From positions 1 through 39,898 of the IMG/VR virus record IMGVR_UViG_3300005663_000110: 39,898 nt of DNA, one strand, 5' to 3'. A model generated the notes under the pieces. The model searched no databases, was not told the DNA's origin, and worked only from the letters and a program-made list of their open reading frames with translations. Source of the DNA: a virus (lineage: Duplodnaviria; Caudoviricetes). Position 1 is the first letter of the stretch. Each line of letters starts with the position of its first letter. Made by a program: the position numbers and the translations under genes. Of this stretch, positions 1 through 39,898 are shown piece by piece.

Positions 1-111
1 ATAATCTGCCACTTCTTTCAACGCTGTCTGTATCCGGGTGTGCTCTGTAAGGTTCCCGTTATACTCGCGGCATACTGCACTGATAACTCCTAGTGCTTCG
101 TCAATCTTCAT
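1..111 (-). CDS. hypothetical late-operon protein, 3' truncated by window edge
   Basis: ATG at 111 with AGGAG RBS at about 120-124; open frame MKIDEALGVISAVCREYNG... runs off position 1. Confidence 0.6.
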   Translation of the reverse strand, partial: MKIDEALGVISAVCREYNGNLTEHTRIQTALKEVADY

Positions 112-134
112 CTGTCTGTCTCCTTATTAAAAAA

Positions 135-338
135 TTATTTACCTAATGCTTTTAGATTCTTGCTGACTTTAGCTACTAGCAATGCAGCAGCGGAAGCCTT
201 GGCTTGCTTCTCCAGTTCTTTAACTACCACTGCATGGAACTTGGGATCGGTCTCGATTTCCTGAACACGGATCATATCACGGGCACCCTGCTCTACATCC
301 CAGCGATCAAACCCACCTATCTTATCGGTATGTGGCAT
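135..338 (-). CDS. small hypothetical phage protein (late operon)
   Basis: 67 aa ORF co-oriented with head genes; GGGGG RBS-like run upstream. Confidence 0.7.
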   Translation of the reverse strand: MPHTDKIGGFDRWDVEQGARDMIRVQEIETDPKFHAVVVKELEKQAKASAAALLVAKVSKNLKALGK

Positions 339-354
339 AGTAGCCCCCGTAAAT

Positions 355-407
355 TAACTGGTCTTACCCCCGAAGTTTAAGGAGACTCAGGGGGCAGGGG
401 CCAGTTA
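355..407 (-). other. long imperfect intergenic hairpin
   Basis: TAACTGG...CCAGTTA outer arms and CCCCC/GGGGG inner arms between two late genes. Confidence 0.55.
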
Positions 408-415
408 TAGTTAAA

Positions 416-1681
416 TTAAGCAAGCTGTGCTACGCGAATCCAGTCTACTGAAAGACTAAAATCAGTTGCATCGCCAGCCTTCAGAGCTATCACAGGATTG
501 AATACCTTAGCTGTTGGGAAATCAGCGGCGGCAATGTCCGCAGCGGAGATCGCCGTACCAAGTGCAACGCCATCTGCATAACCCTGAATGGTTGTACCAT
601 TAAAGTACATGCCAAGAGTATTATACGTAGCGGCTACAGGTACCACGTAATCAGGATCGTGCTCATTCTGAGTCTGACCGGTCTCGTCATAAACGAAATC
701 AATGACATCACCATCAGCTTCTTTTCGCTGGAAGCCGAGAGAACCTTCTGCCTGGAGGGTTGCACCGTCAGCTATTAGATCGCCAGCAAGTGCTGATGCC
801 AGCATGAGCCCAACGAAGTTATTATTCGTAGTATCATCTACATTAAGTGGGGCCACTCTGATCTCGAACGCCCACTTTTTACCACCGGATACAGTGATAG
901 GACATGGGAACATACACTCAGCACCCTGGTCATTAGTAGTTGTGAAGAATATCAACTCACCTATCGCGGATACACCTAATTTCATCTGCTCGGTAAGAGT
1001 TTTACCGGCAGCAGATGCGGCGTATGTTGCATCAATGAAGTTGTTGGCTGGGAACTCATTACCACGTTTGAAATCTGCTTCAAGTAGCGACCCGGCAAAC
1101 GGATTTCTGCGAAGCTCTGCAAGAGGGAAGTTATCCCATATCGCGGCGGTAGGCAACGCTGTTACAGCCCTTGAATTAGCTGATACGATCTCAGCATTAA
1201 GTTCGGCGGGTCCGGTAAACGTAGCCTGAATTGACCCATTAGTGCTGGATCGGTCTATAGTCTGGATAGCTGTACCGATTCGTACAGAACCACTGGACTG
1301 GGCGATAAAGCTGCCAGCTACCAGATACAGCGGTGTAACATTGATCGTGGCGTTGGCACTGGAAAATACGTTTATGGCCTGACCTCTACGTGTTGGGACA
1401 TAAATCTCGATTGAACGAGGACCAGTTACGCCACCGAAATCTTCAGTTACAGTACCAGCGTAGTTTTTGAGATTCGCAGCCGTTGGCTTTTCTACACGTA
1501 CTGCACGTTCACCGTACTCATCAGCCGCTGTCTTGGCGATTATATTCTGATTGGTGTCAGCGGCTCGTACAGCGTCTACGTTATAGCATAGCTGATAGCC
1601 GGCTTTTAGTTCATCAGTTCCTTCAAAGAACACTCGCTTTGTATTAGTTTTTTCACTTTGTTTTGTTACTTGACTGCCCAT
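416..1681 (-). CDS. putative capsid decoration/minor head protein with C-terminal beta-sandwich (ConA/LamG-like) domain
   Basis: 421 aa, directly downstream of MCP, AGGAG RBS; Ala/Thr/Gly-rich; C-terminal 'LGMYFNGTTIQGYADG...LSVDWIRVAQ' pattern resembles ConA-like folds. Confidence 0.6.
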   Translation of the reverse strand: MGSQVTKQSEKTNTKRVFFEGTDELKAGYQLCYNVDAVRAADTNQNIIAKTAADEYGERAVRVEKPTAANLKNYAGTVTEDFGGVTGPRSIEIYVPTRRGQAINVFSSANATINVTPLYLVAGSFIAQSSGSVRIGTAIQTIDRSSTNGSIQATFTGPAELNAEIVSANSRAVTALPTAAIWDNFPLAELRRNPFAGSLLEADFKRGNEFPANNFIDATYAASAAGKTLTEQMKLGVSAIGELIFFTTTNDQGAECMFPCPITVSGGKKWAFEIRVAPLNVDDTTNNNFVGLMLASALAGDLIADGATLQAEGSLGFQRKEADGDVIDFVYDETGQTQNEHDPDYVVPVAATYNTLGMYFNGTTIQGYADGVALGTAISAADIAAADFPTAKVFNPVIALKAGDATDFSLSVDWIRVAQLA

Positions 1682-1724
1682 TTTGTTTCTCCTAGAGGGG
1701 GTAGACCCCTGAATAGTAGATTAA

Positions 1725-1749
1725 GGGACGACCCACAATGGATCGTCCC
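1725..1749 (-). terminator. putative (leaky) intrinsic terminator after the major capsid gene
   Basis: minus-strand GGGACGATCCA-TTG-TGGGTCGTCCC 11-bp stem followed only by TTAATCT; second hairpin AGGGG/CCCCT at 1696-1710. Confidence 0.6.
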
Positions 1750-1761
1750 CGGATACTCTTA

Positions 1762-2853
1762 TTAAGACGTATGTGCTTTATGCAATACAAAACCGCATGT
1801 ACGCCTGTTTAAACACAGGTTGTTATGTGATCCATCAAGGAACACTGTGAACGTTGTATGCTGTCCACGGTCCGTCATAGCTTCGCCCTCTTCCATCCAG
1901 TAACCTTCGTGAGTTACAGGTATGAACTTAGCGAAGTCAACAAAGTATAGTGGATCATTGTCAGCGTTCTCAAGCTGTGGTACAAAAATTACTGGTGCTC
2001 TGTTAAGGAACACTAAAGCGGCATCCACGGTAAGCATACCCATGGCCTCTTTACCCTTATGGTTATCGTCCTTCTGATCGGCGAGGTCCATCAAATCTGC
2101 TGCTACATTTGAGCTCGTATACCATCTTTTCTGTGCGGTCCTGGTATTAGCTGGGTCGTTTATGATGATCGGTGGTTTAAAATTAGTCAACATCGCCGCG
2201 ATACGTGCCTGTTTTAGCATGGCGTTGTCGATCTTGGTATACGCAGCAGCATAGTTACGCCACTTAGCTTCAGTAGCTGCATCAACACCAGCAGCGACAG
2301 TAGCTGTGGTACCATCTTGGAATACGATAGTCGTACCAGCAAAACCGCTAACTGTGCCAGCATCTGTTTGGGTCTTAGTAAGCTGCGTAATGTAATATGG
2401 AACACCAAACGGATTGAGATCATCGGCAGCCTTGTTAGGTGTCTTCCATGCACGGCTCTCGATCAAGTTAGCCAAAGAGTTCAAGCCGTCTACTCTACGA
2501 GATTGAAGCAAGTCAATGAAGCCCTTAGCGTTGCCCTTGTTACGCAGAATTTCCTGTTTATCCCACGAGTAGTTAGTGCCGATACTGGTCCAGGGAACCG
2601 TGATCGTGCTCATCTGGTTGCCTACACTTGGTTCATCCGTATCGAACAGTCTACGGTAGCGTGCATTTCCTGTTTCATCGAACATGATCTTACGCTCGAT
2701 CTGGGTACCGCCGTCTATCTTCATGCTCTCGTTATTATAGATACGAGTGAACTCAAAGTCCTGGTTATCCCACCCCACTTCAAACTCCTGATTCGGTAGA
2801 TCAGGTAATGTGGTGTCAATTAAAAGTTGTAACTCGGAATTTTTAACTCCCAT
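1762..2853 (-). CDS. major capsid protein (HK97-like fold expected)
   Basis: 363 aa; order portal-scaffold-MCP; 'DGGTQIERKI', 'PFGVPYY', 'WRNY' segments resemble podovirus-type MCPs. Confidence 0.8.
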   Translation of the reverse strand: MGVKNSELQLLIDTTLPDLPNQEFEVGWDNQDFEFTRIYNNESMKIDGGTQIERKIMFDETGNARYRRLFDTDEPSVGNQMSTITVPWTSIGTNYSWDKQEILRNKGNAKGFIDLLQSRRVDGLNSLANLIESRAWKTPNKAADDLNPFGVPYYITQLTKTQTDAGTVSGFAGTTIVFQDGTTATVAAGVDAATEAKWRNYAAAYTKIDNAMLKQARIAAMLTNFKPPIIINDPANTRTAQKRWYTSSNVAADLMDLADQKDDNHKGKEAMGMLTVDAALVFLNRAPVIFVPQLENADNDPLYFVDFAKFIPVTHEGYWMEEGEAMTDRGQHTTFTVFLDGSHNNLCLNRRTCGFVLHKAHTS

Positions 2854-2886
2854 TTAATTTCCTCTTTCTTACTTGTAAAACTCAGG

Positions 2887-3975
2887 TTACTTGAATATCT
2901 TGTCAAGACGCTCTTGTGCTCTGCTTTCTATTTTAGCCTGAGTCTTTGGTTTGTCATCTTGTTCATCTTGTTTTCTAGCTTGTGAATCAGGCTTGAATGT
3001 TATGCCGGCCTCCCTCTTTTTCAGAGTGGCCTTTATACCAATCTCTACAGCCTTTTTCAAAAACTCACTTGACACAATCGAATGTGCAGCTTCCATAGCT
3101 TCAGCATTCGTTATGTCGTCACCTTGAAGAGCTTTACCAGCGGCGATCTGATCTGCTACTACCATGACTTTAGACCTGTTATCGAACTGGCCCCCAGTCA
3201 GGCTGTCCCAGTTGTTACCCTCGGACTTGCCGTAGAACTCTTCATAAAACTTGGTCTGGTCTGATGAGAAGAACCCTGAAATTTCAGATACCAAGGCTTC
3301 CTGTTCAGCTTTGCTAACTGGTGGTGCTTCACTCGCCTTCAGCTTTAACTCGGACAACTCTATTTTTAGGTCCTCGTTAGCCTGGGCTATGCTCTTGATT
3401 GTATCTACAATGGGGTCGTCCTTGTAGGCTTCTTCAAGCTTGCTAAAGTCCACTGTTGGTTTGTTATCAACAGGTTTCTCTTCAGACTTTACAGCAGGTG
3501 CCGGCTTATCCATAGATTTACGTCCAATCTCAGCGAACTTAACGTTGAGACTGTTAGTAGAGTCATGGATTCTACCAAGCGTTTTGAGCGTGAGCTCCGG
3601 GTTAGCTTTGAACTGTTCAGCTATATCCTTTTCAGTCCAACCTTGATTGATGGCAGTTCGGCGGTAGGCTTCGGGTACTATTACTTCAGTATCCTTTTCC
3701 TCAGCATCCTCTTTGTCATCAGTTTTATCAGGTTCTGGTTCAGCATCTACATCAGTGTCCTCTGCTGCTGGAGTCTCCGGGGGAGTATCAGTATCTTCCG
3801 ATGCTGCCGGTTCATCCAGGGTAGGAGAGGGATCATCACCTAATGCGTCTAGCCGATCCTCGACCTTCTTTAATAGTTCATCTTCACTTTTCACTGTTTC
3901 TTCTGCGGCTGCGGCTCTGGCTGCGGCTGTGGGTGATTCTACATCAGTGGCAATTTCGTCTGCTGTCTTTGGCAT
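2887..3975 (-). CDS. putative capsid scaffolding protein
   Basis: 362 aa, very acidic Pro/Asp/Glu-rich N-terminus, helical/coiled-coil remainder, immediately upstream of MCP; AGGAG RBS. Confidence 0.7.
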   Translation of the reverse strand: MPKTADEIATDVESPTAAARAAAAEETVKSEDELLKKVEDRLDALGDDPSPTLDEPAASEDTDTPPETPAAEDTDVDAEPEPDKTDDKEDAEEKDTEVIVPEAYRRTAINQGWTEKDIAEQFKANPELTLKTLGRIHDSTNSLNVKFAEIGRKSMDKPAPAVKSEEKPVDNKPTVDFSKLEEAYKDDPIVDTIKSIAQANEDLKIELSELKLKASEAPPVSKAEQEALVSEISGFFSSDQTKFYEEFYGKSEGNNWDSLTGGQFDNRSKVMVVADQIAAGKALQGDDITNAEAMEAAHSIVSSEFLKKAVEIGIKATLKKREAGITFKPDSQARKQDEQDDKPKTQAKIESRAQERLDKIFK

Positions 3976-4012
3976 TTCGGTCTCCTTTTAAAAACTCTGA
4001 TTCACGTCGTAC

Positions 4013-4041
4013 ATTATACCATAATACTACACGAAAGTCAA
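4013..4041 (-). promoter_or_regulatory. sigma70-type promoter for scaffold/capsid genes
   Basis: TTGACT (4041-4036), 17 nt spacer, TATAAT (4018-4013) with extended TG. Confidence 0.8.
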
Positions 4042-4412
4042 GTACTTTTTATAATTTTACCTCTCCTTTTTTTCCTCTGCGTACATTTTACAAACCCAGT
4101 TTTCTCCAGATAATCATCGTGTTGCTTGAAGTTATCAAACTGAGGTCGCCCATCTTTATGTACCTTTATATCAGGGAACAGCTTATTATGCTCAGCAATC
4201 TGACTCGGGTGCATAGCAAGGCTATCAGAGATCAGGGGTTTACCATATCTATCACCTGATGAATATTTAGCCTCGGCTGCTAAATTTCTATCCAGGATAG
4301 CCTTGCATCCGCCGAATCCATTGCATCTTTCCAATTTATCATACTCAGACATGGGTTTAACAATATTCCGATGCAATCCGCACTCTGGGCATACGTAACA
4401 ATACTCTGGCAT
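4038..4412 (-). CDS. FmdB-like zinc-ribbon protein
   Basis: true start most likely ATG 4412 (AGGAG RBS), MPEYCYVCPECG...ERCNGFGGC; the longer ORF-track version overlaps the portal. Confidence 0.75.
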   Translation of the reverse strand: MPEYCYVCPECGLHRNIVKPMSEYDKLERCNGFGGCKAILDRNLAAEAKYSSGDRYGKPLISDSLAMHPSQIAEHNKLFPDIKVHKDGRPQFDNFKQHDDYLEKTGFVKCTQRKKRRGKIIKST

Positions 4413-4422
4413 ATTTATCTCC

Positions 4423-6219
4423 TTAAACTGCTCTCGCTGATTGTGACTGAGCCGCCACTGCCTGGCGATCAGAGTTTCTATCCTGTACCGGGGTGGTAGT
4501 TTTAGGGCCACCTGGGAACTCACCATTCTGCTGCACGCCGGCTGCTTTGCCCTTACCCTGGTTCTGCGGACCAAGCATTACCTGAAGTTTCAATCGCTGC
4601 TGAAATTCAGGATCATCAAACATCGTTCTGATCCAATCACCAATGTCCATCTCTTCAGCCAGTCGTGTCAGATAATCCTGGACATTAAACGGTACACCAA
4701 GCTGTAACATCGACTGTGCAGCTATGGAAACTTGCGGTAAAATCTTCGTTGTGAACTCGATAACACGTCTTGCTCTAATATTCGGATCGAGCCTACGCAT
4801 GGACTTCTGTACCAGTTTGAAACTATACTCTAGGAAATCACCCCTACGCTGTTCTGGTGTAAGAAATACCTGAACATCCTTTGCACCCGTTGGCCTATGG
4901 ATAAGTGGCAGATTGATAAGCGGATCAGTATGCAGATACCAGGCGATTTTCTTGCTCACACCACTGGTGGTGTCATAGACCATATCAATAACATCGTTCA
5001 TACTCACACCAGCATTGGCCTGGAGTATTTCTGCCTGAGTAGCAGTCTCTGCATCCGAACTTACACCGGCAAGCTGATCCGGGTTTCCCGCCATAAAGTT
5101 GAACCATACCTGTAATTGATTGGTCCACTGTATATTTTCGTTCCTTATACCACCATTGGATTTTACTTCTATGCCCTTCGGATCAGTCGATGCTATCATA
5201 TCCCCATCGACGGCATCTTTGAAATCCTGGGCCTCGTCAGCATTTGCAGGGTTATAAAATGTTACATCCTTCTGTCTGTCACCCTGTTCAGAGTTCTTTA
5301 CAAACATCCTGTTAGCCATTCTATGAAGATCGAATATTATACTAACCGGTGCCACTGGCAGTGGATTATTCGGGACTGGCTGCGTAAGGGACAGGAAATC
5401 ATAAGGTCCCATATCCGGTCCGCCGTATTCAATATTCGCCAAAAACTTGGTGGATTTCTGCACAAACGGATCAGGCATCGTTATGATACTATTGGTGGGC
5501 TTAAACCATATCTGCACAACATCGACGTAATCGAATATATCGTGCATTACATTACCACTAAGGTGCTTTTTAGTCATATTCTCGACTCTCGCACCAGGCC
5601 CGGCGTTAGTAGAATCAGTGGTATTACTCACGGACTTAGGAAGCTTCATAACGAGATCATGGTCGTAGGAGTCACTATCCAGCAGGACCTGTCGCGGGAC
5701 CCGTGATTTATCGCCGAGGAACGTGGACATATCAAAGCTCACAGCCAGCGGATCGAATGTGAAATTATCCAGGTCGACATGCTCAGAATATATCTGCCCA
5801 GGGTCGATGTCTACATCCTGGAATGAAAAACACTGCCCGGTGCTGCACATCCCCGTTTTCATTATACCGAACGCGAACATAGCATCTACGATCAGAGTAC
5901 GCAATTCCTTGTGAATCTTGATATCACGCTGAACGGAATCCACGCCAAGACTGAGTAATTCGGCGTAATCAGCATTCTGAACGTTATCAGTGGTGATCCT
6001 GTTGGTAGGGGATCGCATGATAATCTGGGGAACGATGGCCCGTATCGCGTTGAATATGAGATTAATGGGCTCTTCACCCATGATTCCGTGGTTATTACGG
6101 TAATACTGGCCCACGTATTCCCTGATGAACAGTGCCCGGGCACGCCGATATGTGCGTAATCGCAAGAATCCCTGGCGTACTGCTTCCTGTAGCTTATCCG
6201 GGCTTATGTTTAGTGCCAT
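4423..6219 (-). CDS. portal protein
   Basis: 598 aa between TerL and scaffold; 'ETATQAEILQANA' matches the TATE-like segment of P22-type portals; Gln-rich tail. Confidence 0.8.
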   Translation of the reverse strand: MALNISPDKLQEAVRQGFLRLRTYRRARALFIREYVGQYYRNNHGIMGEEPINLIFNAIRAIVPQIIMRSPTNRITTDNVQNADYAELLSLGVDSVQRDIKIHKELRTLIVDAMFAFGIMKTGMCSTGQCFSFQDVDIDPGQIYSEHVDLDNFTFDPLAVSFDMSTFLGDKSRVPRQVLLDSDSYDHDLVMKLPKSVSNTTDSTNAGPGARVENMTKKHLSGNVMHDIFDYVDVVQIWFKPTNSIITMPDPFVQKSTKFLANIEYGGPDMGPYDFLSLTQPVPNNPLPVAPVSIIFDLHRMANRMFVKNSEQGDRQKDVTFYNPANADEAQDFKDAVDGDMIASTDPKGIEVKSNGGIRNENIQWTNQLQVWFNFMAGNPDQLAGVSSDAETATQAEILQANAGVSMNDVIDMVYDTTSGVSKKIAWYLHTDPLINLPLIHRPTGAKDVQVFLTPEQRRGDFLEYSFKLVQKSMRRLDPNIRARRVIEFTTKILPQVSIAAQSMLQLGVPFNVQDYLTRLAEEMDIGDWIRTMFDDPEFQQRLKLQVMLGPQNQGKGKAAGVQQNGEFPGGPKTTTPVQDRNSDRQAVAAQSQSARAV

Positions 6220-6249
6220 ATTCTACTCCGTAATATTAAATTCTGGTAT

Positions 6250-6462
6250 TCACGCTATTTTTCGCCAGCATGTTTTATCCGGGCCCTCATATTCGTTCCC
6301 AGCCACACACCCAACCATTTCCTTGCCTTCTGTTTCAACAGGAAACTTCTTTTTGATTATGTCTTCGATCTCAGTGTATAATTGAAACTCCCTACGCTCC
6401 GAAAAATCAAGTGTCAATATCGTGTCTGTCTCTTTAATTGTTTGTCTGAAATCTCTTGCCAT
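6250..6462 (-). CDS. small hypothetical protein between TerL and portal
   Basis: 70 aa with AGGAG RBS. Confidence 0.65.
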   Translation of the reverse strand: MARDFRQTIKETDTILTLDFSERREFQLYTEIEDIIKKKFPVETEGKEMVGCVAGNEYEGPDKTCWRKIA

Positions 6463-6473
6463 CTCAGTTCTCC

Positions 6474-8401
6474 TTAAACAAAACTATACGATTTTCTAAA
6501 CGAGCTCTTGCTTTTCTTCTTATCTTTATCTCGTCGCTTTTTGCGACCACCTGCGGAGTTCTCCGGACAAGCCGGCTTATCGTGTTTCACACGCATCGTA
6601 CCCTTTATACCTTCAAGACTTAAAGCATCAGCGATAACCCTATCACCGTGAGTCTTTTTAGCTACAGAGATTCCTCGTACAATGCTGCCGGACCCATGCC
6701 GCCGTCCTTATAATTTATGTAATATGTCGCTTCTGTAAGGGCTATTTCACTGTGGTTTATATACCCACCCTGTGACAAGATGGTGTTATACTGGCCAAGT
6801 AATAGAGGTTTAGTGCTGGAATTAGAGTGCCACCCGGGTTTCCTGGTCTTTTTAGCTACGACAGTTTTCTCATCCACATGCCTGTAATAATATGGATACC
6901 TCAGATTAGTTACGATCTCGCGGCTGAAGTTCAAACCCGGATCGCCATTCATCTCCCAGATAACAAATGGTATACGCTTAGGACAGGCCCCGCCTACCCA
7001 TAGTGCGATAGCGACGGCGATCCTCGCGGCCTCGTGCGGCGGCGTGTTCGCGTCGGCCCATTCTCCTACCTTCTCCCCGGTTTCGTTGCATAAGATCGAG
7101 AATACGGTGTTGGACGCTCCCTGGCCCTTTGAGATGTCAATGCCTATCGTATAATGCTTGGTCTGGTCGAGCCGGCCATTTATCAGGTTTACCCAAAGTA
7201 ACAGGGGGCCACCCACGGTACGGTGGGTTTTTATCTTGGACAGCCTACGTGATCGGATTATCTCCGGTATCTGAGCATTTGGTATCATACGATCAAATGC
7301 TACTTTCATCTTTATCTTAGGGGGCCTGGCGAACAAAGCTTTGTGATTCTCCACGATACGAACATCAAATACAGTCGATCCTGATTCAATATCGTTCATG
7401 TCGATCTCCTGAGCCATCTCTTTGGGAGATCGCCGCTTCTGCTCATTCTCGTACCACGGAGATGTTATGCTATACTCACCGGTTATATCGTTCTGAATTA
7501 CTCGCCGTCCCACACCCTTCTCCGGATGTTCATACCATGGGAGCCTGATAACTTTGATCTGGCCACTAGCCAGCCACCTGCTGTATTCGGTACCCGCACC
7601 ACATGGAGTAGAATTAACTATACGACAGGGGGTTACGTCGGCTGTTGCTGATCGTATAGCCTGGCCATTATCGACCTTTGCAAACTCATCCAACAATACA
7701 GCTTTACGCCTATCGCCTGATGCTGCGTTCGCTGTGGTGGCCTCGCCATCAATTACGCTCTTGTTAAGGGCATTTTTCATGTGCATCTTCTTGCGATGCT
7801 TCTCGCCTGGTCTGCATCCAGGGGGTACCATCCAGTCGGGTAGCCATTCATTGATGTAGTCATGTTTCTGGAACAGGGCCTTCATATTACCACGTAAATC
7901 AACATAATCTTCCACGCGAGATAGCTCAAGCAGCATAGTATCAGGGTAGAATAGCCATTGATGGTGGAAAGTACCAAGGTCGATCCATGATGCACCCATA
8001 TCACGACTCTTCTTAAACCCTAGATCGTAACCTGAATTTATGGCATCCTCTATATTTAGGATGGACCCATCTTGAACTTCCCAGGTAATAAATGGCATGT
8101 TAGGCATCTTAGCCGGAACTGGAGAATTGGTAATCGGGTCCACATCGAACTGTCTAAACGTCCATACGAACGCATTAAACCAGAAAAGTATAGACGCAGA
8201 ACACGCAGCCATCAGATCATTCTGTAGGATCGGGTCCTTCTCTGCTCGCTTTATGAGGTTTATACGCCATTCCAGATTTTCATCCAAACATTTAGGAACT
8301 TTCAGGCCAGTAACCGGATCGGTCCATATCTTTGGAACATCAGGGAATGGTTCACTCAGCGTCGGACGTAGCTGACTCAATTCGCTTTTTTGCTGCATCA
8401 C
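6474..8401 (-). CDS. terL: terminase large subunit, with C-terminal 62 aa in the -1 frame
   Basis: Walker A-like KSRDMGAS, Walker B VLLDEFA, NSTP coupling motif, RNaseH-like IGIDIS; frame stops at TAG 6662-6664 but the -1 frame continues AKKTHGDRVIADAL...SYSFV to TAA 6474. Confidence 0.9.
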
Positions 8402-8768
8402 TCATCTTCTCTGATAGTGGTCGTTCTTTATTATCTTTGTCTGCCGTGTTTACTCTGCCTTCTAATCGGTCGAATAACATGCTGATCGCCCATCGTTCCG
8501 GTTTGTATTCTACTTTCTTGTTCGTATCCTTGTCTACCTTCGTATATCCAAGAGCCTTGTCCCACACCATTGCGGCCAGAACCTGCTGTTTCGTTAGGGG
8601 GTTGCCCTCGTCATCGACAGAATGTGCCAGATGTGCCAGCCGTTTTAGCTCTGTGGTCAGGAGTTTCCCGGTTATTTCACCCTTACGGCTATTTTCCGGC
8701 TTATTCTCGGGCTTATCCGGTTTCTTACGCTTCGGTGGGACTCTAGGGGGTTTTTTATCAGGCATCAA
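8352..8768 (-). CDS. putative terminase small subunit
   Basis: 138 aa, overlaps TerL start, basic N-terminus, 'AISMLFDRLEGR' resembles a pattern common in TerS-like proteins. Confidence 0.6.
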   Translation of the reverse strand: MMPDKKPPRVPPKRKKPDKPENKPENSRKGEITGKLLTTELKRLAHLAHSVDDEGNPLTKQQVLAAMVWDKALGYTKVDKDTNKKVEYKPERWAISMLFDRLEGRVNTADKDNKERPLSEKMSDAAKKRIESATSDAE

Positions 8769-9292
8769 ATATCCACCCGGGCAACATCCACGCTGAACGA
8801 CGAACTATTCAGGGTCGAGGCACAGATCAGGATTCTATCATATCCGCCGAGTTTCAGGATATACGATCCGATCCCATTTGCTGCATCGGAATTAGCTTTT
8901 CCTGCTTCTACGCCTAATCCGGTGGTCTCAGTTACGGTATCAACAAACAAATCCGTGGCCGAGGATTTCTGACCGGTGCCCACTACGGTCCCCAAAACTG
9001 CGAGTTTGCGGTAAAAACCACCGAAATTAGACCTATCCTTATCATCGCCGGTACGTATACCATAGATCAGGGGTACATCAGCGTCACCGTCCAGTGCTCC
9101 ACGGAACCTGAGTTCGATTGCCGGAGTTCCCTTATCCACGTCAAATACCATAATACCCGTGGCGGTCAGAGCTTCAGCTACTGCCTGTGCCAGGGTCGTG
9201 GTACCCAGTGCTGCCTGAGATGTGGTAAGCGTCCCTTTTTCCTCAAATTTATACGATAATACTTCTCTGCGAGTGTATACTGCTGACGACAT
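8765..9292 (-). CDS. hypothetical protein, beta-rich, possibly virion-associated
   Basis: 175 aa, Thr/Gly/Ala-rich, coupled to the TerS gene. Confidence 0.6.
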   Translation of the reverse strand: MSSAVYTRREVLSYKFEEKGTLTTSQAALGTTTLAQAVAEALTATGIMVFDVDKGTPAIELRFRGALDGDADVPLIYGIRTGDDKDRSNFGGFYRKLAVLGTVVGTGQKSSATDLFVDTVTETTGLGVEAGKANSDAANGIGSYILKLGGYDRILICASTLNSSSFSVDVARVDI

Positions 9293-9293
9293 G

Positions 9294-9704
9294 TTATTTC
9301 TCCCGTGCTTGCTTAATGCGATTTTCTTTACAATATAACCGATATATCATCGGTGAGATTACTCGTACAAGTGACTCATCTTCTGCATCTACACCGCGAG
9401 CCTCGATCATTATGTGGCATAATTCATGAATCAGGCATTCAATCGGATTACGATTACTCTCTGCCATTCGTGCCAGGGGCACCCAGATTACCGCTTTTAG
9501 CGTATCGGTGGAATATTCTACTCTGGCGTGAGCATCTTCCCCGTTATCGTCTCCATCCAACTTTACTTCAGGTGGTGCTGCTATCGAAGTATCCAGCTTT
9601 ATCAGCCAGTCTCGCAGTTGCATCTGATTCTGGCACCAGCGTATACAAGCCGTGAGTTGTTCCATCGTGGCTGGCTGGTACTTATATTCGATCATCGCCA
9701 TCAA
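9294..9704 (-). CDS. putative zincin-type metallopeptidase
   Basis: HExxH motif 'LIHELCH' followed by acidic 'EDE' in a 136 aa protein. Confidence 0.65.
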   Translation of the reverse strand: MMAMIEYKYQPATMEQLTACIRWCQNQMQLRDWLIKLDTSIAAPPEVKLDGDDNGEDAHARVEYSTDTLKAVIWVPLARMAESNRNPIECLIHELCHIMIEARGVDAEDESLVRVISPMIYRLYCKENRIKQAREK

Positions 9705-9860
9705 TCAGCCTTCCTTAACATTCTTCGTGCCAGTTATAATCCCTCGGTGCCCCGTTATCCGGCAGCATCATCTCCAGCCATAGCCACCATAGCTGGTTCG
9801 TTTCATACAGCATTATCTGTACCCCGTCACGTGTCATTCGGGCCTCACTTCGCAGATTGT

Positions 9861-9889
9861 ATTATACCATAAACAAGGAGCAAAGTCAA
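9861..9889 (-). promoter_or_regulatory. sigma70-type promoter heading the packaging operon
   Basis: TTGACT (9889-9884), 17 nt spacer, TATAAT (9866-9861) with extended TG. Confidence 0.8.
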
Positions 9890-9911
9890 GGGGTTTCTCA
9901 GATTTATTCAC

Positions 9912-10202
9912 TTTCCTAAATAGGAAATATAATAGGATATTCTGGATATATATTAGGGATGAGAGAATTTCACGTGTGCCGGACTGCTAGGATAGGGTGG
10001 TACCACCCCTCGACCACCACGGCCGGAGGGTACTACCCCCGGGTTCGGGTTTCGAGAATCTTGAACGTTGTGAGTATGTTTTGAGATCCGTACAAAACTC
10101 GTAAGCTTGCTTACGTGCTTAACGTAATAATAAAAATATAAAAGAATTATCGCACCATGTACCAATTATTGAGATATACTCTATATGTAGCAATGGTGCT
10201 AC
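9912..10202. promoter_or_regulatory. divergent control region with several perfect palindromes
   Basis: TTTCCTA-AA-TAGGAAA 9912-9927; GGGTGGTACCACCC 9995-10008; CGTAAGC-TT-GCTTACG 10100-10115; GTAGCA-ATGG-TGCTAC 10187-10202. Confidence 0.55.
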
Positions 10203-10217
10203 TGAAAGGGGTTTATA

Positions 10218-10442
10218 GTGAAAAACGTTTATGAGTACACCGAAACAATCAACTCAGCTATCCCAATGCGTCGCAACCGTCAACTGTTCAGCAGCAAAGT
10301 GAAAGCCAAAGGACATTTTCTTGATAAGTCTGGGATGCGTCTTGACCCTTTGGCTGATTCCAAAGTTTATCGTGAAGATAACATATGGTCAGTCACGATC
10401 GACAATACAACGTATGAATGGATCGTTGTTGATTTGTATTAA
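10218..10442 (+). CDS. hypothetical early protein
   Basis: 74 aa, GTG start after AAAGGGG. Confidence 0.65.
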   Translation: MKNVYEYTETINSAIPMRRNRQLFSSKVKAKGHFLDKSGMRLDPLADSKVYREDNIWSVTIDNTTYEWIVVDLY

Positions 10443-10450
10443 ACCCTGTT

Positions 10451-10496
10451 TACCCGTCAAGGTGGTTATTAGCTGTTCGATTCAGTTAAGCGGGTA
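10451..10496 (+). ncRNA. tRNA-like mini-structure (acceptor-like stem plus T-arm, no anticodon arm)
   Basis: TACCCGT/GCGGGTA 7-bp stem; TTAGCTG-TTCGATT-CAGTTAA arm with T-loop-like heptaloop. Confidence 0.4.
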
Positions 10497-10548
10497 TTGC
10501 GTAACTATGCTAACAGTAATCAGGTAAAATAATTAAAGGGGTTAGACA

Positions 10549-10728
10549 ATGACAAAAGTTGATTTGATAGCGGTTATAACAAAGGCATACTTTCCCAAGA
10601 ACTTTGATTATGACAATAACATGAAACAGGTTAAGCGGTTTACCAGTAAACAAAATCGCATGGTCAAGGCTGACCTGATAGACTTAGCTCGTACCGCCTG
10701 TGATGCGTTAGAACAAAGAGGGGAATAG
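10549..10728 (+). CDS. hypothetical early protein (59 aa, below ORF-track cutoff)
   Basis: AAAGGGG RBS; MTKVDLIAVITKAYF...; internal repeat MTKVDLI/MVKADLI. Confidence 0.6.
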   Translation: MTKVDLIAVITKAYFPKNFDYDNNMKQVKRFTSKQNRMVKADLIDLARTACDALEQRGE

Positions 10729-10822
10729 TACACTTACACGCCGTCCCCTTACCCCCACGGGGGTTATCGGGTCGATATTTTAGGTTAAACATTAATTGGA
10801 ACGTATAATCAGGAGATATATT

Positions 10823-10969
10823 ATGAAAACTGGTAAAAAAAAATGTCCAGATTGTGATGCAACCATGATAATCGAATCCCATTCTGTATCAGTAGAATGT
10901 CAGGATATAGAATTAGACTTTCCCACGTGTAAAGAATGTGGTTATGTCGAATACGATACTAATTATTAG
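10823..10969 (+). CDS. small zinc-ribbon protein (48 aa)
   Basis: AGGAG RBS; CPDC...CKECG. Confidence 0.65.
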   Translation: MKTGKKKCPDCDATMIIESHSVSVECQDIELDFPTCKECGYVEYDTNY

Positions 10970-11037
10970 GCTAAAAACCCAGATGTTAAAATAGGGTAGC
11001 CGTTTTTAGGGCGTGCGTCCAATAAACAAGCAATACG

Positions 11038-11082
11038 ACAAAAATGTAGCATTAATGGTCGAAAGTTACAAAATTGTAGCAT
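11038..11082. repeat. 15-bp direct repeat pair, operator-like
   Basis: ACAAAAATGTAGCAT (11038-11052) and ACAAAATTGTAGCAT (11068-11082), 30-bp period. Confidence 0.6.
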
Positions 11083-11153
11083 AACTGATAGTTATTTGTT
11101 AAAGTTATGATAATATAAGCACAGCTAATAATAGACAGTAAAGGGGAAATAAA

Positions 11154-11297
11154 ATGACGGCGTACCAAAAATTATTAAAGATACTCGAAATGTTAGGTAA
11201 AGAGGATAGTGTACTAAGTAAACTCACAGAAGATGAGTGTGTAGGGGTTATCTATACTCTAAGTTTGACTGTGGACGATGCAATAGCTGATGCATAG
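11154..11297 (+). CDS. hypothetical early protein (47 aa)
   Basis: AAAGGGG RBS; MTAYQKLLKILEMLG... Confidence 0.55.
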   Translation: MTAYQKLLKILEMLGKEDSVLSKLTEDECVGVIYTLSLTVDDAIADA

Positions 11298-11307
11298 TAT
11301 GCTTATG

Positions 11308-11347
11308 AGATACCCGTCCTAAAGGCGAAATGCTAAGGCGGGTATCT
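11308..11347 (+). other. intergenic hairpin
   Basis: AGATACCCG/CGGGTATCT 9-bp perfect stem extended by CCT/AGG. Confidence 0.55.
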
Positions 11348-11376
11348 GATAAATATATTATAAAAGGAGAATTATT

Positions 11377-11646
11377 ATGAAACACAGAATGTATAGAGTA
11401 AGGGAACATCGGGGAGAACCAATGGATTATGACGTACTATCGTCTGAGATAACCGCCGTGGCTGCTAAGAATAGCTGTGTACGTGCTGGGGATTACCGGA
11501 ATACGTGGTGGGTTGATGTGCTGGAAGAGCTAGAACTGGATGGTACGCTGGATATAGGAGAAGTCGATACGATATGCTTAGAAGCAACAACACCGGATAA
11601 GGACACGTTCTATAACCAGCAGTACATAGAGGACGATCAATGTTAG
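11377..11646 (+). CDS. hypothetical acidic protein
   Basis: 89 aa, AAGGAG RBS. Confidence 0.65.
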   Translation: MKHRMYRVREHRGEPMDYDVLSSEITAVAAKNSCVRAGDYRNTWWVDVLEELELDGTLDIGEVDTICLEATTPDKDTFYNQQYIEDDQC

Positions 11647-12122
11647 TACAACAGATAGAATTGAGTAATGGCATGTTCACTACAGTTGACGCTGGAGATT
11701 TTAAATGGCTAAACCAATGGAAATGGTCATTTAATAAAGGATACGTAATAGGAGGCCATAGGCCAGAGGGTAAAAACTCTTCACCTGTATTAATGCACCG
11801 TGTTATAATGGATCCACCTAATGATAAATTTGTTGACCACACAAATCACGATACATTAGACAATAGGAGATGTAATTTAAGAGTATGTACTAAGGGGCAG
11901 AATCAGTTTAATAAGTTGCCACAAGGGGGAACTTCACGCTTTAAAGGGGTAAGCTGGAATGAGCAAACGAGTAAATACAAAGTACAAATACAGTTTCAGG
12001 ATAAAAAGTATTACCCAGGATATTTCATAAACGAGATAGAAGCAGCTATAACCTACGATTTATGGGCTATTAAACTATTTGGTGAGTTTGCTCACTTAAA
12101 TTTTCTAAACAAGGGCAGATAA
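11640..12122 (+). CDS. HNH endonuclease with C-terminal AP2 domain
   Basis: MHRVIM...VDHTNHDTLDNRRCNLR (HNH); SRFKGVSW...EAAITYD..AIKLFGEFAHLNF (AP2). Confidence 0.9.
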   Translation: MLVQQIELSNGMFTTVDAGDFKWLNQWKWSFNKGYVIGGHRPEGKNSSPVLMHRVIMDPPNDKFVDHTNHDTLDNRRCNLRVCTKGQNQFNKLPQGGTSRFKGVSWNEQTSKYKVQIQFQDKKYYPGYFINEIEAAITYDLWAIKLFGEFAHLNFLNKGR

Positions 12123-12289
12123 TGAACCACGCTAGGCGATCCATACAATTTCCGATAATAATAACCCCGTGTATACTGTGGACACCTTTGATGTTATGGG
12201 GATTAGACGTAATAATTGGACATAAGATATTCATATGGTACTGGATATTAAAAATAGGCTGTAAATTATAATTTAAGGAGAATAGTAAA

Positions 12290-12460
12290 ATGACAGTAAA
12301 AGAATTAAAAGAGATTATAAATTTCTGCAACGAAAATATAGAGGTTTTTATCGCACTCACGGACGCAAGAGGTAACACGACCTATGAACCTGTGATACGC
12401 ACTAATAGGACCATTGCCGGATTGTACTTTTACGGGGATACTAGCTTTACACTGGAATAA
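12290..12460 (+). CDS. hypothetical protein (56 aa)
   Basis: AAGGAG RBS; MTVKELKEII start typical of small phage proteins. Confidence 0.6.
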   Translation: MTVKELKEIINFCNENIEVFIALTDARGNTTYEPVIRTNRTIAGLYFYGDTSFTLE

Positions 12461-12815
12461 ATCTCGATAACCAGTATCTTGGGGCGATTACTCACAACGT
12501 TGCTACTTACCACCTATATAAGAAAATTATAGCTTTCAACTTATAGAAAAAGATATATTAAAATCTGTACGCAGCGTAGAAGGTACATTATTTTTTGTTA
12601 GAGTCACACCTCGCACCTTATATAGGTAGTAAAATAGTATAAACAGAGCGTAGACTACTCACAAAACAGGTGGTATTATTATTACATATAGAATCCAGAG
12701 TTACCATAGATAGAGGATATTTAAGACGATCACGAACAAAGTTTAACAGGTTTCGTAAATAAGTACAAGTAGAAAGTGGTTTGAAAACCGGAATCTACGT
12801 GTAGTCTGAAATTTA
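12461..12815. other. AT-rich non-coding region, candidate replication origin
   Basis: about 350 nt without an ORF; inverted repeat TACCACCTATATAAG (12508-12522)/CTTATATAGGTAGTA (12617-12631). Confidence 0.4.
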
Positions 12816-12826
12816 GGAGATAAGGT

Positions 12827-13213
12827 ATGCCCCAGAAAAGGATGAAATACGATCAATATTCAGCCCAGAATCAGGCCAAATGTGCTATAAAGAAAGCCGA
12901 GAAACTCAGAGTAACATCGCTCACAACAGCAGACAGTAGACCAGCAGACCTATACAAATTGGCCGAGTATATAAATGGTAAATGCACGCCCGAAGAGATT
13001 GAAAACCTCCGGAGCGTGTTAAAGATAACGACCCTGATTCCCGATGGTAGACTTTGCCCTTGGCTGGACTGTAAGTATCACTCGCCGAAGTTAAGCAGCA
13101 GACAGAGCTATCGTGTATCCTCCGAGATGATATGCCACCGATGCAAGGGAAACGAAGCGAACAGGAACCGAAAGAAACTTAAAGATAATTTTACGATGGA
13201 AAGAACACACTGA
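12827..13213 (+). CDS. hypothetical protein with Cys/His cluster
   Basis: 128 aa, AGGAG RBS; CPWLDC...CHRC. Confidence 0.65.
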   Translation: MPQKRMKYDQYSAQNQAKCAIKKAEKLRVTSLTTADSRPADLYKLAEYINGKCTPEEIENLRSVLKITTLIPDGRLCPWLDCKYHSPKLSSRQSYRVSSEMICHRCKGNEANRNRKKLKDNFTMERTH

Positions 13214-13262
13214 TTTATTAACCGTATAGAGTTTAGAGATTTAATATAAAGGGAATAAAATC

Positions 13263-13580
13263 ATGGAATGGAAATTGATTGAATGTGAAGATGTACCGTG
13301 TATTATTGATAATAGCGGAGTGTATACTGTTATTAACAGACTTATCGAGACTGAGTACGGTAAGGGTGCTGGTGTTACTTATAAGGGTATCAGGGTCGAT
13401 ATTATGTCATCGGCTGATAATCCACTGGTGAGTATACAAGGCGAAGCAAACGCTGTGCGTAAGTCCGTTATCACTTGGCTAATCTTGCACGCTGTGATGC
13501 CCGTATCGACGGAGCACGCATCGTATATCGGCTATGAAATAATGAGAGCACGAAGCGAAGCAAACTACGTTCAGGCGTAG
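13263..13580 (+). CDS. stand-alone DUF4346-like protein
   Basis: 'DNSGVYTVI...IQG...VSTEHASYIGYEIMRA...YVQA' resembles the DUF4346 consensus DPxGYFxI...HAxYLGxELxKA...YxQD. Confidence 0.6.
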   Translation: MEWKLIECEDVPCIIDNSGVYTVINRLIETEYGKGAGVTYKGIRVDIMSSADNPLVSIQGEANAVRKSVITWLILHAVMPVSTEHASYIGYEIMRARSEANYVQA

Positions 13581-13597
13581 GGAAAGACGGGGTAATT

Positions 13598-13738
13598 ATG
13601 CCTAGTAAATGCCACAATAAGCATGCAGACGGTAATTGTGGTGATTGCATTATTTGCAAGGATCAGGAAAAATTCGATTCAGAAGCACGCAAAGCCACTG
13701 AACAGGAAAATCTTAAACCGGAAGAAGAAACGGAGTAG
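13598..13738 (+). CDS. small Cys-rich protein (46 aa)
   Basis: MPSKCHNKHADGNCGDCIICK...; GGGG RBS-like run. Confidence 0.5.
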   Translation: MPSKCHNKHADGNCGDCIICKDQEKFDSEARKATEQENLKPEEETE

Positions 13739-13741
13739 ACG

Positions 13742-14023
13742 ATGTTAAAACTGATAAAAATAACCGATAATGGCGGCAAAACAATGGATAGATACACTGC
13801 CTATTTCAAAGGCGATGGAGAGATCGACGGCGATTATACGCTGTGCATGTCGCATAATTGCAAGTCTCCGCAGGGAGTCTGCATGTCGGATACTACCAAA
13901 CCAGATTGGATCGAGGCCGATGATGGCAAAGTTATGGTGTTCACAGATTGTCCTTACGATGTGCAGGTGGCAATAGTACAATTCAGGGACGGTGATGATA
14001 GTCTGAACAAGATGACGTTATAA
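13742..14023 (+). CDS. hypothetical phage protein
   Basis: 93 aa; 'DNGGKTMDRYT...LCMS...PQG' looks like a recurrent early-phage family. Confidence 0.65.
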   Translation: MLKLIKITDNGGKTMDRYTAYFKGDGEIDGDYTLCMSHNCKSPQGVCMSDTTKPDWIEADDGKVMVFTDCPYDVQVAIVQFRDGDDSLNKMTL

Positions 14024-14026
14024 AAC

Positions 14027-14068
14027 AGGGGCTGGGTTAATCCGAATGAGAACTAAAGCTCAGCCCCT
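14027..14068 (+). other. intergenic hairpin
   Basis: AGGGGCTGGGT/GCTCAGCCCCT 11-bp stem with two G-U pairs. Confidence 0.55.
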
Positions 14069-14106
14069 ACCGACTATTAATTAGAATTTAATTTGAAGGG
14101 AATAAG

Positions 14107-14265
14107 ATGAGTACTGGACTGAAAGTAGTATTGATATTGGTGTTAATGGCTATTGGTTTTTTATTCTTCAACATATGTTACGGATGGATGGTTTTGGTTT
14201 ACCCGCCATTTGTGGCATTTCCTAAATGGGGATTCATAATACTCCTGTATGCGTTGGTTAAGTAA
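14107..14265 (+). CDS. small membrane protein (52 aa)
   Basis: AAGGG RBS; MSTGLKVVLILVLMAIGFLFFNICYGWMVLVYPPFVAFPKWGFIILLYALVK is almost wholly hydrophobic. Confidence 0.6.
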   Translation: MSTGLKVVLILVLMAIGFLFFNICYGWMVLVYPPFVAFPKWGFIILLYALVK

Positions 14266-14275
14266 AATCTTCACT

Positions 14276-14303
14276 CGGCTGCACTCGTTCGTGGGTGTGG
14301 CCG
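14276..14303 (+). other. intergenic hairpin (terminator or processing site)
   Basis: CGGCTGCACTC/GGGTGTGGCCG 11-bp stem needing three G-U pairs, so RNA-level on + strand. Confidence 0.55.
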
Positions 14304-14343
14304 TGTAAATGTTTTATTAATATAGATAAGGAGAAATCTGATT

Positions 14344-14583
14344 ATGACGATTAGAAAGAGACAGGTAAACAGGATAGTCGACGAGCTAAAAGAGATACGC
14401 AGAATATCAACTATGGATTCTGCTGATTTCAGTAACAGCACTGATAAACCTATGGACTTACCAAAAGAACGTAAGGGTGTTACTGCTTACGTAAAGCGGT
14501 TAACGAGATTATGGCGGTGGACATGGTTAACAGAACCACTTGACAGGGCCATTGACCAGTTAGAGCATGAATTGAACCGTTGA
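14344..14583 (+). CDS. hypothetical protein
   Basis: 79 aa, AAGGAG RBS. Confidence 0.65.
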   Translation: MTIRKRQVNRIVDELKEIRRISTMDSADFSNSTDKPMDLPKERKGVTAYVKRLTRLWRWTWLTEPLDRAIDQLEHELNR

Positions 14584-15068
14584 TGAACCTAATCGGAGCA
14601 ACCTGTGGTCGTCTGAAAGTAACTAGACGGGCAAATGTATATTCCAAAAGACGGAAATGCCCATACTGGGAATGCGTTTGCGGATGTGGTGAAACCAAGA
14701 TTATCCGAGGATCGAATATCACAGCCCGATCACAATTATCCTGCGGATGCCTAAAAGGGTACCACGATACGAAGCACGGTAAATCATACGCTGCCAGATC
14801 ATTGGCCCTGTATTTTCTGCGGGATCATATCGAATCGACGCTGGAGTTTACAGATTCGATCCACGCTGATCGGTTAAGTTTCGATGTTTGCGAATTTGCC
14901 GCTGGATTCCCGGGCACTAGCACTGTAGACTATCCCGATATTTATGACCTGATCGCAGTTATGGGGGTGTTCAATCAGGAATTGGCTGATATGCACCATC
15001 AACTGTACGGATTATATCTACCTAAAGATATGAATTTTGAAATATATGGATTGGAGTATAAAGTATGA
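14580..15068 (+). CDS. protein with homing-endonuclease-type N-terminal Cys domain, no HNH core seen
   Basis: 'LIGATCGRLKV...WECVCGCG...SCGCL...KHGKS'. Confidence 0.65.
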   Translation: MMNLIGATCGRLKVTRRANVYSKRRKCPYWECVCGCGETKIIRGSNITARSQLSCGCLKGYHDTKHGKSYAARSLALYFLRDHIESTLEFTDSIHADRLSFDVCEFAAGFPGTSTVDYPDIYDLIAVMGVFNQELADMHHQLYGLYLPKDMNFEIYGLEYKV

Positions 15069-15256
15069 GCTTATTAAACAAAAAGCACGTTCGGAACTAT
15101 ATATTAGAGCGGGTAAAGAAAACCCGGCCCGGTTTTAACTGCACCCGTGTATCACCCGATGCGTTAACTGCCATAGAATATAAACTTACTGCGATGATAA
15201 ACAAGATTGTTCACGCCCACCCGTCTAAAGGGCAAACTTTTCGTGATATATTATAA
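15065..15256 (+). CDS. putative minimal histone-fold protein
   Basis: 63 aa basic; helix1 - 'TRVS' loop - amphipathic helix2 'PDALTAIEYKLTAMINKIV' - 'GQTF' loop - truncated helix3; GGAG RBS. Confidence 0.6.
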   Translation: MSLLNKKHVRNYILERVKKTRPGFNCTRVSPDALTAIEYKLTAMINKIVHAHPSKGQTFRDIL

Positions 15257-15470
15257 AATAATATCGAACATAAATCGAAGGGGAACGCAATGGAAGAGGC
15301 TATTAAAATATTAGAGAGCATGGGAATTATAGTGGAGATAACGAAATGAGCAAGAAAAAACGAATGTCGCGAAATTTTAGGATTAAAATTAGAATATTGC
15401 GAACATCTGCGTGATGAGGTCGTAATGTATAAATAGATAATATTAACTTTTTGTAACAAGGAGATTTAAA

Positions 15471-15680
15471 ATGGACACAGAACAAAGGGCAGAAGCAAAA
15501 GTCAAGAAAACCCCGTTCCACTACATCGTAGTGGATAATGCGACCAATGAGATCATCGAAGAGGACACAATGCTCTTCGATTCACAGGCCGATGCTGATC
15601 GCTCGCTGCTGATCGCCATAGCCCGTGAGAATCTTGATCTGGATATGTCTGCCGTGGAAATCACAGCCAAGCCCTTTTGA
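15471..15680 (+). CDS. small acidic protein ending in KPF; probable N-terminal part of a +1 frameshift product
   Basis: AAGGAG RBS; ends CCC TTT TGA. Confidence 0.75.
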   Translation: MDTEQRAEAKVKKTPFHYIVVDNATNEIIEEDTMLFDSQADADRSLLIAIARENLDLDMSAVEITAKPF

Positions 15681-16233
15681 TTGGCTAATCCGCGAGAATG
15701 AATGGTCCGATAATTTCAAGATCGGCATTCCCAAGTGGATCACTAATTGTGTATCAGGGTATGATAGGGTTGTCAATGATTTTGGCGATTTTGATAACCT
15801 CAAGCTAGGTATGCAGCTTCATCAGCAGGTCGAGGATAAGTTCTTCGAGTACAACAAGATTAACGATGGCACCAGAGACCCAGATTTACTGAAGCGTATA
15901 GCTGGAGTGTTTGCTGAAGCTGAGCTTAAACCACCAGGCAAGAAGCCGTTTCCGAAGCTGGTCAACGAGTGTGTTGTCGAAAAGCACAACGGGGATATAT
16001 TTATAGCCACGTGTGCTCATTGGAAACGTTGGGAGCATGATGGTTACGAGATTCTACTCTACAAGGGTAGTAGATTTTTTAAGGCCAGTAAGAATGTTGA
16101 CCGTGAAGTATTGCGTGATAACTTGGTGATAAGGTTATTTGATCAGCATCGTCCAGGTGAGCGATACAATGATGCCCTTAAAAGGTGCGAGGATCATTTC
16201 AAGAGAGTCTGGCCCGACAAGGTACTTTATTGA
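15679..16233 (+). CDS. hypothetical protein frame lacking a convincing own start; probable +1 frameshift extension
   Basis: frame open across the upstream stop; first ATG only at about 15810; ORF-track GTG 15625 lies inside the upstream gene with no RBS. Confidence 0.6.
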   Translation, partial: DWLIRENEWSDNFKIGIPKWITNCVSGYDRVVNDFGDFDNLKLGMQLHQQVEDKFFEYNKINDGTRDPDLLKRIAGVFAEAELKPPGKKPFPKLVNECVVEKHNGDIFIATCAHWKRWEHDGYEILLYKGSRFFKASKNVDREVLRDNLVIRLFDQHRPGERYNDALKRCEDHFKRVWPDKVLY

Positions 16234-16420
16234 GTCGCGTCCGTATAAATAAATAATCTTTCCTCGAACATCTGCTGATCGGGTACGTAGTATAGGTAAC
16301 AGTAGCATGGTCGGACGCTTGGGATAGCAAGCGTTGATCGAACTGTATAAAGGACCGAGCGAATTTGCCAAGCATCCGCATAAGCCGTTGACGAGCACAA
16401 GTGCTCGGTCCAGTTTTTGA
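16234..16420 (+). ncRNA. candidate structured RNA or attenuator
   Basis: stems ACGCTTG/CAAGCGT (16315-16334) and GGACCGAGC/GCTCGGTCC (16352-16411) followed by AGTTTTT. Confidence 0.4.
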
Positions 16421-16435
16421 AAGTGAGATAACAGA

Positions 16436-16951
16436 ATGAATAATGGACAACTTCAATACATGAACGGCGAACTCCAATCCCGTATCACCGACCTTGAGCA
16501 GCAGCTTGAAGCGGCGGAGAAAGAAACTAACCTGTGGAAGCTGCGTGTTGATGAAGCTGGTGATTATATCAACGATTACGAGGAGATTCAAGCCGACCTC
16601 GCCGCCAAGACAGATGCGTTGGAGAAGATAAAGCCTTATTTACTAGAATGCCAAAGCTGTTTTATAGCATATGCTAAAGAGGGGACACATCATGGCAGTC
16701 GAGATACCACCAAGTTTTGGGAGACTAAAGCAAAAGCAATAGGGCTTATAATAAAAGCCACCGCAGCCCTCGCCCCCTGTGAGACTTGCGGGGGAAGTGG
16801 ATTTAAACCTAGAGAAAAGCATTGTTCATATAAATCAAGGCTATGTCATAAGATACATGATGGAATAACTTGTAAGCCCAACGGTGTGTGGTGTGAATAT
16901 TACATTCATTCTGAACTTTGCCCCGCCTGCACAGATAAGGAGAATCAGTAG
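16436..16951 (+). CDS. coiled-coil protein with C-terminal CxxCxGxG zinc finger
   Basis: heptad N-terminus; CETCGGSG...CPAC. Confidence 0.65.
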   Translation: MNNGQLQYMNGELQSRITDLEQQLEAAEKETNLWKLRVDEAGDYINDYEEIQADLAAKTDALEKIKPYLLECQSCFIAYAKEGTHHGSRDTTKFWETKAKAIGLIIKATAALAPCETCGGSGFKPREKHCSYKSRLCHKIHDGITCKPNGVWCEYYIHSELCPACTDKENQ

Positions 16952-16953
16952 CT

Positions 16954-17130
16954 ATGAGATTTTTACCAAATGTATTATCAGTCCACATAAACCTGCTGTG
17001 GTTTAAGATCGGCATCGAAACGCTGGTTTATTACCATCAGCTAAAGTACCTAACCCATCTGAAGTTTTACGTATCACTCTTCGGTATTGGGTTTTCATAT
17101 AACATAGGGAGGCGTAAGTTAAATGACTAA
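16954..17130 (+). CDS. hypothetical protein (58 aa)
   Basis: AAGGAG RBS; fills gap between neighbours. Confidence 0.5.
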   Translation: MRFLPNVLSVHINLLWFKIGIETLVYYHQLKYLTHLKFYVSLFGIGFSYNIGRRKLND

Positions 17131-17482
17131 CAAACAATCTCCATCCAGGCATCTTAACACAGACAGATTTAACTCCAGGCCATCACAGGTCAGGCATAGA
17201 GAAGCTGATCTGCGTCATACTTTAAAGAAACTTCTGTTGGCCCCGCTGGTAGCATTATATATGCTGTTCCACAGGAATAAGCCCACGCCGAAACTTGTAT
17301 CCCATCGGCTGGGTAAACAACGAAATCAGCCGTGTCCGTGTGGTAAGCATAAAACAGTAATAAAGCCCGTAGTTCGCCCAACGTTTGGCTATCTCAAGAG
17401 TGAGGTTACTATGGGGCCAGTAAGCGTACCTGTTAAGTATAAAAAATGCTGCTGGAATAGTGACTATGAGGTAGCTGTGTAA
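17123..17482 (+). CDS. membrane-associated protein with split SEC-C motif
   Basis: hydrophobic LLLAPLVALYMLF; RNQPCPCG...KYKKCC; GGAGG RBS. Confidence 0.65.
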   Translation: MTNKQSPSRHLNTDRFNSRPSQVRHREADLRHTLKKLLLAPLVALYMLFHRNKPTPKLVSHRLGKQRNQPCPCGKHKTVIKPVVRPTFGYLKSEVTMGPVSVPVKYKKCCWNSDYEVAV

Positions 17483-18012
17483 TGAACTGTGGCCTCGATA
17501 AATGCCCAGTAGAAAGTGTAACCCTGATTAAGCTAACCAAGGGTAAGTACACCATAATAGATACAGCCGACTGCTGGCTGTTCAAGTATAAGTGGAACGT
17601 CACAGGAGTAGGAAGGTATCTATATGCAGCCAGGGGCAACCTGCAAGATAATGGCAAGAGAAGGTTAGAACTTATGCACCGTAAGATCATGGATGCACCC
17701 AAGGGTATGGTAGTAGATCATATAAATCACAACACGCTTGATAATAGACGAGCCAATATGAGAGTGTGCACCAATAGTCAGAACAGTTGCAACAGCTTAC
17801 CCGTTGAAGGGTCGTCTAAGTATAAGGGTGTGCACTGGAGTGAGTATCAGGAAAGATGGGTAGCCCAGATAAAGTTAGATTACAAATACCACAACGTGGG
17901 AGTTTTCAAAGACGAAATTAAAGCAGCTGAGGCTTACGATGAGAAGGCCATTGAATTATTCGGAGAATTTGCGTATCTAAACTTTAGCAGGGAGAAATGT
18001 AATGTCAGATAA
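17482..18012 (+). CDS. HNH endonuclease with C-terminal AP2 domain
   Basis: MHRKIM...VVDHINHNTLDNRRANMR; SKYKGVHW...AAEAYDEKAIELFGEFAYLNF. Confidence 0.9.
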   Translation: MNCGLDKCPVESVTLIKLTKGKYTIIDTADCWLFKYKWNVTGVGRYLYAARGNLQDNGKRRLELMHRKIMDAPKGMVVDHINHNTLDNRRANMRVCTNSQNSCNSLPVEGSSKYKGVHWSEYQERWVAQIKLDYKYHNVGVFKDEIKAAEAYDEKAIELFGEFAYLNFSREKCNVR

Positions 18013-18454
18013 TAAAGGTGAGAATCCTAAAGAAGCGTGTGGATTAGCTAAGAATCCGCATTGCTGCGTATCACAGGCTGTGATGGCCGAGGTAGGACTC
18101 GGGATGTTCGAGGGTGCACGTAAGTATGGCCGGTATAATTACCGAGTAACGAAGATCACAGCATCTATATACTATGATGCTTGCCGTCGTCATTTGGATA
18201 TGTGGTGGGAAGGTGAGGACATCGACCCTGATAGTGGTGTGCACCACATCTCAAAGGCTATCGCGTGTCTTACAGTCCTACGTGATGGTCAGATTCAGGG
18301 TATGACTTACGATGATCGTCCACCGAAAACTCCACCCGAGTTTTGGGAGAATATAAAGAAGATCACGGGTGAGATTATAGCACGCCACCCGGAACCGAAG
18401 GAACCGTTTACGGAATTGAACAAGAAAGCAGAACAGGAGGCCAATAAAAAGTGA
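18002..18454 (+). CDS. DUF5664 / dATP-dGTP diphosphohydrolase N-terminal-like domain protein
   Basis: NPKEACG..K; GARKYGRYNYR; YYDACRRHL..WWEGEDIDPDSGVHH; DDRP. Confidence 0.85.
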   Translation: MSDNKGENPKEACGLAKNPHCCVSQAVMAEVGLGMFEGARKYGRYNYRVTKITASIYYDACRRHLDMWWEGEDIDPDSGVHHISKAIACLTVLRDGQIQGMTYDDRPPKTPPEFWENIKKITGEIIARHPEPKEPFTELNKKAEQEANKK

Positions 18455-18888
18455 ATAAAATAACAGCATATATGTCTCATCACATCCGAGGCCCGGAAGG
18501 TGACAAGGCCACGATGGAAACTATCGAGGCTAACAACAAGGCTGCCCGATTAATGGGAGCTAAGATCAGAGAACTAATACCAGAACTTGACCTGTACGTG
18601 CCGGGAGATCAGGACCAAGTAATTATGTATCTGTGTAAGAAGGGGTATGTAACTACCGAGCAGATACTCGAAGCCGACTGTGTTATCATAAGCCAGTGTA
18701 AGTTTATGATAGTTTTTAATAGATATGATAGTATCAGCGGTGGTATGCAGACCGAAGTGGATCACTGCATGTATAATTGTATCCCGTTTATCTATATCAC
18801 TGATCTTAACGAGCGTGAGCTTGCAGGTCTTAGAGATTTAGTTAAACATTTTCAGGAGATTGCCAATGTCACTATCACATCAGACTAA
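18451..18888 (+). CDS. nucleoside 2-deoxyribosyltransferase/N-glycosidase-like protein
   Basis: AYMSH at N-terminus, 'D...ISQCKFMIVF', 'SGGMQTE', 'IPFI'. Confidence 0.7.
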   Translation: MNKITAYMSHHIRGPEGDKATMETIEANNKAARLMGAKIRELIPELDLYVPGDQDQVIMYLCKKGYVTTEQILEADCVIISQCKFMIVFNRYDSISGGMQTEVDHCMYNCIPFIYITDLNERELAGLRDLVKHFQEIANVTITSD

Positions 18889-19780
18889 AAATAATATACT
18901 ACGATCCCTACGGAGTGGGCTCAACCACCAGCAGACCTGTGAATTGGTTGGCATTTCCAGGAATACTGTCGTAAAGTTGCTGAAAACTCGTAAGCGTGTA
19001 ATGTCAATCACTGACATACATGGTGGTCACGTTGCAGGGCTGACTCCACCCGATTATCAGAAGTATAACATTGGCATGAAGAAGTTTGAGGACCAGCAAC
19101 ACGAGGCATGGGCTTGGTACGATAGAGTGTGCAAGATATTGAAGCCCAATGTACTCTTCGTTACTGGTGACATGACAGAAGGCAAAGGTAAACGATCTGG
19201 TGGATCAGAGCTTATCACTACTCTGTGGGAAAAGCAGTGTGACATAGCTTACCAGGTTATAAAAACTACCGGTGCCAAAGAGATCGTGGCTGTCTACGGT
19301 ACGCCATGTCATACCGGCGATGAGGATGACTATGAGAACTTCATAATTGGCAGACTCAAATCAGATGGCATTCGATGCAGGATAAGTGGACATGAATTTC
19401 CACGTGTGCATCAGATACAGTTCGATCTTAAACATAAGATCGGGAGTTCGGCGATACCACACGGCAGGGCTACTGCTATAATGAAATCAAAGCTGTGGAA
19501 TATCATGTGGGCCGAAAGAAATCAACAACCTGATAGTGACGTGCTGCTTCGTGGTCACGTGCATTATTTCAATTACGTGGGGAACTCACGGTGGCTTGGC
19601 ATCGTCCAGCCGGCACTTCAAGGCTGGGGTAGCAAGTATGGAATACGACAATGTGAGGGCATCGTAGACTTTGGACTGATCTGGTTTGACGTGTATGACG
19701 GTGACACACTCGATACTTTGCAGTGGCATTATGAGATACCACAGCTTGAATCTCACAAGGTTAAGATTGCACAGCTATAA
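18866..19780 (+). CDS. calcineurin-like metallophosphoesterase with N-terminal HTH
   Basis: HTH 'GLNHQQTCELVGISRNTV'; DIHGGH, GDMTEG, GTPCH, H, RGHVH; ATG 18866 after AGGAG. Confidence 0.8.
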   Translation: MSLSHQTKNNILRSLRSGLNHQQTCELVGISRNTVVKLLKTRKRVMSITDIHGGHVAGLTPPDYQKYNIGMKKFEDQQHEAWAWYDRVCKILKPNVLFVTGDMTEGKGKRSGGSELITTLWEKQCDIAYQVIKTTGAKEIVAVYGTPCHTGDEDDYENFIIGRLKSDGIRCRISGHEFPRVHQIQFDLKHKIGSSAIPHGRATAIMKSKLWNIMWAERNQQPDSDVLLRGHVHYFNYVGNSRWLGIVQPALQGWGSKYGIRQCEGIVDFGLIWFDVYDGDTLDTLQWHYEIPQLESHKVKIAQL

Positions 19781-19932
19781 TGTGCGGCAAAGGTGATGAC
19801 TACAGAAAAGTAGACAGGAGTAAGTACGATAAAAATGCTAATAGAATTTTTGGCGAACAAAAGTTAAACATCTGGCGTAGAGATGATAACGGTAATTTAA
19901 TAGACGAAGAAGATAAAGGAGAATCGAAGTGA
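19780..19932 (+). CDS. small hypothetical phage protein (50 aa)
   Basis: TAATG coupling; MCGKGDDYRKVDRSKYDKNANRIFG. Confidence 0.6.
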   Translation: MCGKGDDYRKVDRSKYDKNANRIFGEQKLNIWRRDDNGNLIDEEDKGESK

Positions 19933-20084
19933 GAATCGGCGAGTTAATAGATCATCTTAGCGACTGGGACCAAGAGGCCGAAGTTAAAATAAGCGGCGAA
20001 GGTACGGTCATAACATTGGAACCAGGAAGGCGTAATCAGGTCGTGCTTACCGGTGAGGAAGAGAGCATGTATAATGCCGAATAG
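19929..20084 (+). CDS. small hypothetical protein (51 aa)
   Basis: AAGGAG RBS, GTGA overlap; MRIGELIDHLSDWDQEAEV. Confidence 0.6.
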   Translation: MRIGELIDHLSDWDQEAEVKISGEGTVITLEPGRRNQVVLTGEEESMYNAE

Positions 20085-20745
20085 AAAAAAATACAATAAA
20101 CTAAAGCTCGGTAACAAGGATGCCCGTGCAGAATTGCAACCGATCAGTATCAGGTTGAAAAAAGTGTTCTGGGATGCCCGGAATTTGGTTACTCAGCACG
20201 ATCACAGGCACGTAGAGAAATTCCGTGATGTGTCTGAGTGGATACCGGGTACTGACAACGAACACCGGCTTCCGTTCTTGTTTAAGAAAGACGTAAAGCG
20301 GAACCACGCTACGCTCGTCAGTAAGAAATTTCCTTGCTCGATATGTGGTGGTACTGAAGAGTGTGTATACTTTGAGAGAAGCACCAGGGAGCGAACCGTG
20401 ATTTTATGCTCTGACACACCGGGACCGAGCGATGCAGAGGTACCAGGGTTTGTTAAGTTTATGAGCATGTATACGCTCTATCAGGGGGGTCCACTTGCCG
20501 AAGAGGAAACGTTTGAGTCACTCCCGATTTCCAAGGACAGGGACAAGATCAGATGCCTATTTGCTATCCTCAGTTTCCTGATCCAGCAGTGGTGGATTGT
20601 GCAGGATAAAGGACCTGACTGCATCGAACGTGTCGTCACCGAGATACAGCTTGACAGACTCGAACGGATGGTAGCACTGGGTATGAAAAAGTACGAGATT
20701 GCCGGGCATATTAAGATCGGTTACTGGTTGAGGGAGGTTAAGTGA
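20074..20745 (+). CDS. hypothetical protein
   Basis: long ORF upstream of polymerase; likely start MPNRKK; CSICGG. Confidence 0.7.
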   Translation: MPNRKKYNKLKLGNKDARAELQPISIRLKKVFWDARNLVTQHDHRHVEKFRDVSEWIPGTDNEHRLPFLFKKDVKRNHATLVSKKFPCSICGGTEECVYFERSTRERTVILCSDTPGPSDAEVPGFVKFMSMYTLYQGGPLAEEETFESLPISKDRDKIRCLFAILSFLIQQWWIVQDKGPDCIERVVTEIQLDRLERMVALGMKKYEIAGHIKIGYWLREVK

Positions 20746-20927
20746 GTAGAGCTAGTAAAAAGAAGGTACACTACAAGCACGCGGGTACTCTACGCATGGG
20801 AATATGTGGTAGGATGGTGGACATATTGTTCGTATCCTCTGTTAAGTCTCAGATTTCCTGTAAGGATTGTCTAAAGGCCCTGAAACGGGGGGTCTATAAA
20901 AACCAGAATCGACAGAAAAGTAGATAA
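20742..20927 (+). CDS. small basic zinc-finger-like protein
   Basis: GGAGG RBS; H...CG...CKDC. Confidence 0.6.
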   Translation: MSRASKKKVHYKHAGTLRMGICGRMVDILFVSSVKSQISCKDCLKALKRGVYKNQNRQKSR

Positions 20928-20928
20928 T

Positions 20929-22962
20929 ATGAACTGGCAGAACGTACTACATAGAATAGGCTACCCGGGTACAGCATTGGTGCTGGATTTCGAGACATTC
21001 TTCGACGTGGGATACACGCTCAAGACTATGCCTGTAATAGAGTTTTTATCCGATGAGCGTTTTGAGTTCACAGGTCTGGGTGACTTTACTATGAAGCATC
21101 CGTTCGACGACCCGATTAACGCTGGATTCTCACCACCTGATAAGATACAGTACAAGCTTGATTACTTCCAGGAAGAGTACGGCGAAGAGTTCGAGGACTG
21201 CACCTTAGTGGGTGCAAATTTACCATTCGATGCCATGATCCTGGCTATGAAGTTTGGAATATACCCACGATATACCATCGACATCCTCGATCTCGCCAGA
21301 TACTTCGATCCGAAGCAACTGGTATCAGTAGCCGAGCAGGCTAAACGTGCTGGCATGGAACCGAAGGGTGACACTAACGCGTTTAAAGGTTTACATTGGG
21401 AGGATATGACGTATGAACAAAAAATTGCCATGTTTAAATACTGTCGGCACGACATCTACCTCGAAGCAGAATTGTTCAAAACTGAGTTGCCAAGACTTAC
21501 CAATCCCAAGGTTGAGCTATACCTGGCCCACCACACTCTGGAGTTGTTTTCTAAACCCAGGCTTGCCTTTGACTTTCCCCTCGCTCGTGAGCTCCATTAT
21601 GGCATGACCAAAGAAAAAAACATTGTACTTGCCAAGACGAGCTATACTCAGAAAGAACTCAGCGGGACCATTAGTTTCGCCCAGATACTTACAGACAACC
21701 TACCCGAGGGCGAGGTCCCGCTGAAGTTCGGCAAACCTACCAAGAATCTGATACCTATTACTGGTGAGCATAAGATTATAGCATGTGCTGCTGACGATGA
21801 GGGTCGTAAGTTTCTAATGGAACATCCTGATGAGAATATCAGGAATATAATCGAAGCAAAGATCGGGATAACATCCTGGCCTAAGTGGGCTAAACGTGTC
21901 AAGCGTATGGCTATGATGGCTAAAGCTTTCGACGGTAAGTTTCCCGTGCCGCTTCGATATTGCGGGGCCCATACGAAACGATGGACTGGTACTGGTAAGG
22001 TTAATCCGCTGAATCTCGGTGGTGCCGGACGTGCAGGATCAGGTACGCATCCGTTGTTATCACAGGTTAGACACTTGCTATTGGCACCTGAAGGTTTCGT
22101 ACTCGGAATTGTTGATGCTGCACAGATCGAGTGTCGATTGCTGGCATGGTTTGCTGGTGAAACTCAGTTATTAGAAGGATTCGCCGAGAGTGATAAAGAT
22201 ACAGAGTATGGAACTCCCGACGTATACAGTAAATTAGCCATGGACCTGTTCGGAGGGATAATCTATAAGGCTGATAAAGATAGGGAAACCCCAGAGGATT
22301 ACAAGCAGTTAGTAATCAGGCGTGGCTTTGGTAAAGACGGCATTCTCGGATGTGGCTACAGTCTCGGTGCTGACACGTTCTTCGATAGGTGTTATTCTAA
22401 TCCCGTTCTTCGTCCTATGTTCGATGACGGAACCTTTACACGTGCATTTATAGAACGATTGATTAAGACGTACCGTACCAAGTATACCCAGATTGTAAAA
22501 CTCTGGGGTGATTTGGAGAGAGCCTACAAATTTGTAACGCGGTATAAAAATGAACCAGTAGAATTAAACCGGGGCCTGAAGTTCTTTGCCGAAGGCCACA
22601 CCACTGTGATCGAGCTACCATCAGGCAGTAGATTATATTATCCTCATGCCAGCGTATCAGGTACCGGAAAGTGGAGTGATGCTGGTTACGAGCATGGTAA
22701 AGTTTACGGTGGTATGCTGGCAGAAAATATTATGCAGAGTGTATCACGTGAACATCTCATCGGTGTGATAATGGAATGCGAGTCACTACTGCATCACGTG
22801 GTTCTGCATACTTATGATGAGGTATGTTGTCTAATAGACGAGGGTAACGAGAAACGTGCTATGAAAAGTATTATTGCTGCAATGTGCAGAGTTCCGAAGT
22901 GGGCAGACGGTGATCTCCCACTTGGGTACGACAGTTTTACGAGTAAATGTTTTAGGAAATAA
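20929..22962 (+). CDS. family A DNA polymerase with 3'-5' exonuclease domain
   Basis: ExoI LDFET, ExoII N..FD, ExoIII YCRHD; motif A DAAQIECR, motif B R...K...LG..Y, motif C YDE; 'LAENIMQ'. Confidence 0.92.
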   Translation: MNWQNVLHRIGYPGTALVLDFETFFDVGYTLKTMPVIEFLSDERFEFTGLGDFTMKHPFDDPINAGFSPPDKIQYKLDYFQEEYGEEFEDCTLVGANLPFDAMILAMKFGIYPRYTIDILDLARYFDPKQLVSVAEQAKRAGMEPKGDTNAFKGLHWEDMTYEQKIAMFKYCRHDIYLEAELFKTELPRLTNPKVELYLAHHTLELFSKPRLAFDFPLARELHYGMTKEKNIVLAKTSYTQKELSGTISFAQILTDNLPEGEVPLKFGKPTKNLIPITGEHKIIACAADDEGRKFLMEHPDENIRNIIEAKIGITSWPKWAKRVKRMAMMAKAFDGKFPVPLRYCGAHTKRWTGTGKVNPLNLGGAGRAGSGTHPLLSQVRHLLLAPEGFVLGIVDAAQIECRLLAWFAGETQLLEGFAESDKDTEYGTPDVYSKLAMDLFGGIIYKADKDRETPEDYKQLVIRRGFGKDGILGCGYSLGADTFFDRCYSNPVLRPMFDDGTFTRAFIERLIKTYRTKYTQIVKLWGDLERAYKFVTRYKNEPVELNRGLKFFAEGHTTVIELPSGSRLYYPHASVSGTGKWSDAGYEHGKVYGGMLAENIMQSVSREHLIGVIMECESLLHHVVLHTYDEVCCLIDEGNEKRAMKSIIAAMCRVPKWADGDLPLGYDSFTSKCFRK

Positions 22963-22979
22963 TTTTAAGGAGACCACGT

Positions 22980-23078
22980 ATGCCAATAGAGATAGGCAAT
23001 AATTTAGCATTCACCATCTGTATGATAGTCGTAGCTTTAGCAGCAATATCGTTTTTCTGGGGTGGTGGCAAACCATAA
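22980..23078 (+). CDS. small single-pass membrane peptide (32 aa)
   Basis: AAGGAG RBS; LAFTICMIVVALAAISFFW. Confidence 0.5.
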   Translation: MPIEIGNNLAFTICMIVVALAAISFFWGGGKP

Positions 23079-23098
23079 CTAAACGTAAGACTAAAGCA

Positions 23099-23527
23099 AT
23101 GAAGTACCATGAGCTATTCGATGCGTTCAAAGAAGCAACTGGTACACCTAAGACGGGCAGGAAAGATGACAGCATAGGTACTAAGCCGACGATACCATGC
23201 CCTGATGTGCCGGAGAGTGTGGTCCTAAAGAATTGCCTGGAGTGGCTACATAAAAGGGGCATCGTATGTGATAGGAATAATACCGGACTGATTGACGTGC
23301 GGGGCGGTAAAATGTTATTTGGCATCAAAGGTGCCGGCGATATTGTAGGGTGCCTTCCGAGTGGCCGTCACTTCGAGATCGAGGTAAAGCGTGGACGTGG
23401 TGGATCGCTGAGCAGTGGGCAGCAGAAAAGAAAAAGAAAGATTATGTCGAACAACGGAGTGTATTTGATCGTACATAGTGTAGGAGAGTTAGAAAAATTG
23501 TTAATGTCAATATTGAAAAGGAGATAA
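23099..23527 (+). CDS. VRR-NUC / PD-(D/E)XK nuclease, candidate Holliday junction resolvase
   Basis: 'ES.V...C...L', GAGDIVG, FEIEVK, LSSGQ. Confidence 0.85.
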   Translation: MKYHELFDAFKEATGTPKTGRKDDSIGTKPTIPCPDVPESVVLKNCLEWLHKRGIVCDRNNTGLIDVRGGKMLFGIKGAGDIVGCLPSGRHFEIEVKRGRGGSLSSGQQKRKRKIMSNNGVYLIVHSVGELEKLLMSILKRR

Positions 23528-23531
23528 TCAG

Positions 23532-23729
23532 GTGCTCACCACTAAGGACAAGCTGGAAAAAGAAGTTACTATTGGTGACATGGTGTGGTTAGAGACCAAG
23601 CTTGACATCTTTAAGGGTGGCTGCAACTACTACGCTGATATAGTAGAGGTTGATAGTGAACTAAAGTGTAGCGTAGAGGGTGTTATCTATGACTTTACAC
23701 CCGATGAGATTGAACTTTTAACAGATTAA
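23532..23729 (+). CDS. small SH3/KOW-like hypothetical protein
   Basis: 65 aa; 'DKLEKEVTIGDMV'; AAGGAG RBS. Confidence 0.6.
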   Translation: MLTTKDKLEKEVTIGDMVWLETKLDIFKGGCNYYADIVEVDSELKCSVEGVIYDFTPDEIELLTD

Positions 23730-23738
23730 GGAGATAAT

Positions 23739-23963
23739 ATGGAACGTCCAGTAAGGTTATGCACAAAAGATGGACGCAAGGTTGGTAATGCCTTCTGCAT
23801 AACATGGGTGGCCCGTAAGCCTTTGAAATACGAGGTCGAGACAGACTTTGGTAACACGCTGATGGTTACTGAGGAGGAGATGCTAGAATTGTGGCGGATC
23901 ATGAACGACGAGCCGCTTATAACCTATGACCAATGGAAGAATAGCAAGGAGACGAAGCAATGA
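23739..23963 (+). CDS. hypothetical protein
   Basis: 74 aa; AAGGAG RBS; TKDGRKVGNA...ETDFGN. Confidence 0.65.
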   Translation: MERPVRLCTKDGRKVGNAFCITWVARKPLKYEVETDFGNTLMVTEEEMLELWRIMNDEPLITYDQWKNSKETKQ

Positions 23964-25087
23964 CACAGAATAAACGAGATCACTGGAAACTGTCAGCATC
24001 CTGGCTCAAGGCTTTGAAGTCTTGCCCGATGAGATGCTACTACAGCTACATCAAAGGTATACGTCCGATAGAAGAGACCGAAGCTTTGCGTATGGGAACG
24101 AATTGGCATGAGCTACTCGAAGTTTACAGCTTGAATAACGATCTCGATGAGGCTGTCGATGCCCTCAACGTAGCATACGAAAACAAGCCGATGTCCAAGA
24201 CACTGGAAGAGTGGGCTGCTGAACGTGCTAAGCTGGCGTACAGTTTATCAGGTTACATCTGGAACTACTCAGATGTGGATATGGAAGTCGTAGCCCGTGA
24301 GATTCCATTCTCTCTGAAGATTATCAACCCTGATACTGGTGCTACCCTGCCCAACGTAGAGATCGTGGGTAAGATAGATAAAATCGTAAAGGTAGATGGC
24401 AAGTTTATGATCTGCGAGCACAAGTCCACGAGTAAAGATGTCAGTGATAGCTCACAGATGTGGGCACACTTACGACTCGACACGCAGACCACATTGTATC
24501 AGTATGCCGCGATGCAGTTGAAGATGTCCGGCGAGCTCGAGCAGTTCGGCATCGGCAAGGATGCTGAGCTAAGTGGTGGACTCTACGATGTATGGCGTAA
24601 ACCTACGATCAGTCCTAAGATGCTGACTCAGGGTGATAGTAAGAAGTTCTTGGAAGATGGCATGTATATGGGTCAGGAGTTTTTTTCCGTACGTATTAAA
24701 GATGAGATCAGCGTGGATAGTACACTCGTCGAGTATAAACCTGGAGCTAAAGAGGGTACCTTCGCCATCCGCGAGACTGCCGAGATGTACGGTGCCCGGT
24801 TGCTGCATGACATCACAGAACGACCAGAGCATTACTTCGCACGTAAGCCGCTGAATAGAAGCGTCGCTGATATGAAACGGCTGGAGCGTGAACTGTATAG
24901 CATCTACCAGAATGCCAGGACCATGAATAAGAACGACTCGTGGTATACCTGCGAAGATCAGTGCGAGGCAACGTTCCACTGCTCGTATATTCCGATCTGT
25001 TATAATAATGTTAACGTGGATGAATATCTGCCAGAAGGGTTTAAGAATATCAAAGAGGAAAAGAAAGATGCAGAAAGTAAAGCTTGA
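23960..25087 (+). CDS. Cas4/RecB-like PD-(D/E)XK exonuclease
   Basis: LSAS...CP; G..WH; E; GKID; EHKS; Q..LY; C-terminal C...C.....C.....C possible Fe-S staple. Confidence 0.88.
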   Translation: MTQNKRDHWKLSASWLKALKSCPMRCYYSYIKGIRPIEETEALRMGTNWHELLEVYSLNNDLDEAVDALNVAYENKPMSKTLEEWAAERAKLAYSLSGYIWNYSDVDMEVVAREIPFSLKIINPDTGATLPNVEIVGKIDKIVKVDGKFMICEHKSTSKDVSDSSQMWAHLRLDTQTTLYQYAAMQLKMSGELEQFGIGKDAELSGGLYDVWRKPTISPKMLTQGDSKKFLEDGMYMGQEFFSVRIKDEISVDSTLVEYKPGAKEGTFAIRETAEMYGARLLHDITERPEHYFARKPLNRSVADMKRLERELYSIYQNARTMNKNDSWYTCEDQCEATFHCSYIPICYNNVNVDEYLPEGFKNIKEEKKDAESKA

Positions 25088-25277
25088 TAACAATGGTGAT
25101 ATAGTTGATACCAGTAATGAGCGTATCATCCTTTGTTGTAACGGAACTGGAGCATTCTGTAACACGGACTGTGCAGCATACAGCGAGGGTACCAGAGTTA
25201 TAGATAATGAGGGTACACGTGCTAAAATAGCAAACTGTAACGCGTTCAAATTTACGATAGGAGAACTACAATTATGA
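25068..25277 (+). CDS. small Cys-rich hypothetical protein
   Basis: likely start MQKVKL at 25068; CC...C...C...C. Confidence 0.55.
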   Translation: MQKVKLDNNGDIVDTSNERIILCCNGTGAFCNTDCAAYSEGTRVIDNEGTRAKIANCNAFKFTIGELQL

Positions 25278-26179
25278 ACACAACCAAAGCACCACCACCA
25301 AATTCAGTATCAAAAAAAGGACCACCGGCTAAGCCAACAGTGAAGTCCTTGCCCCCGAAGAATAAGGAGAAACTCAGGCCCAAGAAAACGTTTAGCGTAT
25401 CCAGTTGGAACAGTGATGGAGAAGGTAAACGGGTCGGTATCGTAGCTGATTCTGGCCTGGGCAAGACTACACTCGCGAGCACGGCACCTACGCCAGTGTT
25501 CGTTGGGCTCGACGAGGGTGGGCGTGAGATTAAAAACCCATTTACCGGTGAGGACCTGAAGTATATCGCTGGTGTCGAAGATTACTACGATGTCAAGCAG
25601 GTTATGAAAGATCACAGCTTGTTCAAGGACTATGAGACAGTAGTGGTCGATACTGTTACGATGGTCGAGTCCGTGTCGATACCTTGGATCGTAGAAAATA
25701 TCAAGACCGAGAAGGGTGCCACTGTTGAAAATATTATAGCCTATGGTTATAATAAGGGCTTTCGTCATGTCTATGATACATTTGCTAGTTTCTTACGCAG
25801 TGACTGTGATAGCCTGATCCATGCTGGTAAGAATGTAATCCTAATTGGCCAGAGTACCCAAGCTAGAGTTGCTAATGCTGCCGGTGAAGATTTCATACGT
25901 GATGATGTGAGACTTCAGCATCAGAAAGAATGGTCCAACTTAGCACAATTTAATGAGTGGGCCGATCATATCCTGCGTATCAGGTATGTCGATATGATCG
26001 TAGACGATAAGAAGGTAAGTGGTACCACAGAGCGTGGTATATTCTTCAAGCCTGAGTTGCACTACTTTGCCAAGTCTCGAACGATAAAACTTGATGGTGA
26101 TTACATACCGTATGAGTCACCCGAGGACAACACTCTGTGGGATATTCTGTTTCCTGACACAGCGGAGATACCGTTTTAA
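25274..26179 (+). CDS. Sak4-like / AAA_24 P-loop ATPase
   Basis: Walker A ADSGLGKTT, Walker B TVVVDT, 'GYNKGF', 'EWADH', 'AKSR'; C-terminal EIPF. Confidence 0.85.
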   Translation: MNTTKAPPPNSVSKKGPPAKPTVKSLPPKNKEKLRPKKTFSVSSWNSDGEGKRVGIVADSGLGKTTLASTAPTPVFVGLDEGGREIKNPFTGEDLKYIAGVEDYYDVKQVMKDHSLFKDYETVVVDTVTMVESVSIPWIVENIKTEKGATVENIIAYGYNKGFRHVYDTFASFLRSDCDSLIHAGKNVILIGQSTQARVANAAGEDFIRDDVRLQHQKEWSNLAQFNEWADHILRIRYVDMIVDDKKVSGTTERGIFFKPELHYFAKSRTIKLDGDYIPYESPEDNTLWDILFPDTAEIPF

Positions 26180-26215
26180 TACTAATTTTCAGAGTTTAAT
26201 TTAAGGAGAATCAAA

Positions 26216-26998
26216 GTGCCAAAATGTGAACGAGAAGAATGGTTTAAAGCCATAATGACAGACGGTGGTGTGGGTACCACCAAGGAGAGCGAGCTACCCC
26301 AGATAGTAGGGTCGTTCTTAATGCAGGAATTGTACGACGATACAAGCGGTACGTTTCAGGATTGTTCAGAGTACAATGAAACAATTACTGGTTATCTCGT
26401 GCTCGTAGGTAAAGAAGGTCAGGACCTGCTCAACTGCGATCAGGCTAAAAAAGTATTTGACTGGGATGGCCAGTCATTTGCCGACCTCGATGCCAAACTC
26501 ATCGAAGCAGTTAATAATAAGCAGATTGTATTGATCCACTGCGAAAATGACACCTACAAGGACAAGACCAGCTTGAAAGTACAATGGATTGATACTGGTG
26601 ATGCACAGCCAGGTGGCTCGATCAAGAAACTCGACAGCAGTGAGCTCAAGAAACTCGACGCTAGGTTCAAGAGAAAAGCCAAGCCTAAAGCTGCTACCGC
26701 TGCTAAACCTGCTGCTAAACCTGCTGCTAAGGCCAAGCCAACGACTCCTAAGAAACCAGTTACTCCTAAGAAAGCTGCACCGGCGAAGGCTGAAGCTGCA
26801 CCAGGATCATGCAGTAAAGACGATGTTTGGGAGTTTGTATGCAACGAAGAGCTCTGGAATGAAGGTGTAACGATAGACACCGTGAGCGAAGCGTGGACTC
26901 AGGCTATCGAAGAGATGGGACCTGATGAGGATAAGTTCTCAGTCGAGGACTGGTTCGTAATCAGGGACGCTATCTGCAAAAAAGTATTTGCATTCTAA
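26216..26998 (+). CDS. putative single-stranded DNA-binding protein with Pro/Ala/Lys-rich linker
   Basis: follows exonuclease and Sak4-like genes; beta-rich N-domain; PAAK repeats; AAGGAG RBS with GTG. Confidence 0.55.
   Translation: MPKCEREEWFKAIMTDGGVGTTKESELPQIVGSFLMQELYDDTSGTFQDCSEYNETITGYLVLVGKEGQDLLNCDQAKKVFDWDGQSFADLDAKLIEAVNNKQIVLIHCENDTYKDKTSLKVQWIDTGDAQPGGSIKKLDSSELKKLDARFKRKAKPKAATAAKPAAKPAAKAKPTTPKKPVTPKKAAPAKAEAAPGSCSKDDVWEFVCNEELWNEGVTIDTVSEAWTQAIEEMGPDEDKFSVEDWFVIRDAICKKVFAF
26699..26730 (+). repeat. 12-bp coding tandem repeat (PAAK)
   Basis: GCTGCTAAACCT repeated about 2.7 times. Confidence 0.7.
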
Positions 26999-27008
26999 AA
27001 GATCACGT

Positions 27009-27050
27009 GGTCCTGGGTAGTATATATACTTCCCAGGATCGTATTTTATT
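27009..27050 (+). terminator. putative intrinsic terminator
   Basis: GGTCCTGGG/CCCAGGATC stem enclosing AGTATATATACT, followed by GTATTTTATT. Confidence 0.65.
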
Positions 27051-27074
27051 AACCCTTATTTAACAGGAGATATT

Positions 27075-27389
27075 ATGTCGTACGAAGATCAGGACAAAAA
27101 AGAAGATGACCAGTTGGATGGCAACAAGGCAAGTAAAAGGAGCTCTAAGAGCTTCGCGGTTGGCGGTGTCGGACAAGAAAAGCCCACGAGCGTAGAAGAT
27201 GGTCACGCAACAGCATCTGAAGGGGCAGTTGAAGATCAGTTTAAGGGAGAAGAGCCGGCTCAGTTCGATGACAGTGGCAACATCATTCTACTCGATCCTG
27301 ATGAGCCAACGATGTCAGTAGTAGTAGCCAAGGTTAATGCTATCGTACACATCTGCAATAAGATTATCAGGGTCTACAACAACAGCTAG
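27075..27389 (+). CDS. acidic low-complexity protein, in frame with the primase gene
   Basis: AGGAG RBS; its TAG directly abuts the primase ATG. Confidence 0.7.
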   Translation: MSYEDQDKKEDDQLDGNKASKRSSKSFAVGGVGQEKPTSVEDGHATASEGAVEDQFKGEEPAQFDDSGNIILLDPDEPTMSVVVAKVNAIVHICNKIIRVYNNS

Positions 27390-29669
27390 ATGTCACAAAA
27401 ACCAAAAGCAGCATTAGCCGATCAGCATGACACATACCGGGGCAATATGTTCCCCGGTATGTTTGTCTTGCTATCTGAACAACTGGGGGTCAGCGAGGAA
27501 TCGCTTGTCCGACTGGGCTTGGGGTACAATCCAGCTAGAAACTGCTGGGTTTTCCCTGAGCGTGATGCAACCGGTGAGATAGTAGGACTAACATACCGGG
27601 CCCACGATGGGTCGAAGTTTATGGAACCAGGTAGCAAGAGAGGACTGACTTATGCGTTCAACCAAGATTTTGAAGTTGGCGAACGGAGATATTCAAGTGG
27701 AAAACACAACTGGATTAGAGTCGCCGAGGCTGGTGTGCTATGTCCTGTCTGTGGACGACCCGATTGGTGCCTCGTGTCTCGGGACGATCCAGCAGACCCC
27801 GCAGCAGTTACCTGCACCCGGAATTCTGGAGGTTCTAAACGCGAACTCAAAAACGGTTATCTACACATACTTAAAGATTCCGGCAACCTTGGCGGCAGAG
27901 GTCGAGTCATCTGTGATTCAGAACTTCCTGTTCTCATCGTCGAAGGTCAGACTGATACTGCGGCTGCTTTGGATATGGGTTTTGAAGCCGTTGGTAGACC
28001 TTCTGCTATCTGCAATACAAGCGAGCTTGAGAAAGTTGTCAACGGCAAAGACGTAATAATCATTGGGGAGAACGACGAGACCGTTGGCATCCCTGGCATG
28101 GAAAAAACGTTTATAAACCTGGAGGGTAAATGCAAATCGGTAATTAAGATTCTGCCGCCTGATGGATCGAAAGATTTACGGTCATGGAAAAACCGATTCG
28201 ATCTCACTGCCGATCAGTTCCTTGAGTACGTAGAAGAACACGGTGATAAAGGCGTACCCTCTGATATACTACCTGATGCTACTGGTATAACAATCGCAAA
28301 GGCATGGATACAACGAGAGCGTACAGTGGATGGATACCCGACAGTGCGTAGTTATAAAAATACGTGGGTAGAGTTTAATGATGGTAAGTATAAGCTCGTA
28401 GAAAAGGAGATTCTACGTGGTGAGGTCTATAGATTCTTGGACGATAAATTCTATGTCAATGAGACTAAGCAGGTAAAAGAGATCGTACCGTTCAAATCCA
28501 GTAGCAGGTTGGTATCGGACGTGCTCGACGCTTTGTATTACTTTGGCCCGATAACCAAGGACCCACCGCTATGGCTAAAGCATAATCGCAGTTTACCTAA
28601 CCCAGTCGATCTGATACCATTTAAAAATGGCATACTCGACGTAAGAAAGTATCTGGATGGCGAGATCGAACTGTACGATACCACACCGAACCTGTTTACG
28701 TTTACCGCGATACCTTATGAGTTTAATCCCGATCAGGAATCCTCGATGTGGCTGGATTATCTCGACGATATATTCGATGGTGACGAAGAGAAGATAAATC
28801 TGCTTCAAGAATGGTTTGGTTATAACCTGGTTCCTGATATGAGCTACGAGAAATTGATGATGTTTATAGGCCGGCCACGTTCGGGTAAAGGTACTGTGCT
28901 TCATGCACTTTCAGCTATGCTGGGCAACGAGCAGGTGTGCAGCACAAGTTTTAAGTCTCTGTGTGGGGATTTTGGATACGAGCCACTGATCGGGAAGTTA
29001 GCTGCTTTGCTGGGCGATGCTAAGGTTCCACGCAGTGCTGATTCTGCTCAGGCCCTGGAAAAGATATTGCAAATAACTGGTGCTGATCCGGTAGGAGTGA
29101 ATCGCAAAGGGGTACGAGCTCTGCCCCAGGTATACCTGTCATGTCGATTCACAATGGCGATGAACTTGCTGCCAAACCTACCGGATCAGGCCAATGCTCT
29201 GGAACCACGTACTAATCTGATATACTTTAGCAACAGTTATATAGGTAGAGAGGACCGGACTTTAAAACGTAGGCTACAGAATGAGGCATCGGCTATAGTT
29301 CCCTGGGCACTGGAGGGCCTTAGACGGCTCAGGACGACCACGGAGTTTACTGTCCCTGAGACATCGGCTAAGACAATGGATGATCTCAGAACCATGACCA
29401 CACCTGCTTATAGCTTCGTAAAGGAATGTTGTGTTGCTGAGGGTGAGAACCTGGTGGTACAGCAGGATCAGGTATTTGATGCGTGGGTGGTGTTCTGTGC
29501 CAGTCGTAATATGCGAGCCGGATTTAGGCCGTCGTTTTCTCAAATGCTAATGAGCGTGTGTCCTAATGTGATGACGGATACTATTATAGATAAGAACCGG
29601 AGCATACCCGTGTATCGGGGTATAGAATTGTGTGAGTGGGTTGTTAAAGAAGTTTTAGGGAGGCCATAA
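27390..29669 (+). CDS. TOPRIM primase fused to SF3 (D5/P4-like) helicase
   Basis: VLIVEGQTD and GEND (TOPRIM); CPVCG..DWC zinc finger; 'FKNGILD', 'LLQEWFGY', Walker A GRPRSGKGT. Confidence 0.9.
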   Translation: MSQKPKAALADQHDTYRGNMFPGMFVLLSEQLGVSEESLVRLGLGYNPARNCWVFPERDATGEIVGLTYRAHDGSKFMEPGSKRGLTYAFNQDFEVGERRYSSGKHNWIRVAEAGVLCPVCGRPDWCLVSRDDPADPAAVTCTRNSGGSKRELKNGYLHILKDSGNLGGRGRVICDSELPVLIVEGQTDTAAALDMGFEAVGRPSAICNTSELEKVVNGKDVIIIGENDETVGIPGMEKTFINLEGKCKSVIKILPPDGSKDLRSWKNRFDLTADQFLEYVEEHGDKGVPSDILPDATGITIAKAWIQRERTVDGYPTVRSYKNTWVEFNDGKYKLVEKEILRGEVYRFLDDKFYVNETKQVKEIVPFKSSSRLVSDVLDALYYFGPITKDPPLWLKHNRSLPNPVDLIPFKNGILDVRKYLDGEIELYDTTPNLFTFTAIPYEFNPDQESSMWLDYLDDIFDGDEEKINLLQEWFGYNLVPDMSYEKLMMFIGRPRSGKGTVLHALSAMLGNEQVCSTSFKSLCGDFGYEPLIGKLAALLGDAKVPRSADSAQALEKILQITGADPVGVNRKGVRALPQVYLSCRFTMAMNLLPNLPDQANALEPRTNLIYFSNSYIGREDRTLKRRLQNEASAIVPWALEGLRRLRTTTEFTVPETSAKTMDDLRTMTTPAYSFVKECCVAEGENLVVQQDQVFDAWVVFCASRNMRAGFRPSFSQMLMSVCPNVMTDTIIDKNRSIPVYRGIELCEWVVKEVLGRP

Positions 29670-29670
29670 G

Positions 29671-29835
29671 ATGCTATACTTAGAGTATCACAGTTTAGAT
29701 CAGTGTAGATGGGACGCTTGGATATTTCATGCCTGGAGCTTCCGTAACAGATTTGGTTTCAATGAATGTGGCCTGAGAATATTCGACTGGGCTATTTCTA
29801 ATTTTAAAGAGAACAAATCTAACTCGGGGGCGTAG
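29671..29835 (+). CDS. hypothetical protein (54 aa)
   Basis: GGAGG RBS; fills gap. Confidence 0.5.
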   Translation: MLYLEYHSLDQCRWDAWIFHAWSFRNRFGFNECGLRIFDWAISNFKENKSNSGA

Positions 29836-29842
29836 TATAGAT

Positions 29843-30085
29843 ATGGATATTATAACAACCTTAGTAGCAGCCATAAAAGAACAGGAAGCGTCCTCTAAAA
29901 AGAACGTGGATAATCTAAAGCATCAGCTTGATTGTGAACTGGATAAACAGATGGTACCTTTTGGCAAGATAAAGACTATTCTAAGATTACTAGGTTCACA
30001 TAGTTCACATAGTTCACATAGTTCTTCAACCACTGCGTATCAGTTGGTACAAATGATCGAGGCCGACTTAATTAAAGGAGCGTAG
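29843..30085 (+). CDS. hypothetical protein
   Basis: 80 aa; contains SHS repeat. Confidence 0.6.
   Translation: MDIITTLVAAIKEQEASSKKNVDNLKHQLDCELDKQMVPFGKIKTILRLLGSHSSHSSHSSSTTAYQLVQMIEADLIKGA
29994..30024 (+). repeat. perfect 9-bp tandem repeat
   Basis: GTTCACATA x3 plus GTTC. Confidence 0.9.
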
Positions 30086-30093
30086 TAGATAAT

Positions 30094-30333
30094 ATGAAAG
30101 ATAGAGAAAAGTTTAGAAAATATCGGGGGGCCAAGCACACGTGCTATTCTAAGAATAAAAAGAACGCCTGGGTTATACGAGAGAAAACTTACTGGCTATG
30201 TAATAGTATATTCTGGAGTTTTGTCCTGGGGCTAGTGATCTTAGCATTATGTATACTATTATCAGGATGCTCCCAGGAAATGGGATCACGATATGAACTT
30301 CATATCATAGATTTAGTGGAGATACTGCAATGA
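30094..30333 (+). CDS. small membrane protein with lipobox-like LSGC
   Basis: basic N-terminus, hydrophobic helix ending LLSGC. Confidence 0.6.
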   Translation: MKDREKFRKYRGAKHTCYSKNKKNAWVIREKTYWLCNSIFWSFVLGLVILALCILLSGCSQEMGSRYELHIIDLVEILQ

Positions 30334-31118
30334 GCAAGTACCCACCGTTAGATGTGGAGAGGATTACCAGGGAACTGTATAGCCCGTTTCCTGCTGATAT
30401 ACCAATTAGGATAAAAAACTGGACATCAATTTACAAACCGGAGGCCAAAATAATGAGCAAATTCATGGATAAACTATTGAAGCGTAAACGCGAGAAGATC
30501 GTGCCATACGAAGAGATCAGAGACTCGCTTCAGACTTTCGACATAATTAACTGCGTACCATCAGGTGGATTACTGGGATGGCTCTGGGCTCTGATAGGCC
30601 ACACTGCCATGGTCTATGTATGCAAAGCTACCAGTCAGGTTATGGTGTACGAGTCCACGCAGACAGGCCGCGGGGATAATAAATCAGGTGTTCAACTTCG
30701 TCCGATGCGAGAGTGGGTGGAGAACTATAAGGGTAAGATTTATATCAGCCAGACCGAGATCATCGGTGATACTCTACGCTGCATAGCGGAAGATAGATGC
30801 GGGTGTCATATCAGAAAGTATCGCGGCACGGCATATCCGAACCTGAAGAAAGCCAAGGGTCTGTGGTTTGTCATCAACTCTGCTATCGACTTACCGTTCG
30901 ATACAGGACTAGAAAATCCTGATGTAGACTTCTGGTTCTTCTGTACGCATTTAATCGGTGACGTATTCAGGTGGTGCCTGCTTATCAGTGATGCTTATAA
31001 ACTTAACCCGGCGGAGTTAGAACCTGATGATACCAGGAAAAACTTTTATGGAGTGAGCAAGTTTGAGAAGAGCATGAGGCCAAGTGTGAGTTCTAAAGTA
31101 GAGATTAGGATTAAATAA
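30330..31118 (+). CDS. permuted papain-like (YiiX/YebB NlpC/P60) amidase
   Basis: 'LQTFDII', GHTAMV (His first), YES, GVQLRP, later FFCTHL (Cys); alternative start ATG 30453 with GGAGG. Confidence 0.8.
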   Translation: MSKYPPLDVERITRELYSPFPADIPIRIKNWTSIYKPEAKIMSKFMDKLLKRKREKIVPYEEIRDSLQTFDIINCVPSGGLLGWLWALIGHTAMVYVCKATSQVMVYESTQTGRGDNKSGVQLRPMREWVENYKGKIYISQTEIIGDTLRCIAEDRCGCHIRKYRGTAYPNLKKAKGLWFVINSAIDLPFDTGLENPDVDFWFFCTHLIGDVFRWCLLISDAYKLNPAELEPDDTRKNFYGVSKFEKSMRPSVSSKVEIRIK

Positions 31119-31774
31119 TGCCCCGATGTAATCTTAGAACTCGTAATGATATAGTAAAGTTCGTAGAGGACTATCCACCACTACCACGGATAGGCAGAGC
31201 TATTGTGATGGGTGAGACTGAGTTACTAGGTGGGTTTACTGATACCGGGTTTGGACCTGGCTGGATACTCAGAGTGACATCGCCGCATAAAGTATCGTGG
31301 AACGTTGTTATATCTCCGCAGGGAATGGGTAGTGCTATCCTTAGAATAACCAACAGGATACGATGGAAAAACTGGTCCGGTAAAATAGATCGTGAAGTTC
31401 CGAGTATCTACGATGGTGATAATCCTACGAAATATATGGAGGCTAAGATGAAAGCCAGTGATATAGAGATATGTAATATTAGTAGCAAGAACAATATTAT
31501 TCTGTTCGACTACGACGTTCGTGTGGATCGTGAGAGTCCACTTGGTAATCCATTTCCTATGGGCGGTGTTAACACGAGGGATGTGGTATGCGACAAGTAC
31601 GCAACGTGGCTAAAGAATCTTACCTCATCCGGTCCGGCTGTGAAGGTGCTGGATGAGCTTTTAAGGCTACAGGAGCTCTATAAGAAGCATGGTAAGCTTA
31701 GACTGTTCTGCTGGTGTGCCCCTAAACGATGTCATGCTGAAACTATCAGATTGTACATTCTAGGAGAACTCTGA
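31118..31774 (+). CDS. DUF4326 domain protein with N-terminal extension
   Basis: VDRESPLGNPF...R..VC..Y...LFCWCAPKRCHA. Confidence 0.8.
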   Translation: MPRCNLRTRNDIVKFVEDYPPLPRIGRAIVMGETELLGGFTDTGFGPGWILRVTSPHKVSWNVVISPQGMGSAILRITNRIRWKNWSGKIDREVPSIYDGDNPTKYMEAKMKASDIEICNISSKNNIILFDYDVRVDRESPLGNPFPMGGVNTRDVVCDKYATWLKNLTSSGPAVKVLDELLRLQELYKKHGKLRLFCWCAPKRCHAETIRLYILGEL

Positions 31775-32157
31775 TGCAACCAAAACCTGATGCAGTGATG
31801 TTCTCACTGGCTGAGATAAAACGGGCCAAGAATAAACTAGACCTGGCGTTCGCTTCAGCTATAAATCTGATAGGATACCTTGAAGAGATCGCCAAGGGTA
31901 GGATTAGACGTGGCGAATCCCGTGGCGTAACAGAGAAGTATGATTTCTTGAGACTCTGTGATGTCGGTAAGTTCGTAGCCGAGCTAGAAGGCGGCAAGCC
32001 TACCACCAGGCAAACTATCTATCGGTGGATTAGGAAGGGTCGTCAGGATGGTGAGGGTAAATGGATCAAGCTGAACTGGCTACGCAGAGAGGGTAAACGT
32101 GGATGCACGAAATTTCAGATCAGGAAGTTTTTAGAACTCACTAAGGATAAATGGTAA
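31774..32157 (+). CDS. putative excisionase/MerR-like HTH DNA-binding protein
   Basis: 'TRQTIYRWIRKG'; AGGAG RBS. Confidence 0.6.
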   Translation: MQPKPDAVMFSLAEIKRAKNKLDLAFASAINLIGYLEEIAKGRIRRGESRGVTEKYDFLRLCDVGKFVAELEGGKPTTRQTIYRWIRKGRQDGEGKWIKLNWLRREGKRGCTKFQIRKFLELTKDKW

Positions 32158-32465
32158 TGAACAGTGCAGAGTTAAGAAGAATAGCAGAGCTAGACCTTCA
32201 CGTAAATAGGCTGCTTGATGACAAAGCTGAGATGCGTGACGAGCAACTCAGGTTAAATGGTGAACTGATTAAGCTTCGGGGTACTTTTTTAGCCTGTGAA
32301 ATGTATCTAACCAGAGTGGCATTTCAGGGTGCCAAAGCTGTAAAACAACTGGAGCGTGGCCTTACTTATAATACTATCAAGACTGCTTTTATAACAGCCG
32401 GTGGTACCATGCCAGAGATCGTAGAACCTAAGCCGATAGAGCATAATCAGGAGATTACGATATGA
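32151..32465 (+). CDS. hypothetical coiled-coil protein
   Basis: 104 aa, coupled to neighbours. Confidence 0.6.
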   Translation: MVMNSAELRRIAELDLHVNRLLDDKAEMRDEQLRLNGELIKLRGTFLACEMYLTRVAFQGAKAVKQLERGLTYNTIKTAFITAGGTMPEIVEPKPIEHNQEITI

Positions 32466-32686
32466 ACTACATCCTCATCCGATCAAATGGCCCGATGCTC
32501 AAGCTGCCCGATCTCGATAAGCCAGTTACTATTATCTGGATGAACAACGGAAACTGCGGGATCATCAGTGCTGATAAGGTCGAGAATCTTATGCAAATAG
32601 CCAACGATCATGCTGATAATAATGACAGGGTAACACCTAAGCTGGCTTTCTTCTGGGACGATGTTGAGGAAGTGAGGGAGATATAA
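32462..32686 (+). CDS. hypothetical protein
   Basis: 74 aa, AGGAG RBS. Confidence 0.6.
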   Translation: MNYILIRSNGPMLKLPDLDKPVTIIWMNNGNCGIISADKVENLMQIANDHADNNDRVTPKLAFFWDDVEEVREI

Positions 32687-32769
32687 TGGCTATTGCACGG
32701 GAAGAATTGCTTAGGCTAACCCAGCTACCCTATCTCCCTGATTTACCGAACTCACTACCATCTATACAA

Positions 32770-32988
32770 TCAGCTTGGCTTACCGAACAGCACGAAGCAA
32801 AGCTTCAGCCCACCACCCAGGACGACGATAGTAAAGAAGCTCCCTCCGATCCAGCATAACACTCTCTTGAATCCTTCGAGTCTATCCAGTCGTACAGTAG
32901 CAGGAGGTATGGCACTATTCCCGGTAAATATCCATTCGTGAATAGCTGTTACCATCTTTTCGATTCGCTCTTCTCTATCGGGTGCCAT
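32770..32988 (-). CDS. small single-pass membrane protein, possible holin/antiholin
   Basis: TAATG coupling to the giant gene; 'RLDRLE' then hydrophobic helix. Confidence 0.55.
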   Translation of the reverse strand: MAPDREERIEKMVTAIHEWIFTGNSAIPPATVRLDRLEGFKRVLCWIGGSFFTIVVLGGGLKLCFVLFGKPS

Positions 32989-35900
32989 TATCTTTTCCTT
33001 CTTCTTCCGGTTGTTCTGGTTCGTCTACCTTTGCCAGCGTTATTCTTAGATTCTAATGCCCACTCGCTGTAGATTAACCTACGCCAATCTTCCGTGTCAC
33101 CTTTGTATAAGTCAATAGAGCCTTCCACAAAATCTATCGGTGCATCGGGGATACGACCGGTAGCTGCTCCGATAGCACGGATTCCATGTTTTACTACGCC
33201 AGGTATATTCCTAGACTGTGCTGCTTTACCGAACTCGTCGAACGATATACCAGCTATGCTACTGAGTCCACCGTACCCGCGTATCGCACTGTCCACTACT
33301 CTGCCGGCTACGAATAATGATCCAAGCGGATAGGTTGCAAGATCGAATGCTACATCCCCCCAATCCTCTGGTGGTCCACCGCGACCAATAAATCCATAGG
33401 CCATGGCTGGAATAATATATGAGAACGCTATCCGGTGTGACATCAGGCCGATACCGATCTTCTTATTCTTAGCTTCGCCGAGAACGTTAACCCACCAGAA
33501 ATTACCGTTCTTATTAACCTGGTTCTGAAATGTCGTTAGAGTTTTTGCTACTGTACCGCCGCGGAAAAATGCCGGCAGGTCCTTAGCGTTTGCAGACGGC
33601 TGAGTTTTCCTGGTCCACTCGTCAGCATAGGCTAAAGCTTCAGTTTCATTTAACCTGGTCTTTACACCGTTGATATAGACACCTGATTTAGCTGAGTCAT
33701 ACAGGGATTTCCACGCTATGGTTGTGGTGTGCCTGTCCATCCATGATACCCATCCTAGAGCTTTCTCATCGAATACTTTATTACGCAGTATTTTATCTTT
33801 GGATGATTTCTTTATCCTTCTAAGATCACGGTCGAAACTACGATTACGCATCTGATCGGACCTGCTGAATACGAACTCTTCCATAGTTTTGTAGCCGCCG
33901 TCTTTGCCGAAACTTGCCAGGGCTATGTTCTTCGGTACCATGCTCATCATAGCAGGATCGACAGAAACAGCGTTGGACATCGAGAGTGTTTGCCTGGCTA
34001 CCGATGGAATTTTCCAGCCGATGGCGTACACGATACCATTCTTCCTGAGCCCTAGCATCAGACGATCTATGCTGGATGCCATGGATTTATTATCTACAGT
34101 AGGAGCAAAACCCATAGCAGTATGGCGAATCCAATCTTTAACCAGACCCACACCACGTCCATGGGTCTTGTCATTCAGGTTTTTCTTGAATCCCTTGTCG
34201 TTGAATATCTTACCCAGCTTCGATACCGTAGGTGCGAAGTGGATGTACCGTTCCACACGCGGCATGTTATACATGAACACATCGAACGCATTAATCCTTA
34301 CTGGCTGAGCCGCACCTTCGGTACGTTCCATAACTTCCTGCGGAGTGGTAAGAACAGGTACCTGATTCTTCTGGCCGACTGTATCTTCTGTGAACTGTGT
34401 CAGGAAATCAGTAGCTTCTTCAAGCTGACCTGATAGCGAATACAGTGGAAAATAATTTTTCTCTATCTTCATGTCCCTGCCGGCTGCTAAGAAGTATGAC
34501 TGGGCAAGTCGTTCACCCTGAGCTTTGTATTTGTCCATCATAAACTGGCCGATCTTCTTTTCCTGCTCAGTCATCAGGCCGATAGCTTCGTTTACAGCGG
34601 CTTCAGGATCAGCGAACTTTGCAAAATTACCACCGATCAGATGTCTCAAACCGTTAGGATTTTGACTTAGCATCCAGATACCGATCCGATCTCCAGGTGT
34701 TACACCCAACTGTTGCTCTTTTTGCAACTGTTGTTCTTCAGCCAGTAACGTAGCTGGTTCGGTCATCATGCGTTTAAGATCACGGGTACCAATTTCTTTA
34801 TTCATAAATGCTATCAGGTCCTCGATCTGTATATTACCGTCTACACCGGCAGCGGCATCGGCCTGATTCATAGGGTCCCAGAATGTCTTGGTAAATTCAG
34901 GACCCAGTGATGCAAAGATATTCTCTGGTAAGAGCAGTCCATCACGGTACCATGATAGACCTTGCTCTACTAATTGCTTGAGTGACCTGCCGCGATCCAC
35001 GCCGTCTATAAGTGTCTCCAACTGGCCAGTAGCGATCTTATCCAATGCGATGTTTAAGTCATCGGTTGCTAATTCTGTAGAATTAAGCGAGCTAACACGA
35101 TCAGCGTTAAATCTTTTGTCATTGGTTGTCCTAACATTGCCCTTCTTATCTACGCTGCGTACAGTTAGCGGACGCTCTACACCTTTGATCTTTACCCGCT
35201 GCCCGGCTACAGGTTTCTTAGAATTTATTGCCAATACGAGCTCGCTGATAAACGACGATACCTCAGCCTTATTCATCTGAGTTGTCGATCCTTTACCGGT
35301 AACTTTCTTAGCAAGGTCACTCTTAGCCTTACCATCCATACCTAACTGCTTGGATAGGATAGCTGCACGAGCTTTCTGTCCGTTAGCAGCAGGTTCTGCC
35401 GCCCATACTTCGGCTGCTACACGAGCACCCTCACCCTCAGCGGCGAAGAGTATCTTACCATCCGGCGATATAACTTTAGAGCTCGTAAACATACCACGCT
35501 CTTCACCGTCTATTATTAGATTTGTCGCAAAATCAACGGCTTGCTGTCCGTCTACTGCTTTACCCTGTGGGGGTTGGGCGAGAAACAGGGCTTCGTCTTT
35601 CACTTTGAACGCCACATTTTTGCCCATTCTATCCGTCGAAAAACTTACAGCATTAGGATTGCGTTGTTGAATAGCTTTAAGTTGGCTGGCAATAACTCCC
35701 ACATCAAGACCTGTTTCCTTTGACGTAGTATCATAATTAAGAAATCTAACTGCACCACTTGTTTTTGTTTTCCAAACATCCAATAATGATTCTGGTGTAC
35801 CGCTTGTGTCAGCAGGTATTACTGCTGGCAAATGAATAGCACTTTGAGTAACCTTTTTTCCTCCAACTGACTGAGTAGATTGAAAAACAGCACCCTTCCC

Positions 35901-37313
35901 AGATGGTATCACTTCCCCTGTAACGGCCTCAGCTTCAGGCGGTTTCTCTACTTCGACTTCAGTAACTCTCGTCGGAGTAGCCAGGTCCTCAGCATCAGCA
36001 GCATCCATCAGGTCTTTCTCTTCGGGCTGTAGCTGTGTATTTAAATCTTCTTTAGATACCTGGTCTACAACTGCTTGCTGTTTCTCTTCCGGCGTGGCAG
36101 CTTCTTCTCCTTCAGGTCGTGTTTCCTCTGCCTTTTTATCGGCTATACCTTCAACACCGTTTACTGTAACATTACTACGCTCGGCCTGATCTACAGCAAG
36201 GGCAATCTCTTTATCCAAGCGTACATCAGGATTCTTTTCTTTCTTCTTTACAGCCTTGTCTACTACCTTACGAGCCTGTTCTTCAGTGAGTGATGTCGTA
36301 GAGGTAACTCGATCCACCACGACACCGACACGTTTATTATATTCCTGTACTCCCATACCGCCACGGCTTACATCTATTACAGCACCCGGTGCCGGTAACA
36401 ATACCATGGATTGTACGGATTCTTTGAACGTATCGCCAAGCCTTGTGAACCTTTGCAGGAAGGCTTCTTTGTCAAACTCTACACCCTGATCGCTCATGTA
36501 TGATGCTACGTCCTCTGCTGCTATCTGGATGCCTTCTTGTGCTACTTCTTCTAATACCTCTGATGTAAGCGTGCCGCCGAATTTCTTAGCCGCCATGCCT
36601 AAAACTTTAAGTATGGACTTTTGTACGATCTTCTGGGCACCCTTACGAAGCCCCGGTGTAGCCTGTCCCACCTGTAACATCTCGATCAAGGCGTATGGCA
36701 TGGCCGCGATGCTGGCCACGGTCTTGGCTATCTCTGGATCGTTACCAGCTTCCATCATGTTCATCATCATATTACCAGCACCCTGCTTATACCAGAAATC
36801 AGTCATGCCAACTTTGAATCCAAACCCAAGTCCAGCTACTGCACCTGGTGCTGCACCAGCACCACCGGCTAGAGAACCAAGTCCAGCACCAGCCAGCATA
36901 CCTACCATGCCCTCTAGTGAACCTTCTTGCAATCCACGCAATACAGATTTAAGAGTGCCAGCATTCTTTGCTATGGTCTCCATGATAAGACCACCATCAA
37001 GCGGGTCCTCCCTGGCTTCTTCCCGCATGGCTGATCGTTGCTGCATGATACTCTTTAGTTTATTCATGTCACCTTGAATAAATGCTGCATCATAAGCTGC
37101 TATATCAAGGTCTATGTTCTGTCCACTACGTTTATACGATTTAGTTATATCCTTGAAGCCGGCTTTAAGATCAGTAGGACTATCAGCAAACAGTCGTGAT
37201 ACGAATGATTCACTCTCAGCTTCGATCTTCTCATCGTTATCGGCTGGACCTATCAATCGTAAACTAGGTCCTTTTGGTATTCCATTTTTATCTAGCAATC
37301 TGAGCGTTGCCAT
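32988..37313 (-). CDS. large probable internal virion (DNA ejection) protein
   Basis: 1441 aa, mostly helical; Gly/Ala hydrophobic segment near N-terminus; 'EVLEEVAQE'; last large gene of the structural arm. Confidence 0.65.
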   Translation of the reverse strand: MATLRLLDKNGIPKGPSLRLIGPADNDEKIEAESESFVSRLFADSPTDLKAGFKDITKSYKRSGQNIDLDIAAYDAAFIQGDMNKLKSIMQQRSAMREEAREDPLDGGLIMETIAKNAGTLKSVLRGLQEGSLEGMVGMLAGAGLGSLAGGAGAAPGAVAGLGFGFKVGMTDFWYKQGAGNMMMNMMEAGNDPEIAKTVASIAAMPYALIEMLQVGQATPGLRKGAQKIVQKSILKVLGMAAKKFGGTLTSEVLEEVAQEGIQIAAEDVASYMSDQGVEFDKEAFLQRFTRLGDTFKESVQSMVLLPAPGAVIDVSRGGMGVQEYNKRVGVVVDRVTSTTSLTEEQARKVVDKAVKKKEKNPDVRLDKEIALAVDQAERSNVTVNGVEGIADKKAEETRPEGEEAATPEEKQQAVVDQVSKEDLNTQLQPEEKDLMDAADAEDLATPTRVTEVEVEKPPEAEAVTGEVIPSGKGAVFQSTQSVGGKKVTQSAIHLPAVIPADTSGTPESLLDVWKTKTSGAVRFLNYDTTSKETGLDVGVIASQLKAIQQRNPNAVSFSTDRMGKNVAFKVKDEALFLAQPPQGKAVDGQQAVDFATNLIIDGEERGMFTSSKVISPDGKILFAAEGEGARVAAEVWAAEPAANGQKARAAILSKQLGMDGKAKSDLAKKVTGKGSTTQMNKAEVSSFISELVLAINSKKPVAGQRVKIKGVERPLTVRSVDKKGNVRTTNDKRFNADRVSSLNSTELATDDLNIALDKIATGQLETLIDGVDRGRSLKQLVEQGLSWYRDGLLLPENIFASLGPEFTKTFWDPMNQADAAAGVDGNIQIEDLIAFMNKEIGTRDLKRMMTEPATLLAEEQQLQKEQQLGVTPGDRIGIWMLSQNPNGLRHLIGGNFAKFADPEAAVNEAIGLMTEQEKKIGQFMMDKYKAQGERLAQSYFLAAGRDMKIEKNYFPLYSLSGQLEEATDFLTQFTEDTVGQKNQVPVLTTPQEVMERTEGAAQPVRINAFDVFMYNMPRVERYIHFAPTVSKLGKIFNDKGFKKNLNDKTHGRGVGLVKDWIRHTAMGFAPTVDNKSMASSIDRLMLGLRKNGIVYAIGWKIPSVARQTLSMSNAVSVDPAMMSMVPKNIALASFGKDGGYKTMEEFVFSRSDQMRNRSFDRDLRRIKKSSKDKILRNKVFDEKALGWVSWMDRHTTTIAWKSLYDSAKSGVYINGVKTRLNETEALAYADEWTRKTQPSANAKDLPAFFRGGTVAKTLTTFQNQVNKNGNFWWVNVLGEAKNKKIGIGLMSHRIAFSYIIPAMAYGFIGRGGPPEDWGDVAFDLATYPLGSLFVAGRVVDSAIRGYGGLSSIAGISFDEFGKAAQSRNIPGVVKHGIRAIGAATGRIPDAPIDFVEGSIDLYKGDTEDWRRLIYSEWALESKNNAGKGRRTRTTGRRRKR

Positions 37314-38146
37314 TACGGTATTACCTCATGCTTTTGACCGCCTCTTATCACTATCCATCGTCCACTTTCTACGAACGCATCGGGAAAATCTGGGAACGGA
37401 GACACTGCACCCGGTTGTGGTGCTGATACCTGACTATCGCCTGGTATAATCGGTGCCGGAGCAAACGTACTTAGCAGTTCGTCCATAAATTTAGCCAACG
37501 GACCCTTAGTTTTTATTTGATCTGCTACATCCAGCCCTATGGCCAGTGGCCTGGCACGTCGTTCTTCTTTAGCAAGCTGATCTGTTTTTAACGATAATTC
37601 TGTGACTAATCCTCGATGTAAAACTTTCTCAGACGCGGTGGCTGGAAATTCTTTACCCTTGCTGTCAACTGTAACCAGGTTTCCTTTACGATCAGTGCTG
37701 AATCCTATTAGTTTTCCAGTAAGTTTATCCACGCGGTCACTAAGCTTCTCTATATTCTTACCGGTTCCCAGGGCTTCCTGCATCTGAGTAGCTTTAAATA
37801 TAGCCTTCTTTTTGCGTTCTTCTTTTTCCTGGGCTACAGCAGCCCTACCAGCAAGATCGTTCTTATCAAGAAATGCCTGTATGCTGTCAGCCTCATCCAG
37901 ATTACGAGCAGAACTTAGAAGATTGGACCGGACTGCTGCGGCTTCAGCATCTACTTCCTGATCTATACGACTCTTCATGGCACCGGTTAAACGAGAGCCT
38001 ATAGGAGTAGGTTTAAAGAAACTACGTTGGGCCGGGGCTACGATGTTGGGCTTTTCATTGGTTCGTACTATATGCCCAGTGTCAGAATCAGCCACTAGGA
38101 ATGATCCATCCTCTGCTTGTAAAAATCCTGCTGCGTTTAACGGCAT
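37313..38146 (-). CDS. probable internal virion protein
   Basis: 277 aa helical/charged; GGAGG RBS; TAATG-coupled to the 1441 aa gene. Confidence 0.55.
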   Translation of the reverse strand: MPLNAAGFLQAEDGSFLVADSDTGHIVRTNEKPNIVAPAQRSFFKPTPIGSRLTGAMKSRIDQEVDAEAAAVRSNLLSSARNLDEADSIQAFLDKNDLAGRAAVAQEKEERKKKAIFKATQMQEALGTGKNIEKLSDRVDKLTGKLIGFSTDRKGNLVTVDSKGKEFPATASEKVLHRGLVTELSLKTDQLAKEERRARPLAIGLDVADQIKTKGPLAKFMDELLSTFAPAPIIPGDSQVSAPQPGAVSPFPDFPDAFVESGRWIVIRGGQKHEVIP

Positions 38147-38155
38147 AATTGCCTC

Positions 38156-39277
38156 CTATTTAGTTACCCACGCTCCGTTTTCATAAAAGTCAAACGCATT
38201 GGTTGTGCTGTTATAGACTATCATACCATTAACACCCGTCACGGCATCGCGTTGTGCAGTAGTTAGCCTGGTTATTAGCAACGCACCATTATTGGAATAT
38301 AACTCTAGCAACGCATCCTCTGTCAACGGGGTGTTGTACCCCCCGCCTATTCTTAGTCTTGAAGAGGTGGCATGATATTTGCCATATAACACTTTGCCAA
38401 TATTAATGCAATTACTCGGTTGGCCGTTAACATGGTCCACACCATTACCAATTAGGATGTTATCATCTCCCATGGTAACAGCATTGCCACAGTTGTACCC
38501 TATTAGAATGTTGTCATCATTGCTTACCATATTATTACCGCTGTAGGCACCAATGATAATATGTTGACTCCCATAAGTAAGACTGATTCCGCTGTTGCAT
38601 CCTATAATAGTAGAAGCAAAGCTAGACAACGCTGACTCTGATCCAACTTGATCGCCTATCATTACGCAATCATACGGGGTAGTCGATGCTGCTCCAGCAC
38701 CATAACCTATGAATACATTATTCTCACCTGTCGCGGACAGGGCATCCCCTATTGATATGTTGTCCTTAGTAGTATCGGCATCTATGATCACACCAGCTAT
38801 AATAACAGTACCCGTAAGTGTTGGTGATGCTAATGGGGCCTTTAGGTCAAGTGCTGTCTGTGTAGCCGTGCTGACTAGTTTATCAAGATCACTGGTATTG
38901 TCAGCGTTTCCAAGTCCAACATTAGCAGATGTTACACTATGCGGATTACCAGTAATATCCCCGAGATGAGAGTCGATGCTGGCATGTGAAGTCTCTGATG
39001 TTAAGTAACTCTGTAAGTCACTGATCTGAGATTCCGTTATGCTCACGCCAGTAGACTTATCCCAAGCTGTAAACACTGGATCAGACTCTGACCCACCAGC
39101 TGGCAGATTAGTTAAACCACTACCGTCACCTATAAATGCCGTTGCAGTTACGTTTCCACTTTCATCTAAAAGAAACGTATCAGGTATGACAAATCGAGTT
39201 TCATCTGCCTTAACGCAGAGTATCCGTCCCGCACAACCGGCCAACCCTTGACCACAGGCTACATTTATTCCACTCAT
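38156..39277 (-). CDS. tail fibre/spike-like protein
   Basis: 'GDGSGLTNL', 'NPHSVT...VGLGNADNTSD...KAPLASPTLTG', about 14-aa N..IG...G repeats, 'RLTTAQRD...GMIVYN'. Confidence 0.75.
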   Translation of the reverse strand: MSGINVACGQGLAGCAGRILCVKADETRFVIPDTFLLDESGNVTATAFIGDGSGLTNLPAGGSESDPVFTAWDKSTGVSITESQISDLQSYLTSETSHASIDSHLGDITGNPHSVTSANVGLGNADNTSDLDKLVSTATQTALDLKAPLASPTLTGTVIIAGVIIDADTTKDNISIGDALSATGENNVFIGYGAGAASTTPYDCVMIGDQVGSESALSSFASTIIGCNSGISLTYGSQHIIIGAYSGNNMVSNDDNILIGYNCGNAVTMGDDNILIGNGVDHVNGQPSNCINIGKVLYGKYHATSSRLRIGGGYNTPLTEDALLELYSNNGALLITRLTTAQRDAVTGVNGMIVYNSTTNAFDFYENGAWVTK

Positions 39278-39898
39278 TACGTGCCTTCCCCTAGTTTATT
39301 TGCTGTGTATTCTATTTCTACCAAGATCAATGATGCTGCCGCACCGTAAGTATCTGCCGCATCATTTGTATCTCTGGATATTTTCAGGCCAATTGTATCT
39401 TCTAAAGCGATTGATGCCGCTGTTATTACCATGTTGGCTGTTTCTAATAGTTCGTCTTGCCGTGATTGTGTCGAATCGGTAACAGTTAAGTTGATTCCTG
39501 CCCCGCTTATTACTTCATCGGCTTCGCTTGCTACAGCTGCATAATCAATATCCCAGACAACATCGCCCGCCGCACCTGTTGCCGGTGCCCAGTGTATATG
39601 AATATCAATATCTGTTGACGAATCCCAGTCCGTAGGAATGTGCCATGTCATGTGTATCGATTCCATTGGTGGCGTAGGAGAAAACTGGTTAACAAAGAAA
39701 TTACCTATCACAGCTTGCGATGGCGATGATGCTCCTAATCCTGCTGATTCTACACCTATGATAACATGCCTTCTTACCCTTGCTGTACCAGCCATTGTCT
39801 GTAAGCCAGTGGCAGAAACCTGCGTATAATTTGCCACGCCACCATCGCCAAGAGTTGTAACGCCATCAGGAACAAGGTTTATATCCCCCGCTGCACCA
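39277..39898 (-). CDS. virion structural/fibre-like protein, 5' truncated by window edge
   Basis: frame stays open upstream of the ORF-track GTG 39837 (GAAGDINLVPDGVTTLGDGG) to the window end; beta-sandwich-like C-terminus. Confidence 0.65.
   Translation of the reverse strand, partial: GAAGDINLVPDGVTTLGDGGVANYTQVSATGLQTMAGTARVRRHVIIGVESAGLGASSPSQAVIGNFFVNQFSPTPPMESIHMTWHIPTDWDSSTDIDIHIHWAPATGAAGDVVWDIDYAAVASEADEVISGAGINLTVTDSTQSRQDELLETANMVITAASIALEDTIGLKISRDTNDAADTYGAAASLILVEIEYTANKLGEGT

Follow-up and report, generated by a model that had tools for sequence, protein, structure and literature searches.

Phage histone-fold proteins have already been catalogued computationally (PMC11390915; PMC13681535). 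Schwab 2024 described the alpha3 histones together with a class of "phage histones" that have a tetramerisation helix at the C-terminus, with at least seven accessions so labelled in the accessible part of that paper (PMC11390915), and Liu 2025 reported 539 Caudoviricetes histone-fold proteins in seven clusters (PMC13681535; preprint 10.1101/2024.12.06.627149). In the available parts of these papers, the bench tests published concern archaeal and bacterial alpha3 histones and eukaryote-like viral triplets, and small alpha3-type phage proteins are not among the proteins tested (PMC11390915; PMC13681535).

Among the solved alpha3 histones, HTkC of Thermococcus kodakarensis is described as contacting DNA through K7, S8, K9, K11, R22, V23, R51, K52, T53 and Y55, all of them backbone or ribose contacts, with R22 as the minor-groove arginine (bioRxiv 10.64898/2025.12.06.692711). 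The HTkC tetramer needs R45, and the R45A variant is a dimer resembling the DNA-bending HBb of Bdellovibrio bacteriovorus (bioRxiv 10.64898/2025.12.06.692711). The two chains of a histone-fold dimer meet with loop 1 of each touching loop 2 of its partner, as described for HLp of Leptospira perolatii, and the DUF1931 pseudo-dimers covered in the same source illustrate that histone folds need not bind DNA (bioRxiv 10.1101/2025.05.08.652872).

The gene and its surroundings

The window analysed here is a stretch of 39,898 nt, positions 1 to 39,898 of the IMG/VR record IMGVR_UViG_3300005663_000110 (Duplodnaviria; Caudoviricetes), a linear virus record estimated to be 81% complete in which the gene is present once. 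Its 63-codon open reading frame encodes P0001, a protein of 63 aa with a net charge of +8 and a pI of 10.3; the reverse frame over the same interval contains several stops. An earlier note on this DNA had described a basic 63-aa protein carrying TRVSPDAL, SKGQTF and RDIL, and the plus-strand translation bears this out, placing the three motifs at residues 27-34, 54-59 and 60-63. The ATG of the gene overlaps the TGA of the upstream ORF (14580-15068), suggesting translational coupling, and a promoter scan found no strong site of the gene's own, only one 9-of-12 match with its end at 15064; no RNA source is listed for the locus. When the gene was compared with 12 homologous genes, pS was 0.69-1.03 and pN was 0.25-0.42 (the 13 genes were picked from 55 loci), and pN values below pS indicate purifying selection; identity by codon position over the 13 genes was 0.58/0.68/0.35. 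With a ribosome-binding site, the stop overlap, purifying selection and 554 relatives, this reading frame is a real gene. It is present in one copy in all five further virus records and is single-copy in all 54 of the 55 stretches that gave a match.

Table. Features of the P0001 gene and its product, with positions in the window
Feature	Position	Strand	Basis and remarks
Shine-Dalgarno-like GGAG	15053..15056	+	8 nt before the ATG; read from the sequence, function presumed
ATGA overlap of the gene's ATG with the upstream TGA	15065-15068	+	upstream ORF, 14580-15068
Putative minimal histone-fold gene (P0001)	15065..15256	+	translation, homolog family, selection
Predicted helix alpha1, residues 6-20	15080..15124	+	model; K6 and R10 correspond to HTkC DNA contacts K7 and K11
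Loop 1, residues 21-30	15125..15154	+	family-specific R21-P-G-aromatic insert, then R28-V29-S30, corresponding to HTkC R22-V23-S24
Predicted helix alpha2, residues 31-51 (21 residues)	15155..15217	+	model; conserved hydrophobic face; A51 corresponds to HTkC R45
Loop 2, residues 52-58	15218..15238	+	signature H-P-S-x-G-K/Q-T; without the clamp arginine
5-residue tail in the place of alpha3	15239..15253	+	non-helical in the model; poorly conserved

The minus strand of the window carries the terminase, the portal and a capsid-like gene, and the plus strand carries, along with the P0001 gene, genes for a DNA polymerase, a primase, a Sak4-like annealing protein, an exonuclease and a dATP/dGTP diphosphohydrolase. 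A replication, recombination, nucleotide-metabolism or sigma-factor gene was found on the same strand as the family gene in 12 of 19 related loci, in a scan of 132 of the 146 picked ORFs from which one duplicate locus and four overlapping ORFs had been dropped. Moreover, the family gene was opposite in strand to the terminase or portal in four of five informative cases, this window included. The position with replication genes favours action in the replication phase, and a virion-structural or core role was rejected as first choice on gene position. No neighbour was shared family-wide, as no other ORF of the window matched more than six of the 54 loci compared. Sigma-factor genes lie near the family gene in loci L016, L039 and L055, which points to bacterial hosts, and a DNA polymerase gene lies directly upstream of it in L046.

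Several other features of these genomes were observed. Over about 10.5 kb, contig L002 and the window are 99.8-99.9% identical, but in L002 a further 274 bp containing a 68-aa ORF (L002:4354-4627) separate the upstream ORF from the histone gene precisely at their junction (window 15062-15064); the difference reads as the clean gain or loss of one gene at the ATGA overlap. Downstream of the P0001 gene, 15290-15430 (+) holds a ribosome-binding-like site, a 19-codon ORF, a TGA and 28 more open codons in the same frame, all identical in L002, which possibly represent tiny genes or a decayed ORF. The plus-strand arm contains two HNH endonuclease genes and one ORF with the N-terminal part only of an HNH-associated family (11640-12122, 17482-18012 and 14580-15068, respectively). 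A near-consensus sigma-70 promoter (11 of 12, with TG) at 9861-9889 on the minus strand sits in the gap between the diverging gene arms, facing the packaging and structural genes. At 18002-19780 (+), the dATP/dGTP diphosphohydrolase gene (PF18909) is followed by two ORFs; genes of this region recur near the histone gene in L003, L006, L039, L042 and L052, where the scanned neighbours include matches to nucleoside deoxyribosyltransferase and metallophosphoesterase. The region is possibly a base-modification or nucleotide-pool module, and no PurZ-like match was found in the ORFs scanned. Mom-like DNA modification genes lie within about 1 kb of the histone-like gene at L005:6755-7498 (-) and L011:3778-4452 (-).

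Homolog family and fold

A single-sequence search for homologs of P0001 found two proteins, and a profile of three sequences kept 40 of 58 candidates. Against 50%-cluster representatives, the same three-sequence profile detected 554 proteins at E<=1e-3 and 103 at 1e-10; 150 of these representatives were listed. Scans of Pfam, PHROGs and NCBIfam with P0001 alone identified no significant family, nor did a scan of PDB sequences, and member-by-member scans of 40 and of 150 homologs gave scattered weak matches only. PF00808 was not among the best 25 of 47 Pfam families for the 150 members, and no PF00808 match was found in this genome. In the ESM Atlas, the nearest clusters were unnamed and viral (0.94-0.95; where a few of their members had a record, 76-95% of these were viral), and the nearest named clusters were PF00808 at 0.84-0.85, which is a lead only. 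A tblastn search of 50,697 GenBank phages gave two chance-level matches (E 5-10), hence no close relative in a cultured phage at single-sequence sensitivity, and a scan of bacterial and archaeal genomes gave seven relatives. The family looks large, is missed by Pfam, PHROGs and NCBIfam, and did not turn up in the published sets of phage histones examined. Three longer proteins (P0188, P0151 and P0183) carry the histone-like domain at one end; they may be gene-calling read-throughs and not true fusions, as P0188 runs into sequence resembling a secreted phage protein.

Conservation was counted over 174 single-domain members, that is, 187 proteins minus 13 doublets. Near-invariant positions were V/I29 (174 of 174), T58 (173), K/R10 (172) and G56 (169), followed by R21 (163), H52 (162), P53 (161), S30 (158) and R28 (149); a basic residue was found at position 6 in 136 members and at position 57 in 123. 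The net charge of the core was +4 or more in 156 of the 174. The tail after T58 had six residues or fewer in 152 members and three or fewer in 46, with a longest tail of 25 residues.

The profile of 150 homologs, searched against 177,635 PDB sequences, matched HTkC best (E 3.2e-5), followed by HLp (E 0.06), with the other three of its five matches at E>4; a profile of 40 sequences had already matched HTkC at E 0.0058. The AlphaFold monomer model of P0001 has the two helices listed in the Table, with a mean pLDDT of 90, and no helix after residue 51, where the tail has a pLDDT of 67-81. Compared with 48,161 chains, the model gave nine top rows that were all histone folds (Z 5.2-5.9, a level that common helical arrangements can also reach, as they can the Z of 8.7 reported below for a doublet model). 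The best match was HTkC (Z 5.9, rmsd 2.2 A, 56 aligned), with HLp and HBb both at Z 5.4. The Foldseek check proposed in the earlier note placed histones on top, with HTkC, HBb and HLp at ranks 1, 2 and 4, but returned E-values of 0.7 or worse for the monomer, and neither the monomer nor the doublet model matched anything in PDB and BFVD at E<=0.001. The 21-residue alpha2 is in register with that of HTkC and is ended earlier by H52-P53; as modelled, it is shorter than in nucleosomal histones. The tail has five residues compared with six in HTkC, and a single alpha3 turn is possible.

The histone fold with shortened alpha2 and vestigial alpha3 that the earlier note had proposed is therefore backed by the sequence profile, by the structure searches and by the model and conservation of the doublets described below, and there is little doubt that P0001 has histone-fold ancestry. 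Other parts of that proposal fared less well. The terminal RDIL had been read as an alpha3 stub; an aspartate occurs there in 17 of 174 homologs and no helix is modelled, and the reading of RDIL as a conserved alpha3 with the clamp aspartate was rejected, since the position is variable and D is rare. Loop 2 is not of the RxTxxxxD clamp type, with the clamp arginine replaced by G56, two residues before the threonine, in nearly all homologs and D at T+5 in 2 of 174. Finally, HMfB and Bd0055 had been taken as reference relatives, and the closest solved relative is HTkC.

Tandem doublets, DNA contacts and mode of action

Fourteen natural tandem doublets were identified, 13 among the listed representatives and one in L016. 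These phage proteins have 119-161 aa and consist of two copies of the minimal unit, most of them with a single intact loop 1/loop 2 end. R28 was kept in all 14 first halves and in three of the 14 second halves; conversely, G56 and T58 were kept together in none of the first halves and in all 14 second halves. The survival of the first-half loop 1 together with the second-half loop 2, while the other pair decays, fits the cross-pairing of a handshake and does so independently of any structural model. Nine of the 14 doublets group together (support 91/93), so these counts are not independent, and the loss of the first-half loop 2 could reflect its use as a linker; in the L016 doublet, the degenerate second half aligns only in part. 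In a weakly resolved tree that combined the doublet halves with 75 single-domain proteins (18 of its 100 branches starred, bootstrap unsettled), the halves of P0048 came out as sisters (100/93) and those of P0044 probably so (96/70), suggesting that doublets arose more than once. Two doublets lie in phage-like surroundings, the L016 doublet (L016:5923-6306) between exonuclease and DNA polymerase genes and another, at L055:972-1340, near a sigma-factor gene.

The model of doublet P0048, a homolog of P0001, reached a pTM of 0.83; it rests on 13 sequences, and solved histone doublets may have guided AlphaFold. The strand or bridge residues that the model shows at 30-31, 60-61, 103-104 and 133-134 correspond to both loops 1 and both loops 2, and their positions suggest the register of loop pairing; the monomer model of P0001 lacks them. 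The top 10 matches in a structural search with P0048 were histone doublets, fused pairs or tandem histone-fold chains, headed by HMk (1F1E; Z 8.7, rmsd 3.0 A over 122 aligned residues); non-histones began at Z 4.8. A profile of the doublets against PDB sequences again had HTkC first, at E 0.38. Judging from the doublet model and from conservation, P0001 likely forms an antiparallel handshake homodimer, in which the chains would pair through crossed alpha2 helices with loop 1 placed against the partner's loop 2.

In the alignment, HTkC K7, S8, K9, K11, R22 and V23 correspond to P0001 K6, K7, H8, R10, R28 and V29. HTkC R51 has no counterpart, and K52 and T53 correspond to Q57 and T58 by motif position, as the printed alignment stops at HTkC G50. 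The equivalents of K7, K11, R22, V23, K52 and T53 are the positions 6, 10, 28, 29, 57 and 58 counted above, and from this conservation and the charge, it is likely that P0001 binds DNA. The basic residues that HBb has on alpha1 are also present at positions 6 and 10 (as judged from residue counts). The R-D clamp of the RKTxxxD type is absent, with G at T-2 as noted above and D at T+4 in 3 of 174 homologs. Also absent is the pair of a face-to-face tetramer, an arginine and an asparagine four residues on: P0001 has A51 and K55, position 51 is basic in 51 of 174 homologs (R, the commonest residue, in 42), and at position 55 asparagine ranks below the four most frequent residues. With A51 at the R45 position and both clamp partners lost, a homodimer that binds the DNA backbone and bends DNA is favoured. 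The earlier note had also suggested that the protein might bridge phage DNA; the short tails and the lack of a C-terminal tetramerisation helix speak against this, and bridging through such a helix was rejected, P0001 ending five residues after T58. A search for longer family proteins gave one match among 7,991 scored.

By analogy with the HTkC-DNA structure, the N-termini of alpha1 (K6 and R10) would form the central DNA contact, and each loop 1/loop 2 pair (R28 and V29 with K/Q57 and T58) would grip the minor groove, with the rigid H-P-S-x-G turn standing in for the missing R-D clamp and positioning loop 2. The dimer would then bend DNA without sequence preference, like HBb and dimeric HTkC R45A. 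Presumably made alongside the products of the replication and nucleotide-metabolism genes, it would act on intracellular phage DNA as a phage nucleoid-associated protein with a role in compaction, and shielding or transcription tuning would be side effects. Taken as a whole, a minimal histone-fold homodimer that bends DNA non-specifically and serves as a nucleoid-associated protein in the replication phase is a fairly probable reading of P0001; on the narrower question of action, a non-specific bender is moderately favoured over a wrapper or a site-specific factor.

Ribbon-helix-helix proteins open with a beta-strand, which is followed by helix A, and join their helices through a tight turn. 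If P0001 were a small basic two-helix protein of this or another non-histone kind, and its likeness to histones due to chance, the lack of a significant Foldseek E-value would be accounted for, as would the weak Pfam matches to ParD in 3 of 150 members (best E 0.0027) and to RHH_9 in 1 of 40 (E 0.13). However, P0001 has five residues before helix 1 and a 10-residue loop between the helices, and neither model contains a strand of three or more residues, which makes the ribbon-helix-helix fold, given in the earlier note as an example of a refuting structure, unlikely. The HTkC profile match with its motifs in register, the doublet geometry and the cross-loop conservation are likewise at odds with a non-histone origin, which we regard as highly improbable; ribbon-helix-helix proteins were absent from the best 50 of 1,763 structural rows at Z>=2, an absence that carries no weight as a test. 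It is similarly very unlikely that P0001 is a decoy that heterodimerises with a host alpha3 histone and disturbs host chromatin. Homology to the alpha3 histones of bacteria such as Leptospira and Bdellovibrio fits such a role, and the lost oligomerisation residues would give a chain terminator, but the DNA-binding face is conserved, and doublets, which occupy their own dimer surface and should not be tolerated by a decoy, seem to have arisen more than once.

P0001 could also assemble into tetramers or larger oligomers and wrap DNA, its dimers meeting at a new interface made of H52 and the end of alpha2. Nucleosomal histones have a histidine of their four-helix bundle at this place, and a wrapping mode would agree with the conservation of H52, with arginine as the commonest residue at position 51, and with HTkC and HLp, the closest solved relatives, being wrapping tetramers. 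It is nevertheless improbable: P0001 itself has alanine at the position whose loss makes HTkC a dimer, the face-to-face asparagine is outside the four most frequent residues at its position, the tail is variable and often too short for alpha3 contacts, and the first-half H52 is kept in only 4 of 14 doublets. Eukaryotic histone-fold pairs such as NF-YB/NF-YC, NC2 and the TAFs act as specific factors, and P0001 could share the fold and dimer proposed here and still act as a regulator specific to a site or partner, with a single loop 1/loop 2 end, carrying the H-P-S-x-G-x-T and R-P-G-W motifs, that reads a promoter or an origin or binds RNA polymerase, a sigma factor or the replisome. The near-invariant, family-specific R21, H52, P53 and G56, the doublets with one intact end only, and the sigma-factor and DNA polymerase genes found close by in four loci would all suit such a regulator. 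Two points weaken the case for the non-specific bender: R21, aromatic 24, H52 and P53 are conserved without an HTkC counterpart, and a single intact loop 1/loop 2 end suffices in doublets. Both would suit a specific partner as well as they suit general bending. On the other hand, the conserved contacts are the backbone-binding ones of HTkC, the positive charge is uniformly high, and the family has no common neighbour and hence no fixed partner, so a specific regulator is considered unlikely. The more particular idea that a phage histone fold was cut down to a two-helix, clamp-free unit and became a one-ended selective regulator through its R-V-S and H-P-S-x-G-x-T end is likewise doubtful; if true, the prokaryotic world would have its own equivalent of NF-YB/NF-YC or NC2-type factors, and the doublets, evolved several times, would fix the asymmetry.

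The loss of the R-D clamp and of most or all of alpha3, features counted as hallmarks of the structure, with the DNA-contact residues kept makes the family a natural test of how little a histone fold requires to bind and bend DNA, and the repeated asymmetric doublets are a ready-made experiment on which binding end matters. If P0001 coats replicating phage DNA, it would add a chromatin-like layer to phage-host conflict.

Comparison with described histones

HTkC (PDB 9F2C; PMC11390915; bioRxiv 10.64898/2025.12.06.692711), described as a face-to-face histone, is the best match to P0001 in both sequence and structure. The two proteins share a short alpha2, and the DNA contacts K7, K11, R22, V23 and T53 are kept; HTkC likewise lacks the clamp aspartate and itself has E49 at the face-to-face asparagine position. 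Unlike HTkC, P0001 is phage-encoded, is about seven residues longer in alpha1 and loop 1, and has an alpha2 ended by the H-P break, a loop 2 that is one residue shorter and lacks R51, an alanine in place of R45 and no modelled alpha3. HLp (PDB 9QT0), a bacterial face-to-face histone, also shares the short alpha2 and is the second family-profile match. Its dimer is described with loop 1/loop 2 cross contacts, and its tetramer forms via R49, N53 and R55, with an R55-D62 clamp and a one-turn alpha3, none of which is kept in P0001 (bioRxiv 10.1101/2025.05.08.652872). HBb (Bd0055; 8CMP, 9F0E and 8FVX) matches in structure (Z 5.3-5.4, rmsd 2.1-2.2 A, with 11-17% of the structurally aligned residues identical) and was absent from the family-profile matches to PDB sequences at E<=10. 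Like P0001, it lacks the face-to-face tetramer residues, and its dimer is reported to bend DNA (PMC11390915); unlike P0001, it keeps RKTxxxD and the R-D clamp. The phage doublet was best matched by the doublets HMk (Methanopyrus kandleri, 1F1E) and DUF1931 (1WWI and 1R4V) and by those of Marseilleviridae (Z 6.5-8.7).

Among phage proteins, the Schwab phage histones of the A0A2E7QIQ9 type and the VTTHFP of Liu 2025 are described as tailed-phage proteins of the alpha3 type without RxTxxxD, as is P0001 (PMC11390915; PMC13681535). However, their C-terminal helix, for which tetramerisation and DNA bridging are predicted, has no room in most of the P0001 family, where 152 of 174 members end within six residues of T58. 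In the VTTHFP rows compared, alpha1 is short and the KT loop has no H-P (PMC13681535). VHHHFP, VFFHFP and BBVHFP are, like P0001, small Caudoviricetes histone folds without a C-terminal tetramerisation helix according to the available part of the same paper, and the VHHHFP rows compared have an N-terminal pattern before alpha1 similar to that of the P0001 family. VHHHFP has a conserved K47-R48 loop 2, a truncated alpha3 and a 7-residue loop, in place of which P0001 has H-P-S-x-G-K/Q-T and its 5-residue tail, as judged by eye and by string search. The three published Liu alignments available contain neither HPS nor HPT (PMC13681535). None of the 20 IMG/VR contigs L002-L021 that carry the P0001 family is in the available Liu table of 539 proteins, and 19 of the 20 are absent from the table of 966 histones; the family could still fall in other Liu clusters (VFFHFP or BBVHFP) via other contigs. 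In the literature searched, in which subscription journals were thinly covered, no paper on the P0001 family was found. P0001 would work like a dimeric alpha3 histone, but it misses traits that define the face-to-face histones, the bacterial-dimer histones, VHHHFP and the Schwab phage histones/VTTHFP, so the P0001 family is filed here as a new variant allied to the alpha3 histones and not as a member of any of these groups.
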